Shown here piece by piece: positions 1-64,000 of a DNA stretch of 64,000 nucleotides (the stretch's first letter is position 1; every line of letters begins with the position of its first letter). The DNA lies in NCBI GenBank assembly GCA_943787795.1, contig CALSNU010000001.1:160001-224000 (forward strand), given 5' to 3'. The notes under the pieces are model-generated. The model was not told where the DNA came from. It worked only from the letters and a program-made list of their open reading frames with translations, and made no database searches. This stretch comes from an uncultured bacterium (GTDB lineage Bacteria > Planctomycetota > UBA1135 > GCA-002686595). The position numbers were made by a program, and so were the translations under genes.

Positions 1-363
1 CGCCAGGGAGTCCAACTGGATGCCGCCGAACCCGGTGGGGTTCCCCGCGCTCCCTCCGCTGGTGACCCGGGCGGAGTCGAGCAGGGCGTCGTAGCCGGCG
101 TCACCGGTGGACGACCCGGCGTTGAGCGTCCAGCCGCCGTTACTCCAACCCAGCGGCGCGAAGGCGCTGAACGAGACGCCGTTCACGGTGGGCGCCGCGA
201 AGGTCTGGGCCCAGCAGTTGAGGGCGGTGACCAAGGTGCCGTTGGTGCTGACCTCCGAGGCCGACTGGACATCCTGGACCGGCCCCCACTGGATCGTGTC
301 GGCCTGGCCGGCGGCCGAGGGCGTGAGGGCGAGGAGGAGCGGCGCGATTCGAAGGAGGTTCAT
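1..363 (-). CDS. Secreted hypothetical protein, 5' part (runs off window start)
   Basis: ATG at 363 on minus strand reads MNLLRIAPLLLALTPSAAGQADTIQWGPVQDV..., a signal-peptide-like N-terminus; frame open to position 1. Confidence 0.7.
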   Translation of the reverse strand, partial: MNLLRIAPLLLALTPSAAGQADTIQWGPVQDVQSASEVSTNGTLVTALNCWAQTFAAPTVNGVSFSAFAPLGWSNGGWTLNAGSSTGDAGYDALLDSARVTSGGSAGNPTGFGGIQLDSLA

Positions 364-392
364 GGTCTTGGTCCGGGAGGGGGGGGGGCGGG

Positions 393-2984
393 CTACTTGT
401 TGGCGCGGAGCAGGAACTCCTCGTACTTGCGGAAGCGACCGAGGCGCTTGACGTGTCCGCCGAGCCCGTGGCCTCCGCTGGGATCCACGAAGAGCTCCAC
501 GAGGGTCTCCTTGCCGGCGTCGAGGAGCTCAGCGTACACCCGTACCGTGTCCTGGTAGAGGACGTTGGAGTCCTCCATGCCGTGGACGAGCAGCAGCTTG
601 CGCTGGAGGTTCTTGGCCAGGGGGAGCAGGGAAAACTCCTTGAGATCCGTCTCTCCTTCGCGGCTGTTGCCGATGGTGCCCGTGGAGTACCAGGAGTTGT
701 AGTTCTCCCACTCGGTGGGCCCCGCACCAGCGATGCCGCAGCGGAAGACCTCGGGTTCGGTGTACAGGCACATCTGGGTCTGGAAGCCACCGAAGCTCCA
801 GCCGTGGATGGCCACGCGGTCCGCGTCGACGCCGTGCTCCTCGACGAGGTAGCGCACGCCGTCGGTCAGGTCCTCGACCTGGGGCACGCCGACGCGCTCG
901 AAGTTGGCCTTCTCGAACAGCGCGCCGTAGCCCGACATGCCGCGCGGGTCGATGGTGCAGGTGACCCAGCCGTGCTCCTGCGCCATGTACCTGGCGAAGA
1001 AGTACCCGTCAGACCCGAAGTTGCCCTCGGTGACCTGCTTCCTCGTACCGAGGGGGCCGCCGTAGACGTAGATGAGCAGGGGCCGCTTCTCTCCCGGCTC
1101 GCGCTCCGGCTCGAACATCAGGCCGCGGATGCCCTGACCGTGTCGGTTCTCGAACTCGAAGAACTCGGGCGCGGCGGCGGTGAGCTCGCGGGTCGCGGCG
1201 GGGTGCGAGTCCGTCAGCGCGCGCTCCTCGCCGGCGGCGATGTCCACATGGACGAGCTCGCGGGGCGAGCCGAAGGCGGAGAAGGTGGCGAGGAGGTGCT
1301 GGCCGTCCGGGCTCACCGCCGCGCCCGCGTACTGACCGCGACGCCCGGTGAGGCGCGTCATCTCGGCCGTGTCCAGGTCCACGCGATAGACGTCCTGGCA
1401 GGCCGAGTCCTCTCGGGTGGCGGCGACCCAGGCGCAGGAGCGGTCCTCCGGAGCTCCGATGGGGTAGACCTCGAAGTGCCCCCTGGTCACGGGCTCGAGG
1501 GTCTCGTAGACCGGGTCGAGGACGTGCAGGTGTCGGAACCCCGTCTGCTCGGTGATGAGCATGACCCGGCGGCTGTCCGCCAGGTATCGAGGCTCGATCA
1601 TGCGCGGCGTGTTCGGGCCGCCCGTGTGGAGGAAGCGCTGGATCACCCGCGCGGGCCGGTCGTCGTTCGGCTCGCCGCGGACCTCTTCGGCTGCGTCCAT
1701 CCGGGCTGCGTCCATCTCGGCTGCGTCCGTCTCCCCTGAGCCGCCCCCTTGAGCCTCAGCGAGGGCTTCGAGGACATGGACCTCCTCGGTGGCCTGGTCG
1801 AAGGCGGCGAAGACGAACCGGGTGGAGTCCGGAGCCCAGTCGGGCACGCGCAGGACGTCTCTCGGCCCAGAGGTCTCCCGCTCGTAGACCTTGATCAGCT
1901 CGCCGTCCTCGCGATCAGGGTCCGGGAGTTCGTGCAGGAAGACGGCCGTGGTGCGCTTGCCGATGGGGTCGTCCGAGACCGTCCTCGGGACGGTACGGAC
2001 CTTCATGAAGCGGTCCTTGTAGGTGGCGATGTCGACCGTGCGACCTCCGTCCCGGCTCCGGGAGCCGTTGGAGGCCACGAAGGCCACTCGCTCGCCGTCG
2101 GGGCTGATCTTGTACTCCCGCATGGTCATACCGCCGGGGAGCTTGGGGTCCAGCTGGTCCACGAAGTGATCGCCGAACCGGACGCGGACCAGGGCATCGC
2201 CCAGGAGCGCCGTGTACCCGCCGCCGTCCGGCAGGTACTGGACCGACCGCTCGGACTGGCGGGTCTTGGTCAGCCGTACGGGTCGCTCCTCACCGATGAC
2301 CCAGCGGTAGATGTCCCCGCCGGAGCTCATCAGGAGCTCGTCGGCGCCCGGGGCCCAGGTGAAGGAGGAGATCCCGCGATAGCGCGGCGCCTTCTTCTCG
2401 TCGGCGTCGTCCTCGTCGACGACGTCCATCAGCCCGAGGTCGTCGGTGGTGCCCTCGTCCTTCTCTTCGCCCGCCTGAGCGTCCCCCTTGCGGCTGAGCT
2501 GCTGGAGCTCTGACCAGCTCCCGCCGCCGAAGCGGTCGTCGTCCGGTCGGGCGGGCTGCTCGTCCTCGGCGCCCTTCCCCTTGGCGTCCGCGCCGCCGCC
2601 CTTGGAGGAGCTCGCGCCGGCCTTCTTGGCGCGCTTGATCCGGTCCTCGCCCACCTCCATGGTGCTGGCCTGGAAGGGCGCCATGACGGAGACGGAGGTC
2701 AGCCGGCGCGCCTGGCCCGTCCCAAGTTCGACAAGCCAGAGGTCGCTGCCGTGCCGTCGCTCGGCGTACGGGCGGTACAGGTAAGCGGCATAACGCCCGC
2801 TCGCCGAGAAGCTGGGTGAGCTGGCGGATGGGCCGAAGAGCCCGTCCTCGTCAAAGATCGTCTCGAGGTCGAACTTGACCTCGCCCTCCTTCGCGTCGGC
2901 GGACGCCTGAGAGTGGGCAGCCGCTGCAGGGTGAGCCAGCGCGACGAGGGAGAGTGAGCAGCAGAGAGCGAGGAGGTTGGTCAT
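393..2984 (-). CDS. S9 family (dipeptidyl peptidase IV / prolyl oligopeptidase-like) serine peptidase, secreted
   Basis: Signal peptide, beta-propeller region, YVYGGP, nucleophile motif GWSFGG, HGMEDSNV and C-terminal His (GGHG). Confidence 0.9.
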   Translation of the reverse strand: MTNLLALCCSLSLVALAHPAAAAHSQASADAKEGEVKFDLETIFDEDGLFGPSASSPSFSASGRYAAYLYRPYAERRHGSDLWLVELGTGQARRLTSVSVMAPFQASTMEVGEDRIKRAKKAGASSSKGGGADAKGKGAEDEQPARPDDDRFGGGSWSELQQLSRKGDAQAGEEKDEGTTDDLGLMDVVDEDDADEKKAPRYRGISSFTWAPGADELLMSSGGDIYRWVIGEERPVRLTKTRQSERSVQYLPDGGGYTALLGDALVRVRFGDHFVDQLDPKLPGGMTMREYKISPDGERVAFVASNGSRSRDGGRTVDIATYKDRFMKVRTVPRTVSDDPIGKRTTAVFLHELPDPDREDGELIKVYERETSGPRDVLRVPDWAPDSTRFVFAAFDQATEEVHVLEALAEAQGGGSGETDAAEMDAARMDAAEEVRGEPNDDRPARVIQRFLHTGGPNTPRMIEPRYLADSRRVMLITEQTGFRHLHVLDPVYETLEPVTRGHFEVYPIGAPEDRSCAWVAATREDSACQDVYRVDLDTAEMTRLTGRRGQYAGAAVSPDGQHLLATFSAFGSPRELVHVDIAAGEERALTDSHPAATRELTAAAPEFFEFENRHGQGIRGLMFEPEREPGEKRPLLIYVYGGPLGTRKQVTEGNFGSDGYFFARYMAQEHGWVTCTIDPRGMSGYGALFEKANFERVGVPQVEDLTDGVRYLVEEHGVDADRVAIHGWSFGGFQTQMCLYTEPEVFRCGIAGAGPTEWENYNSWYSTGTIGNSREGETDLKEFSLLPLAKNLQRKLLLVHGMEDSNVLYQDTVRVYAELLDAGKETLVELFVDPSGGHGLGGHVKRLGRFRKYEEFLLRANK

Positions 2985-3093
2985 GGAGAGCGCCGTCGCG
3001 AGCTACCAGCTCGACGTCACGGCGCCCTCGATGCTAAGAGAGGCCCCCGGATCCGACGAGGTCTCGAGCCCGGCTGCCTACGTAAGAGGCAGA

Positions 3094-4419
3094 TCAGATC
3101 AGCGATGTGACCAGTTCCGGGAAGACGATCACCAGCAGGAGGCCGAGGGCCTGGATGCCGATGAAGGGCAGCACACCGCGGTAGATGTCGCCGGTCTTCA
3201 CCTCCGGCGGCGCGACACCCCGAAGATAGAACAGCGCGAAGCCGAAGGGAGGTGTCAGGAACGAGGTCTGCAGGTTCATCGCGATCATCACACCGAACCA
3301 GATCATGGCGTCCCCTTCGATCCCCAGGCTGGCTGCTGCGGGGACGATGAGGGGCAGGACGATGAAGGCGATCTCGAAGAAGTCGATGAAGAACCCGAGC
3401 CCGAAGATGACCAGGTTGGCGACGACCAGGAGCCCGATCTTCCCTCCGGGCAGTCCCGTCAACATGTCCTCGATCCACACGTCCCCGTAGACCCCGCGGA
3501 AGACCAGGGTGAAGGCCGTCGAGCCGATCAGGAGGAAGACCACCATGGTCGTGAGCTTGGCGGTGTCCTCGACGCTCTCGCGCAGCTTCGCGAAGGAGAA
3601 GCGTCGGCGCATCGTCGCGAGCATGAGGGCGCCGAGGGCGCCGAGGGCTCCGGCCTTGGTGGGGGTTGCGATGCCGAGGAAGATGCTCCCCAGGACGATC
3701 AGGATCAGCGCGAGGGGCGGGATCAGCACCTTCAGGACGAGCAGCAAGAGAGCGGCGCCGGACACGTCACGCTCCTCGGGTGGCAGGGCCGGCGCGCGCC
3801 CCGGATGTCGCCACGCCACCCACGCCACGTAGATGGCGTAGAACGTGGCGAGCATGAGCCCGGGGACGAAGGCGCCGCGGAAGAGCTTCCCCGCGCTGAC
3901 CTCCAGCTGATCTCCGAGCACGATCAGGACAATGCTCGGTGGGATCAGCTGCCCCAGCGTCCCCGCGGCGCAGATGGTGCCGGTGGCCAGCTCGCGGCTG
4001 TAGCCGTAGCGGAGCATCACGGGGAGGGAGATCATCCCCATGGCGACCACGGACGCACCGACCACTCCCGTGGCCGCGGCGAGCAGGGCGCCGACGAAGA
4101 CCACGGCGAGCGCGAGGCCGCCCCGCCGCGCGCCGAAGAGCATGCCGATGGAGTGCAGCAGGTCCTCGGCGAGCCGCGAGCGCTGGAGGATCGTCCCCAT
4201 GAGCACGAAGAACGGCACCGCCAGCAGGACCTGGTTCTCCATGATCCCGAAGACGCGCTCGGGGAAGTTGCTCAGGTAGACCCAGTCGAAGTAGCCGAGG
4301 GAGACCCCGAGGGCGCCGAAGAGCAGCGCGGCTCCACCCAGGGTGAAGGCCACCGGGAAGCCGAGGAAGATCAGCGTCATCACGACGCCGAACATCAGGG
4401 GGCCGAGCCAGTCGCTCAC
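3094..4419 (-). CDS. dctM: TRAP transporter large permease subunit
   Basis: Polytopic membrane protein with GFPVAFTL, GTLGQLIPPS and SFLTPPFGFALFYL motifs; GTG start at 4419 overlaps the dctQ stop (GTGA). Confidence 0.9.
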   Translation of the reverse strand: MSDWLGPLMFGVVMTLIFLGFPVAFTLGGAALLFGALGVSLGYFDWVYLSNFPERVFGIMENQVLLAVPFFVLMGTILQRSRLAEDLLHSIGMLFGARRGGLALAVVFVGALLAAATGVVGASVVAMGMISLPVMLRYGYSRELATGTICAAGTLGQLIPPSIVLIVLGDQLEVSAGKLFRGAFVPGLMLATFYAIYVAWVAWRHPGRAPALPPEERDVSGAALLLLVLKVLIPPLALILIVLGSIFLGIATPTKAGALGALGALMLATMRRRFSFAKLRESVEDTAKLTTMVVFLLIGSTAFTLVFRGVYGDVWIEDMLTGLPGGKIGLLVVANLVIFGLGFFIDFFEIAFIVLPLIVPAAASLGIEGDAMIWFGVMIAMNLQTSFLTPPFGFALFYLRGVAPPEVKTGDIYRGVLPFIGIQALGLLLVIVFPELVTSLI

Positions 4420-4937
4420 GACGCGTCTCCGCGGCGGAGGACGTGGGCAGCTCGGACCGTGTTCGCAACGCCCTGCAGCGCGAGGAGCGTGAAGGCGACC
4501 GGGAGCACCGCCTTGATCGGCCAGCGAGAGAGCCCGCCCGGGTCGGGCGAGACCTCGCCGATGCGCAGGGATTCGGACGCGGCGGGGTAGCTGACGATCA
4601 CCCCGTAGACGCAGAAGGGGAGCAGGAGCAGCGCGCCGCCCAGGACGTCCGTCCAGGCCTTCCCACGGACGCCGAGGCGTCCGTACATCACGTCGACCCG
4701 TACGTGGGCGTTCTCGCGCAGAGCCCAGGGCGCCGCGAGCAAGAAGAGGATGCTGAACAGGTACCACTGCAGCTCGTCCAGGGCGACGGACGCGAGGCGA
4801 CGGCCAGCCAGGGGCTCGAGGTAGCTGGCGATGGCGTTGCCTGCGCCGATCAGGGCCATGAGCAGCACTGACCAGGCCGCGGCGCGGCCCACGAGGCCGT
4901 TGAGCCGGTCAATCCCGTTGATGAACTTCACCGGCAC
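4416..4937 (-). CDS. dctQ: TRAP transporter small permease subunit
   Basis: Four TM segments, ELQWYLF, HVRVDV, E.SPDPGGL..WPIK; coupled to dctM. Confidence 0.88.
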   Translation of the reverse strand: MPVKFINGIDRLNGLVGRAAAWSVLLMALIGAGNAIASYLEPLAGRRLASVALDELQWYLFSILFLLAAPWALRENAHVRVDVMYGRLGVRGKAWTDVLGGALLLLPFCVYGVIVSYPAASESLRIGEVSPDPGGLSRWPIKAVLPVAFTLLALQGVANTVRAAHVLRRGDAS

Positions 4938-5040
4938 AGAGTAAGCACCGAGCGGCTTGGAGCCCAGGGCGACTCCGGGGCGCCCGATCGGACCGCAGGC
5001 GCGGCACGGCCGAGCTCGACCGCCGGAGCCGGCGATTCGC

Positions 5041-7143
5041 TCAGAACGGCATGCCGATGCTGAAGTGGATCACCCAATCCTCCTCGCCCGGTCGTGGGTT
5101 CGGATTCACCGCGCCGTCGAGGCGCAGGGGGCCGATGGGGAGGAGGTAGCGAAGCCCGAGGCCGACGCCGAAGCGCACGTCATCCACGTCGAAGAAGTCG
5201 GAGGCCTGGCGCTCGACGAACCCTGCGTCGACGAAGGCGGCGGACTGCAGCGCCCCGACCAACTCGGAGCGGAGCTCGATGCTCGCCGTGGAGAAGACCT
5301 CGCCCCCCAGGGGTTCCCCGTTGACATCCTTCGGGCCGAGCTCGCTCTCCTTGAACGAGCGGACGGAGTTGCCGCCGCCGGCGAAGAAGCGCTCCTGGAT
5401 GGGGATCGCCTCCGCGTCGTAGGCCGGCGCGATGATGCCAGCCCGAAGGTTGAGGCCGAGGACGGAGCCGGCGGAGACGGGCCGGAACCAGGAGGTCGAG
5501 AGCTTGCCCCGGATGAACTCCAGCTCGGAGCCGAAGCCCTCGGCGGCCAGCTGCACCGAGGCGTTCATGTACAGCCCCCGGGTGGGCGCGAAGAGCGCGT
5601 CGCGGTCGTCGAACCGCTGAGAGAGGGTCAGGCCCGCCACGTTGACGATGTTCTGGGCGTCCGCGACGTCGTCGTCCACGACCTTGACGTCCTTGGCCTC
5701 GGAGCGGCCGAACTGATAGCCGAAGGTGGTGGCCATCACCCCGCTCCACTCCTTGGTGACATAGGCGCCGATGCCGCGGTTCTCCCTGAGGAAGGACGGC
5801 TCCTTGCGGCGCTCGAAGTCGACCTGAATGTCGCCGATGACCTGCTCGTTCAGGAACCAGGGGTCGGTCAGTCGGACGCTGGCGCTCAGGGCGCGCACCG
5901 CGACCATGACCTCCGCCGAGCCGTCGATGCCAGACCTGAACATGTTTCGGTCCCGCGCGCCGACGGTGCCGCGGAAGAGCTCATAGCTCCCGAAGCCAGG
6001 CTCAAAGTAGACCTCGAGGGACTCTTGCTCCACGAGATCGACCACGAGCGTCCGCTCCGCGCCCTCGCCCTCTACCCTCGAGCGGACCTCGGAGAACAGG
6101 CCCGTCCGGTAGAGGGCGCGCACGCTGGCGCGGACCTCACGGGTGCTGAATTCATCGCCTGGCCGGAGGCGGAGCCGCGACTTCAGGAAGCTCTCCCTCG
6201 TGCGTCCGGAGCTCTCGAAGCGGACCTCGCTGATCGTGACATGGAGTCCGGGGACGACGGAGATCTCCATCTGGACGAGGTGGGATTCCTCATCGACGTC
6301 GGCCTCCACGCGGACCTCGGCGTCCAGGTACCCGTGGCTCGCAAGGGCGTCGAGGACGCTGCTGCGTACACGGCCGGGGACCCGCGGTTCGTACGGGAGG
6401 TCCTCCCCAGGGCTCAGCGGCGTGATGTCGATCTGGGCGAGCCGAATAGCCTCGAGGACGTCGACCTCGAGGTCTTCCTCTCGGAGGATCTCCACAGGCT
6501 CCAGCCGATAGCGCGGGCCGGCCTCGACGTCCAGGTGGACCGGGACGGCCCCGCCCTCGGGGCCCGGCCCGGGGTCGTCGAGGTGGGCGACGGCCTCGAG
6601 GTGTCCGAGGGCCACGAGGTCGACCACCACACGCCGCGGGCTGCGCTCCACGCGACGCTTCACGTACAGCACCTCACCGCGTCCGAAGAGGCCGGTCCGC
6701 GGACCGCTGACGTAGCGGGTCAGGTCCTCCTCCGAGATGGGGCAGCTGGGGTCAGCTGTCACGGTGACCGGCCCGAGCGTGGAGCGGGCGCCTGCGCTGA
6801 CCAGGAGCCGCGCCGCCGGCCCCTCCACCTCATAGGCCACCTCCGCCAAGGCGTAGCCGCGCTCGGCCAGCAAGAGCTCGAGCTCGTAGGCGGCGTCGTC
6901 GATGTACACGGCCCGCTCCGTGGAACGGAACCGCTCGACGTAGGGGGCAGCCACCTCCTCCATGTCGTCCAGCAGCCCGTCCGGGGCGCCCACGATGGAG
7001 ACGTCGGAGGCGATTCGAGGGGATGGGTTCCCCTCCAGCGCGGGGCCGGCGGCCAGCGCAAGGGGCGCACAAGCGAGCCAGACGAGCCAGATGAGCGCGC
7101 AGCGGACGGCACGCGCGAGGCGGTGATCGAGCGGGAGGGGCAC
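5041..7143 (-). CDS. Omp85 family outer membrane protein (TamA/BamA-like)
   Basis: POTRA-like region; barrel with RFFAGGGNSVRSF, G.GLRYLLPIGPLRLD and terminal HFSIGMPF; downstream of a tamB-like gene. Confidence 0.88.
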   Translation of the reverse strand: MPLPLDHRLARAVRCALIWLVWLACAPLALAAGPALEGNPSPRIASDVSIVGAPDGLLDDMEEVAAPYVERFRSTERAVYIDDAAYELELLLAERGYALAEVAYEVEGPAARLLVSAGARSTLGPVTVTADPSCPISEEDLTRYVSGPRTGLFGRGEVLYVKRRVERSPRRVVVDLVALGHLEAVAHLDDPGPGPEGGAVPVHLDVEAGPRYRLEPVEILREEDLEVDVLEAIRLAQIDITPLSPGEDLPYEPRVPGRVRSSVLDALASHGYLDAEVRVEADVDEESHLVQMEISVVPGLHVTISEVRFESSGRTRESFLKSRLRLRPGDEFSTREVRASVRALYRTGLFSEVRSRVEGEGAERTLVVDLVEQESLEVYFEPGFGSYELFRGTVGARDRNMFRSGIDGSAEVMVAVRALSASVRLTDPWFLNEQVIGDIQVDFERRKEPSFLRENRGIGAYVTKEWSGVMATTFGYQFGRSEAKDVKVVDDDVADAQNIVNVAGLTLSQRFDDRDALFAPTRGLYMNASVQLAAEGFGSELEFIRGKLSTSWFRPVSAGSVLGLNLRAGIIAPAYDAEAIPIQERFFAGGGNSVRSFKESELGPKDVNGEPLGGEVFSTASIELRSELVGALQSAAFVDAGFVERQASDFFDVDDVRFGVGLGLRYLLPIGPLRLDGAVNPNPRPGEEDWVIHFSIGMPF

Positions 7144-7147
7144 TGCG

Positions 7148-10100
7148 CTATCTGAGCCTCAGAACCAGGCGTAGGCCGACGTTGTAGTCCTCGAAGGAGT
7201 CTCGCTCCATCACCAGGTACACGGCGTCTCGGTCACGGGCGAGACCCTCTCGCAATCGGTAGGTCGCCTGGACGGTCAGCACGCCCGAGCGTGAGACGTC
7301 CTGGCCGGACACCACCTCGAGGCGGTCCACAAAGGAGTCCCTGTCGCGGTCGTCGAAGCCGCCGGAGTCAAACCAGCCCTGCACGAGGTCGCGGGCGACG
7401 TAGAGGGCGACGGTCTGACCCGCCGCGCGCGCCCCCCGGGCGGTCCCGGGGGGGCGGCCAGAGAGCACCAGCATCACGAGGTCGTCGGGGACCAGCGGCG
7501 GGTACGAGGTGAAGTCCACGACCGCCTGGTCGTACTCACCGGAGATCTCCACCGTCACGTCATAGCCCGCCAGTCGGGTCGTCCCGATCAGCTCGAGCTG
7601 GGGGATCTCTGGGTTCGCCGGGTCGAAGCGGATCAGCCCCGTCGGGAAGCGCAGCGTTCCCGCGGGGAGCGCCACCTCCAGGGGGTCCACGAACAGCCGG
7701 CCGGAGGGGATCGGTTGGGAGAGGTTCCCGGAGAGCGTGAGGTCGGCGCGGACCTGGCCGCGGGTCAGGCGCCCCGCGATCTCCATGGGGTCGGCGGTGG
7801 TCACGCGGACCGCGAGCGCGACCGAGGCGGGCCCCAGGGCGGGCAGCTGGAATCCCCTCCGCACCGCCTCCGGGGTCCGGCTCCCGCCGCTTGCGAGGAT
7901 GTCCTGGAACTCCACCGGCGAGCGGAGGCGTCCGCCGACCAGGGCCAGCTCGCCGGAGAGGCGGAGGGCGTCCGCGGTCCCCTCGAGGAGCAGGTCGATG
8001 TTCGAGCGCACCACGGCGTCCTCCGATCGGTGCAGCAGCACCTCCTCGCCCATGAGTTGGAGGGCCAGCGTCGGCGTCGGCGTCGAGAGGTCCAGCGCGC
8101 CGGTCAAGCGCACAGGAGCCGCGCCCGCGTCGAAGCACGCCTGCTCGATCACGACGCGGGAGGGGGTGGCCGCGAGGGTGAACTCGAGGTTCTCGATGGT
8201 CGGGACGTCCCGGACGCGGAGCATGCCCTCACTCAGGGTCAGGCGACCGTCCAGGGTGGGGGACCGAACGGGGCCGGTGGACCTGCCGGTGAAGGTCAGC
8301 GTGCCGCCGGCCTCGCGGACCTCGGGTGAGAGGTCGGCGACCCACGCGAGCTCCTCGCAGACGAAGCGCCCCTGCGCCTCGAGGGGGGCGTCGAGCCAGG
8401 GGCTGGCATCCTCCAGGAGCGCGACCACGTCGAGCGGCCGCTCCACGCGCACGCTCCCGTCCGCGACGCCAAGGTCGCCCAGGACCAGCCCGGACGGCCG
8501 GAGGGTCACGCCGTCATCGATGATCACCGCCACTTCACCCGAGACGGGGTCCTCCAGCCCAGGCAGGGGCTCCCCATCGGCGTCGACGTAGCCGACGTTC
8601 ACGAGGCTTGCGGCGCCGGATCCCGTCAGCGCGCGCCAGGTCCCGGCGAGGTTCAGGTCGACCGCCATGGCCCCGGAGATGCGGCTCGCGACCTGAGCGA
8701 ACTCATCGGGGATCGCCGCGCCGATGAGATCTCCGCGCAGCGCGTTGGCGTCCAGACGGAACTGCGCGTCGAGGCGCACCGGCCCCTCACCCAGGGGCGG
8801 GCCGTCGAGATTCACCGGCGCCTCGCCCGAGAGGTCGAGCGAGATGTGCTTGAGGCTCGTGGTCACCTCGCTCAGCCGCAGCAGGCCGTCCTCCCAGGTG
8901 GCCTTCATCCGCGCCGCCACGGGCTCCTCCACCCCCGCGAGCCGGGCGCCGCTGAGCGTGGCGTCGACCTCCGCCCGCAGCGGCGTCCGCTGGAAGAAGA
9001 GGTCGCCGTCCAGGGCGCCGACCCGTCCGCTCTCGCCGAGGACGCCCTCGAGGACGGCGTCGATCTCGAACGCCGTCGCCGTCGCGCCGGCCCGGAGCCC
9101 GCTGGCGCCGCCGGTCTCGGCCCAGATGGTGAGGGCGCCGACGGGGCCCTCGAGGCGCACGTCGCTCACCTGGACCCCCTCTCCCTCGAATCGAACCGTG
9201 GTGGGGGAGGCCAGGTCCAGTTGAGCGGTGCCGCGGCGGAGTGAGAGGGTCTGCACCTCCACGGCGAGCGCCTCATCGCCGAAGGGCAGTTGCACGGTCC
9301 CTCCCGCGATAAGCTCCCCCTCGTCGGTGCTGGCGTTGAGCCGGGTGACGTCGAGCCGGCCTCCCTCGAAGGTGCCCTCGACGGCGACCGAGCCCACGCG
9401 ATCCCCGCCGAGCTCCAGGCGCGCGGCGCTCGCGCGGACCGCCCCCCTGGGCGCATCCACGGGCCCGGAGAGCCGCAGGTCGGCCTCAAGCTGTCCGATG
9501 AAGTCCGCCTCGGGCACGAAGACCTTCGGGTCCTCCATGCGCACCGTGAGCGTCACGTCGTCGAGCGAACTCGTGGCGAGGTCGTAGTTGCCGCGACCCT
9601 CGATGGCGACCCGTCCGGGGTCGGAGGCGCGCAGGGCCGTGACCTCGAGGCGCTCGTCGCTGGCCAGTAGCTCTGCCTGGATGGTCCCGAACTGCAGACC
9701 CGCGAGGACGATGTCCTGGCCCTCCAGCTCCAGGGCGCCGGTCGCGATCTGACCGGGCGCGGGGCTCAGTGCGGCGGTGCCCTGCACGGAGCCGAAGAAG
9801 GACGGAGGTGGGATGTCTGGCCCGTCCATGGCCTCCCCGCGCGCCGCGCGCAGGGTCGCCTCGAGCTCGTCGAGGCGGGGGAGGTCGAGCCGTACGAGAC
9901 CGCCGACGGTCAGCCCCTCCGGCGCATCGAGATCCAGGACGAGGGCGTCCAGGCTCACGCGGTTGGCGCCGACCTGGATGCGCCCGTCGCTGAGTGAGAG
10001 CTGGCCGTCGCGGAGTTCACCGGCGAGGCGATCGGCGGAGAGGTTGAGGTCCTGGACGAGGCCCTCGAGCAGCTCGCCCTCGAACCGAAGCGCTTCGTCA

Positions 10101-10759
10101 TCCAGCTCGAGGCGGGCCCGGATGGCAGCGGCCCAGGCGTTGGCGGCCGCCCTGCCCTCGACCTCGAGCGGGCCCGAGGCCCCCGGCCCCTGAATCGAGA
10201 GCTCGGAGATCTCGATCAGGTCCGACTCGGTCACCAGCCGGAGGTTGCCATCGGAGACCAGGAAGGGTGGGAGCGTGGGGAGCCCGGCGCTCTCGGATGG
10301 CGCCTCGCCACCTCCGAGCGACGTGGTGTCCAGCTCCACCTCGGGCGCGGAGACGGTCACCATCGTGAGGGCCTCGAGGTCCGCGGAGCGGGCGGCGCGC
10401 AGGAGGTCGCCGGTGACGCTCACGGCGTCCGCTCGGGCCTGCCGCAGTGGTCCCTCGGCGTCGATGGGTCGCAGGGAGAGGCCGGTCACCTGGAGCGTCC
10501 CGGTCCAGTCTCCCTCGATCCCCTCCACCGTGACCTCGAAGGGCGTGAAGGCCCGGGTGAGCTCCGGGGTCCACCGAACGAGGAGCGGATGGAGGGTCCT
10601 GTCGCGGGTGAGGTAGAGGGCGACCAGGGCGCCGGCGCCCAGGAGCAGGAGCAGGGCCCCTCGACGGAACCAGCGCCCCGCGAACCCGAGCACCCGTCGG
10701 TGGACCGGCCGGCCTAGCGGCTCGGCGCCCATGGGTTCTTCCGCTGCTTCCACCGCCAT
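7148..10759 (-). CDS. TamB-like translocation/assembly module protein (AsmA/DUF490-like)
   Basis: ~1200 aa, N-terminal TM anchor, repetitive beta-strand character, TamB-like C-terminus; adjacent to the Omp85 gene; start chosen at ATG 10759. Confidence 0.8.
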   Translation of the reverse strand: MAVEAAEEPMGAEPLGRPVHRRVLGFAGRWFRRGALLLLLGAGALVALYLTRDRTLHPLLVRWTPELTRAFTPFEVTVEGIEGDWTGTLQVTGLSLRPIDAEGPLRQARADAVSVTGDLLRAARSADLEALTMVTVSAPEVELDTTSLGGGEAPSESAGLPTLPPFLVSDGNLRLVTESDLIEISELSIQGPGASGPLEVEGRAAANAWAAAIRARLELDDEALRFEGELLEGLVQDLNLSADRLAGELRDGQLSLSDGRIQVGANRVSLDALVLDLDAPEGLTVGGLVRLDLPRLDELEATLRAARGEAMDGPDIPPPSFFGSVQGTAALSPAPGQIATGALELEGQDIVLAGLQFGTIQAELLASDERLEVTALRASDPGRVAIEGRGNYDLATSSLDDVTLTVRMEDPKVFVPEADFIGQLEADLRLSGPVDAPRGAVRASAARLELGGDRVGSVAVEGTFEGGRLDVTRLNASTDEGELIAGGTVQLPFGDEALAVEVQTLSLRRGTAQLDLASPTTVRFEGEGVQVSDVRLEGPVGALTIWAETGGASGLRAGATATAFEIDAVLEGVLGESGRVGALDGDLFFQRTPLRAEVDATLSGARLAGVEEPVAARMKATWEDGLLRLSEVTTSLKHISLDLSGEAPVNLDGPPLGEGPVRLDAQFRLDANALRGDLIGAAIPDEFAQVASRISGAMAVDLNLAGTWRALTGSGAASLVNVGYVDADGEPLPGLEDPVSGEVAVIIDDGVTLRPSGLVLGDLGVADGSVRVERPLDVVALLEDASPWLDAPLEAQGRFVCEELAWVADLSPEVREAGGTLTFTGRSTGPVRSPTLDGRLTLSEGMLRVRDVPTIENLEFTLAATPSRVVIEQACFDAGAAPVRLTGALDLSTPTPTLALQLMGEEVLLHRSEDAVVRSNIDLLLEGTADALRLSGELALVGGRLRSPVEFQDILASGGSRTPEAVRRGFQLPALGPASVALAVRVTTADPMEIAGRLTRGQVRADLTLSGNLSQPIPSGRLFVDPLEVALPAGTLRFPTGLIRFDPANPEIPQLELIGTTRLAGYDVTVEISGEYDQAVVDFTSYPPLVPDDLVMLVLSGRPPGTARGARAAGQTVALYVARDLVQGWFDSGGFDDRDRDSFVDRLEVVSGQDVSRSGVLTVQATYRLREGLARDRDAVYLVMERDSFEDYNVGLRLVLRLR

Positions 10760-10844
10760 CACCGGACGCGCCTGCGCCAGGTGCAAAGGTTAGCGCCGCC
10801 CGGCGCGACCGGGCGGACTATGGCGGAGGGTCTTGGGCCAGCTC

Positions 10845-12671
10845 TCAGGAGGTGTGCGACTCGACCTCGCGGCGCGGCGCGCGAATGGACTCCACCATCT
10901 CTGTCACCGCGGCGGGCGGCGCGGGGGTCACGAGGGTGACGCCGACCGTTACGACCGTGTTCACCAGCACCCCGAGGGCGCCGATCCCCTCTGGAGAGAT
11001 GCCAAACCAGAGCTGGTCGGGGGTGCCGCCGAGGAACTTGAAGTAGACGATGTAGGAAATCGTGAAGCCCAACCCCGCGATCATCCCCAGCACCGCGCCC
11101 GCACCGTTGGTCCGCTTCCAGAAGATGCCCAGCACGATCGCCGGGAAGAAGGACGAGGCCGCGAGCCCGAAGGCGAAGGCGACGACCTGGGCCACGAAGC
11201 CCGGCGGGTGGATGCCCAGGATGCCGGCGACGACGACCGCCACGGCGGCGGCGCTGCGGGCGGCGATCAGCTCTCCGCGCTCCGAGAGGTTGGGCGCGAA
11301 CCCCCGCTTGAGCAGGTCATGGCTGACGGCGGAGGAGACCACGAGCAGCAGGCCTGCGGCGGTGGAGAGGGCGGCTGCGAGGCCGCCCGCGGCGACGAGG
11401 GCGATCACCCAGTTGGGGAGCGCCGCGATCTCCGGGGCGGCGAGGACCATGATGTCCCGGTCCACGTAGAGCTCGTTCTTGTTGTCCGTCGGCGGATTCT
11501 GGAGCAGGCGCTCGCCGTGCTCCCCGCGCCCGAGGGGATCGCCGGGAGCCCCGGAGAAGACGGGCATGACCTTCGCCTGGCCGGGCAGGGCCTCGAAGGC
11601 GGCGCCGGGCCGATACTGCACGCGGCCATCGGCGTTCTTGTCGACCCAGGCGATCAGGTCGGTGTCCTCCCAGTTCTTGAACCAGTCGGGGAGGGGAGCC
11701 TGATCCCCCTGCGCGGCGTCGGCGCGGTAGGGCGCGCCCTCCACGGACTCGATCAGGTTGGTTCGAGAAAACGCGGCCACGGCGGGAGCCGCCGTGTAGA
11801 GGATCGCGATGAAGAGGAGCGCCCAGAAGGCCGAGACGCGGGCGTCGCGCACCCGGGGCACGGTGTAGAAGCGGACGATCACGTGGGGGAGGCCCGCGGT
11901 GCCGACCATCAGGGCCATCGTGATACAGAAGACGTCCAGGGTGGACTTGCTCCCGCTGGTGTAGGCGTCGAAGCCCAGCTCCTTGTGGAGCCCGTCGAGC
12001 TTGGCGAGCAGCGAGGTGCCCGCGCCGACGGCCTCCCCGCCGAAGCCGAGCTGGGGGATCACATTCCCCGTGCTCACGATCGACAGGAAGATCGCGGGGA
12101 CGAGGAAGGCGGTGATGAGCACGCAGTACTGGGCCACCTGGGTGTAGGTGATCCCCTTCATGCCGCCCAGCACGGCGTAGAAGAAGACGATGGCCATCCC
12201 GATCACGACCCCCGTGTTCACGGGCACCTCCAGGAACCGGGAGAAGACCACACCCACGCCGCGCATCTGGCCGGCGACGTAGGTGAAGGAGACGAACAGG
12301 GCGGCGACCACCGCCACGAGGCGCGCCGTGCGGCTGTAGTAGCGATCGCCGATGAAGTCAGGGACCGTGAACTTCCCGAAGCGCCGCAGGTACGGCGCGA
12401 GCAGGAGCGCGAGCAGGACGTACCCGCCGGTCCAGCCCAGGAGGTAGACCGAGCCGTCGTACCCTGTGAAGGAGATGATCCCGGCCATGGACAGGAACGA
12501 CGCCGCTGACATCCAGTCCGCCGCGGTCGCCATGCCGTTGGCGAGGGGGGGGACGCCGCCGCCCGCCACGTAGAACTCGTTCGTGGACCCCGCGCGAGAT
12601 CGGAGCGCGATGAAGATGTAGAGCGCGAAGCTGACGCTGACCAGGAGGTAGGTCCAGGCTTGAACGGTCAT
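10845..12671 (-). CDS. Sodium:solute symporter, ActP-like large subunit
   Basis: NGMATAADWMSAASF, GKFTVPDFIGDRY, GTAGLPHVIVRFYTVP; soluble insertion containing DKNADG. Confidence 0.9.
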   Translation of the reverse strand: MTVQAWTYLLVSVSFALYIFIALRSRAGSTNEFYVAGGGVPPLANGMATAADWMSAASFLSMAGIISFTGYDGSVYLLGWTGGYVLLALLLAPYLRRFGKFTVPDFIGDRYYSRTARLVAVVAALFVSFTYVAGQMRGVGVVFSRFLEVPVNTGVVIGMAIVFFYAVLGGMKGITYTQVAQYCVLITAFLVPAIFLSIVSTGNVIPQLGFGGEAVGAGTSLLAKLDGLHKELGFDAYTSGSKSTLDVFCITMALMVGTAGLPHVIVRFYTVPRVRDARVSAFWALLFIAILYTAAPAVAAFSRTNLIESVEGAPYRADAAQGDQAPLPDWFKNWEDTDLIAWVDKNADGRVQYRPGAAFEALPGQAKVMPVFSGAPGDPLGRGEHGERLLQNPPTDNKNELYVDRDIMVLAAPEIAALPNWVIALVAAGGLAAALSTAAGLLLVVSSAVSHDLLKRGFAPNLSERGELIAARSAAAVAVVVAGILGIHPPGFVAQVVAFAFGLAASSFFPAIVLGIFWKRTNGAGAVLGMIAGLGFTISYIVYFKFLGGTPDQLWFGISPEGIGALGVLVNTVVTVGVTLVTPAPPAAVTEMVESIRAPRREVESHTS

Positions 12672-12985
12672 CGGGAGCCCCCCTCGCCGTGGATGGCCGC
12701 TCGCTCGGCGTCGAGCTTCGAGTCAATGCGCGAGGCCAGCAGGACGTACGCCCCGACCAAGGCGACGAAGATCACGATGGCGCCCTGCTGGGCGAACCAG
12801 AACCCGAGGGGGAAGCCCGTCCCGGGGAGCATGTACTGGTCGAGGGTCTCGCGCAGCAGGATGCCGCAGCCGAAGGAGGCTGTGAACCAGATGGAGAGCA
12901 GGGCTGCGATCAGTCGCAGGCTCCGCTGCCAATGCCGCGAGCATGCGGCTCGGTCGCGCTCTTCTTCCGTGGGGTGGTCGGTCAT
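12668..12985 (-). CDS. Symporter small subunit (DUF4212-like)
   Basis: Two TM segments with GFPLGFWFAQQG; ATG at 12985; stop overlaps the symporter start (ATGA). Confidence 0.85.
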   Translation of the reverse strand: MTDHPTEEERDRAACSRHWQRSLRLIAALLSIWFTASFGCGILLRETLDQYMLPGTGFPLGFWFAQQGAIVIFVALVGAYVLLASRIDSKLDAERAAIHGEGGSR

Positions 12986-13063
12986 ATGTAAGAGTGTAGG
13001 AAGCCGACGCGGCGACCCTGCCCCTCCGCTGGTGAGGAGGCGCCCCTTCCCCGGGTGAGGCTG

Positions 13064-13126
13064 CGCCCCGATCGCCCCATTCGCCCTGATCGCCTCAGTC
13101 GCCCCATTCGCCCCATTCGCCCCAGT
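13064..13126. repeat. 9-bp tandem repeat (cgccccatt-like), ~7 units
   Basis: cgccccgat cgccccatt cgccctgat cgcctcagt cgccccatt cgccccatt cgccccagt read directly. Confidence 0.8.
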
Positions 13127-13162
13127 CGCCTCGCGCCCCGGTTGCTGGCCGCATGGGCGGGA

Positions 13163-13178
13163 TGTGATGTGAGCCACA
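13163..13178. promoter_or_regulatory. CRP/FNR-family-like binding site
   Basis: TGTGA-tgtgag-CCACA, one mismatch to TGTGA-N6-TCACA, in the divergent intergenic region upstream of the symporter operon. Confidence 0.35.
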
Positions 13179-13365
13179 GCAGGCTCGGGACAGGTCACGG
13201 AGGGGGAATGCCTTGAAGCTGGGCCCGCCAGCTTCAGGCGAGCGCCATAGACTGAACGAGACGGCGCCGCAGGCGTCCGCCGGTGGCTCTCCACCCCCCC
13301 CAGGAGCCGCCCCACCCCGACTATCGTCCCCCCGCCGGAGCCGCCTTCCCCCCAGGGCCGCGCCT

Positions 13366-16338
13366 ATGAACTCTTCACGATCGCTCCGACCCGGGGCGCT
13401 GCTCCTCCTCGTCTCCCTGCTGGGAGCGCCCTCGATCAACGCCCAGGCGCCGGCGCCGATCGACCTCGAGGGCTTCCAGTGGCGGCCCCTCGGCCCCACC
13501 GGCTTTGGAGGCCGGGTCGTCGATCTCGCGCTCCACCCCGAGCGGCCCCGGAGCCTCTGGGTGGCGAGTGCGTCGGGCGGGCTCTGGTTGACCGAGGACC
13601 ACGGCACCTCATGGCGCTGCCTCTTCGAGCGTGAGGGGACGATCTCCATCGGTGACGTCGCCGTGGACCCCTCGAACCCCGACGTCCTCTGGGTGGGGAC
13701 GGGGGAGGCCAACAACCAGCGCAGCTCGTACTGGGGCGATGGTGTGTACAAGTCCACGGACGGCGGGGAGACGTGGAAGCACGTGGGCCTCGGCGACTCG
13801 CACCACATCGGACGCATCGTCGTGGACCCCGAGAACCCAGACCACGTGTTCGTGGCGGTCCTCGGCCACCTCTACACGCCCAACGAGGAGCGAGGTCTCT
13901 ACCGCACCACCGACGGAGGCGAGACCTGGAGCCGGGTCCTGCGCGTCAGCGAGGACGTCGGCGTGGTGGACGTGGCGATGGACCCCTCCGACGCCAAGCT
14001 CGTCTATGCGGCGTCCTATGAGCGCCGCCGCCGCGCCTGGGACTTCGACGGCAACGGGCCGGGGTCGGGAATCTGGCGATCGGAGGACGGCGGCGCAACG
14101 TTCGAGCGCTGCGCTGGGGGCCTTCCGGAGGGAGACATCGGGCGGATCGGCCTGGATGTCTTCCCGGCGGATGGGCAGGTCATCGCCACTGTTGCGAACC
14201 AGAACGTGGAGGTCGAAGAGCGTGAGCCGCGCCCCGCCTTGGAGGCCGAGTGGAAGGACGGCGGGCTCGTGGTGACCGACGTCGAGCGTCGAGGTGGCGC
14301 CCGCGAGGCCGGGCTGCGCCGCGGCGATGTGATCCGCCGGGTCGGTGACCGGTCGATCGACTCGGCCTTCAAGTGGCTCAAGGTCATGGCGCTCCTCGAG
14401 GCCGACGGCGACGCGGCGAGCGAGCCGGTGGAGGTGACCTACGAGCGCGGTGGTGAGGTGGCCACCGCCACCACGACGCTGGCTGCGCTCCTCGTCTTTC
14501 AACCGGAGCCCCGTGAGCGCCAGGTGGGAGGCGAGGTCTATCGATCCTCAGATCGAGGGGTGACCTGGACCCGGGTGAACGAGAAGCCCGCTGGAGGGAG
14601 CCCTGCGTACTACTACGGTCAGGTCCGCTTCGATCCCAAGGACGACCAGCGCGCCTACATGTGCAGCGTCCCGCTCTACCGCACCGAGGACGGCGGAGCG
14701 ACGTGGGATCGGATCGCGGGCTCCGTCCATGTGGACCACCACGCGGTCCTCGTGGACCCCGCGGACACGAACAAGGTCTGGCTCGGCAACGACGGTGGCC
14801 TGCACGTGTCCTTTGACCGTGGGAGTAGCTGGCAGCACATCAACAACCTGCCCATCTCGCAGTTCTACGCCGTCGGGCTCGACATGTCCGAGCCCTTCCG
14901 CGTGTACGGCGGCACCCAGGACAACGGCACATGGGGCGGGCCGAGCACCTCGCGCGATCCCAAGGGCATTCACCCGTCCGAGTGGGACTACGTGGGCGGC
15001 GGCGACGGCTTCTACGCTCAGATCGATCCCCGGGATCCGAGCACCGTCTACGGCGAGTCCCAGTTCGGCGCCATCTATCGACGGAACATGGTGACGGGCA
15101 CGTCGGTGGGGATCCGCCCCTCCAAGCCCGAGGGCGCTGAGGAGTCGGCCCTGCGCTTCAACTGGAACTCTCCGATCCTGATCTCGGCGCACAACCCCGA
15201 GATCATCTACTTCGGCGGGAACCGGCTGTTCAAGTCCTACGACCGCGGAGACAGCTGGCCGGTACATAGCCCGGACCTGACGTCGAATGACGCCGAGAAG
15301 ATCGCCGGGAACGTGCCCCACTGCACGATCACGACGGTCGCGGAGTCGCCCGTCGACCCCGGGCTGCTGCTCGTGGGTACCGACGATGGCCTCGTCCAGA
15401 TGTCGAGCGACGGCGGGTACGAGTGGTCGAACCTGACCGGTCAGTTCCCCGGTCTCCCCTCAAATTGGTGGGTGAGCCGGGTGACGCTCTCGGCCCACGA
15501 TCGCGGGCGAGCCTTCGCGAGCTTCACCGGCTACCGAGAGGACGACTTCCGACCGCTGGTCTACACCACCGACGAGTTGGGTAGCGGCAAGAGCTGGCGG
15601 CTCATCACCGAGGGGCTCGAGCCCGGCGGGCCCGTCAACGACGTCATCGAAGACCCGGCCAACCCGGACGTGCTCTTCGTGGGGACAGAGCTCGGCGCAT
15701 TCATGAGCTGTGACCGCGGCGCCAGCTGGGTGCGGCTCCAGGGGGGCCTCCCGCGGGTGGCGGTCCATGACCTTGCGCTCCACGATCGTGACGGCGTGTT
15801 GGTCGCGGCCACGCACGGGAGGGGCTTCTGGGCCCTGGACGTGGACGGCCTCCGTGGCCTGTCCAAGGAGGCGCTCGAGGCCCCCGTTCACCTCCTTCCC
15901 GTCGGGGATCTGACGCGCTGGGCGCGCCGGTCGGCCGTGGGGGGATACGGGGGAGGCGACTCCACCTGGCGGGGTCAGAACGAGGCGCGAGATCTGAAGC
16001 TGTGGGTCCACCGACGAGCAGGCGAGGCGTCGATCGCGGTGGAGATCCGCGGTCCAGGCGACGAGTCCGTTGCTCTCATCGAGGTCCCGGCCGGCCCGGG
16101 GCTGCATGGGCTCAGCTGGGACGGCGCGCTGGATCGCGCGGTGGCCAGGCGGCGGGGGCGCGCGCCGGAGGGTCAGTACTCGGCGCAGCTCTCGAGGCTC
16201 TCCGAAGACGAGGACGCCGCCCGCGAGCCTATCGGCGATCGTCGAGTCTTCACGGTCCGCCGGGACCCCATGCTCGACGGCGCTTCGGCGGCTGAGATGG
16301 CGGCGGAAGACGCCGTCGGCTCGTCCGAGCGCCACTAG
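13366..16338 (+). CDS. Secreted BNR/VPS10-type beta-propeller protein (glycosyl hydrolase-like) with PDZ-like insertion
   Basis: Signal peptide from ATG 13366, many S.DGG.TW Asp-box repeats, RFNWNSPI, ATHGRGFW. Confidence 0.85.
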   Translation: MNSSRSLRPGALLLLVSLLGAPSINAQAPAPIDLEGFQWRPLGPTGFGGRVVDLALHPERPRSLWVASASGGLWLTEDHGTSWRCLFEREGTISIGDVAVDPSNPDVLWVGTGEANNQRSSYWGDGVYKSTDGGETWKHVGLGDSHHIGRIVVDPENPDHVFVAVLGHLYTPNEERGLYRTTDGGETWSRVLRVSEDVGVVDVAMDPSDAKLVYAASYERRRRAWDFDGNGPGSGIWRSEDGGATFERCAGGLPEGDIGRIGLDVFPADGQVIATVANQNVEVEEREPRPALEAEWKDGGLVVTDVERRGGAREAGLRRGDVIRRVGDRSIDSAFKWLKVMALLEADGDAASEPVEVTYERGGEVATATTTLAALLVFQPEPRERQVGGEVYRSSDRGVTWTRVNEKPAGGSPAYYYGQVRFDPKDDQRAYMCSVPLYRTEDGGATWDRIAGSVHVDHHAVLVDPADTNKVWLGNDGGLHVSFDRGSSWQHINNLPISQFYAVGLDMSEPFRVYGGTQDNGTWGGPSTSRDPKGIHPSEWDYVGGGDGFYAQIDPRDPSTVYGESQFGAIYRRNMVTGTSVGIRPSKPEGAEESALRFNWNSPILISAHNPEIIYFGGNRLFKSYDRGDSWPVHSPDLTSNDAEKIAGNVPHCTITTVAESPVDPGLLLVGTDDGLVQMSSDGGYEWSNLTGQFPGLPSNWWVSRVTLSAHDRGRAFASFTGYREDDFRPLVYTTDELGSGKSWRLITEGLEPGGPVNDVIEDPANPDVLFVGTELGAFMSCDRGASWVRLQGGLPRVAVHDLALHDRDGVLVAATHGRGFWALDVDGLRGLSKEALEAPVHLLPVGDLTRWARRSAVGGYGGGDSTWRGQNEARDLKLWVHRRAGEASIAVEIRGPGDESVALIEVPAGPGLHGLSWDGALDRAVARRRGRAPEGQYSAQLSRLSEDEDAAREPIGDRRVFTVRRDPMLDGASAAEMAAEDAVGSSERH

Positions 16339-16464
16339 CACCGAGCGCTGCCGATCGCTCGCAGCGGAAGGACCGGTCGACCCCCGTCCGCCGTGCGCGC
16401 CTCGACCTCGGCGGAGGAGGGCGCGCCGGGAGAGCCGAGGCCCCGGTGCCGAACGATCGTCACC

Positions 16465-16528
16465 GTGCCGCCTCTTGTGAGTGCCGCCTCTTGTGGGTGC
16501 TGCCCTCTGTAGGGGCCGCCCGTCGAAG
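16465..16528. repeat. Degenerate 16-bp tandem repeat, 4 units
   Basis: gtgccgcctcttgtga / gtgccgcctcttgtgg / gtgctgccctctgtag / gggccgcccgtcgaag. Confidence 0.6.
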
Positions 16529-16600
16529 GGACCGCGAGGGACCGCGAGGGACCGGGTTGGCCGAGAGCCGGCCGCTCGTCGAAGTCTGCCAGCGGTCTTC

Positions 16601-16650
16601 GGGGCTCGGGGGCTCCGGGGCTCCGGGGCTCCGGGGCGGTGGGGGCTCCG
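16601..16650. repeat. 8-bp tandem repeat (ggggctcc)
   Basis: ggggctcg ggggctcc ggggctcc ggggctcc ggggc... plus one further offset copy. Confidence 0.7.
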
Positions 16651-17061
16651 AGCGAGCAGGCCATCGCTCCTTCTCCATCTGCCCCCGCGTCCGCCACCTG
16701 GTGGTTGCGTTCCGCCTGGCTCAGCCCCTCCGCCATGCTGGCGTCATCCTCACATTCAGGTCCGTACAAGTGAGGCCCTCCATCCCCTCCCGGTTGCTCC
16801 ACGGTCGGGCACGCGGTGACCCGTCCGCGGCGCCTGGATGCGCCAAGTTGGCGAATTCGTTCTCGGTGCGTCGGTTGTGTGAGTTCGGTGAAGCGGTGGG
16901 GTGCTTGCATCTTTGCCCAGCGGCCTCCCGAAGCCTGGGGTGCAAGACGGAGCAGGGCGATCCACGCTCGACGCCCCATCTTGAACCCCTCTCGCGGGCC
17001 GCCGCCTGGCCCGCCGACTCCGCATCCAAGCCGGGCTGTCCCAAGCCCAACAGAATCAGCC

Positions 17062-18012
17062 ATGAAACTCACCTTCGCCCTCACCGGTTTCGCTCTCGCC
17101 GCTGCCAGCTTCGCTTCGACCGGCTCCGACGACACCCCCTGCTCCCAGACCTGCAGCTCGACGCCCCGCGCGGCGCTTGCCTCCAACGCCGTGGACGACA
17201 TTGTCACCACCGCGGTCAAGGCCGGCAGCTTCAACACCCTCGCGGCCGCTCTGAAGAGCGCCGAGCTCATTGGCGCGCTGCAGGGAGAGGGCCCGTTCAC
17301 GGTCTTCGCACCGACGGACGCTGCCTTCGCCAAGCTCCCCAAGGGCACCGTTGAGTCCCTCCTCGAGGAGAAGAACCGCGGTGCGCTCACCGGAATCCTG
17401 ACCTACCACGTGGTCGCCGGCGACGTGCGCTCCAAGCAGATCGTCAAGGACAAGCTCACCACCGCCACCACCCTGAACGGTCAGCGCCTTGACATCGTCA
17501 TCGACGAGGGCACCGTCACCATCGACGGCGCCACCGTCGTGACCGCGGACATCGTTTGCTCGAACGGTGTGATCCACGTGATCGACACGGTGATGCTGCC
17601 GCAGTCGAAGAACCTCGCCGAGGTTGCCACGGGTGCGGGCTCCTTCGGGACGCTCCTCGCCGCCGCCAAGGCCGCTGGACTCGTGGACGCGCTGACTAAG
17701 GGCGGCCCCTTCACGGTCTTCGCCCCGACGGACGACGCCTTCGCCAAGCTGCCCGAGGGCACGGTCGCGACGCTTCTCAAGCCGGAGAACAAGGGCCGCC
17801 TCGCCGCGATCTTGAAGCACCACATCGTCTCCGGACGCGTCTACGCTGACCAGGCTGCCAAGCTCGACAAGGCGCCCACCATCGGCGGCACCGAGCTCGC
17901 CATCGCGATCAACAAGGACGGCGCCAAGGTCGGCAACGCCAACATCGTCGCCACCGACATCGAGGCCTCCAACGGCGTCATCCACGTGATCGACACCGTG
18001 CTCCTCCCCTGA
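17062..18012 (+). CDS. Fasciclin (FAS1) domain protein, two domains, secreted
   Basis: Two copies each of GPFTVFAPTD.AFAKLP and SNGVIHVIDTV; signal peptide from ATG 17062. Confidence 0.93.
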   Translation: MKLTFALTGFALAAASFASTGSDDTPCSQTCSSTPRAALASNAVDDIVTTAVKAGSFNTLAAALKSAELIGALQGEGPFTVFAPTDAAFAKLPKGTVESLLEEKNRGALTGILTYHVVAGDVRSKQIVKDKLTTATTLNGQRLDIVIDEGTVTIDGATVVTADIVCSNGVIHVIDTVMLPQSKNLAEVATGAGSFGTLLAAAKAAGLVDALTKGGPFTVFAPTDDAFAKLPEGTVATLLKPENKGRLAAILKHHIVSGRVYADQAAKLDKAPTIGGTELAIAINKDGAKVGNANIVATDIEASNGVIHVIDTVLLP

Positions 18013-18032
18013 GCATCTGGTCCGCTCGCCAC

Positions 18033-18070
18033 GTGGCCGGCGATCTTCGGATCGCCGGCCACTTTTTCTT
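18033..18070 (+). terminator. Rho-independent terminator
   Basis: 13-bp perfect stem gtggccggcgatc/gatcgccggccac, TTCG loop, tttttctt tail right after the fasciclin stop. Confidence 0.85.
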
Positions 18071-18212
18071 GGCGTACTTCGTCGGGCCCGCATCCGGTCG
18101 AGGACGAGGACCGAAGTGCGGGATGTAATGAGTAGAACTGGCTGGGGTCGAGCGCCCGACGCACTCAGGTGCGACGTCCGCTGACATCGGTCATGTCCCC
18201 GGGAAGGGACCC

Positions 18213-18250
18213 AGGCGCCGATCCTCAGTAGAGGGTCGGCGCCTATTTTC
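18213..18250. terminator. Second terminator-like hairpin
   Basis: aggcgccgatcctc-agta-gagggtcggcgcct followed by attttc. Confidence 0.55.
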
Positions 18251-18354
18251 GTTCGGGGCTCAAGCGCGCCCTCATCCCTGGCCGCTGCGGCGCTTGGACG
18301 GGCCGTGTGCAGCGGATGCTGAAGCGATGAGCCGGGGACCCCCTGCCTGCGTGC

Positions 18355-19107
18355 CTAGCGCTCTGCGCGGAGCGTCATGCCGCCTGACTGTCGCAGCTCC
18401 AGGCGGTAGGTCTGGCCTGCACGAGCCTCGACGGACGGCGCCTCGGCCTGGATGGCACGGACCCCGAGCCGCTCGGCGGCCGCCGGATCGTTGGCGTAGT
18501 CCCAGACCCGCTCGAAGAGGTCCTGATAGAGGGGGTCCGGCAGGTCATCGCCCGTGAAGGGCAGAGGGTGTTGATTGACTGAGTCCAGGGCGACGCCCTC
18601 GTCCGGGGCTAGCTCCTCGGAGAACATGCGCTGCAGGAGGCAGATCGAGGTGCCGCGGAGCGGATCCCCTTCCTCCACGTAGGAGTCGCTGAACTTCACG
18701 ACGATACCCTCCACGTAGAGCCTCGTTCCCGGCAGCGTGAACTCCTTGCCAGGCCCGATCGGGCTGCCCTCGGGGTCGAGCTCCGTGAACAGGACCTCGG
18801 TCTGCATCTCACCCGACCCATCCTCCGCCGGGCTCTGTCGCAGCACCTCGATCTGTGCGATTCGATGATCGAGCTGCAGCAGCTGACGGGCCAGCTCGAG
18901 CCGGGAGACCTCGGCCTCCAGGGATGCGACGGCCTCGTCGAGGGCTTCGATGCGCACGGTCTTATGCCCGTTATCCATCTCAAGACGGGCAATTCGGTCG
19001 TCCCGGACCCTCAAGGCCTGCGTGGCCTCGGTGGAACGGTCGTAGAAGATGAAGCTCCAGAAGGCGGCAATGAGGGCGAACGAGCCGAGGACGAGGTTGC
19101 GGACCAT
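18355..19107 (-). CDS. Membrane-anchored hypothetical protein with coiled coil
   Basis: N-terminal TM (MVRNLVLGSFALIAAFWSFIFY), heptad-like segment, globular C-terminus. Confidence 0.7.
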   Translation of the reverse strand: MVRNLVLGSFALIAAFWSFIFYDRSTEATQALRVRDDRIARLEMDNGHKTVRIEALDEAVASLEAEVSRLELARQLLQLDHRIAQIEVLRQSPAEDGSGEMQTEVLFTELDPEGSPIGPGKEFTLPGTRLYVEGIVVKFSDSYVEEGDPLRGTSICLLQRMFSEELAPDEGVALDSVNQHPLPFTGDDLPDPLYQDLFERVWDYANDPAAAERLGVRAIQAEAPSVEARAGQTYRLELRQSGGMTLRAER

Positions 19108-19265
19108 TTTGGGGTGCGGGGTGGACGGGAACTGACCGAAGGGCATTGTAGCGGCCTAGCAGGGCGTATTGGCGGCCCCATGGACCAGCAGGTTTCGTGG
19201 GGATACCGGGCCTGAAGTACCTGTAGCGATCTGCTGTCCAATCCCTGCGTGGCCTAACCAAACCC

Positions 19266-19778
19266 ATGAACCCCGACCTTCTCATCGGCCGCCTGGAGGC
19301 ATTTGCCTACCAGCTACGTCAGCTCGTTCAGAGCCTCCCCTCGGATCAAGCGCGGTGGCGTCCCGCTGAGGGCGGTATGTCGGTGCTCGAGATCGTCGGA
19401 AACCTCTGCGATCGCGAGATTCTCGACTTCCGACCGCGGCTGGAATTGACCCTCCGCGACCCCGAGAAGCCCTGGCCGAGGGTCGAGGCGGACGACGGCC
19501 TCGATGAGTTGAACTACAACGAACGCAAGCTCGACCGCGAGGCCGAGAAGTTCCAGCGCGAGCGCCTCAAGAGCGTCCAGTGGCTCAAGGGCCTCGGCGC
19601 GGCCAATTGGACGGCCACCCACGAGGAGCCCAAGCTCGGGCCGATCCGCGCGGGGGACCTGCTCGTCTCCTGGGCCAGCTACGACGCGATCATGACCAAG
19701 ATGATCGCCCGACGGAGCTTCGACTTGTCTCAGCGTGACGCGCCGGGCTTCGTCGCGACCTACGCCGGCGAGTGGTAG
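19266..19778 (+). CDS. DinB-like family protein
   Basis: ARWRP.EGGMSVLEIV..L.D.E..DFRPRL, F..ER.KS..WL, AGDLLVSW, YAGEW C-terminus. Confidence 0.75.
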   Translation: MNPDLLIGRLEAFAYQLRQLVQSLPSDQARWRPAEGGMSVLEIVGNLCDREILDFRPRLELTLRDPEKPWPRVEADDGLDELNYNERKLDREAEKFQRERLKSVQWLKGLGAANWTATHEEPKLGPIRAGDLLVSWASYDAIMTKMIARRSFDLSQRDAPGFVATYAGEW

Positions 19779-19923
19779 GGGCGGTGAGGGCGGTGGCCGG
19801 GCAAAAAAACCGCCGCTTTCCCTGAGAACGAGTCTCAATCGCGTAGTCTTCCCGCGGAGACGCCCGCCCGGCGCGGCCCACGTTCATGCACGTGGGCGGC
19901 GACCCCCAGGGCGGCACGATTCG

Positions 19924-20040
19924 GTGGGAAAGAAGAAGAAGAACAGCCCCAAGGGGGCGCTGAAGAAGAAGTGCTGCGACAAGCCCCTGCGCAAGATGTG
20001 CAAGCGGTGCCCGCGGCGCGCGACCTGCTCACTGGGCTGA
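19924..20040 (+). CDS. Small Lys/Cys-rich protein (38 aa)
   Basis: GTG-GKKKKNSPKGALKKKCCDKPLRKMCKRCPRRATCSLG; codon use (AAG, TGC, CTG) matches the genome. Confidence 0.55.
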   Translation: MGKKKKNSPKGALKKKCCDKPLRKMCKRCPRRATCSLG

Positions 20041-20161
20041 CTGCGGGCGGCTGCTCCGAAGCGCGACGGCCGGGAGCTCTGGCGTCTGACCGCCCCGAAT
20101 GGGTCTCGCTGTCGCTACCCTCCGTGCCCATGGTTCGAACCCGGCTGCAGGAGAAGATCCG

Positions 20162-22402
20162 ATGAGCACCAACCGCGTCGCAGTGGTGGAGGCGAATCTT
20201 GACGCCTACCTTGAGTCGGCAGAGCCAGCCCCGACGCCGCTCGACCCTGGCGACCCGCTGCGTGTGGGGACGACCCTCACTGCCCGGGTCGCGGTACAGC
20301 TCTGGGAGGACCAGGTCCTCTCGCGATGCCTGGACGTCGCGGCGCGTGAGCTCAAGCGCGACGGGGAGGGGTTCTACACCATCAGCAGCGCCGGGCATGA
20401 GCAGAACGCCATTGTCGGCGCCCAGCTGCGGACCAGCGATCCCACCTTCCTCCACTATCGCTCCGGCGCCTTCATGGCCTCGCGGCTCCGCCAGGTGGAC
20501 GATGGCACGCCGCTCTTCGACACGCTGCTCAGCTTCTGCGCCGCCAAGGACGACCCCGTGTCCTCCGGGCGCCACAAGGTCTGGGGCTCGAAGGAGACCT
20601 GGGTCCCGCCGCAGACCAGCACGATCGCGAGCCACGTGCCCAAGGCGGTGGGGGCAGCCTACTCGCTCCGGCGCGCGGCCAAGCTCGGCATCGAGACAGG
20701 GCTTCCCGAGGACGCGATCACCTGCTGCACCTTCGGCGACGCCAGCGTGAATCACGCCACGGCGCTCTCGGGGATCAACTCTGCCCGTTACGCGTGGCGA
20801 CGAATGAACCCGACCCCCGTCCTGTTCGTCTGCGAGGACAACCAGCGCGGGATCAGCGTGGAGACGCCGAGGCGGTGGATCAGGGACTTCTTCTCGAGGC
20901 TCGAGCACCTGCGGTACTTTGAGGCCTCGGGGGAGCTCGAGGAGATGTGGGACACCGTTTCCCTGGCGATTCAGACCTGCCGGACGACCCGGCAGCCGAC
21001 GTTCCTGCGCCTGCGCTGTCACCGGCTCTGGGGGCACGCGGGGAGCGACGTCCAGTCCGCCTACATGTCGCAGGCGGAGATCGAGGAGGCCGAGGCCCGA
21101 GATCCTGTGCTCACCAACGCACGGCGATTGGTGGAGTGCGGTGCTGCGACCCCGGAGCAGCTCCAGGAGATCCTCCGCACGACCCGAGATCGGGTGCGGG
21201 CGGGTTCCGAGGAGGCCCGCCGCCGGCCGCGCCTCACCAGCGCCGCGGAGGTGATCGAGCCCCTCGCGCCGGAGGACCCTGAGCTCTGGCGAGCGGCGGC
21301 CACGGCTGCGATTCCCGAAGAGGATCGCGCTGCGGTCTTTGGTGCCCGCCTCCCCGAGCAGGCCAAGGCGCCGACGCGGCGGACCATGGGCGCGCGGATC
21401 AACGACGCGCTGCACGACGAGATGATCCGCCGCAAGGGCATGATCTGCTTCGGCGAGGACGTCGGGCGCAAGGGCGGGGTGTACGGCATCACCCAGAACC
21501 TCCAGACGCAGTTCGGACGCTCACGCTGCTTTGACACGCTGCTGGACGAGACCACGATCCTCGGCGTGGCGCAGGGTGCCGCGCTGGTCGGGCTGCTCCC
21601 GGTGCCGGAGATCCCTTACCTCGCTTACCTCCACAACGCGATCGACCAGATCCGGGGCGAGGCCTGTTCGCTGCAGTTCTTCAGCGACAAGCAGTTCGCC
21701 AACCCCATGGTCGTGCGGATCGCGGGGCTCGCGTACCAGCGCGGCTTCGGCGGCCACTTCCACAACGACAACTCCATCGGCGCCCTTCGGGAGATCCCCG
21801 GGCTCACGATCGCCTGCCCGTCCAACGGCGCCGACGCGGTGCGGATGCTGCGCGGGTCCCTCGCCATGGCGCAGGAGTCTGGCCGGGTCGTGGTGTTCCT
21901 CGAGCCCATCGCGCTCTACCACATGCGTGACCTCTATGAGGAGGGCGACGGGCTCTGGCTGAGCGACTATCCCGTTCCCGACGGGGCGGCCGACTCGGCC
22001 CTCTTGCCTGGCCAGGTCGGCATCGCGAATCCCGACCACAGCGACGCGCTCGTGGTCACGTACGCCAACGGCTATCGGCTCGCGCTACGGGCCGCGCGCC
22101 AACTGGAGCAGCAGGGCATCAAGGCGCGCATCATGGACGTCCGCTGGCTGAACCCTCTGCCGATGGATGAGATCATGCGCCACGCCGAGGACTGCGGGGC
22201 CGTTCTGGTCGCGGACGAGTGCCGAGCGACTGGCGCGGGGATCGCAGACGCGGTCATCAGCGGCCTCGTGGAGCGTGGCTACTCTGGCCGGATGCGAACC
22301 GCCCGGAGCGCTGACACCTACATTCCTCTCGGACCCGCCGCAGATGTGGTCTTGCTCTCCGAGGCGGACATTCTCGCAGGCGTCAAGGAGGTGGCCTCGT
22401 GA
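20162..22402 (+). CDS. Thiamine-diphosphate-dependent 2-oxoacid dehydrogenase E1, fused alpha+beta
   Basis: SSAGHEQ, ThDP motif GDAS...N...EDN, GHAGSD, GEDVGRKGGVYG, FDTLLDETTILG, FGGHFHN. Confidence 0.9.
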   Translation: MSTNRVAVVEANLDAYLESAEPAPTPLDPGDPLRVGTTLTARVAVQLWEDQVLSRCLDVAARELKRDGEGFYTISSAGHEQNAIVGAQLRTSDPTFLHYRSGAFMASRLRQVDDGTPLFDTLLSFCAAKDDPVSSGRHKVWGSKETWVPPQTSTIASHVPKAVGAAYSLRRAAKLGIETGLPEDAITCCTFGDASVNHATALSGINSARYAWRRMNPTPVLFVCEDNQRGISVETPRRWIRDFFSRLEHLRYFEASGELEEMWDTVSLAIQTCRTTRQPTFLRLRCHRLWGHAGSDVQSAYMSQAEIEEAEARDPVLTNARRLVECGAATPEQLQEILRTTRDRVRAGSEEARRRPRLTSAAEVIEPLAPEDPELWRAAATAAIPEEDRAAVFGARLPEQAKAPTRRTMGARINDALHDEMIRRKGMICFGEDVGRKGGVYGITQNLQTQFGRSRCFDTLLDETTILGVAQGAALVGLLPVPEIPYLAYLHNAIDQIRGEACSLQFFSDKQFANPMVVRIAGLAYQRGFGGHFHNDNSIGALREIPGLTIACPSNGADAVRMLRGSLAMAQESGRVVVFLEPIALYHMRDLYEEGDGLWLSDYPVPDGAADSALLPGQVGIANPDHSDALVVTYANGYRLALRAARQLEQQGIKARIMDVRWLNPLPMDEIMRHAEDCGAVLVADECRATGAGIADAVISGLVERGYSGRMRTARSADTYIPLGPAADVVLLSEADILAGVKEVAS

Positions 22403-23397
22403 GCCGCGCCGTCATCCTGTGCCCCGGTCGCGGTTCCTACACCGAGGCTTCCCTCGGGTCCCTGGACCCCGATCATGAGTTCGTGCGGATCGCAGAGCAG
22501 TGCCGCGGTGAGCTCGGCCTCGAGCCGCTGCTGTCGCTCGACCGAGCTGAGCGCTTCGAGCCTGCGCGTCACCTGCGCCCTGCGCACGTGTCACCTCTGA
22601 TCCTGGTCAAGGCCATGATCGACGCGACCGAGGCGAGCCAGAGGCACGAGGTGGTCGCGGCGGGAGGCAACTCCCTGGGGTGGTACATCGCGCTCTGCCT
22701 CGCGGGCTGCGTCTCCTTTGAGGAGGGCTTCCGGCTGGTGCAACGCATGTCTCTGCTGCAAGAGGAGTTTGCTGACGGTGGTCAGGTTCTCTACCCGCGG
22801 GTCGATGAGGATTGGCGCCCCTCGGTCGAGCTGGAGGCTGCGATCGAGGCCTCGCTTGTGGCGTCTGGCGGCGAGGCCATGCGCTCCATCGAGCTGGGTG
22901 GTTTCGCCGTACTGGCGGGGTCAGCGGCGGGCGTGAAGCACCTCCTCTCCGGCATGCCCAAGGTCAGGTTTGGCGCCGCGACCTATCCGATCCGCCTGGC
23001 CCAGCACGGCCCGTACCACACCCACCTCGCCGCTCCGGTGGCCCGGGCGGCGGCCCAGGACTTCAGGGACCTCCGGATGCGTGCCCCGAGCATCTCGCTG
23101 ATCGACGGGCGAGGGCGGCGCCACTCCCCGTGGTCGGCGGACCTAGATGAGTTGAAGGAATACACCTTCGGCCACCAGGTCAGCGAGCCCTTCGACTTCT
23201 CCGCAACGGTGCGGGTCGCCCTGCGGGAGTTTGCCCCTGAGACCATCATCTTGCCGGGCCCCGGGAACACACTGGGCGGCATCGTCGGCCAGGTGCTCGT
23301 CTCCGAGGGGTGGCGTGGGGTCCGGTCCAAGGACGATTTCCTCGCCCTCCAGGCGGCGGAACCTCCCTTCGTGGAGAGCATGGGCCTCGGCCGTTAG
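22399..23397 (+). CDS. ACP S-malonyltransferase (FabD)-like acyltransferase
   Basis: CPGRGSY, nucleophile motif GNSLG, HGPYHT, GPGNTLGG; overlaps the E1 stop (GTGA). Confidence 0.8.
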   Translation: MSRAVILCPGRGSYTEASLGSLDPDHEFVRIAEQCRGELGLEPLLSLDRAERFEPARHLRPAHVSPLILVKAMIDATEASQRHEVVAAGGNSLGWYIALCLAGCVSFEEGFRLVQRMSLLQEEFADGGQVLYPRVDEDWRPSVELEAAIEASLVASGGEAMRSIELGGFAVLAGSAAGVKHLLSGMPKVRFGAATYPIRLAQHGPYHTHLAAPVARAAAQDFRDLRMRAPSISLIDGRGRRHSPWSADLDELKEYTFGHQVSEPFDFSATVRVALREFAPETIILPGPGNTLGGIVGQVLVSEGWRGVRSKDDFLALQAAEPPFVESMGLGR

Positions 23398-23582
23398 CTG
23401 GGCTCGGCGGACTTCGGGCCCTCCAGGTCCGCCATCTGCTGCTCGATATCGGCGGCTTCCCGAGTCTTCTCGGCGAAGCCCTTGATGTCCCCACGGCGCT
23501 GCAGTTCCACGGCCTGCGCCATGAGCCCCTCGTATTCGCGGCGGAGCTTGGCCGCCGGGTCCCGCTTCTTGAATCCGAACAT
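23394..23582 (-). CDS. Small helical protein (DUF6435-like)
   Basis: MFGFKKRDPAAKLRREYEGLMAQAVELQRRGDI... Confidence 0.65.
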   Translation of the reverse strand: MFGFKKRDPAAKLRREYEGLMAQAVELQRRGDIKGFAEKTREAADIEQQMADLEGPKSAEPS

Positions 23583-23794
23583 GCCCCTGTCTTCGTTCAC
23601 GGCGCCGGCGGGGATGAGCCTGCCGACCCAGATCTGCGCGGGGCTCACGACGGCGCTGGGTCGAACAGGTATCGCCTCCCGGGGTGTCTCAAAAGGGGTG
23701 GAGGGCAGGGGATTCCCCATGGCCGAGGTCTGGCCTTCCATCTCTCATTACGCTGGACCGCTCGACCTCTCCACTCTCATCAACCCATCGAACG

Positions 23795-25591
23795 ATGCTC
23801 CTTCGTACAACTCTCGTCGCCCTCGCGATGGCTCCGCTTGCCGGGGCCCAGACGACCTTTCAGGTTCCCCTGAACTACAACTTCAACGGCATTGTGCACG
23901 TCGGAGAGTCTGGACTCCCTGATGCCCTGAACGGATATCGCTCCATCTCGGACCGCGGGCTGGACTTCTCAGCGGGGATTCCCGGTGACCCGCTCCTCGC
24001 GGGCTACACGCTCGTGAACACAGCGGGCGCCCTCGACATCGTCCACCTCGGGAACCGCAACACGGTGTCTGGTGGTGTCTGGGCCTTCCAGGCGACCGCC
24101 AATGGCGATGGCATCGGTGTCCAGCCGACCTGGCTCACGACTGTGGACCAGTCCACGCCTCAAACGACAACGCTGGCCACGCCCATCTTGATGGAGGCCA
24201 CCTCGACGGCTTCGTTCCTGATGCAGGTCAGTGACGGGGGCGGCACGTGTGACGTGCTGTTTGGGTTCCAGAGCGGCGCGACGACGGTCGGCCAGATTGG
24301 CGCCGGCGACTGGTTCGGCGGGGTCTTCCCCGGGACGGACTTCGTGGACCAGGCCAACGCCGCGGTCAATCTCTCCATCACGGAAGCCACCGTCAACCTG
24401 AGCGGCTTCGCCGGTGAACAGCTGACCTCGATCACCTTCCAGAACGCCGGAAACCAGAACGCGGGCTACGCCATCCTCGCGGCCAACGTGGTCGTCGACT
24501 CGCGCATCGTCGTCGAGAACCCGGTTCCCCTGAACTACAACTACAACGGCATCGTCCACGACACCGAGGGCAGCGCCCCGGACGACCTGAACGGCTACCG
24601 CTCCATCTCGGACCGCGGCCTGAACTTCTCCAACGGCATCCCGGCGGAGCCGCTCCTCGAGGGCTACTCGATCGTCGACACTGCCGGTGAGCTTGACATC
24701 GTCTACCTTGGGGACCGTAACACGGTCGCTGGCGGCAACTTCGCGTGGCAGCCGACGGCGAACGGCGACGACGTCGGCGTGCAGCCGACCTGGCTGCCCA
24801 ACTCGGACCAGACCGGCCCGCAGACGACCATGCTCGCAGCGCCGATCGAGGTCGCGGCCTCTTCTGAGGCGCGCTTCCTCTACCAGATCAGCGACGGCGG
24901 CGGTTCGTTCGACGTGACCTTCGGGTTCCAGAGCGGCGCGACCGGAACAGGGACCCTCAGTGGCGGCGATTGGTTCGGCGGCACCTTCCTGGGTACGGAT
25001 CGGGTGGACTTCGGATCGCCTGGCGCCAACCTGAGCATCACCGAAGGCACGCTCGACCTCTCGGCGGCGGCGGGTCAGATTCTGACCTCGATCACCTTCA
25101 GCAACCGTTCCAACGCGGGCGCTGGGTACGCGATCATCGCGTGCAACGTGACAACCTTCTCCCTCGGCTCGAACTACTGCTCGCCCGCCGTTGTGAACTC
25201 CACGGGTAACCCGGGTTCGATCTCGGCGGAGGGTAGCCCCTCCGTGGCCGCGAACAACGTGACCCTGACGGTCAGCGACCTCCCGGCGAACGCGTTCGGC
25301 TTCTTCCTGACCAGTGAGACCACAGCCAACGTCGCCAACCCGGGTGGTAGCCAGGGCAACCTCTGCCTCGGCGGCGCCATCGGGCGCTTCGTGGGCCCGG
25401 GCCAGATCAAGAACTCCGGGACGGGGGGGACGTTCAGCCTCACGCTGGACCTGACCCAGCAGCCCTCTCCCACGGGCTTCATCTCGATCCAGCCCGGCGA
25501 GTCCTGGAACTTCCAGGCCTGGCACCGGGACGCGGTGGGCGGCACCGTGACGTCGAACTTCACCGACGGCCTCACGATCTCCTTCCTCTGA
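23795..25591 (+). CDS. Secreted protein with a duplicated ~220-aa domain and the lineage-type C-terminal domain
   Basis: Signal peptide; VPLNYN.NGIVH at 23864 and 24524 (660-bp period); C-terminal YCSPAVVNSTG...NLCLGG...WNFQAWHRD. Confidence 0.8.
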   Translation: MLLRTTLVALAMAPLAGAQTTFQVPLNYNFNGIVHVGESGLPDALNGYRSISDRGLDFSAGIPGDPLLAGYTLVNTAGALDIVHLGNRNTVSGGVWAFQATANGDGIGVQPTWLTTVDQSTPQTTTLATPILMEATSTASFLMQVSDGGGTCDVLFGFQSGATTVGQIGAGDWFGGVFPGTDFVDQANAAVNLSITEATVNLSGFAGEQLTSITFQNAGNQNAGYAILAANVVVDSRIVVENPVPLNYNYNGIVHDTEGSAPDDLNGYRSISDRGLNFSNGIPAEPLLEGYSIVDTAGELDIVYLGDRNTVAGGNFAWQPTANGDDVGVQPTWLPNSDQTGPQTTMLAAPIEVAASSEARFLYQISDGGGSFDVTFGFQSGATGTGTLSGGDWFGGTFLGTDRVDFGSPGANLSITEGTLDLSAAAGQILTSITFSNRSNAGAGYAIIACNVTTFSLGSNYCSPAVVNSTGNPGSISAEGSPSVAANNVTLTVSDLPANAFGFFLTSETTANVANPGGSQGNLCLGGAIGRFVGPGQIKNSGTGGTFSLTLDLTQQPSPTGFISIQPGESWNFQAWHRDAVGGTVTSNFTDGLTISFL

Positions 25592-25631
25592 TCTGACGCC
25601 CCGGACCGCGCCGTGAAGGACGCGGTCACAT

Positions 25632-25666
25632 ACGCGCCCGCTGCTCGACTCGAGCAGCGGGCGCGT
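25632..25666. terminator. Hairpin between convergent genes (probable bidirectional terminator)
   Basis: acgcgcccgctgctcg-act-cgagcagcgggcgcgt, 16-bp perfect stem. Confidence 0.7.
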
Positions 25667-25668
25667 CC

Positions 25669-26676
25669 TTATTGGTCGGCGGTCGCTGCGGACCAGGCGC
25701 CGCCGAAGGAGCGGACCACCTCGGCGGCGGTGACCACCTCGTCGATGGAGCCGGCGCTCTTGCCGGCCTGCCACACGTCCTTGTAGGTGACGCCCTTCTT
25801 GATCGTCTGCTTCAGCTCGCGGAGGGAGCGCAGGGCATAGAAGGTGCGCATCCAGTGCTTGGTGCGGCGGCCCTTGAGGAGCCTCCGCGCGATGGGGCCC
25901 GCCTTGGTGCCGACCCGCTGCACCAGCGGCGTGTTGATGACGGCGACCGGGACGCCGGAGAGGCGCTCGGTGAGCACGATGTCCCCTTCGCCCGCGTCGA
26001 TGATGGCCTCCCAGTAGTCGGGGTGGACCTCGCATTCCTCGGTGGCGATGAAGCGAGTGCCCATCTGCACGGCTCCGTAGCCGAGGTTGAGCAACCGAAC
26101 GTAGCCCTCGGGATCGCCGACGCCCCCGGCCGCGACCAGGGGAAGCCCGAGATCACCGCACTCGTCGATGAGCGCCTCGGGGGAGAGGGTGCCCGCGTGC
26201 CCACCGGCGCGGTCATTGACGCAGATGAGTCCGTCCACGCCGGCGTCTCTGGCCTTCTCGGCCCACTTGCGGGCGGTCACGTCGTGGAACACCGTGCCGC
26301 CGGCGGCGTGGACCTTCTCACACACCCAGCGCGGGTTGCCCAGCGCCGTCACGAAGAACCGGACGCCCTCCTCGAGGGCCTCGTCGATCCAGCGCCGCAT
26401 GCGGTTCTCGTAGGCCTTCGCGGACTTCTCGATGATGGCGTTGAAGCCCACGGGTCGGCCGCCCGATAGGCGCTGGATCTCCCGCAGGCCCTCGCGGAAG
26501 TCGCGGCCGTGCACGTAGATGAGCGAGAGCGGCTGGACGATGGCCATGGCCCCCGCGGCGGCGACGGCGCCCACCAGCTCGGGGTTGCTGCAGGGGTACA
26601 TGGCCCCGCAGATGAGGGGGACCTCGGCGCCGGTCAGGGCGCAGAACTCTTCGGTGGGGGAGGCGCTGTTGCTCAT
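25669..26676 (-). CDS. Nitronate monooxygenase / FabK-like flavin oxidoreductase
   Basis: GAMYPCSNPELV, RAGGHAG, AAGGVGD, VQMGTRFIATEEC, WQAGKS; ATG at 26676. Confidence 0.85.
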   Translation of the reverse strand: MSNSASPTEEFCALTGAEVPLICGAMYPCSNPELVGAVAAAGAMAIVQPLSLIYVHGRDFREGLREIQRLSGGRPVGFNAIIEKSAKAYENRMRRWIDEALEEGVRFFVTALGNPRWVCEKVHAAGGTVFHDVTARKWAEKARDAGVDGLICVNDRAGGHAGTLSPEALIDECGDLGLPLVAAGGVGDPEGYVRLLNLGYGAVQMGTRFIATEECEVHPDYWEAIIDAGEGDIVLTERLSGVPVAVINTPLVQRVGTKAGPIARRLLKGRRTKHWMRTFYALRSLRELKQTIKKGVTYKDVWQAGKSAGSIDEVVTAAEVVRSFGGAWSAATADQ

Positions 26677-27140
26677 GACTTCACGGGGCCGATGCGCCAG
26701 GTGGCGATGACCACGGCGACGACGTCGCCGTCTCGGTCGGTGATCGGGGCGAGCACGTCGAGCTCTCGGGACTCGGAGGTGTCGGGGACCTGGCACTCGC
26801 AGGAGGCGGTCAGCAGGCCGCGGGCCTTCTTGCGATACTCGATCCTCAGGCCAGTGACGATACCTCGCGCGCCCTCCGGGAGCCCGGCCAGAAGCGCGAG
26901 GCCGCTCGCGACCTCGCCCAGGTTGACGAGGGCGATGGCGTGCACGGACCGCAGGTGGTTGCGCACGCGGCGTCGGTCCTTCATGGCGACGCGGGCGCGG
27001 CCGGGGGCGAGGTCGAGCACGATCGGGCGGATGGAGCCCGTGTACGGCACCGCGCGCCCGAGCAGGAGGCTGAAGAGCGCCCGACCGAAGGGCCACCGCT
27101 GGGCGCTCTCCCAGCGGGCGAGGAGCTGCTTGCCGATCAT
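26673..27140 (-). CDS. Hotdog-fold thioesterase-like protein (DUF4442-like)
   Basis: VPYTGSIRP, VRNHLRSVHAIALVNLGE, IEYRKKARG; coupled to the downstream gene. Confidence 0.8.
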   Translation of the reverse strand: MIGKQLLARWESAQRWPFGRALFSLLLGRAVPYTGSIRPIVLDLAPGRARVAMKDRRRVRNHLRSVHAIALVNLGEVASGLALLAGLPEGARGIVTGLRIEYRKKARGLLTASCECQVPDTSESRELDVLAPITDRDGDVVAVVIATWRIGPVKS

Positions 27141-27202
27141 GGATCGAGCTTAGCGGCGCGAGGGGGGGCGCTTCCAAGGGCGCCCACGATCTCCGGTGCG
27201 GT

Positions 27203-29483
27203 TCAGCGGAGCGGCACGAGCCGGACGGCGCGGAGCTTCATGAGCGGGCCCGCTTCACTCCGGTCGATCACCTCGACCCGCACGGCGCCGCCGTGGAGCC
27301 GGGCCTCGCCGACGCGGAGGTCCACGAAGCGATCCCAGCCGCCGGTGTCCGGGAGGACGCCTGCGAGCTCCACGCCATCGCCCACGCGGACGACCACCCG
27401 CCCGCCCTCGTCGCCGGTGTTGCAGGCCACCTCGAGCACCACCTCGAACCGGCCTCCCTCGGCGGGGTCCGCGCTCCACGCGACGCTCTCTCCGGCGCGG
27501 CGCCAGTAGCCAAGGGCGTCCAGCGCGGGCTCGTAGCGGACGGAGCGGCCGTGGACCCGGGCGGTCCTGGCGGGCAGGCGGACGGAGCCGTCCTCGAGGC
27601 TGGCGTGCTCCTCGAGGCGGCCGGCGCCGCGCCCCATGAGGGCCTTGAGCTCATCGAGGTGCTCGGCGTACACCGCGCGCGGGGAGCAGCCGTGCTCTTC
27701 GCAGAGCGAGGCCGCCATCCCGACGATCTCGCCCATGGCGCCGGTGGTCTTCATCACCCGCACGGCGCCGAGGGCCTCGTGGGTGACGCTGATGTCGCGG
27801 CCCGCCATGAAGAGGTTGCCGACGTTCCGGCTGTAGAGGCAGCGGTAGGGGACCCAGTAGGGGCCCTCGTACTCGTAGCCCTTGCCCCGGGTGTAGTCGG
27901 CGATGAACTCGTCCCCGTCGTGGCCCTCGGCGTAGCGGGTGTCCGGGTGGTGGGTGTCGATGCCCCAGGTGCAGGGGAAGCAGCCGTCCTCGAACTCGAC
28001 GCCGTCGCGCAGGTCCTCGCCCGTGAGGATCACGTCGCCCATGAGCCGCCGCGACTCGCGCTTGCCCGCGATGTAGGCCACCCAGTTCAGCCGGTGCGCG
28101 GGGTAGCGCTTCTCCACGTTCTTGATGGCGTCCCACGCGCCGTATGCCGCGCGGAAGTTCTGGTCCCGGATGCGCTCCATGTCCGCGATGGGGTCGCGGT
28201 CGAAGCCGTTCTCCCAGTACCAGTTGCCGATGCTGATGGGGGAGGCGCCCGGCTCGGGCTCGGTGGAGCCCCAGGTGCGTCCGGGGAACGGCCGCTCGCT
28301 GAGGTCCACGGCCCAGGGGCAGCGGGGGAACGTGGCCTCTTCGCAGGCGACGGCGAGCTCGGAGGAGAGGGGATCCTCGTCCTCGCACAGGCACTGGATG
28401 TTCCAGAGGTTGCTGGCGCCCATGTGACCGGTGTCGGTCTGCTCGAAGGAGGCGCCGGCCAGGTAGCCGAGGCTCCCGTCCCCGGTGGAGTCCAGGAACA
28501 GGTCCCCGAAGACCCGGGTTCGCCCTCCGAAGCGGACGTCCTCACAGATCACGCTGCGGATCGCCCCCTCCTTGACCTCGGCCCCGTTCATGCGGCGCCC
28601 GAGCATGAGCGTGACGTTCGCCTCGGCGCGCACCACCCGCAGCTTGCGGTCGTCGTCGAACACGTGGGCGCTCTGGGCGTTCTTCGAGTCGCTCCGCCGC
28701 ACGGGGATGAGCTCCATCACCACGTCGCCGATCCGGGGGTAGGGCTGCTGATTCACGTGTCCCTCGGGCCAGACCCGGACCTCGGAGCTCGAGTTGCCCC
28801 CGAGCACCGGGCGATCCTGGATCAGCGCGACCTTGAGCCCGAGCCGCGCCGCCGTCACCGCGGCGCTGGTCCCCGCCGTGCCACCGCCCACGACCACGAG
28901 GTCGAAGTGGCCGCCGGACACCGGCTCGGCGGGGATCCCGAGTCGCGCCCGCCGAAGCTCCTCCAGCTCCCCTCCGCCGTCGGGGGGCGTCCAGTCCTCG
29001 GCGGCGGGGGCCAGCAGGATCGCGTCGCAGCGTCCCTCGAACCCGGTGAGGTCGTGGAGCCCGAGGCGGACCCGTGTGCCGACCTCGACCACGCCGCCGT
29101 CCTGCCAGTGCCAGGGGTCGCCCTCGACCCCGAAGGTGGTCTCGAGCGGCGCCCCGTCCACGAGCACCTGGAAGCGTCCCGGCGCCCCGGGCGCACCCCA
29201 CGGCGCCACCCAGTCCCGGGTCCGCACCCACACCCGCATGGGGCCGGGGGCCGCGACCTCCACCTCGGTGGTCGCGTCGGCGACCGGCACCCCCATGCCG
29301 TGGGCGAGCAGGAACGGGGACCCCATGAGGTCCATGAACTGCTGGTCGAGCACCCACCCCCCCCAACTCATCGAAGGCCTCCGCCTCGACGAGCACCGCG
29401 TCCTCGCCGAGGCCTTGCGGGAGGGGCCTGGCGGTGATGATGGGGGGGCTGCCGAGAGCGATCGCGAGGAGCGTGAAGAGCAT
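27203..29483 (-). CDS. Secreted FAD-dependent oxidoreductase with C-terminal carbohydrate-binding-like domain; +1 frameshift in the G8 run at 29357-29364
   Basis: VVGGGTAG, DRPVLGGNSSSEVRV, GKRESRRL.GD, LFMAGRDISVTH.ALGAVRVM; signal peptide and LVEAEAFDELGG are one frame off from WVLDQQFMD. Confidence 0.8.
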
Positions 29484-29722
29484 GCCCGATCTTAGGGGCA
29501 TGCTCTCCGAGCGCTGGTCGGATCCAGCGGCTCCTCTCAAGCCCCCCGGGGAATGCACCCGGGAGGCCATGCGGCTGTTCCTTGGCGATCACCGGCTCGC
29601 GCCCTGCTCGATTCCGGCCTTCGACGCTCCGGTGGTAAAGCCTGTGCTCAATGGCCGGGGGCTGGGGGGGGGTAGTGGCCTGGGACGTCGTCCTTTGGAG
29701 GGCGGCTGCTAGACTTGGCGCC

Positions 29723-30724
29723 ATGAAGATTCTCGCCACCACCTCACTCGCCCTCGGGCTGGTCCTCGCCGCAAACGCGGCGCTGCCCGCCCAGAGCGAA
29801 GGCGTCGAGGTCGGCTCCACGCCGGCCTACGAGTTCCGCCAGCCGATCCTGAACGGCATGGGCGCCAAGAGCCTCGCCGACCTCAAGGGCAAGCCGACCC
29901 TCATCGACTTCTGGGGCACGCGCTGAGGCCCTTGCATTGGCTCCGCCGTGCCTGCGGGGCTCAAGATGTCAGAAGAGTACGGGGACGCCGTCAACGTCCT
30001 CTTCGTCGAGGTCCAGGGCGCTGACGCCGCCAAGGTCGAGCGCTTCGCCCTCGAGAAGAAGTGGCTGGGGACGAACGCCATGTGGACCACCGAGCGGCCG
30101 CTCAACGTGGGCCTGCGGGGGATCCCGAACTTCGCCCTGCTCGACTCGAGCGGCGAGGTGATCCTCAAGGGCTACTCGACCAAGCTGCACTCGCAGATCG
30201 AGGAGCTCGTGGCGGCCGAGGTGAAGGCGGCGTCCAAGGGTCCCAAGGACCTGCCGAAGTCGCTCAAGAAGGCGTACAAGGCCTTCCACAAGGGTGACCT
30301 CGCCAAGGGCATCGCCGAGGCGGACAAGGTCGCGGCCAAGGGCGGTGACGACGCCGACGCCGCGACCGCGCTCGCCGCCGACCTGCGCGAGCGCGCCAGT
30401 GGCAAGGTCGACCGGGTCCAGTGGATGGTCGACCACGGCTTCGTGATCGAGGCCGACGATCTCCTCGGCGACCTGAGGAAGGGGCTCTCCGGAGACGAGG
30501 CCCTCGAGGCGCGCGTGGAGGCGCTCCGCGCCACCCTCGACTCCAAGGAGATGAAGCCCGAGATGGAGGCCGCCAAGCTCTTCGCCAGGGCCGAGGCGAC
30601 GCTGTTCGACAAGGGCCTCAAGGCCAAGGGGATCGACCGCAAGCTCGCCAAGATCGCCGAGAAGTACCAGGGCACCCAGAGCGCCAAGCGCGCTCAGCAC
30701 CTGCTCGACCTGATGAAGGGCTGA
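29723..30724 (+). CDS. Secreted thioredoxin-fold (TlpA-like) selenoprotein, UxxC motif (Sec at TGA 29924-29926), helical C-terminal domain; 333 aa
   Basis: Signal peptide, SLADLKGKPTLIDFWGTR-TGA-GPC, reading on in frame to VNVLFVEVQG...GIPNFALLD; SECIS-like hairpin 3' of the TGA. Confidence 0.85.
29931..29965 (+). promoter_or_regulatory. Bacterial SECIS-like hairpin
   Basis: Stem gctccgc (29940-46) / gcggggc (29954-60), loop cgtgcct with G second, lower stem cttg/caag; starts just 3' of the in-frame TGA. Confidence 0.65.
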
Positions 30725-30825
30725 GCGACGGTGTGACGCCCGACCGGCCTGGGGCCCTGCGAGCAGCGATGCTCGTGGGGCCCCTGTCTGTTCCAAGCCG
30801 CTAGCCCGCGTGCCAGGGTCGACCC

Positions 30826-31004
30826 TTGGGGGTGGAGTGTCACCGGGCCCAGATGAGAGACGGTGGCCGTGCAAGCACCGGAAGGGCCGCGCTTCGGAAC
30901 TCCCGGCCCCGGGCTGTTCCGGCGAAGGGCAGGACCGAAATGAGCCGCCGTTGGGCTACGGCGCGATGCGCGACGAAGGGCAGCGCCTGCAAGGACACCC
31001 CCAA
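30826..31004 (+). ncRNA. Candidate structured RNA / IS110-like non-coding end remnant
   Basis: Nested helices 30826-34/30996-31004, 30847-51/30952-56, 30860-67/30944-51, 30878-83/30917-22, 30884-89/30904-09. Confidence 0.4.
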
Positions 31005-31166
31005 CCGGTGGCGCTTCTCAGCTCCAATGGACGGGCGCTGCTCGTCAGCCTCTCGCTCTCACTCCGCGGAGGCACGCGTCCGGTCCGGCTTCTACCGGGA
31101 GCCTTCAGGATTCAGAGAAACTCCCCGGGCGGCTTGGCCGGTCGGGTGCGCTACGATGCCGCCGAG

Positions 31167-31844
31167 ATGCCCTGGATCCCCGGAGATTTCACGCACCACA
31201 TCCCGACCCCGACCTGGCAGGTCCGGCCTCGGGTCGAGCAGGTCGTGCGAGAGGCGGGACCTGAAGCGGTTGCGCTCGACCTCGGGGCAGGCGGGCGCCG
31301 TCTCGCTCCCAATGTCGTGTGCGTGGACTTCGTGCCCTTCCCAGGAACGGAGGTGGTCGGCGACGTACAGCGTCTCCCATTTGCAGACGCGAGCGTGGAC
31401 CTGATCGTAGCCACCGGGCTGATCGAGCATGTGGATGACGACCGAGCGCTCCTGAACGAGGCCTTCCGGGTGCTGAAGCCGGGCGGCATCGCGCACTTCG
31501 AGTTGCCCTTCTTGCAGTTCTATCACGACGACCCTGTCGACTATCGGCGCTACACCGTGCCGGGCCTCGAGCGAGAAATGGTCCGTGCAGGGTTTCAGAC
31601 CATCGAGAGCAACTTCAACATTGGCCCGACCGTCGGCCTGCTGTACTCCTTCATCTACTACGGGGCGACGCTTTTTGAAGGGCGCAACGTGGTCTCCAGG
31701 GTCTTGTCGAACCTGGTCTTCGTGTTCCTCTCCTTCGCCCTGTCCTGGCTGCGCTACGTCGACTGGTTCCTCAAGGACAAGAAGAGCGCGCATCGATTGG
31801 CGTTCGGCGTGTTTTGTACGTCGCGCAAACCGGCCAGCACGTAG
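31167..31844 (+). CDS. Class I SAM-dependent methyltransferase
   Basis: LDLGAGGR, GDVQRLPFADASVD, EAFRVLKPGG, PFLQFYHDDPVDYRRYT. Confidence 0.85.
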   Translation: MPWIPGDFTHHIPTPTWQVRPRVEQVVREAGPEAVALDLGAGGRRLAPNVVCVDFVPFPGTEVVGDVQRLPFADASVDLIVATGLIEHVDDDRALLNEAFRVLKPGGIAHFELPFLQFYHDDPVDYRRYTVPGLEREMVRAGFQTIESNFNIGPTVGLLYSFIYYGATLFEGRNVVSRVLSNLVFVFLSFALSWLRYVDWFLKDKKSAHRLAFGVFCTSRKPAST

Positions 31845-31946
31845 CCGCAGCCGGTCGGCGGCATCCAGCCGTGATGCGGTTCGCCCCGAGTGTGGTGACC
31901 ACCGAGCGGCTGCTGTCGGGGGGGGGGCGACGGGGATCGGATAGTC

Positions 31947-32276
31947 TCAGGTCATGGACCCTGCTGCGTTTGCGATCGGAGCACTGGCCCTCGCGCTCAC
32001 GGTCAGGCTGATGGCCGGGGGCGAGAGGGTCGCCTCGAGGGCCCAGCCGGGACCCGCGCCCCGGTAGATCTCCACTCTCCCCGGGCCCGATGACGTCAGC
32101 GGGGCCCTCATCCTCGCGCCCAGGGCGAGCGTGTCGCCGTCGAGCGCGACGGAGGCTCCGAGGCCGTCGTCGGGTGCAGCAGCGGGAGAGGTCACCACAG
32201 CCTCCGGGGTCAGCTGTCCCGAGGCTGCTCCGACGAGCGAGCAGGCGAGGAGGACGCGGAGGGCAGGACGCTTCAT
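31947..32276 (-). pseudogene. Truncated FG-GAP-repeat secreted protein (N-terminal fragment)
   Basis: Signal peptide plus one repeat (DGLGASVALDGDTLALGA...GRVEIYR...W.LEATL), then similarity ends and a stop follows. Confidence 0.5.
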
Positions 32277-32426
32277 GGGTATAGGGTAATCCCTATGTCG
32301 TCTTCTGGGGGCGAAGCCGCGTGCATTCCGCGCCGGGTGTCGCTGGACGGGGCCGCCACGACAGGCTCCGTACGGAGGGCGTCAAGGGCGCTCTCCCGTG
32401 CGGTGCCGTGTGGCCGCTCTCTCCCG

Positions 32427-32738
32427 TCACTCGGGTTTCTCGTCAGCCGCTTTCTCCCCTTTCAGCTCCTCGGTGCGGCGCTCGATCTCGGGCCGGAGGA
32501 AGCCCCACCAGATCGCGTTCCAGGGCGCGGCGAACATCCAGGCGTTGCGGTCCGTGATGTACGGGACGTCGGGGAGCGAGATGAAGCGTGCGTAGGCCGC
32601 GATGCTGAGGACGGACCAGATGACGGCGATCCAGCTGAGCGGCCGCTCGAAGCGGACCAGGGCCGCGGCGATGGGCCGAAGCCAGCCGTCCCACGCTGGG
32701 GTGACTGGTCGACGGTGCGGGGGCGAGGGGGACGTCAT
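32427..32738 (-). CDS. Small two-TM membrane protein
   Basis: Hydrophobic W-rich segments; 3 nt downstream of the preceding gene's stop. Confidence 0.55.
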   Translation of the reverse strand: MTSPSPPHRRPVTPAWDGWLRPIAAALVRFERPLSWIAVIWSVLSIAAYARFISLPDVPYITDRNAWMFAAPWNAIWWGFLRPEIERRTEELKGEKAADEKPE

Positions 32739-32741
32739 CGG

Positions 32742-33455
32742 CTAGCCGCGATCGTGGGTGCCGAGCCAGGAGCGGACCCTGGCGCCAGGGTCTTGCTCGA
32801 TGAGCTCAGGCAGCCCGTCGGCCGGGACCAGAGCGTGCTCGCCGTCGCTCCGGAGGACGTGGACCAGCCGCTCCTGGCGGAGCCGCTCGACGACGCCGTG
32901 CATGGTGGCGAGGCCCGCGTTCGGCCCGGTTGAGCCGCGCCAGGTTCCGGTGGGGCTGAAGACCTCACCCAGCTCATCCGTGAGGCGGACGACCACCTCG
33001 TCCTCGCCCTGTCGGGCCTCGACCCGGAGCGTCATCTCCACAGGTGTGGGGGCCTCGAGGGTGGCCACGGTCGCTGTCCCTTCGATGGTCAGCCCATGGC
33101 GGAGCCGGGCCCAGGTGACGCGAGAGAACGTCTCCAGTGCTTCCCGGTTGGTGGGCGGTTCATTCTGGGGACCCCAGGCCCAGGTAAAGGGGATGGGCCT
33201 CGGTCGCTGTGGAGGGGGAGGGGTCGACGCGGACGCCGGACCGGCGGCTTCGTCCTGCCGGCCCGCCTCATAGGCAGCGAGCATGAAGCGGCCGATCACG
33301 CCGCCTGTCAGGCCGAGGAAGATGAACCCGAGCAGGTTGACGTGGACCTGGCCACCAAAGAGTGCGACGACGAAGCCGAGGCCCAGAAACACGATCGGGG
33401 TCCCGAAGCACCCGGTCACGAACGCGGAGCTCTTCGTCCAGGAGGAGTGGGTCAT
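32742..33455 (-). CDS. Hypothetical membrane protein
   Basis: Two N-terminal TM segments, Pro-rich linker, soluble domain; ATG at 33455. Confidence 0.55.
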   Translation of the reverse strand: MTHSSWTKSSAFVTGCFGTPIVFLGLGFVVALFGGQVHVNLLGFIFLGLTGGVIGRFMLAAYEAGRQDEAAGPASASTPPPPQRPRPIPFTWAWGPQNEPPTNREALETFSRVTWARLRHGLTIEGTATVATLEAPTPVEMTLRVEARQGEDEVVVRLTDELGEVFSPTGTWRGSTGPNAGLATMHGVVERLRQERLVHVLRSDGEHALVPADGLPELIEQDPGARVRSWLGTHDRG

Positions 33456-33716
33456 CTGTTGGCGCGAGCGGTCGGGGGATGCGAGCGGGACCCCGGCGGG
33501 ACCTGGCGTCTCCGCCCACCTGGGTTCCTGGACAGACCATTCTGGGGGATGGGGCTTGGGGCGCAAGAGGCGCTAGCGTCCACGGTAGCAGGCCATCCCG
33601 ACGCAGGCGGCGGATGCCCCGGGGCCGAATGGGCTTCGGCCTCACCGACCTCGACGCGGAGGCGACGCGGTGAGGCGCGCCTTCCGTGAAGGACCGGAGC
33701 CCGAGTGGCGAATGGC

Positions 33717-37468
<3,752 letters not shown>

Positions 37469-37472
<4 letters not shown>

Positions 37473-38428
37473 CGTGCTGCGCTGGCAGGTTCTGTCGCGC
37501 CCGCCACCTGTCCGGTGGCGAGGAGGGTCATCAGGTGCGGAGGCTGCGGGTCGCGGGCGGCGCGGTCGACGGCGACGTCCTTGAACCCTGCGGCCTCGAT
37601 GTGCTTCTTGAGGTCGGCCTCGGTGAAGCCGAGGTGAATGTGCTGGAGCCTGTCGCGCACCCACTCCTCGCCGTGGGCGAGCAGGTCGAGGACGAGCAGC
37701 TGTCCCCCCGGGCGGAGGATGCGGCGCGCCTCGCGCAGGGCCTGGCCGGGGTCGTGGGCGTGATGCAGCGCCTGGCTGAGGACCGCCACGTCGTAGGAGC
37801 CCGACTCCAGCGGCAGGTCCACGATGTCGGCCTCGAGGGTATCGACGTTGGTGATCCCCTTCCCGCGGGCCCGTGATTCGAGCTGACGCAGCATCTCCGG
37901 GGAGACGTCCACGGCGGTGACCGACTCGGCCACCTCGGCGAGCATGAGCGTCAGCATTCCATCGCCGATCCCGAGGTCCACGTAGCGGGCGCGCGGGGCG
38001 AGGCGCAGGATCCCACGGGCGAGGCCCTCCCAGGTCCGACCGGGTAGCACCTGCTCGTCGAAGGCCGCCGCGACCCGGTCGAAGTAGGAGCGTGACTCCT
38101 GACGGCGCTTCTCCATGGCCGCCTGGTAGCCCGCGTCGTCGGCGCGGAACTCATCGGCGAGCTGGGCGTCGTCGAGCACCTGGACGATCAGCTCCAGGGA
38201 GCTGCAGGTGCAGAGGCTGTAGAAGCTCCGGCGGCCGGCCTTGCGGTGGGCCAGGACGCCCACCTCCTTGAGGTGCGTGAGCTGGGTCGAGATCCGGCTC
38301 TGGCCCATGTTCAGGATCTCCTGCAGCTCTCCGACGGAGAGCTCACCCTTGCGGAGCAGGTTCAAGATCCGCAGTCGGGTCTCGTCTCCGAGGGTCTTGA
38401 GGAGCCTTGAGGTGGTTGAGAGGGCCAT
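37469..38428 (-). CDS. ArsR-HTH + SAM-binding methyltransferase-fold regulator (SahR/SamR type)
   Basis: [12 protein letters not shown]...[11 protein letters not shown], then DLGIGDG and SQALHHA; translationally coupled to metH. Confidence 0.88.
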
Positions 38429-38445
38429 CGCTCTATAGAATAGCA

Positions 38446-38467
38446 CCCATCGAGATATCTTGATGGG
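38446..38467. promoter_or_regulatory. Palindromic operator, probable SahR/SamR autoregulatory site
   Basis: CCCATCGAGATATCTTGATGGG, a 22-bp near-perfect palindrome just upstream of the regulator ATG (38428). Confidence 0.7.
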
Positions 38468-38632
38468 TTCTTATCCGAATGGGACGATGGATCTTCCCCA
38501 TGGGGCAGAACGACGCTCCTTGCCCCCTCGGAGGCGGTCCATGACCCACCCGAGATCTCCCCTGCAGCCTGACCGACCCCTGCGCGGGTCCCCGCCGAGG
38601 ATCCCGCCGAGCTCGCGGACCGTGGTCCGCCC

Positions 38633-39706
38633 CTAAGGCGCCGTCGCGGCGCTGCCTTCCGGGGACGGCAGCGCCGCTCGGACGAGCTCCGCGGCGCCGT
38701 CCACCCAGGTGGTGTGGGTGTTGAGCGAGGGGATCAACACCAGCCGCTCGCCCCCGGCCTCCTCGAAGTCCTCCCGCGCGCGGATCCCGATCTCCTCGAT
38801 GGTCTCGAGGCAGTCCGCCACAAACGAGGGGCAGAACACGGCGACCTTCTTCGCGCCAGCCTTCGCCAGCTCGGGGACGACCTTGTCGGTGTAGGGGGTC
38901 AGCCAGGGCGTGCGGCCCAGCCGGGACTGGAAGGCCGTGGAGTAGGTGCCCTCCTCTAGCCCGAGGGCCTTCACCACGGCGCGCGTGGTGGCGTAGCAGT
39001 GGGCGCTGTAGCACTGGCGGTTGGCCGCGCAAATGGACTGGCAGCAGTCGGGCGTCTTGAGGCAGTGGCTGCCGGTGTCGTCGCTCTTGATGACATGGCG
39101 CTCGGGGACGCCGTGGTAGCTGAAGAGCACATGGTCGGCTTCCAGCTCGTCGAGCACAGGGCGGGCCACGGCGGCGAACGCCTCAACGAACTGGGGAGCG
39201 TCGTAGAACGGCGGCACCACGCGAACGAAGGGCGTGTTCCACAGCTTGCCTGCTTGTCGGTAGACCTCCTCCACCGCCGAGCCCGTGGAGCTGGAGGCGT
39301 ACTGGGGGAACAGCGGCATCATCACCACCTCGTCGCAGCCGCGGGAGGCGAGCTCCTTCAGGCCAGCCTCGATGGAGGGGTTGCCATAGCGCATGGCGAG
39401 GACCACCTCGACCTCGGGCAGCCGCTCTTGGACGCCTGCGGCCAGGGCCTTGCCGTGGACGAGGAGCGGCGAGCCCTCCTCGGTCCAGACCTCCCGGTAA
39501 GCCTCCGCCGACTTGCGCGGCCGGAGCGGGAGGATGATCAGGTTGAGCAGGGCGGCCCGGCCGATGGGGTTGATGTCCAGGACGCGAGGGTCCGAGAGGA
39601 ACTGCCGCAGGTAGCGGCGCACCTCGGGGGTCTGGGGCGCATCGGGGGTGCCGAGGTTCACCAGGAGAACGCCAGGGCGGCCATGTTGGGTTCCGTGCTC
39701 TTTCAT
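38633..39706 (-). CDS. hemH: Ferrochelatase
   Basis: GVLLVNLGTPD, FLSDPRV, AMRYGNPSI, PLFPQYASS, FSYHGVP, FQSRLGR.PWL.PYT, FVADCLETIEEI. Confidence 0.96.
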   Translation of the reverse strand: MKEHGTQHGRPGVLLVNLGTPDAPQTPEVRRYLRQFLSDPRVLDINPIGRAALLNLIILPLRPRKSAEAYREVWTEEGSPLLVHGKALAAGVQERLPEVEVVLAMRYGNPSIEAGLKELASRGCDEVVMMPLFPQYASSSTGSAVEEVYRQAGKLWNTPFVRVVPPFYDAPQFVEAFAAVARPVLDELEADHVLFSYHGVPERHVIKSDDTGSHCLKTPDCCQSICAANRQCYSAHCYATTRAVVKALGLEEGTYSTAFQSRLGRTPWLTPYTDKVVPELAKAGAKKVAVFCPSFVADCLETIEEIGIRAREDFEEAGGERLVLIPSLNTHTTWVDGAAELVRAALPSPEGSAATAP

Positions 39707-39811
39707 GGAGGGAGGAGGCTCAACGACCGCGAACTCTCTCGCAAGTCTCGATACGCTTCCGTCCTTCGGATTCGCACGACACTTCGATCTGGAGGCCGAA
39801 TCCTCCCGCCC

Positions 39812-41791
39812 ATGACCGCTCCTGAACAGCCTGCCGCAGGGTCCTCCGCAGAGGGCACCTCCGCTCCGACGCCGGTGAGCGGGCGGCCTCGGTGGGGGCG
39901 GCGCCTCACGTGGCTGGGCCTGATGCTCGGGGCCGTGCTGCTGCTCGGCCCCCCGCTGGCTGGACGCTGGCTGCGCGTGGAGCTCGAGCGCCTCGCTTCC
40001 GCGGAGGTCCAGGGGGAGGTCACCCTCGAGCACCTGAGCCTGCGGCTCAACGGCAAGGTGTACCTCGAGGGCCTCCGGGTCGTAGACGAGCGGGGGGACA
40101 CCGTCCTGTTCTCCCCGCGTGGCATGATCGACGTGGGCCTGCGGGCCTGGCTCACGGGCCGCAGGGACCTGGCCGTGCACGTGTACGGTTCGGAGCTGGA
40201 TCTGGTCCAGGACGGTGAGGGCCGGTGGAACGTCGAGCGGCTGCTCGCCGCCGACGATGGGGGCGGCCCCCTCAGCAAGCCCAGCCAGGAGCCCAGCCCT
40301 GAGCCTCGAGGGGAGCCCAGGGGGGAGAGCCAACCTCCCGCTGGCGACGGGCCCGCGCCCCGCCGCCGACCGCTGGACCTCCACGGCCGGGTCGAGTTCG
40401 CAGAGTGCACGGTGACCGTGCGCTCTCCCGAGAGCGCCCTACAGCTCGCGGACGTCCGCTTCACCATCGGCCTCGACGGCCCCGAGCAATCCTCCGCCGT
40501 CCGCCTCGAGGGTCATGTCTTCGGCGGGACGGGCAGCGTCGGAGACTTCTACGCCGACCTCTTCCTCTGGCCCGACGCTGGCCCTGGCCTCGAGGTCGAC
40601 CGCATCGACGTCACGGACCTCGAGCTGGGAGTCGTCCGGGAGGCCATGCGCCTCGTCGGGGTCGAGGCGGACGAGCGACTGTCGTTCGGGGGGACCGCCG
40701 ACCTGCACGTCGGGGGCGGCGCCGAGGATCTCCGGGCCGACGCGCCCTTCGCCATCGAGGCCACGGCCGAGCTCCAGGGGCTGCAGGTGGAGTACCCCGA
40801 CGGAGCAGGCGGGCTCGCCTCGATCGCAGAGGGTGATCCCGTCCGCCTCCGCGTGAAGGTCGCCAGGTTGGTGGACGGCGACACCCTGGATCTCGAAGGG
40901 ACCCTGGAGGCGCGAGACGGCGAGGTGCGCGCAGACTTCGCCGCTGACCGGGAGCTCCGAGGGGAGTTGCGGCTCGACGGCGCGTCCCTGGACACGACGC
41001 TGGCGCCGCTGGTGGCGAGGCTGCACCCGGCGGCGCCGCAGCCTTCGAGCGTGGCGCTCACGAGCGGGGCCCTGGGCCTCGTGGACGCCACGGTCTCCCT
41101 GGGAGGCGCCTCCCCCGGGCGCTGGTCGGACCCCTCGGCCTGGTCCGGCGGCGGGAGCCTGACCCTCCGCGAGGTGGACCTCGCCCGCTCGCCGCTCGTC
41201 ACCGGTCTGCTCGACGGGCTCGGCGCCGCTGGCCTGCTCCCGGCGATCGACAGGGCGGGGGTCGAGGTCACCCGGGTCGCGGCCACGCGACCCCTCAACT
41301 GGTCCCTCGCGAACGGACGGGTGACGTACCCGGACCCGTGGACCTGGACCATCGCTGAGCTCGAGACCACCTTCACGGGCTCGGTGGGCCTCGATCGCAC
41401 CGTGGACCTGAGCTGGAACGTCCCCGTGGACGCCGCCCTCGCGGGGTCGAAGGACGCCCTCCGGTGGCTGGAGGGCGAGACCCTCTCCGTCGAGGTCGGA
41501 GGCACCCTCTCGAGGCCGACCGTCGACTTCGACGCGGCGCTCAAGGACTTGCTGGGTCGAGCCACCACCGGCGGGCTAGAGGGCGGGCTCGGCGGCCTGC
41601 TGGAGCGAGAGCTGGGCCTCGGAGGCGGAGGCGCCAGCCCTGCAGCGCTGCTCCGAGAGGCGGACCGACTCTGGTCCGAGGGAGACCGGGCGGGCGCGGC
41701 GCCGATCTACCGAAGGATCCGCGACGAGTTCTCCCTGTCGCCCGTCTACCTCCTGAACCGCGATCGAATCAAGTCGCGCCGCAACGGCTGA
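39812..41791 (+). CDS. AsmA-like membrane-anchored beta-rich protein
   Basis: N-terminal TM, G.WNVERL, F.GSVGLD.TVDL, V.VGGTLSRP.VD. Confidence 0.6.
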   Translation: MTAPEQPAAGSSAEGTSAPTPVSGRPRWGRRLTWLGLMLGAVLLLGPPLAGRWLRVELERLASAEVQGEVTLEHLSLRLNGKVYLEGLRVVDERGDTVLFSPRGMIDVGLRAWLTGRRDLAVHVYGSELDLVQDGEGRWNVERLLAADDGGGPLSKPSQEPSPEPRGEPRGESQPPAGDGPAPRRRPLDLHGRVEFAECTVTVRSPESALQLADVRFTIGLDGPEQSSAVRLEGHVFGGTGSVGDFYADLFLWPDAGPGLEVDRIDVTDLELGVVREAMRLVGVEADERLSFGGTADLHVGGGAEDLRADAPFAIEATAELQGLQVEYPDGAGGLASIAEGDPVRLRVKVARLVDGDTLDLEGTLEARDGEVRADFAADRELRGELRLDGASLDTTLAPLVARLHPAAPQPSSVALTSGALGLVDATVSLGGASPGRWSDPSAWSGGGSLTLREVDLARSPLVTGLLDGLGAAGLLPAIDRAGVEVTRVAATRPLNWSLANGRVTYPDPWTWTIAELETTFTGSVGLDRTVDLSWNVPVDAALAGSKDALRWLEGETLSVEVGGTLSRPTVDFDAALKDLLGRATTGGLEGGLGGLLERELGLGGGGASPAALLREADRLWSEGDRAGAAPIYRRIRDEFSLSPVYLLNRDRIKSRRNG

Positions 41792-41796
41792 GCGGC

Positions 41797-42552
41797 TCAG
41801 GTCGCGGGGTCGCGGCGGGCTGAAGCGATGAGCACGCGGTTCATGGGGGAGATCGTCGCGGCGATCGACTTCCACCGCACGCGGTGCCCCGCCTGCTCGA
41901 GGGCGTAGGTGCGGTGGACGTCGATGGCCTCGTCCGCGCCGAGGGCGAGCTTGAGCCCTTCGGGCGCGGGGTGTCCGCGGTGGGGCCGGCAGCACGGGAG
42001 CGCCGCGATGGCGCCGCCGGCCTCTACGGCCAGCTCGATGGCGCGATCGGTGCGCAGGCCGCAGGCGTGGATCGCGATCACGCCGGTGCCGGGCTCGAGG
42101 GTGGTGCGCTTGAGCTGCTCCCGGCGCCACTCGACCTTGGGCGGCGCCCAGGGGGCCACGTCGGCGGCGGCCTGCAGGATGAGGTCGGCGCTCGCCGGCC
42201 GCTCGCGGTCCACGAGGTGGACGCGCTCGACCTCGCGCTCGAAGATGGCGAAGAGGAGCCCCGCGAGGCCGTGGCCGCAGCACAGGTCCGCGACCACCGG
42301 CGCGCGCACCGCCTTGCGAGCGAGGGCGAAGACCTCGGTGGCCTCGAGCAGCTCCTTGAGGCAGGTCGCCCTTCGCTTGCAGAGCGCACGCGCGAACGCC
42401 GCGGGGAGCGAATCACCCGTGAACAGCCGCGCATCCTCGGGCCGGAGGGTGCTGCGAGATCCATGGAGCGAGGGGCGGGAGGACAGCTCGCGGTGAAAGC
42501 GGAGCTTCGCGGGGGACCCCGCCTCGCCTTCATTGCTTCGCTGTTCTTCCAT
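41797..42552 (-). CDS. SAM-dependent methyltransferase domain protein
   Basis: VADLCCGHGLAG, AIHACGLRTD, ALPCC, SPMNRVL. Confidence 0.8.
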   Translation of the reverse strand: MEEQRSNEGEAGSPAKLRFHRELSSRPSLHGSRSTLRPEDARLFTGDSLPAAFARALCKRRATCLKELLEATEVFALARKAVRAPVVADLCCGHGLAGLLFAIFEREVERVHLVDRERPASADLILQAAADVAPWAPPKVEWRREQLKRTTLEPGTGVIAIHACGLRTDRAIELAVEAGGAIAALPCCRPHRGHPAPEGLKLALGADEAIDVHRTYALEQAGHRVRWKSIAATISPMNRVLIASARRDPAT

Positions 42553-42667
42553 GGCTCACCACCCCGTGTTCGCTTCGCTGGCGTGAGGCCACGAGATGGT
42601 AGGCCAGCGGAGTCCCAAGGGGGCGGCCCTGTTCCCGGGGACGTGGCTCCCGACGGCCTTGCGCTGA

Positions 42668-42706
42668 GCCGTAAGTTCGGGGAACAGCCGCAAGTTCGGG
42701 GAATAG
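42668..42706. repeat. 19-bp direct repeat, 2 copies, in a divergent intergenic region
   Basis: gccgtaagttcggggaaca / gccgcaagttcggggaata. Confidence 0.6.
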
Positions 42707-42790
42707 AAGCGAGGCGAACGCGTCTCTCCCTCGCACTGGCCGGCGCCGCGTCCGCCGCACCACTCATCTTCTTACAACGATTACCGTGCC

Positions 42791-43708
42791 ATGCGAGTCC
42801 ACCCGACGGTCTGCCTGGGCCTGAGCCTCTTTCTCCTCCAACCGCCCCTTGCTTCCGCCAGCGTGTCGCCGGAGGAGGGGGCCGTTCAGCCTTCAGTCGC
42901 GCCGGTCATCGGAGACGACCTCTTCCCTGCAGCGACCGGAGCGCTCGAGGTCGTCCTCGACGACGGGGGGGAAGGGCCGAGCTTCCTCGAACTGACTCGC
43001 ACGTACGGCGTCCTCACCGGTCAGCACGTCACCTTCAGCGAGGAGACCAAGGTGCTGCTTGAGGCGTCCAGGGTGCAGCTGGACCGGAGCCTCGAGGTTC
43101 CAGCGGCGGATGTTCAGCGGATCTTCGAGGTGATGCTCCGCCAGTCCAGCTTCAGCCTCGCAGTGGAGAGCGCGGCGTCGCCGAGGGTGCTCAGGGTTCG
43201 AAGCCTCGAGTCCATCGAGCGGAGCGATATCAAGCAGACGAGCAGGCTGATCACCGCCGATCAACTGGAGCTGGCGCGCCGCCATCCGGCCCTGCAGTTC
43301 CACGTGGTCGTGGCGCTTCCCCACAGCGACGTGCGCCAGCTGAGCAACAGCCTCAGGACGATGATCAAGGATCCGGTCACCACCATGCTGCTCCCCGCGG
43401 GAAACAGCTCCTCCATGGTCGTCGGTGGGTTCGGGGACTGGGTGTTCGAGCAGGCCAAGATGCTGCAGGCCATGGACGCGGCGGCGGCCAGCGCTCAGGT
43501 CGAGCGCGGCGAGATCATCATCGCCCTGTCCACAGGGCGCGCAGAGGCGATCGCCGAGACCCTGAAGGGAGTCTTCAGCGACTCGAGCACGCGGCGGAAT
43601 CACCAGGTCTTTATCCGGGCCAGCGAGGAGACCAACTCGCTCCTCGTCAGCGCACCGAACAGCCGGATGGAAGCGATCCGGAGGGTGATCAACGCCCTCG
43701 ATCGCTGA
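42791..43708 (+). CDS. Secreted protein made of secretin (GspD) N-terminal-like domains, no barrel
   Basis: Signal peptide; L.HSDVRQL, GNSSSMVV.G, RAEAIAETL, IRASEETNSLLVSA...IRRVINALD. Confidence 0.65.
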   Translation: MRVHPTVCLGLSLFLLQPPLASASVSPEEGAVQPSVAPVIGDDLFPAATGALEVVLDDGGEGPSFLELTRTYGVLTGQHVTFSEETKVLLEASRVQLDRSLEVPAADVQRIFEVMLRQSSFSLAVESAASPRVLRVRSLESIERSDIKQTSRLITADQLELARRHPALQFHVVVALPHSDVRQLSNSLRTMIKDPVTTMLLPAGNSSSMVVGGFGDWVFEQAKMLQAMDAAAASAQVERGEIIIALSTGRAEAIAETLKGVFSDSSTRRNHQVFIRASEETNSLLVSAPNSRMEAIRRVINALDR

Positions 43709-43942
43709 CCGCGAGGGCGCAGGTCCGCGTGTCCCATGGGGCCCGGGGGTGGTCGGATAACGACCACCCCCGGGCCTCTTCCATGGGCGGCCAAGGGGCC
43801 GGTTGGCCAGAGGGGGCCGGGTCGCAAAAAGGGGCAGGGCGGCGCGGCCGATGTGCCGCAGTGGTAAGGCTCCGGTCGCGGAGCGGGCGCGGTCGGCGGC
43901 GTGCCTCTAACCTGGGGCCTCCCTCACCCCGATCCGTGACCG

Positions 43943-46900
43943 ATGCTCCTCTCCCTCGCCTGCGCCCTCTCACTCTCCGCTGCTCCTGTCGCCATCCAGG
44001 GCGGCTCGTCCCCCGCCGAGCTGCTGGAGGGCCTCTCGTTCCGCGAGATCGGTCCCTACCGCGGCGGCCGCTCGGCCGCGGTCTGCGGCCTCGACGGTGA
44101 TCCGGACACGTATTACATGGGCGCCGCCGGCGGCGGTGTGTGGAAGACCACCGACGGGGGCGAGGGCTGGGACAACGTCTCGGACGGGTTCTTCGGCGGG
44201 TCCATTGGCGCGGTCGCGGTGAGCGAGTGGGACCCCAACGTCGTCTACGCCGGCGGCGGGGAGAAGACCGTGCGAGGCAACGTGGGGCACGGGGACGGCG
44301 TGTGGCGGTCTGACGATGCCGGCAAGACCTGGCGCATGATCGGCCTGGCGGACAGCCACCACATCTCGCGCATCCGGATCCATCCGCGCGACCCGGACAC
44401 CGCGTGGGTCGCGGTGATGGGGCACCTTTACGGGCCACACCCCACCCGCGGGGTGTACCGCACGACCGACGGGGGCGAGACCTGGGACGAGCTGCTCTTC
44501 GTGAGCGACGACGTGGGCTGCGTGGACCTTGCCCTCGATCCGAGCAACCCGCGCGTCATGTTCGCGACCTTCTGGAGGATCCGCCGTACGCCGTACTCCC
44601 TCAGCTCCGGCGGCGAGGGATCGTCCATCTGGAGGAGCACCGACGGCGGCGACACCTGGGCCGACATCAGCGCCAACGAGGGCCTCCCCGAGGGCACCAT
44701 TGGCATCGCGGGCGTGAGCGTCTCCGGCGCGGACCCGGAGGTGGTGTACGCCATCATCGAGGCTGAAGAGGGCGGCGTGTTCCGATCGAGCGACGGGGGG
44801 GACACCTGGAAGCGCACCAACAGCGAGCGCAAGCTCCGCCAGCGCGCCTGGTATTACTCGCGGCTCGTGGCGGACCCCGCCGATGAGGACACCGTCTACG
44901 TGATGAACGTGGGCTTCCACCGCTCCACGGACGGCGGCAAGACCTTCGAACGGATCTCGACGCCCCACGGGGACAACCACGACCTGTGGATCGCCCCGAG
45001 CGACCCGGCGCGGATGATCGAGTCCAACGACGGCGGCGCCAACGTGAGCGTGGACGGCGGCGCCTCGTGGACCGACCAGGACATGCAGCCCACCTCGCAG
45101 ATGTACCGGGTCTCCGTGGACACGGCCTTCCCGTACCGGCTCCTCGGCGGCCAGCAGGACAACTCCGCGGTGCGGATCCGGTCTCGCTCCCTGGACGGCG
45201 GCTCCATCGGCGTGCGCGACTGGGAGCCCACGGCGGGCGGAGAGAGCGGCCACATCGCCGCCCACCCCGCGGACCCCGACATCGTCTTCGGCGGCTCCTA
45301 CGGCGGCTACCTGACCATGCGGAACCACCGCACGGGCCAGCGCCGCAATGTGACCGTGTGGCCGGACAACCCCATGGGCGCCGGCGCCGAGGGCATGCGC
45401 TACCGATTCCAGTGGAACTTCCCCCTGTTCTTCTCCCCCCACGGGGACCTGGACGTGGCGCCCGGCGAGGAGGGGAGCCCCGCGCTCTACGCGGCCTCCA
45501 ACGTGCTCTTCCGCTCCACGGACCTGGGCCAGAGCTGGAAGCAGATCAGCCCGGACCTGACCCGCAACGACCCGGCGCGGCTCGTCTCGTCGGGCGGCCC
45601 GATCACCAAGGACAACACCGGGGTCGAGTACTACTGCACGATCTTTGCGGCCTTCGAGCACCCGCTGCAGAAGGGGATCCTGTGGTGCGGCTCCGACGAC
45701 GGCCGGGTTCACGTGAGCGTCGACGACGGTGCCAGCTGGGAGGACGTGACCCCCGGCGCGCTCCCCGAGTGGACCCAGGTCAACGACCTCATCCCCGATC
45801 CCTTCACCTCGGGCGGCGCGTACCTCGTGGGCACGCGCTACAAGCTCGACGACTTCCGACCGTACCTCTACCACACCACCGACTTCGGTCGCACCTGGCG
45901 GGACCTCTCGGGCGGGATCGAGGGCGACCACTTCGTGCGCGCCATCGAGGCCGACCCCGAGCGGCGCGGCCTGCTCTTCGCGGGGACCGAGCGCGGGCTC
46001 TATGTCTCCTTCGAGGACGGGAAGAGCTGGGACTCGCTGCAGTTGGACCTGCCCGTGGTCCCGATCACGGACCTCGCCATGGCCCAGGGGGACCTCGTGG
46101 TCGCGACCCAGGGGAGGGGCTTCTGGATCCTCGACGAGCTGACGCCCCTCCGTCAGCTGGACATCAAGAGCCACGCTGGTGCCACCGTGCTCTACGCCCC
46201 GATGGACACCACGCGCGCCATGGGCGGCCGCGGCCGCGGCGGGGACCCCGCCGGCACCAACCCGGCCTTCGGGATGACCATCGACTACCGACTGGCCACC
46301 GATACCAAGGATGTGGAGCTGACCATCAAGGACTACGACGGCGGGGTGGTGCGCACCTTCATGCCGAAGGGTGAGGGCAGCGGCGGCGAGTTCGCCGCCG
46401 AGCGCAGCGATGTCCTGCCCACGGGCGCGGGGTTCCACCGGTTCACCTGGAACCTGCGGGCGACCGGGGCCGAGTCCTTCGACGACATGATCCTGTGGAA
46501 CGGCGGCCTCGGCGGCCCCAAGGTCCCGCCCGGCCAGTACCGCGTGGAGCTCACCGTGGACGGCGAGACCGCCGGTGTCTCCGCCCTCGTCCTCGCCGAT
46601 CCGCGCTCGGACGCGACCGGCATGGATCTCGTGGCGCAATACCGCTTCGCGCGCTCCACGGGCGAGCTCCTGACCCGCGCCCACACGGCGATCCGCGACC
46701 TGCGGGCCGCGCGGGAGGACCTCGAGAGGCTCGGAGGGCGCCTCCCGGAAGGGGAGGGCGCCGAGGCCCTTGAGGCTCGCATCGACGCGGCCCTCGAGGT
46801 GATGGGGGCGGTAGAGGAGGAGCTCTATCAGACGAAGAACCGCAGTCGTCAGGACCCACTCAACTTCCCGATCCGGCTCACGGACAAGCTCGCCGGGGTG

Positions 46901-47161
46901 CGCTCCGGCGCGCTCCAGGGGGAGTTCCGGCCCACGGACCAGATGGTCGCCGTGGCCGCCGAGCTCTCCGCCGCCATCGAGGGGGCCCTGGAGCGGCTCG
47001 CCCCCGTGCTCGACGTCGAGCTGCGGGAGATCGACGCCGCGGCGCGGGCGCTCGGGACCCCGCTGCTGCGGCTGCCCGAGGTTGAATCCGATGTCGAGCC
47101 GGTCGCGGAGCCGGCCAAGGAGCCGGCCGAGGAATCCGCCGCGGAGATCGACGAGGACTGA
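43943..47161 (+). CDS. Secreted BNR/VPS10-type beta-propeller glycosyl hydrolase-like protein
   Basis: FREIGPYRGGRS, multiple S.DGG.TW repeats, QRAWYY, YRFQWNFP, ATQGRGFWILD, QDPLNFPIRL. Confidence 0.88.
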   Translation: MLLSLACALSLSAAPVAIQGGSSPAELLEGLSFREIGPYRGGRSAAVCGLDGDPDTYYMGAAGGGVWKTTDGGEGWDNVSDGFFGGSIGAVAVSEWDPNVVYAGGGEKTVRGNVGHGDGVWRSDDAGKTWRMIGLADSHHISRIRIHPRDPDTAWVAVMGHLYGPHPTRGVYRTTDGGETWDELLFVSDDVGCVDLALDPSNPRVMFATFWRIRRTPYSLSSGGEGSSIWRSTDGGDTWADISANEGLPEGTIGIAGVSVSGADPEVVYAIIEAEEGGVFRSSDGGDTWKRTNSERKLRQRAWYYSRLVADPADEDTVYVMNVGFHRSTDGGKTFERISTPHGDNHDLWIAPSDPARMIESNDGGANVSVDGGASWTDQDMQPTSQMYRVSVDTAFPYRLLGGQQDNSAVRIRSRSLDGGSIGVRDWEPTAGGESGHIAAHPADPDIVFGGSYGGYLTMRNHRTGQRRNVTVWPDNPMGAGAEGMRYRFQWNFPLFFSPHGDLDVAPGEEGSPALYAASNVLFRSTDLGQSWKQISPDLTRNDPARLVSSGGPITKDNTGVEYYCTIFAAFEHPLQKGILWCGSDDGRVHVSVDDGASWEDVTPGALPEWTQVNDLIPDPFTSGGAYLVGTRYKLDDFRPYLYHTTDFGRTWRDLSGGIEGDHFVRAIEADPERRGLLFAGTERGLYVSFEDGKSWDSLQLDLPVVPITDLAMAQGDLVVATQGRGFWILDELTPLRQLDIKSHAGATVLYAPMDTTRAMGGRGRGGDPAGTNPAFGMTIDYRLATDTKDVELTIKDYDGGVVRTFMPKGEGSGGEFAAERSDVLPTGAGFHRFTWNLRATGAESFDDMILWNGGLGGPKVPPGQYRVELTVDGETAGVSALVLADPRSDATGMDLVAQYRFARSTGELLTRAHTAIRDLRAAREDLERLGGRLPEGEGAEALEARIDAALEVMGAVEEELYQTKNRSRQDPLNFPIRLTDKLAGVRSGALQGEFRPTDQMVAVAAELSAAIEGALERLAPVLDVELREIDAAARALGTPLLRLPEVESDVEPVAEPAKEPAEESAAEIDED

Positions 47162-47243
47162 GGTCTCCCCGGAGGGCCCGCGGCCCACTCCTTTGGGCGA
47201 CCTGCGGCCTGTTCGAGCAAGGAGCCGCGCCAAGCAAGGCACT

Positions 47244-47423
47244 CAGCGGAGCAGAGAGCCCAGCGGAGCAGAGAGCCCAGCGGAGCAAAGAGCCCAGCGG
47301 AGTGGGGACTTCAGCCGCGCAGTGAGTTCTGCCAAGCAGTGAGCTCAGCCGTGCGGTGAGCTCCGCCGAGGGGTGAACTCTGCCGAGGGGTGAACTCTGC
47401 CGAGCGGTGAGCTCAGTCGAGCA
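47244..47423. repeat. 17-bp period tandem array, ~10.5 gradually diverging units
   Basis: Units from cagcggagcagagagcc (47244) through ctgccgaggggtgaact to cagtcgagca (47414), with no spacers. Confidence 0.8.
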
Positions 47424-48790
47424 CGGAGTAGCGCAGGACGATCCTGCGGACCCGGTTGGGGTCGCTCGCAGGGAGCACCAGAACGCTCGGCTCGCGCTCC
47501 ATGGTCAAGGTTCCGCTGCCGCCCGGAAGCTGGGCGAGGACCACGGGGAGCGTGACCGACCCCACGCGGGTGGAGCTGAAGGTGGGGCTGGTGTCGTACA
47601 CGGTGAGCTCGACGGTGGCGTCGCCCCGCGCGGTCACCTCGAGCACGTTGCCCGGCGGCGGGGCCAGATTGTCTTCGAACACGAGGAAGGGAGCCGTCGC
47701 GCCTCCGCCTGTCTCGGCCACGTCCTCACCGTCGGCGCTGGCCCGCACTTCGAAGTCCGGCTCCGAGCCGTCACCGGACCACGCGGACCCCCCGGCCGCA
47801 GGATCGCAGGCGACCTCCAGCAGCACGAGGCGCACCGTGCGCTGGTTCCGGCGCAGGGCGACCTCGCGGTCCTCGAGGCGCTTGCGCAGGAAGGCTGAGT
47901 CCGAGTGGTCAGGGTCGAGGGACTCGAGTTGGGTCAGCAGCCCGGCGGCCTCGGCCAGCCTGTCCCCGTCCAGGGACCCCACGATGGCCTGTACCAGCTC
48001 GCTCGGAGTGGCGCCTGAGTCGGTGCTCCCCGAGGTCCGATCGGGTGTGAGCCCGGGCTGGAAGAGGCTCCGGGTGTAGCGCACCACGAGGTTCGTCACG
48101 GGCGCATCGGGGTCCTCGAACTCCACGATGCCGCCGGTGAGGTGGGGGAGGGCCGAGACCTCCACGGGCCCGAACACGACCTCGGGTCCGCTGATCAGGC
48201 CGCCGGGTTCCACCAGCTCGAGGGTCACGCCCAGATCGAAGGAGGTCCGGACCGTGAAGACGTTGGCGCGCCGGGCGCCGCTCGCCCGTGAGAACGACGG
48301 CACCAGCAGTCCCGACGAGTGGACGACCTCTCCGCCGATGCGGACCCGCGCGAAGACGGCGTCGAGCTCGGTCTCGAAGGACTCGATACGGAAGGCCATG
48401 GGGCGCAGGGCGGCCCGGTGAGCGGCCACTCGCAGCTGGATCCGCTGCGCGAGGTCGGCGGCCGGTACGGAGTCGCCGTGCTGAGCCCGCAGCTCCTCCA
48501 CCCGGAGCGCGGCCTCCTCGATGAGGCCGCGGTCAAGCGCCTCCTCGGCGGCCAAGAGTCCGGCGGCCACCGGGTCCTCCGGCATGGCGATCGGTGGAGT
48601 GTCCGGCTCCGCGCTGGCGCCGGCTTCGTCCTGGGCGGGCTGAGCGCCTCCTGACCACACCCGGTAGGCGAGCAGCCCCAGAACCGCGATCGCACCGAGG
48701 ACCGCCGCCGTCCACCTCAGGTGAGGCTTCTGCGGCCCGTCGTGCTGGGGAGCCGGGTCTCCGTCGGTGGGATCCTCGGGGGGCGGACAT
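47413..48790 (-). CDS. Membrane-anchored hypothetical protein (helical + beta-sandwich modules); probable +1 frameshift in the C6 run at 48778-48783
   Basis: ORF 47413-48660 extends in frame through a TM segment (WTAAVLGAIAVLGLLAYRVW) with no start codon; ATG 48790 joins if one C is removed. Confidence 0.55.
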
Positions 48791-48867
48791 GGAGAGGACT
48801 GTCCCGTGGCGCAGGGCCGGGCGCAAGGGGGAGCCTGACGGTTCCCGCCGTCGTACCATCAAGGGCG

Positions 48868-50040
48868 ATGAACGAGCCGTCGGGAACCGCAGACGTCGCG
48901 ATCGCAGCCGCGCGCATCCACACCCTCGGGCCCGAGGGGACGGTCGATGACCACGCCGTCCTCGTCGCAGGGGGCCGTATCCTCGACGTGGTCCCGCGCG
49001 CGGAGATCCCCGCGGGGGTCCCCGTGCTGGACCAGGGCGACGTGGACCTCGCGCCCGGCTTCGTGGACGTGCAGGTCAACGGCGGCGGCGGCGTGCTCTT
49101 CAACGACACGCCCGACGTGGACACGCTCCGGACCATCGCCGCGGCCCACGGCCGCTTCGGGACCACCTCGTTGCTCCCGACCTTCATCACCGACTCACGC
49201 GAGAAGATGGTCGCGGCGCGGGCGGCCGTGGAGCAGGCCCGCGAGGAGGGCGTCCCGGGGATCCTCGGCGTGCACTTCGAGGGGCCGTTCCTGGACCCAA
49301 GGAAGACCGGCGCCCACGACCGCGGCTTCGTGCGAGGGGCGGACGAGGGCGACCTCGAGGCGATCCTCGGCGGGGCTCCTGGCGTGGTCCTGGTGACCGC
49401 CGCGGCCTGCGCCCTGGTTGGCGGGACGCTGGCCAGGCTCCTGGGCGGCGGGGCCCGAGTCGCGCTCGGCCACTGCGCCTCCACCTATGAGGAGGCGAAG
49501 GCCGCCTTCGACGGCGGGGTCACCGGCGTCACGCACCTCTTCAACGCCATGAGCCCCATGGAGAGCCGCGCGCCCGGGCTGGTGGGCGCGGCGCTCGCGA
49601 CCCCAGGGGTGACGAGCGGGGTGATCGCGGACGGCGTCCACGTGGAATTCGGTGCGCTCCGGGCCGCGTGGCGGGCGGCGGGGCCCTCGGGCCTCATGCT
49701 GGTCACCGATGCGGTGCAGCCGGTCGGGGTTGACCTCGAGGAGTTCGAGCTCGGCGGGCAGCGTGTGCGCCTCGACGGGCTGCGCTGCGTCAACGAGGAG
49801 GGCAACCTCGCGGGCTCCGCCCTGGACATGGCGACGGCCGTTCGCAACTGCGTGCGGGGTGCTGAGATTCCGCTTGAGGACGCGCTCCACATGGCGTCGT
49901 CCACGCCGGCTCGCTTCCTCGGCCTGGAGGAAGAGCTCGGCGCGCTGCGCCCGGGGATGCGAGCGGACCTGGTCGCCCTCGACCATGAGCTGCACGCGAC
50001 GAACGTCTTCATGGGCGGGCAGCCGATCACCGGGACCTAG
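48868..50040 (+). CDS. nagA: N-acetylglucosamine-6-phosphate deacetylase
   Basis: PGFVDVQVNGGGG, HFEGPFL, GAH, THLFNAM, ADGVHV, LVTDA, LAGS. Confidence 0.92.
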   Translation: MNEPSGTADVAIAAARIHTLGPEGTVDDHAVLVAGGRILDVVPRAEIPAGVPVLDQGDVDLAPGFVDVQVNGGGGVLFNDTPDVDTLRTIAAAHGRFGTTSLLPTFITDSREKMVAARAAVEQAREEGVPGILGVHFEGPFLDPRKTGAHDRGFVRGADEGDLEAILGGAPGVVLVTAAACALVGGTLARLLGGGARVALGHCASTYEEAKAAFDGGVTGVTHLFNAMSPMESRAPGLVGAALATPGVTSGVIADGVHVEFGALRAAWRAAGPSGLMLVTDAVQPVGVDLEEFELGGQRVRLDGLRCVNEEGNLAGSALDMATAVRNCVRGAEIPLEDALHMASSTPARFLGLEEELGALRPGMRADLVALDHELHATNVFMGGQPITGT

Positions 50041-50067
50041 CCCAGGGCGAGGCCACTCCACCAGAAC

Positions 50068-50109
50068 GCGAAAGGCCGCGCTCCTCGTTCGAGGAGCGCG
50101 GCCTTTCGC
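50068..50109. terminator. Bidirectional terminator hairpin between convergent genes
   Basis: gcgaaaggccgcgctcctcg-tt-cgaggagcgcggcctttcgc, 20-bp perfect inverted repeat. Confidence 0.8.
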
Positions 50110-50140
50110 TTCGCAGCTGATCCGAAGATCAGCGGCGGGA

Positions 50141-50407
50141 CTAGTCGCGGCGCGGGGCGCGCTCGCGGGCCTCGCTGATGCGGATGGGACGGCCGTCGAC
50201 CATCTCACCGTCCATGGTGCCCATGGCGTTCTGGGCTGCGTTGTCGTCAGACAGTTCGACGAAGCCGAAGCCGCGGGGGCGGCCGGTCTCGCGGTCCATC
50301 ACAATGTGGACGTCGTTGACGGGGTGGCCGCTGGACTCAAAGGCCTGGCGGAGGGTGTCGTTGGTCGTATCCCAGGAGAGATTGCCGACAAAGAGGCGTG
50401 AGCTCAT
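50141..50407 (-). CDS. RRM (RNP-1) RNA-binding protein
   Basis: RNP2 LFVGNL and RNP1 RGFGFVEL; DRETGRPR; ATG at 50407. Confidence 0.93.
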   Translation of the reverse strand: MSSRLFVGNLSWDTTNDTLRQAFESSGHPVNDVHIVMDRETGRPRGFGFVELSDDNAAQNAMGTMDGEMVDGRPIRISEARERAPRRD

Positions 50408-51142
50408 CAGAGTTTCAAGTTCGAGTGACACTCGCGGACCGATTGATTCTCTGACAGTAGCTCTCGTGATCGGCGCGGGCGAGCGGAAGGTTCCAGCTCG
50501 GCCCCGACCACGCGTGCTGCGTGAGGGACGGTTCGGACAAGAGTCGAATGCGCCGGAGGCGCGGGTGATGCCGTCCCCGTCGAAGACCAAAGGTCTCAGA
50601 GGTTCGGGCGGAATTAATGGGCCCGGGGGGAGGCGAACCTGCTCCCGAGGGCCCAGATCGTCCGCGACGGGTCGCCCCAGCGCAAGCAAGACCCGTTCAA
50701 TGCCGGACGGCCGCTTCGCAGCATGAAGATGCGTTGACCCCCTCTCCCAGGTCCCTGACGCCGGCTGGGCCCTGATGGAAGAGGGGCCTGAGAGGAGAGC
50801 GGGCCGGGGCCAGGGGCCCCTCGGCCGGTCCGAGGGTGCTCCCGAGGGGGATCGATCGCGATGCCCTTCATGCCACGGCGGTGGGTCCAGTCCGCGAGGC
50901 CTCTCTCCCGCTGCGCAGCGCTGGAGCGCGCGGGGCTCCCCGTCGAGCCCCCCCTCGAGCCCCTGCGTTGGCTCCCTCCTTGTCTCTGCATCCAGGCGGG
51001 CCAGGAGAGGGGCGGATGCCGCATGGGATGGTCTCAGATGATGGAAGTGGACGTGAAGAGGCGGGGCGCGCTCCCCGGGCAGGGAGGCCAACCTGCAGAC
51101 TGGGTCCACTGCCTCCTCCCGTTGCCGTTCAAGTCACAAGCC

Positions 51143-52753
51143 ATGCTCTCGCTCCTCCTCCTCTCGCTCGCGCAAGCTCCTGCGCCCTGCCTTCCCTCGG
51201 AGATCCTCCCGGCCTCCGGGACGGCCAGTCCCAGCTTCGGTGAGATCATGGCGGTGGACGGGGACCGGCTGATGGTCGCGGCGGACTCCGGCGGCGGGAG
51301 CCTCGACGTCATCAAGGTCTTCGAGCGCGACGCGGTTGGAGGAGGATGGTCGGAAGTTCAGGAGGTCGCCCTGACGCCCTCGCAGGGATCGCACGTGACG
51401 GACCTCGACCTCGATGGTGATCGGGCGGTTGTGGTGGCGGCTGACATGGGCTTGCTCGTCTACAAGAGCTGGGGCCTGGAGCGGGACCCTGCCAGCGGGC
51501 TCTGGGGATGGGGCCTGGAGATCGAAGGCTCCCAGATAGCGGGGCAGCTCAGGGCCTCGGTATTTGCAGACGACGTCGCTGTGGGGTCAGCTGTGTTGTC
51601 AGCGGGCCGGGTTCGCTGCTATCGCAGGGATCCGGCGGGCTGGCAGCTCTTCAAGACCATTCCGGTTGGCGGCCAGGTGAGGGAGATAGACCTGAGCCTG
51701 CGCTTCCTCGTGATCTCTACGGGGTCCACCACGGTGACGAACGACCTCTACGCCTACACCCGTATCCCGGGCCCGGACCTGCTGCCGCCCATCCTCGTGA
51801 ATTCGTCATCCAGAGGGCCCTTCGGCGTGGATGACGACCGGATCATCACGAGGTTTGGCGGCGTGGTCCGTCACTTCTCCGCCAACGCCGCCGGGGACGG
51901 CTGGTTCGCGGCCCAGACCATCTCCCCGCCGGGGGGCTACTCCTTCGCACCTCCGCCGGGAGCACCGCTGAGCCTTGATGCCGGTAGTGGGGTCTTCGTG
52001 CTGAACGGGACCCAGGGGGTGACGGGTCAGGCGGTCTTCACCTACCGCCGAAATCAGTTCGGGATCTACGAACTGGATTCGATCCTCCAGCCGACTACCC
52101 CGCCGGTTCCCCCCTTCGACGGTGACTCGCTGGGACGCAGCATCGCCGTGGGTCGGAACCACGTGATCCTCGGGAGCGTGGGCGCGTTGGGAGAGGGCCG
52201 CCTGGCGGCCCGCGCCCTGAGCTCGAACGACTGCGATCAGAACGGCCTCGGCGACTCCTGCGACCTGATCCTGGGGCAGGGCTTCGACGTGAACCAAAAC
52301 AACACGCTCGATGGGTGCGAGGAGACCGGGGTGCGCTATTGCAGCCCGGCGACGGCCAACTCCTCGGGGGAGGTGGCGCGCATCGGGATCTTCGGTCCGC
52401 CGACGACGGCGCTGTTCTCCATCAACTTCTACGCGGAGGGGCTGCCCGATGGGGGGCTCGGGGCCTTCATGGCGTCCCGCGGGAACCAGGTGGTGACGAA
52501 CCCGCTGTACACGGGGAACTTCTGCCTGGGCGGAGCCCCGACGTACCGGAACCTGGGCGGCCGGCAGTTCATCACCGAGACCGGCCGGGCGCGGGTGCTG
52601 CTGAACCGGCCGTTCGTCCCCGATGGCCTCGGCGGTCTCCTGCCGATCCTCCCCGGGGAGACCTGGTACTTCCAGTATTGGTTCTACGACCCCGGTGCCA
52701 CGCCGAGCACGGGGTTCTCCGACGCGCTGGGCGTGACGTTCACGCTGTTCTAG
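51143..52753 (+). CDS. Secreted FG-GAP-like propeller protein with the lineage-type C-terminal domain
   Basis: Signal peptide, FGEIMAVDGDRL and LGRSIAVG repeats, DCDQNGLGDSCD, YCSPATANSSG...PGETWYFQYWFYD...FSDALGVTF. Confidence 0.75.
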   Translation: MLSLLLLSLAQAPAPCLPSEILPASGTASPSFGEIMAVDGDRLMVAADSGGGSLDVIKVFERDAVGGGWSEVQEVALTPSQGSHVTDLDLDGDRAVVVAADMGLLVYKSWGLERDPASGLWGWGLEIEGSQIAGQLRASVFADDVAVGSAVLSAGRVRCYRRDPAGWQLFKTIPVGGQVREIDLSLRFLVISTGSTTVTNDLYAYTRIPGPDLLPPILVNSSSRGPFGVDDDRIITRFGGVVRHFSANAAGDGWFAAQTISPPGGYSFAPPPGAPLSLDAGSGVFVLNGTQGVTGQAVFTYRRNQFGIYELDSILQPTTPPVPPFDGDSLGRSIAVGRNHVILGSVGALGEGRLAARALSSNDCDQNGLGDSCDLILGQGFDVNQNNTLDGCEETGVRYCSPATANSSGEVARIGIFGPPTTALFSINFYAEGLPDGGLGAFMASRGNQVVTNPLYTGNFCLGGAPTYRNLGGRQFITETGRARVLLNRPFVPDGLGGLLPILPGETWYFQYWFYDPGATPSTGFSDALGVTFTLF

Positions 52754-52957
52754 GGGGGCCGCTGTCGCAGACGGTCGCAGCGAGTGCGGCGGGCCGTCGC
52801 GATGGCGGATCCCGATGACGGAAATCGAACGGGCGGAGGGGCCAGAGAGCCGACCTCAGGCCGCAGGGGCGAGTGATTTGGGCCCATACTGGGGGGCAGG
52901 GCGAGGAGCCACCGCAGGCTGCGTCCACGCCCGCACCCGTCACGAACAACCAGGGCC

Positions 52958-54247
52958 ATGATCTCGACCCCCGAACACGACTTCGACGCCATCGTCATCG
53001 GCGGCGGCCCGGCGGGCTGCGCCGCGGCGACCGTGCTGGCCAAGAAGGGCCGCCGGGTGGCGGTTCTCGAGAAGCAGCCGCGCCGGCGCTACAGCGTCGG
53101 TGAGTCGCTGATCCCCTTCTGCTATGACGCGCTCGAGCGCATGGGGCTCGCGGGGGCCCTCGAGAAGCAGCGCTTCTCCTTCCCGAAGCACAGCGTCCAG
53201 TTCGCGAGCCAGGAGGGGAAGGTCAGCCGGTCCTTCTACTTCTTCCAGCACACCGACCACCCCCGCGCCAAGACCTGGCAGGTGGTGCGCTCGGAGTTCG
53301 ACAAGCTCCTCCGGGACAACGCCGAGGAGAGCGGCGTGCAGTTCTTCGAGCAGACCCGCGCCCGGGAGCTGATCTTCGGGGACCGCTGCGAGGTCCAGGG
53401 TGTGCGGGCCAACGACCCCGCGGGCTACGAGCTGACCTTCAAGGCGCCCGTGACCATCGACGCCACCGGCCGGGACACGTTCTCCCAGAGCCGGCTCGGC
53501 TGGCGTGTGCCGGACAAGAAGCTCCGGAAGATGGCCATCTGGACCTATTTCGAGGGCGCCACCCGGGACGAGGGCTACGACGAGGGCACCACGACCATCG
53601 CGTACCTGCCCAACAAGGGCTGGTTCTGGAACATCCCGCTGCCCGACGATCGGGTCTCGGTGGGGCTGGTCGCGGACAAGGACTACCTCTTCGGCGAGAC
53701 CAAGGACCTGGAGACGATCTTTAGCCGTGAGGTGGAGAAGCAGGACTGGCTCCGCGGACGGCTCGAGGACGCCCGCCGCACCGATGAGTTCCGCGTCACC
53801 TCCGATTTCTCGTACCGCTCGAAGCACTGCGCCAGCGACGGGCTCGTTCTGATCGGCGACGCCTTCTCCTTCCTCGACCCGGTGTTCTCCTCGGGCGTCT
53901 ACTTCGCCCTGACCAGCGGCGTGCTCGCCGCGGACGCGGTGGACGACGCGCTGACCGCTGGGGACACCTCGGCGGGCCGCTTCGCCGAGTATGGCGAGGC
54001 GTTCAAGAAGCAGATGGAGCCCATGCGGAAGCTGGTCTACGCCTTCTATGACGACCACTTCAGCTTCGGTAAGTTCCTGAAGGAGCACCCCGACCTGCGT
54101 CCCCAGGTGACCGACGTCCTGATCGGCGACCTGGAGAAGGACTACGACGACTTCTTCGAGGTCATGGGGAAGTTCGCGGACCTGCCCGAGCCCCTCCCGC
54201 ACGGGGAGCCCATCGGGGCGGACACAACGCACTCCGAACACGCCTAG
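52958..54247 (+). CDS. Flavin-dependent halogenase-like / geranylgeranyl reductase superfamily oxidoreductase
   Basis: GGGPAG, VGESLIP, F.K, V.RSEFD..L, GWFWNIPL (WxWxIP), GDAFSFLDPVFSSGV. Confidence 0.82.
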   Translation: MISTPEHDFDAIVIGGGPAGCAAATVLAKKGRRVAVLEKQPRRRYSVGESLIPFCYDALERMGLAGALEKQRFSFPKHSVQFASQEGKVSRSFYFFQHTDHPRAKTWQVVRSEFDKLLRDNAEESGVQFFEQTRARELIFGDRCEVQGVRANDPAGYELTFKAPVTIDATGRDTFSQSRLGWRVPDKKLRKMAIWTYFEGATRDEGYDEGTTTIAYLPNKGWFWNIPLPDDRVSVGLVADKDYLFGETKDLETIFSREVEKQDWLRGRLEDARRTDEFRVTSDFSYRSKHCASDGLVLIGDAFSFLDPVFSSGVYFALTSGVLAADAVDDALTAGDTSAGRFAEYGEAFKKQMEPMRKLVYAFYDDHFSFGKFLKEHPDLRPQVTDVLIGDLEKDYDDFFEVMGKFADLPEPLPHGEPIGADTTHSEHA

Positions 54248-54301
54248 TCCCGGGGCCGATGACCGCGTTCGGGCGGCGGACCCTAGACTCTTGGGCCGCC
54301 C

Positions 54302-54793
54302 ATGTGCCCCTCCGACGTCTTCCTCCCCTTCGAGCGCGCGCGCTTCAAGACGCGCCTCCCGCGCGGGCACTTCTACACCGCCGGACACATGTGGCTTCAC
54401 CAGGCCGAGCCGGACCTGTGGCACGTGGGGCTGACCCGCTTCGCCCTGCGGATGCTCGGTGAGCCGGTGGACCTGGATTTCGAGATGGCCCTGGAGACCG
54501 AGGTCGAGAAGGGCGACGTGGTGGGCTGGCTGGAGGGCTTCAAGGCGGTGACGGATCTCTACAGCCCCATCGACGGCAGGTTCGCCGGCGCGAACCCCGC
54601 CCTCGACGAGGGCCTCGACGCGGTCCACCGCTCCTCCTACCAGCGCGGCTGGCTCTTCGCCCTGCGGGGCAAGGTGGACGAGGACTGCGTGGACGCCGAG
54701 GGCTACGCGGCGGTCCTCGAGGCGGCCATCGACAAGGTGCTCGGGGAGCAGCCCGAGCTCGCCGAGGCCGAGGAGGGTGCGAGCCATGGCTGA
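54302..54793 (+). CDS. Glycine cleavage H-like (lipoyl carrier) protein
   Basis: HMWL, VGLTRFA...LGE.V, EGFKAVTDLYSP with the lipoyl Lys retained, N.AL, Y..GWLF. Confidence 0.85.
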   Translation: MCPSDVFLPFERARFKTRLPRGHFYTAGHMWLHQAEPDLWHVGLTRFALRMLGEPVDLDFEMALETEVEKGDVVGWLEGFKAVTDLYSPIDGRFAGANPALDEGLDAVHRSSYQRGWLFALRGKVDEDCVDAEGYAAVLEAAIDKVLGEQPELAEAEEGASHG

Positions 54794-55919
54794 GGACACC
54801 CGCGCCACCTACGTCATGATCGGCGGCTTCCTCGGGGCGGGGAAGACCACCGCCGTGGCCCGCATGGGGGCGGCGCTCACCGAGCGCGGCCTCAAGGTCG
54901 GGCTCATCACCAACGATCAGAGCTCCGGCCTCGTGGACACCTCCATCCTGCGCAGCCGCGGCTTCGCCGTGGAGGAGATCGCGGGGGGGTGCTTCTGCTG
55001 CCGCTTTGGGTCCCTGGCCGAGGCCGCCGAGCGGCTCGAGGCCAACGAGCGCCCCGACGTGTTTCTCGCGGAGCCGGTGGGGAGCTGCACGGACCTGGTG
55101 GCCACGGTGAGCTACCCGCTGCGCCGGATCTACGGCGACCGCTTCCGGGTCGCGCCGCTCTCGGTGCTCGTGGACCCCCAGCGCGCGCGGCGGGTCCTGG
55201 GGCTCGCGGCGGGGCGACGTTTCTCGGAGAAGGTGACCTACGTCTTCGAGAAGCAGCTCGAGGAGGCGGCCCTGATCGTCATCAACAAGGTGGACACCCT
55301 GGGGTCCGAGGAGCTGACGGAGCTTGAGGCGGCCCTGGCCGCGCGCTTCCCCGGTGCGAGGGTCCTCTCGGTCTCCGCGGAGCACGGGCGGGGGACGGAG
55401 GGATGGTTCGACCAGATCCTGGCCGAGGAGGCGGAGCCCCAGCCGACCATGGAGCTGGACTACACGACCTATGCCGAAGGCGAGGCCTTGCTGGGCTGGC
55501 TCAACCTCACGGCCCGGCTGTCTACTGATGGCGAGCCGGTGGACGCGAACCAGCTGCTCCTCGACCTCGCTGCGCGGATCCAGCGCGCCGCGGGCGAGCA
55601 AGACGCGGAGATCGCTCACCTCAAGGCGACCCTCGACGCGGGCGACGCGTCGGGGCGGCTGGCAGCCCTGTCGGTGACCTCCGGCGACGGAGAGGTGGAC
55701 CTGCGGGAGGCGCTGGTCGACGGCGTGCGCGCCGGCGAGCTCATCGTCAACCTCCGAGCGGAGGGCGATCCGGCGATCCTCAGGGCCATGGTGCTGGCGG
55801 CCCTCGAGACCGAAGCGGCCGCGCGTCCGGGCTGCACCCTTGAAGTGGAGCACGAGGAGCACTTCCGGCCCGCGCCGCCCGAGCCCACACACCGCGACGA
55901 GATCCGAGGGAGCGCCTGA
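54786..55919 (+). CDS. CobW/COG0523-like G3E GTPase metallochaperone
   Basis: GGFLGAGKTT, ITNDQ, EIAGGCFCC, EPVGSC, INKVD. Confidence 0.85.
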   Translation: MAEDTRATYVMIGGFLGAGKTTAVARMGAALTERGLKVGLITNDQSSGLVDTSILRSRGFAVEEIAGGCFCCRFGSLAEAAERLEANERPDVFLAEPVGSCTDLVATVSYPLRRIYGDRFRVAPLSVLVDPQRARRVLGLAAGRRFSEKVTYVFEKQLEEAALIVINKVDTLGSEELTELEAALAARFPGARVLSVSAEHGRGTEGWFDQILAEEAEPQPTMELDYTTYAEGEALLGWLNLTARLSTDGEPVDANQLLLDLAARIQRAAGEQDAEIAHLKATLDAGDASGRLAALSVTSGDGEVDLREALVDGVRAGELIVNLRAEGDPAILRAMVLAALETEAAARPGCTLEVEHEEHFRPAPPEPTHRDEIRGSA

Positions 55920-55922
55920 CCC

Positions 55923-56261
55923 ATGAGCCGCCGCATCGTCCACTGCCACTGCGTCTACTCGAAGGTGGTCCCCGCCGACGTGAAGGCCGCCGTCCTCGAG
56001 CGCCTCGCGGGCTCGGACGCGGACTTCGAGGCGGTCCCCGACCTGTGCGAGATGTCAGCGGGCAAGGACCCGGCGCTGGCGCGCTTCGCCGGGGACGGCG
56101 AGGTGGAGATCGTGGCCTGCTTCCCGCGCGCCGTTCGATGGCTCTTCCACTCTGCGGGTCACGATCTGGCTGCGGAGGCTAGCATCCACAACATGCGATC
56201 ATCGACGGCTGACGAGGTCTGCGGGGCCCTGGGCCTTCCGGACGGGGAGAGCGCCTCTTGA
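55923..56261 (+). CDS. Small Cys-rich protein (CxC...LC...AC.PR)
   Basis: HCHC, DLCE, IVACFPRAVRWLF; tightly coupled to both neighbours. Confidence 0.7.
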   Translation: MSRRIVHCHCVYSKVVPADVKAAVLERLAGSDADFEAVPDLCEMSAGKDPALARFAGDGEVEIVACFPRAVRWLFHSAGHDLAAEASIHNMRSSTADEVCGALGLPDGESAS

Positions 56262-57112
56262 AGCCGCGCGAGGCTGCCCGTCCGGGCCCGAGCGCGCCCT
56301 TCGGCGAGCTCCACGTCACCGTGGAGCCGGGGGGCTTCGACGGCGTGGACGCCGCCGGCCGTGGAGCGGTCCTCGCTGCGCTGCTGGAGGCGGGGCACCC
56401 CGTCTCCCGTAAGGCCGGCGCGGGCGAGGGAGCCCTCGCACGCCTGGGCGGCGACGTGGGCGTCTTGGACCGCGCACCCGAGCAGGTGGTCGAGGACGTG
56501 GCTGCGCGGCGTGAGGCCGCCGCGGCGCCGGCGCCGGGAGCGTGGACGCCGTGGTTCCCGGTCATCGACTACGACCGCTGCACGAACTGCATGCAGTGCC
56601 TCTCCTTCTGCCTGTTCGACGTGTACTCGGTGGACGGCGACGGCCGGATCACGGTCCAGAACCAGGAGAAGTGCAAGACCAGCTGCCCTGCCTGCAGCCG
56701 CGTCTGCCCCGAGGTCGCGATCCTCTTCCCCAAGTACAAGAAGGGACCCATCAACGGGGACGAGGTCAAGGCCGAGGACATCGCGTCGGAGTCCATGAAG
56801 GTGGACATCTCCTCGCTCCTGGGCGGCGACATCTACTCGGCCCTCAAGGAGCGCAGCGGCTCGGCCAAGCAGCGCTTCTCCACCGAGCGGGACGAGTCCA
56901 AGGCCCTCCTGGAGCGCAAGCGCTGCCTGAAGGAGCTCAAGGACAAGCTCGACATCCCCTCGGAGGTCCTCATGAGCCTGCCGAGCGCAGGGGACATCGA
57001 GGAGCGAGCGCGACGCGCCCGCGCCAAGCAGGAGGAGCGCATCGCGCGCTCCCGCTCGGCCCAGGACCAGAAGAAGACCGAAGGTCCGAGCACCCAGGAG
57101 TGGGACATTTGA
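56258..57112 (+). CDS. 2x[4Fe-4S] ferredoxin domain protein with helical C-terminal extension
   Basis: CTNCMQCLSFC and CKTSCPACSRVCP. Confidence 0.85.
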   Translation: MKPREAARPGPSAPFGELHVTVEPGGFDGVDAAGRGAVLAALLEAGHPVSRKAGAGEGALARLGGDVGVLDRAPEQVVEDVAARREAAAAPAPGAWTPWFPVIDYDRCTNCMQCLSFCLFDVYSVDGDGRITVQNQEKCKTSCPACSRVCPEVAILFPKYKKGPINGDEVKAEDIASESMKVDISSLLGGDIYSALKERSGSAKQRFSTERDESKALLERKRCLKELKDKLDIPSEVLMSLPSAGDIEERARRARAKQEERIARSRSAQDQKKTEGPSTQEWDI

Positions 57113-58305
57113 GCGCCGCCCTCGCCATGCGCGTCCTCCGCACGACCTCCCCGAAGGTCCAGTGGAAGTTCGCCTACAACTTCGGCTGGAAGGGCATGCG
57201 CAGCGTGCAGCGCTTCAAGAGCCGCCTCAAGGAGGGGAAGGTCTTCCCGCCCTTCCTCTACATCTCGATCATCAACTCCTGCAACCTGCGCTGCCGCGGG
57301 TGCTGGGTGGACGTCGCGGCGCCCCAGAAGAAGATCAGCTTCGAGGACTTCGACCGCATGGTCACCAACGCCAAGAAGCACGGGAACCGCTTCTTCGGCA
57401 TCCTCGGTGGGGAGCCATTCCTGCACCCTGACCTGATGCGCATGCTCGCGGCGCACCCGGACTGCTACTTCCAGATCTTCACCAACGGGCAGCCGATCAC
57501 CGACGAGGTGGCCGCCGAGCTCGCGCGCCTCGGCAACGCGACGCCGCTCATCAGCGTCGAGGGCGACACCGTCGAGAGCGACGCGCGCCGCGGGCGCACG
57601 GACGTCTACGACAAGACCCTCGCGGGCATCGAGGCGGCGCTGCGACACAAGCTCCTGGTGGGCGTGGCGTCCAGCGTGTGCGCCACCAACTACGACCAGC
57701 TCGTGCGCGAGGAGTGGGTGGACAAGCTCATCGATCTGGGCGTGCACTACTGCTGGTTCCACACCTACCGCGCCGTGGGGCCAGACGCCGCCCCCGAGCT
57801 GGCGCTGACCCCCGAGCAGATCCGCAGCACCCGCCAGTTCGCCGTGGACATGCGCAACCGCAAGGCCATCGGCTTCGTGGACGCCTACTGGGACGACAAG
57901 GGCCAGGCCCTGTGCCCCGCTGCCATCGGGATCAGCCACCACATCTCGCCCTACGGGGACGTGGAGCCCTGCCCGATCGTCCAGTACGCCACCGAGCGCA
58001 TCCAGGACAACGACGGCGACATCTACAAGACGCTCACCGAGTCCAAGATGCTCGAGGACTTCCGGCGCACCGCCGCGGAGACCACCCGAGGCTGCATCGT
58101 GCTCGAGGCCCCCGACAAGCTGGCCGAGGTGGGCCGGCGCCACGGCGCCCGCGACACCACCGCCCGGGGCGACGCCTTCGAAGAATATGACCGGATGGAG
58201 TCCCGGCCGAGCCAGCACGACCCGGGCAATGAGATCCCCGAGAAGCACTGGATGTATCGCTTCGCCAAGAAGCACTGGTTCTTCGGGTTCGGCGCCTACA
58301 CCTGA
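57109..58305 (+). CDS. Radical SAM enzyme with SPASM/Twitch-like C-terminus
   Basis: CNLRCRGC, GGEPFLH, FTNG, LCPAA...ISPYGDVEPCP...GC; TTG start overlaps the ferredoxin stop. Confidence 0.9.
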   Translation: MSAALAMRVLRTTSPKVQWKFAYNFGWKGMRSVQRFKSRLKEGKVFPPFLYISIINSCNLRCRGCWVDVAAPQKKISFEDFDRMVTNAKKHGNRFFGILGGEPFLHPDLMRMLAAHPDCYFQIFTNGQPITDEVAAELARLGNATPLISVEGDTVESDARRGRTDVYDKTLAGIEAALRHKLLVGVASSVCATNYDQLVREEWVDKLIDLGVHYCWFHTYRAVGPDAAPELALTPEQIRSTRQFAVDMRNRKAIGFVDAYWDDKGQALCPAAIGISHHISPYGDVEPCPIVQYATERIQDNDGDIYKTLTESKMLEDFRRTAAETTRGCIVLEAPDKLAEVGRRHGARDTTARGDAFEEYDRMESRPSQHDPGNEIPEKHWMYRFAKKHWFFGFGAYT

Positions 58306-58419
58306 GCCTGCCGGCGGGCGGCGGCCCGTGTACAGGTTGTTCAGCCCCGGCGGCGTTTCAGCGCACCCGGAGCATCGAGCCCCTAGAATGCGACGAAGCC
58401 TTCCCCGGACGCCACGACG

Positions 58420-60273
58420 ATGAACCCGCCCCCCGATCCCGCCACCGCCTCCCCCGACGCGCCGACCGAGGCCGCTCCGGAGGCGACCCCCGCGATCCGG
58501 AGCACCCTCTCCGGCGGCGAGACCCGGGTGCAGCTACCCCGCCGTTTGCCCATCGTCCGTGAGCGCACGACCCAGTCCAACATCCCGAACGAGCGCGCCA
58601 CCCGCGACCGTTTGCGGAGCCTCGCCGCGGCGCTGGTCGCCGAGCGAGCGGTCGTCGCACCCGCCTCGATCCTGCAGCTGCGGGAGCTGGCCGTGGAGGT
58701 CATCCGGCGCGCCGATGTGGACGACGTCTTCATCGACTACACCGCGGTCCTCCTGAACAACGAGGTCTGGCGGGACGAGCTGGCCCAGGTGCCCTACGAG
58801 CGGCGCCTGCTGCTCCTCCCCAAGTGCCTGCGGGTCGAGGAACACTGCCCCGCCCCCTTCGACGAGTTCGGGATGCTGTGCAAGGAGTGCGGCCTGTGCT
58901 CCATCGAGGACTTCACGCGCGAGGCCGAGGAGCTCGGCTACGCGGTGCTCATCGCAGAGGGCTCGGCCATCGTCACGGCCATGGTGGAGACCGGCAAGAT
59001 CGACGCCATCGTGGGGGTCTCTTGCCTCAACGTGCTGGAGAAGTGCTTCCCGCACATGGAGCGGGTGGCGATCCCGGGCATGTCGATCCCGCTGCTCCAG
59101 GACGACTGCATCGACACGAACGTGGACGTGGACCAGGTCCGCGACCTCATTCACCTCACCGCCGAGGACCGCACCTACCGCCTCGACCTCGAGGGGCTCA
59201 AGGGCGACGTCCGCGCCTGGTTCAAGCGCGACGCGCTGGACGAGGTCATGGGCCCCGCCGCCGGGGTGGACCCCGCCACGGACGACCTGGCACGGGACTG
59301 GCTCGCGCGCGACGGCAAGCGCTGGCGACCCTATCTCGCGACCGCGATCTGGATGGCCCTGGAGAGCGAGGGCCGCGCCGAGGCGCCGGCCTTCACCGCG
59401 GACGTGCGCAAGCTCGCGGTGGCCATCGAATGCTTCCACAAGGCGTCGCTGATCCACGACGACATCGAGGACGGGGACGACGTGCGCTACGGCGCGCCCA
59501 CGCTGCACGCCGAGCACGGCGTCGCGGTGGCCATCAACATCGGGGACCTGCTCCTCGGTGAGGGCTACCGCCTGCTGGGCGAGCTCGAGGTCGTGGGTGA
59601 GACCCGCGCCCAGCTCCTGTCCGTCGCGGCCCAGGGCCACGCGACGCTCTCGCGCGGCCAGGGCGCCGAGCTCAACTGGGCACGGGCGCCGCGGCCCCTC
59701 AGCTCCCTGGAGGTCCTCGGGATCTTCCGGGAGAAGACGGCGCCGGCCTTCGAGGTCGCCCTGCGCCAGGGCGCGCTCCTCGCGGGCGCCGCGCCGGAGG
59801 TGCTCGAGGTGCTCGGGCCTTACAGCGAGGCCCTCGGCATCGCCTACCAGATCCACGATGACCTGGACGACTTCACCGGCGAGGGCGACTCGGACGACCT
59901 GGCCGACCTGCGCCCCTCGCTGATCATGGCCATCGCCCACAAGCGGGCGGCCGGCGGCGATGCCGAGGCCATGCTGGACGCGATCTGGCGCAAGGAGCGC
60001 CCCGTGGGCTCCCCCGGCTCCGACGAGCGGCTGGCCCTGGAGGCGCGCCTTGGGGAGTGGGGCGTCGTCCAGAAGGCCCGCGACCTCGCGGACGCCTACG
60101 AGGTGGCGGCGGTGGAGTCGCTGACACCGCTCCAGCACCCCAGCGTCAAGGGGCTCCTGCGCCGGGTCGTGGGCAAGATCTTCGGGGAGGGTGACCTCAT
60201 CGAGGGCTACTGCTCCGAGTTCGAGGCGCTGAACCGGTCTCGCCAGGAAGAGGCGCCGAAGACGACCGCTTGA
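58420..60273 (+). CDS. DUF116-like Cys-rich domain fused to a trans-polyprenyl diphosphate synthase
   Basis: LLLPKCLR...C......CKECGLC...GVSC; then GKRWRP, FARM HDDIED...RYG, GQ.AEL, KT, SARM QIHDDLDD. Confidence 0.88.
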   Translation: MNPPPDPATASPDAPTEAAPEATPAIRSTLSGGETRVQLPRRLPIVRERTTQSNIPNERATRDRLRSLAAALVAERAVVAPASILQLRELAVEVIRRADVDDVFIDYTAVLLNNEVWRDELAQVPYERRLLLLPKCLRVEEHCPAPFDEFGMLCKECGLCSIEDFTREAEELGYAVLIAEGSAIVTAMVETGKIDAIVGVSCLNVLEKCFPHMERVAIPGMSIPLLQDDCIDTNVDVDQVRDLIHLTAEDRTYRLDLEGLKGDVRAWFKRDALDEVMGPAAGVDPATDDLARDWLARDGKRWRPYLATAIWMALESEGRAEAPAFTADVRKLAVAIECFHKASLIHDDIEDGDDVRYGAPTLHAEHGVAVAINIGDLLLGEGYRLLGELEVVGETRAQLLSVAAQGHATLSRGQGAELNWARAPRPLSSLEVLGIFREKTAPAFEVALRQGALLAGAAPEVLEVLGPYSEALGIAYQIHDDLDDFTGEGDSDDLADLRPSLIMAIAHKRAAGGDAEAMLDAIWRKERPVGSPGSDERLALEARLGEWGVVQKARDLADAYEVAAVESLTPLQHPSVKGLLRRVVGKIFGEGDLIEGYCSEFEALNRSRQEEAPKTTA

Positions 60274-61148
60274 GCCTCCGCCTCGAGATGCTGCAGGTGG
60301 CCCGGCTCGCGCCGGGTGTGCTTGGTGGAGCCACGCCAAAGGTGGCAGAGTTCGTGCGCTCGCAGCTCACCGCCGAGGGCGGGGGCATGGATCGCGCCGG
60401 GAAGCCGGACCTCTACTACACGGCGTTCCTGCTCGATGCGCTGGTCGCGCTCTCGGAGGAGCTGCCCGCCGACCAGGTGCGCCCCTACCTCCAGACGTTC
60501 GGTGACGGGGAGGACCTTGACCTGGTGCACCGCGCGTGCCTGGTGCGTTGTTGGGCCGCCCTGGGAGAGGGCTGGCCGAGTGAGACCTTTGTCAGCTCGA
60601 TCACCGAGCACCTCGCGCGCTGCCGGAGCGCAGACGGCTCCTTCGGCATGGACCCAGGCCGCGCGCGCGGCACGCTCTACGACGCGTTCCTCGCGCTCGG
60701 CGTCTACCAGGACCTGGGTGTCCCGATGCCCGCGCCGGTGGTGCTCGGCGCGGCCATGGTGGAGCTCCGAACGCCGGATGGCGGCTTCTCCAACGAGAGC
60801 GAGCTGAGGTGGGGGATGGGTCCCTCCACCGCCGCGGCGGTCGCGGTCCTCTCTCAGCTCGAGCTCCCGGTGCCCGACGACGTCGCCCCCTGGCTCCTCT
60901 CGCAGATCCATCCCAAGGGCGGCTTCAAGGCGATTCCCGACGCGCCCATGCCGGACCTGCTCTCCACGGCGACGATCCTCCACGCCCTGGGGATCCTCGG
61001 CGCGGACATCGGGGGCGCGAAGGAGCTGTGCCTCGACTACCTCGACACCCTCTGGAACGGCCAGAGCTTCTACGGCCACTGGGCCGAGGAGGAGCTGGAC
61101 GTGGAGTACACCTTCTACGCGCTGCTCGCCCTCGGGCACCTGTCCTGA
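60270..61148 (+). CDS. Prenyltransferase/squalene oxidase (PFTB) repeat protein
   Basis: Repeats EGG..DRAGKPDLYYT, DGSF, DGGF, KGGF....PDLLSTAT, DVEYTFYALLALG; coupled to the upstream gene (TTGA). Confidence 0.82.
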   Translation: MSLRLEMLQVARLAPGVLGGATPKVAEFVRSQLTAEGGGMDRAGKPDLYYTAFLLDALVALSEELPADQVRPYLQTFGDGEDLDLVHRACLVRCWAALGEGWPSETFVSSITEHLARCRSADGSFGMDPGRARGTLYDAFLALGVYQDLGVPMPAPVVLGAAMVELRTPDGGFSNESELRWGMGPSTAAAVAVLSQLELPVPDDVAPWLLSQIHPKGGFKAIPDAPMPDLLSTATILHALGILGADIGGAKELCLDYLDTLWNGQSFYGHWAEEELDVEYTFYALLALGHLS

Positions 61149-61282
61149 ACCCACGAGGGGCGCCAGCTGGGCGGGCGGCGCGCTGGCCCTCAAGGCCCGC
61201 GGCCAAGGAGCGGGAGGCGCCGCCAGGGGCCAGCAGGGGTGGTGTCCTTCTGGTTTCAGCGACCGGCCCTTAGGGTCGAGAC

Positions 61283-63691
61283 ATGAAGCTCCTCGCCTTG
61301 GCCCCGTCGATTGCCCTCTCTCTCGCGGCGATCATCGTCGCGGCCCCGGCTGCCGCTCAGGGCGCCGACCTCTGCGTCTTCGCCCAGCCGATCACGGCCA
61401 CGGGGGCTTTCCCCGTGGACACCTCCCTCGCCGCGACCGACGGCCCCGCGAACGGCTGCGGTGAGAACGGCCAGATCCACAACGACGTGTGGTTCCGGTG
61501 GACGAGCACCGTGAGCGGGACGGTGCAGATGGACACCTGCGCCGCGGCGACCTTCGACACGACCGTGGCGGTCTACCCCGACGAGAGCTGCGCGACGGCG
61601 GCGCCGATCGTGTGCAACGACGACCAGTGCGCGCTCCGCTCGAGGGTGGCGTTCACCGCGGTGGCGGGAGTGGATTACCTCGTCCGGGTCGGGGGCTGGA
61701 ACGACGTGGCGCGCGGGACGGCGACGCTCACCATCAGCTCGGTGACGGGGGTCTCGAACGACACCTGCGCGAACCCCGCGCCCATCACGGGCTTCGGCGT
61801 CTTCCCGATGGACACCACCCAGGCCATGACGGAGGGCGTGGCGGACGGCTGCGGCTCGGGCGGCCAGATCTACCGGGACGTGTGGTACCTGTGGACCGCG
61901 ACCGTGGACGGGTCCACCGAGGTCAACACCTGCCAGGCGAGCTTCGACACGACGATCGCCGTCTATGACGGCGCGGCGTGCCCCACGGCGGCGCCCATCG
62001 CCTGCAACGACGACGCCTGCAGTATCCAGACGCGCGTGACCTTCCCGGCCATCGCAGGCAACACCTACCTGCTCCGAATGGGGGGCTTCAACGAGTCGGC
62101 GGGCGGCGTCTTCGACGCGACGATCAGCGCGGGGAGCGGGGTCAACTGCTCCTCACCGCCAGCGGGTCCGGACGTGATCATCGGCGACCTGCCGGCCATC
62201 CAGAGCTACGGCGGCGCGGCCGAGATGAGCGCCTTCGCCCTCGCCACCACCGCCTGCAACGTGGGGGACGCCACCATGAACTGGAACGGGAGCAACCGCT
62301 TCCACCCGGTCATCGGCCAGAACCTCTACCGCATCGAGGACGGCGCGATCCGGCAGCTCGGGATGTCCTGGCTCAAGCACGGCTTCGCCTCGGCCACGGG
62401 GAGCCTGTGCTGCACCTGCATCAACCCCGGCTCGAACCAGATCATGGGTGTCGGCTGCTCGGACCCCTATGGCGCCAGCATCAACGGCGCCCAGAGCGGG
62501 CTCGGGCCGCGCTCGGAGGTGAACCCCTGGACCGGGCTGTTCGCCTACCCCTTCGGGACCCAGGGCCAGACGGGTGACGTGATCTACAAGCGCCTGCAGG
62601 TGCCCACCCAGGACGTGGACCCGGCGCTTCACCCGGCGGCGCGGTACGTCGTCGAGGGTCAGTACGTGACCCCGGACGACGCCCAGGCCGGGAACCAGAA
62701 CAACAACTGTTCGTGGGCGGACGCCCAGCCCAGCGGGCCGGTCGCGGGGGGCCTGGGGCTCGCGATCTCGGGGGCCACGAGCGTGGGGGAGCCGGCGATC
62801 TTCGCCTGGCGAGCGGACGACCCGGAGGTGCAGATCTCGACCGTCGCGGCGGCGGGGGACGGGGTGATCCACGTGGGCTCCCGCGCCCATGACAACGGGG
62901 ACGGGACCTGGCGCTACGAGTACGCCGTGCACAACGAGACCTCGGCGCGCGCCGCCCGGAGCCTGCGGGTCCCGGTGGCGGCGGGGAGCACGGTCACGGG
63001 CGCGGCGTTCCACGACGTGGACTATCACTCTGGCGAGCCCTACGACGGGACCGACTGGGCGTTCACTGTCGCGGCGGGCGCCATGGAGTGGGCCACGCCA
63101 GGGCACGCCGTGAACCCGGACGGCAACGCCCTGCGCTGGGGGACGCTGTACGGCTTCACCGTCACGGCGAGCGCGCCGCCGGTGGCGGGCGCGGTGGACC
63201 TGGAGCTGTTCGTGCCGGGGCTCGAGAACCTGCTCACCGCCGCGGCCATCGTCCCCGGGGTGCCGGTGTTGGGGGAGCGCTACTGCTCGCCCGCGATCGT
63301 CAACTCCAGCGGGGCGCCCGCCGTACTCCGAGCCCTCGGGAGCGCCGTGGTCGCCGACGATGACCTGACGCTCGAGGCGAGCTCCATGCCCCTCCACACC
63401 TCGGGCTACATGCTCGCGTCCCTGGACGAGGGCTTCGCCGCCCAGCCGGGGGGGAGCCAGGGCAACCTCTGCCTCGGCGGCGCCATCGCGCGCTTCCGCT
63501 CCCAGGTGATGAGCTCGGGCGCCGAGGGTCGCTTCTCGATCCCCGTGGACCTCGCGGCGATCCCGATCACGCCGCCCACCGCGGTCCTCCCCGGGGAGAC
63601 CTGGCGGTTCCAGTGCTGGTTCCGCGACCAGCTGGTCTTCGGCATCACCTCGTCGAACTTCACGGACGCCGTGCGGGTCACCTTCGAATAG
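61283..63691 (+). CDS. Large secreted Cys-rich protein: two N-terminal repeats, central domain, lineage-type C-terminal domain
   Basis: Signal peptide; two DVW..WT.TV.G....TC...FDT..AVY...CNDD.C repeats; C-terminal YCSPAIVNSSG...NLCLGG...PGETWRFQCWFRD...NFTDAVRVTF. Confidence 0.82.
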   Translation: MKLLALAPSIALSLAAIIVAAPAAAQGADLCVFAQPITATGAFPVDTSLAATDGPANGCGENGQIHNDVWFRWTSTVSGTVQMDTCAAATFDTTVAVYPDESCATAAPIVCNDDQCALRSRVAFTAVAGVDYLVRVGGWNDVARGTATLTISSVTGVSNDTCANPAPITGFGVFPMDTTQAMTEGVADGCGSGGQIYRDVWYLWTATVDGSTEVNTCQASFDTTIAVYDGAACPTAAPIACNDDACSIQTRVTFPAIAGNTYLLRMGGFNESAGGVFDATISAGSGVNCSSPPAGPDVIIGDLPAIQSYGGAAEMSAFALATTACNVGDATMNWNGSNRFHPVIGQNLYRIEDGAIRQLGMSWLKHGFASATGSLCCTCINPGSNQIMGVGCSDPYGASINGAQSGLGPRSEVNPWTGLFAYPFGTQGQTGDVIYKRLQVPTQDVDPALHPAARYVVEGQYVTPDDAQAGNQNNNCSWADAQPSGPVAGGLGLAISGATSVGEPAIFAWRADDPEVQISTVAAAGDGVIHVGSRAHDNGDGTWRYEYAVHNETSARAARSLRVPVAAGSTVTGAAFHDVDYHSGEPYDGTDWAFTVAAGAMEWATPGHAVNPDGNALRWGTLYGFTVTASAPPVAGAVDLELFVPGLENLLTAAAIVPGVPVLGERYCSPAIVNSSGAPAVLRALGSAVVADDDLTLEASSMPLHTSGYMLASLDEGFAAQPGGSQGNLCLGGAIARFRSQVMSSGAEGRFSIPVDLAAIPITPPTAVLPGETWRFQCWFRDQLVFGITSSNFTDAVRVTFE

Positions 63692-63759
63692 GGGGCGTCC
63701 GGCCGAGGGGGGGCGGCGGCGCGCCGTCGAGCCCGCCGCCGCCCGTATACTCCTGCTCC

Positions 63760-64000
63760 ATGGGGGCACCCCTCGATCCCGACGGCCTCCTCTGGCTCGA
63801 CGACGCGCTCGGCCGGGCGCGGGCGTCGCTGCTCGATCGCCGCGGAGACGCCGGCCATTGGAGGGGGGAGCTCTCCTCCAGCGCGCTCTCCACCTCCACG
63901 GCGGTGGCGGCCCTGGCGGGCGCGGCCGGCGCCCTCCCCGTCGGGTCTCCCGAGCGCGCCGACCTCCAGGGGCTCGCCGAGCGCGGACGGGCATGGCTCG
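63760..64000 (+). CDS. Squalene-hopene cyclase-like / prenyltransferase protein, 5' part (runs off window end)
   Basis: ATG 63760 reads MGAPLDPDGLLWLDDALGRARASLLDRRGDAGHWRGELSSSALSTSTAVAAL...RGRAWL, an SHC-type N-terminus; absent from the ORF track. Confidence 0.75.
   Translation, partial: MGAPLDPDGLLWLDDALGRARASLLDRRGDAGHWRGELSSSALSTSTAVAALAGAAGALPVGSPERADLQGLAERGRAWL

Follow-up and report, generated by a model that had tools for sequence, protein, structure and literature searches.

Two interleaved conserved gene modules around a DUF116-prenyl synthase and a divergent class II cyclase in an uncultured planctomycete

Genes of the locus and their division into two modules

The window analysed here is a stretch of 64,000 nucleotides from an uncultured planctomycete, and its final part carries ten plus-strand open reading frames. 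Re-read from the sequence, all ten are intact and lie at the positions given in an earlier note (Table 1), and the four stop/start overlaps that it listed (54793/54786, 56261/56258, 57112/57109 and 60273/60270) were all found. Its family assignments (halogenase-like, GcvH, CobW, Fe-S ferredoxin, radical SAM, DUF116-prenyl synthase and prenyltransferase) were borne out by Pfam profile search, and the SHC-like start at 63760 proved to open a frame that continues past the window as a 628-residue SHC-like protein, its gene ending at G000:C1:225646. The gene cluster itself continues well past the window end. A scan for promoters and terminators gave nothing above chance.

Table 1. Genes in the final part of the window, with coordinates in window positions.
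Feature	Position	Strand	Remark
Flavin-dependent halogenase-like, 429 aa	52958..54247	+	module B, not A
GcvH-like lipoyl-carrier paralogue, 163 aa	54302..54793	+	module A helper
CobW/G3E metallochaperone-type GTPase, 377 aa	54786..55919	+	module A helper
Four-Cys protein, 112 aa, predicted Fe-S	55923..56261	+	invariant Cys
2x[4Fe-4S] ferredoxin-domain protein, 284 aa	56258..57112	+	Fer4 families
Radical SAM enzyme, 398 aa	57109..58305	+	module A; PF04055
DUF116 fused to trans-isoprenyl diphosphate synthase, 617 aa	58420..60273	+	module A core
Single alpha-alpha barrel, 292 aa	60270..61148	+	module A core
Secreted protein, 802 aa	61283..63691	+	insertion
Divergent class II cyclase (SHC-like), first 80 of 628 codons	63760..64000	+	module A core

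The ten genes had been read as one pathway. This did not hold: the window holds two interleaved conserved modules, A and B, and one of the ten genes belongs to neither. Module A comprises the GcvH-like, CobW, four-Cys, ferredoxin, radical SAM, DUF116-prenyl synthase, barrel and cyclase genes together with a downstream cysteine desulfurase. Its order is kept in 80 loci labelled Planctomycetota, Verrucomicrobiota, Acidobacteriota, Hydrogenedentota and Gemmatimonadales, and about a quarter of the sampled Planctomycetota genomes (44/181) possess it. The co-occurrence proposed as a check of the cluster was therefore found for the core genes, but not for the halogenase-like gene (6/80 loci) or the 802-residue gene (2/80). 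All 39 orthologues of the halogenase-like gene lie in EhpF-positive genomes; the gene belongs to module B, which consists, besides it, of an EhpF-like ligase, aldehyde and alcohol dehydrogenases, a HemN-like protein, a glycosyltransferase and transporters, and which runs past the window. The 802-residue protein has galactose-binding-like domains, with PF23759 as its sole Pfam match. Both loci that share its gene are close kin, at 97-99% identity, while relatives of the protein are scattered elsewhere and one sits at a different position in locus L122; the gene is an unrelated insertion, outside the pathway.

Synthase, cyclase and helper proteins of module A

The DUF116-synthase (DUF116 PF01976, 1e-37; polyprenyl_synt PF00348, 5e-40) possesses both aspartate-rich motifs and the fold of a trans-isoprenyl diphosphate synthase: Asp347, Asp348 and Asp351 are invariant in 105 sequences, Asp480, Asp481 and Asp484 are invariant in 68 sequences along with eight cysteines, and structure comparison confirmed the fold (Z 32.9, rmsd 2.9, 325 residues aligned). 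Seven invariant cysteines lie in the DUF116 domain. Among the chain-length positions, Ala342 and Ser343 are invariant and position 411 is Ser, Cys or Ala; small residues at Ala342/Ser343, immediately before the first aspartate motif, are presumably a sign of long chains. The closest structures, however, are GGPP synthases, and a length of C25 or more is therefore a possibility. When the DUF116 fusion was used for fold searching, the synthase domain took all places in both lists, and an Atlas search with DUF116 returned other DUF116 clusters only. Synthase and cyclase occur together in 41 of the 44 genomes that have either, the cyclase being present in 41/43 synthase-positive genomes. Of 20 distant loci, 17 have the cyclase within the 20 kb that was fetched.

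The cyclase matches PF13243 and PF13249 and carries the motif PDADDT. The earlier note had proposed looking for DxDD downstream, and the motif is present, with Asp362-x-Asp364-Asp365 invariant in 68/68 sequences. It aligns with the DVDD of SHC, the aligned SHC histidine is also kept, and the protein matches 1GSZ at E 1e-11, all of which would suit an ordinary hopanoid locus whose squalene-hopene cyclase has diverged. Against this reading, the TIGR01507 score is only 57.1 bits versus a cut-off of 431.1, and judged from its sequence the cyclase is not an SHC despite its DxDD. As the earlier note had supposed, hpnCDE are absent downstream and the cluster does not match standard hopanoid synthesis. 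The genome, which is 85% complete, yielded no hpnC/D-type gene, its sole PF00494 match being crtB in a rhodopsin/retinal cluster, and its best HpnH profile score is 41 bits against a cut-off of 225, although the missing 15% could hide such genes. A standard hopanoid locus was rejected on these three results; the reading is largely refuted already and is regarded as extremely improbable.

The barrel protein (Prenyltrans, 7e-10; model pLDDT 96) is in fold most like the beta subunits of protein prenyltransferases (1N4P_B, Z 26.2, rmsd 2.7, 263 residues aligned). Asp229 and Leu231 are invariant, but the zinc-binding cysteine of the D-x-C motif is absent, PDLLS aligning with PDVCYS, and columns conserved at 90% or more contain no cysteine. 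Because this cysteine is missing, any chemistry assigned to the barrel is a guess. MstE (PDB 6SBB), which we take to be a monodomain class II meroterpenoid cyclase with a role in merosterol formation, acting on a prenyl chain borne by an aromatic acid, shares the barrel fold (Z 17.2, rmsd 3.5, 261 residues aligned); unlike MstE, however, the barrel lies nearer the beta subunits (Z 23-26) and is accompanied by a separate two-domain cyclase. A complex prediction for the DUF116-synthase with the barrel scored 0.00, which speaks neither for nor against binding.

Around this core stand the putative helpers. The GcvH-like protein (PF01597, GCV_H, 3e-16) retains the lipoyl lysine, Lys81, in 95% or more of the 57 sequences aligned, and a lipoate-ligase gene adjoins the cluster in 5 loci. 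Its TIGR00527 score of 59.5 bits lies below the equivalog cut-off of 115.85, and the canonical gcvT-gcvH-ligase cluster is on contig C4, with gcvP at C1:427 kb. The module is thus not one for glycine cleavage, in line with the absence of GcvP and GcvT from the ten genes; a second glycine cleavage system was likewise rejected, there being no gcvT or gcvP beside the GcvH-like gene. The suggestion that the product is assembled on this carrier has become doubtful, since several neighbourhoods with synthase and cyclase (L020, L021, L073, L075, L098 and L102, for example) have no GcvH-like gene in the stretch fetched, and an exchangeable helper fits better than an obligatory scaffold.

CobW (PF02492, 2e-25; 40/80 loci) has a conserved GCFCC motif, the ferredoxin (51/80) conserves both cysteine motifs and a C-terminal extension, and cysteine desulfurase is found in 30/80. 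The four-Cys protein, present in 47/80 loci and fused to the ferredoxin in some, has Cys8, Cys10, Cys42 and Cys66 invariant in 25 sequences; neither Pfam nor NCBIfam had a match for it, PDB gave none that was meaningful, and an Atlas search returned unnamed clusters only. Its cysteine pattern seems to us to resemble the N-terminal Fe-S domain of HdrA, but identity with HdrA found no support, no HdrA chain being among the five PDB profile matches at E up to 10.

The radical SAM enzyme (PF04055, 1e-18) bears extra conserved C-terminal cysteines and matched no NCBIfam family above cut-off among the best 25 of 43 matches. Its orthologue is present in 34 of 43 synthase-positive genomes and, conversely, 34 of 35 orthologue-bearing genomes have the DUF116 synthase; the enzyme tracks the synthase even where the two genes are unlinked. 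A non-orthologous B12-type radical SAM enzyme fills the same slot in 7 loci. The family is large: with E up to 1e-20 it takes in 7609 candidates out of 8000, distant relatives included. The enzyme may resemble the Mss (membrane-spanning lipid synthase) family, although no testable motif for Mss or Gms identity was found in the literature. Membership in Mss has been set at 30% identity or more and E of 1e-50 or less to a confirmed Mss (PMC13159169).

Parts of module A are already in print, and its description as uncharacterised therefore stands for the product but not for the cyclase clade with its synthase neighbour or for the DUF116 fusion. Santana-Molina et al. 2020 described, in the portion of the text available, an 'SHC-like' clade of Planctomycetes and Verrucomicrobia with a divergent SHC homologue, catalytic residues kept and a polyprenyl synthase adjacent, and proposed a non-squalene precursor, the product being unknown (PMC7306690). 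The module A cyclase fits that description in its catalytic residues, adjacent synthase and hosts, the likeness being one of description. The available text of that paper, however, names the cyclase and synthase only, the text of its supplement lists none of DUF116, radical SAM and GcvH, and a link to an aromatic-acid module does not appear there. DUF116 (arCOG02078) was described in the available part of Makarova et al. 2015 as cysteine-rich, with CxxCxxC and a predicted flavodoxin-like fold and electron-transfer role, and its fusion to a polyprenyl synthetase was noted for Psta_0175 of the cultured Pirellula staleyi (PMC5898192). That part gives no pathway context for the fusion, which here anchors a set of nine genes. 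In the sporulene pathway of Bacillus (HepS/HepT, YtpB, SqhC), as outlined in the same portion of PMC7306690, the substrate of an SHC-fold cyclase is a head-to-tail polyprenoid and not squalene. Module A is alike in its SHC-fold cyclase and predicted head-to-tail substrate but has no YtpB-like gene among its conserved neighbours, and it contains in addition Fe-S proteins, the prenyltransferase-like barrel and a radical SAM enzyme. A literature description was found neither for module B nor for the whole cluster.

Module B and its association with module A

The halogenase-like protein (Trp_halogenase, 4e-25) has halogenases as its best PDB matches (3E1T, E 1e-49). GxGxxG is present, and Lys77, Trp222-x-Trp224-x-IP and FLDPVFSSG are conserved in 16 aligned sequences. 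We take GxGxxG, the lysine and WxWxIP to be motifs of CndH/PltA-type flavin-dependent halogenases, and by these motifs the protein is a predicted halogenase of that type; the related flavoproteins QhpG, LodB and geranylgeranyl reductases also score below cut-off on it. The EhpF-like ligase matches PDB 3L2K at E 9e-40, and a partner of aldehyde dehydrogenase fold, with its catalytic Cys296 conserved in 27 sequences, stands directly beside the EhpF homologue in 16 of 18 EhpF loci. A small module B protein was matched neither in Pfam nor, as a single sequence, in PDB, but a profile search gave 2NWI at E 9e-7. As 2NWI presumably has a chorismate-lyase-like fold, the protein may weakly be labelled a chorismate lyase.

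Module B resembles EhpF/EhpG and the two-protein carboxylic acid reductase GriC/GriD, for which adenylation and then reduction of an aromatic acid are described in the accessible part of PMC10179220, in pairing an EhpF-like adenylating enzyme with an ALDH-fold partner, the latter likened by fold; unlike them, it has no phenazine or grixazone genes nearby. A second likeness, by gene type, is to baaA-baaB, proposed in the available text for 3,5-dibromo-p-anisic acid in a planctomycete with a chorismate-lyase-like gene beside a halogenase-like gene (10.1101/723874). The same two gene types adjoin in module B of 7 loci, but unlike the baaA-baaB host the genome studied here gave no match with one lyase-like query, which counts against the explanation favoured below. 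In its favour are the EhpF match, the two-step GriC/GriD precedent and the baaA-baaB proposal, there put forward for a brominated hydroxybenzoate. Alichondrichlorin, in which a hydroxybenzoate is esterified to a fatty chain, is given no pathway in the available part of its source (PMC11848864) and was not linked to the cluster.

Among 180 Planctomycetota genomes, module B is present in 31 of 43 with A versus 11 of 137 without, and in 30 of the 34 whose module A carries this radical SAM enzyme; after removal of the 17 genomes of family f13 the first figure becomes 14/26, the second being unchanged (11/137). These are raw counts over genomes, and kin among them are not independent. In a selected set of A-positive genomes from mixed phyla, B was found in 36/45 (E below 1e-75). 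Genes of the two modules are also physically mixed, in G000, G020, G086, G103, G304, L025, L058, L064 and L089; B genes lie inside A in L089, and in L157 the EhpF and aldehyde dehydrogenase genes abut the cyclase. As most genomes with A also carry B, a single hybrid lipid is possible.

A possible pathway and its alternatives

From the observed gene content, gene order, catalytic motifs, folds and co-distribution we infer a series of enzymatic steps, which we favour tentatively and as somewhat short of an even chance. Module A would build and cyclise a head-to-tail polyprenyl chain without squalene, and module B would provide a reduced, halogenated aromatic head, the two being predicted to be joined. 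The DUF116-synthase would make a prenyl diphosphate of at least C20, Ala342/Ser343 pointing to C25 or more; the barrel may transfer or release the chain; and the DxDD cyclase would protonate the far double bond and fold the rings. The radical SAM enzyme may then carry out a single C-H activation on the lipid. Cysteine desulfurase and CobW would mature the metal centres, and the ferredoxin, the four-Cys protein, DUF116 and a lipoylated GcvH-like protein would perhaps carry electrons. In module B, the EhpF-like enzyme would adenylate a 4-hydroxybenzoate-type acid, followed by reduction to aldehyde and alcohol, and the module would methylate, halogenate, glycosylate and export the product. The outcome would be a meroterpenoid-type lipid, hosts of a single module making that half alone or using another partner. 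An extended version, which we consider unlikely, would make A and B the source of widespread, overlooked bacterial membrane meroterpenoids whose regular polyprenyl tail is folded into tricyclic (cheilanthane-type) or larger rings, radical-modified and capped by a halogenated, glycosylated hydroxybenzyl group.

Several results count against joining. Each module stands alone in a near-complete, single-contig genome: G210 has A without EhpF, aldehyde dehydrogenase or glycosyltransferase, and G133 has B without DUF116 or cyclase. Module B greatly outnumbers A among 151 Acidobacteriota genomes (39 versus 4), 36/147 having B without A. The distance between the anchors of the two modules was measured in 15 genomes, and in 9 of them it is 0.5 to 4.7 Mb. 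It is quite possible, though less likely than joining, that A and B are independent, yielding a cyclised polyprenoid alcohol or hydrocarbon and a decorated aromatic compound, with both sets of genes carried and transferred by the same hosts. Yet mixing of the modules recurs across phyla in differing arrangements, L089 and L157 included, and their association survives the removal of f13.

The remaining alternatives concern the chemistry of module A. That the radical SAM enzyme couples two prenyl chains into a squalene-like dimer, which the cyclase then folds in hopanoid- or tetrahymanol-like fashion, would accord with its tracking of the synthase, with the failure to find a squalene synthase in the genome and with the coupling of lipid tails by radical SAM enzymes in other systems, as described in the available part of PMC13459092. 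This route leaves the barrel without a role, however, and the B12-type enzyme in the slot of 7 loci does not favour one coupling chemistry; we judge it improbable. Slightly more remote still is a prenylated and cyclised cofactor that contains sulfur and is built on the GcvH-like carrier; the desulfurase would give the sulfur and the barrel form a thioether. The conserved Lys81, the adjoining lipoate ligase, the recurrent desulfurase and the closeness of the barrel fold to thiol-prenylating enzymes are consistent with such a cofactor, but several otherwise complete neighbourhoods have no carrier, the zinc-thiolate cysteine is not retained in the barrel, and the many Fe-S proteins already account for the desulfurase.

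What planctomycete SHC-like cyclases make has been left open, in the available text of PMC7306690, as a question that, once answered, might tie fossil lipids to particular taxa. Module A is a gene set with which this can be tested, and its link with module B offers a concrete candidate head group. The pathway for tricyclic terpane biomarkers is listed as uncharacterised (10.64898/2026.01.29.702649), and the extended, unlikely version of the meroterpenoid reading would, if true, give them a biological source. Were the proposed pathway true, it would also provide the first function for DUF116, for a bacterial relative of the eukaryotic protein prenyltransferase beta subunits, and for a radical SAM family whose members number in the thousands.

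Anatomy of the locus

Reading of the window sequence, which spans C1:160001-224000 of genome G000, showed each of the ten plus-strand open reading frames to be present and intact. The earlier note had joined these genes into one terpenoid-tailoring pathway (window 52958..64000); the four stop/start overlaps that it described were confirmed, and profile matches upheld its family assignments. The frame at window 63760, previously seen as an SHC-like N-terminus, reads on to encode a class II cyclase of 628 aa that contains PDADDT. The proposed cluster held in part: it correctly captured what is termed here module A (GcvH-like protein, CobW, four-Cys protein of 112 aa, ferredoxin, 398-aa radical SAM enzyme, DUF116-prenyl synthase, prenyltransferase-like barrel and SHC-like cyclase, with a cysteine desulfurase beyond the window), but it wrongly merged in an unrelated insertion, the 802-aa secreted protein, and one gene of module B, the halogenase-like gene; module B continues downstream.

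Features beyond the window on its contig (C1), and the alternative radical SAM gene at other fetched loci (L numbers)
Feature	Position	Context
Cysteine desulfurase	C1:229885	downstream of the window's cyclase
Two secreted beta-propeller proteins		between cysteine desulfurase and DUF3311/sodium symporter genes, in listed order
DUF3311 and sodium symporter		listed directly before EhpF-like ligase
EhpF-like ligase	C1:237161	
Aldehyde dehydrogenase fold, then iron alcohol dehydrogenase, then further propellers		after EhpF-like ligase
HemN-like radical SAM enzyme, GT4 glycosyltransferase	run ends C1:253107	
Thioesterase, EamA protein, ABC exporter	C1:291-296 kb	
B12-type radical SAM enzyme	L052:8349-9920; also L080, L098, L099, L102, L119, L157	between ferredoxin and synthase

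The final 164 bp of the cyclase gene have a second copy some 550 bp farther downstream, 94% identical to the first (G000:C1:225646-226364 in the window's genome, G000; L001:3647-4365). A small hydrophobic frame lies between the two copies, and the arrangement resembles an insertion by which the 3′ end of the gene was duplicated. Secreted proteins with similar-looking C-terminal domains flank and interrupt the cluster (window 61283-63691 and 50861-52753); in the relative G020, such genes lie instead between the gene for the radical SAM enzyme and that for the synthase (L122:5281-8500). Module B is interrupted on the opposite strand by what we take to be a DegT-like aminotransferase gene and a 658-aa capsule-synthesis-like gene (G000:C1:245638-249008).

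Conservation and probable product of module A

The cluster is conserved and real, and has been partly anticipated in print. A synthase scan of genome contigs confirmed at least 561 relatives among 600 stretches, and gene order in the best 80 loci, which were kept, is mostly that of the window. By tblastn, these 80 loci carry the radical SAM gene in at least 56 cases, ferredoxin in 51, barrel in 50, four-Cys protein and cyclase in 47 each, GcvH-like in 41, CobW in 40 and desulfurase in 30, all lower bounds because many loci lie on short contigs; the halogenase-like gene was found in at least 6 and the 802-aa secreted protein in at least 2. Of 20 loci with more distant synthases (35-47% identity), 17 have the cyclase in the 20 kb that was fetched. 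Of 180 Planctomycetota genomes sampled evenly (completeness at least 92%), 43 contained the synthase and 42 the cyclase, with 41 containing both. Radical SAM orthologues (E < 1e-100, leaving out seven genomes with weaker matches only) occur in 35, 34 of them synthase-positive, and are often unlinked. GcvH-like matches came from 15 genomes, every one synthase-positive, at a cut-off (E up to 1e-17) that overlooks divergent copies present beside the cluster in distant-synthase loci. The synthase is unevenly distributed over 40 relatives of G000 (9/17 in the genus, 1/7 in the rest of the family), with a single weak partial match across 16 genomes of the wider order.

The synthase retains both aspartate motifs and the synthase fold. 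Upstream of the first motif, A342 and S343 are invariant in 105 sequences, which, under the usual chain-length rule, points to a product of C25 or more; the top structural matches are GGPP synthases, which counts against this length. In DUF116, seven cysteines are invariant and an eighth lies near the C-terminus; Makarova et al. (PMC5898192, section 3.6) predict metal binding and electron transfer for this domain and already remark on its fusion to a polyprenyl synthase. In predicted fold, the barrel (model pLDDT 96) most resembles the beta subunits of protein prenyltransferases (Z 26.2, versus 17-19.5 for cyclases), yet it lacks their zinc-binding cysteine.

The cyclase is the genome's top PF13243 match. 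DxDD is conserved in all sequences compared (68 of 68), but the score against the SHC profile is 57 bits, where the cut-off is 431. We consider an ordinary hopanoid locus extremely improbable. The single PF00494 gene of G000 is a crtB amid retinal and rhodopsin genes, and a profile search of this 85% complete genome found no HpnH over the cut-off. A figure legend (10.1101/2025.11.21.689855) places a DUF116 gene in one cluster with SHC, HpnH and a polyprenyl synthase. A 2026 preprint (10.1101/2025.07.29.667474) reports finding no true SHC in Pirellulales. Santana-Molina et al. (2020, PMC7306690), in passages on a planctomycete/verrucomicrobial SHC-like clade, describe intact catalytic residues, a polyprenyl synthase nearby and a precursor likely other than squalene. 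Radical dimerisation of chains to a squalene-like substrate, for which the radical SAM enzyme would be the candidate, is likewise improbable: a B12-type enzyme (500-520 aa, weak TIGR04013 match) occupies the 398-aa enzyme's slot in 7 loci. The 398-aa type is missing from 8 of the 12 genomes with module A only. Longer radical SAM relatives (31-34% identity, E 1e-42 to 1e-50) occur in G077, G062, G135, G106, G093, G150, G057 and G045. The retinal/rhodopsin cluster (G000:C1:879820-885991) holds, as named by sequence reading, blh-, crtY-, crtB-, crtI- and crtE-like genes and an opsin.

In the GcvH-like protein, K81 is retained. The protein is separate from the glycine-cleavage copy on contig C4, and its gene has a lipoate ligase gene as neighbour in 5 loci. 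Assembly of a sulfur cofactor on this carrier is nevertheless a distinctly improbable reading. In five of six neighbourhoods with NuoF-like or Fe-S flavoprotein genes, the GcvH-like gene was not seen in the fetched stretch (L073, L075, L098, L102, L118/L119; the exception is L115/L116); from this pattern we take it to be an electron-supply component that can be exchanged. At L073:2214-7961 and in L075, L098, L102, L115 and L118, loci mostly without the GcvH-like gene, module A is accompanied by NuoF-like, 2Fe-2S/flavoprotein and polyferredoxin membrane genes.

Module B and its association with module A

The EhpF-like ligase matches PDB 3L2K (E 9e-40), and the halogenase-like gene keeps the motifs of its top matches, CndH/PltA-type halogenases. 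The conserved EhpF-locus order is propellers, DUF3311, symporter, EhpF-like, aldehyde dehydrogenase, alcohol dehydrogenase, propeller, HemN-like, chorismate-lyase-like (a weak label), halogenase-like, glycosyltransferase, thioesterase and exporter. At E up to 1e-90, with 6 weaker matches left out, orthologues of the halogenase-like gene occur in 39 of the 180 genomes. All 39 are among the 42 that are EhpF-positive (E < 1e-75; 13 weaker matches left out), but only 29 of the 39 have the synthase. Passages in the literature describe adenylation and reduction of an aromatic acid by GriC/GriD (PMC10179220) and propose, without genetics, a planctomycete lyase-halogenase pair for dibromo-anisic acid (10.1101/723874). 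In family f29, 11 of 14 genomes have a distant EhpF-like gene of about 35% identity (e.g. L142:9370), with no further module B gene in the single locus fetched. In L159 and L160, labelled Verrucomicrobiota, the EhpF-like gene has no aldehyde dehydrogenase partner in the fetched 20 kb.

Both modules occur in 31 of the 180 genomes, A only in 12, B only in 11 and neither in 126, with association p-values that overstate because sampled genomes are related. With family f13 removed (17 genomes, all with both), B is found in 14 of 26 A-positive and 11 of 137 A-negative genomes; it accompanies 30 of the 34 whose module A includes the 398-aa radical SAM type. EhpF orthologues occur in 36 of 45 A-positive genomes picked from the synthase scan, and the genes of both modules are intermixed, in varied arrangements, in G000, G020, G086, G103, G304, L025, L058, L064 and L089. 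Conversely, three B genes searched in G210, a single contig with module A, gave no match (one search set had no positive control); DUF116 was not found in B-carrying G133, G200, G047, G122 and G141; of 151 Acidobacteriota genomes, EhpF was found in 39 but the synthase in just 4, of which three are EhpF-positive; and A-B anchor pairs lie 0.5-4.7 Mb apart in 9 of 15 measured. The link is thus not obligatory.

Across the two leading readings together, module A would probably make a cyclised head-to-tail polyprenoid. We tentatively propose that most hosts would attach this chain to an aromatic head group made by module B, every chemical step being predicted; that the modules are independent pathways is somewhat less likely. 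No published description of the full gene set was found in a search covering mostly sources outside subscription journals, without bioRxiv supplements. New here are the two-module anatomy and a measured, non-obligatory association of A with B.
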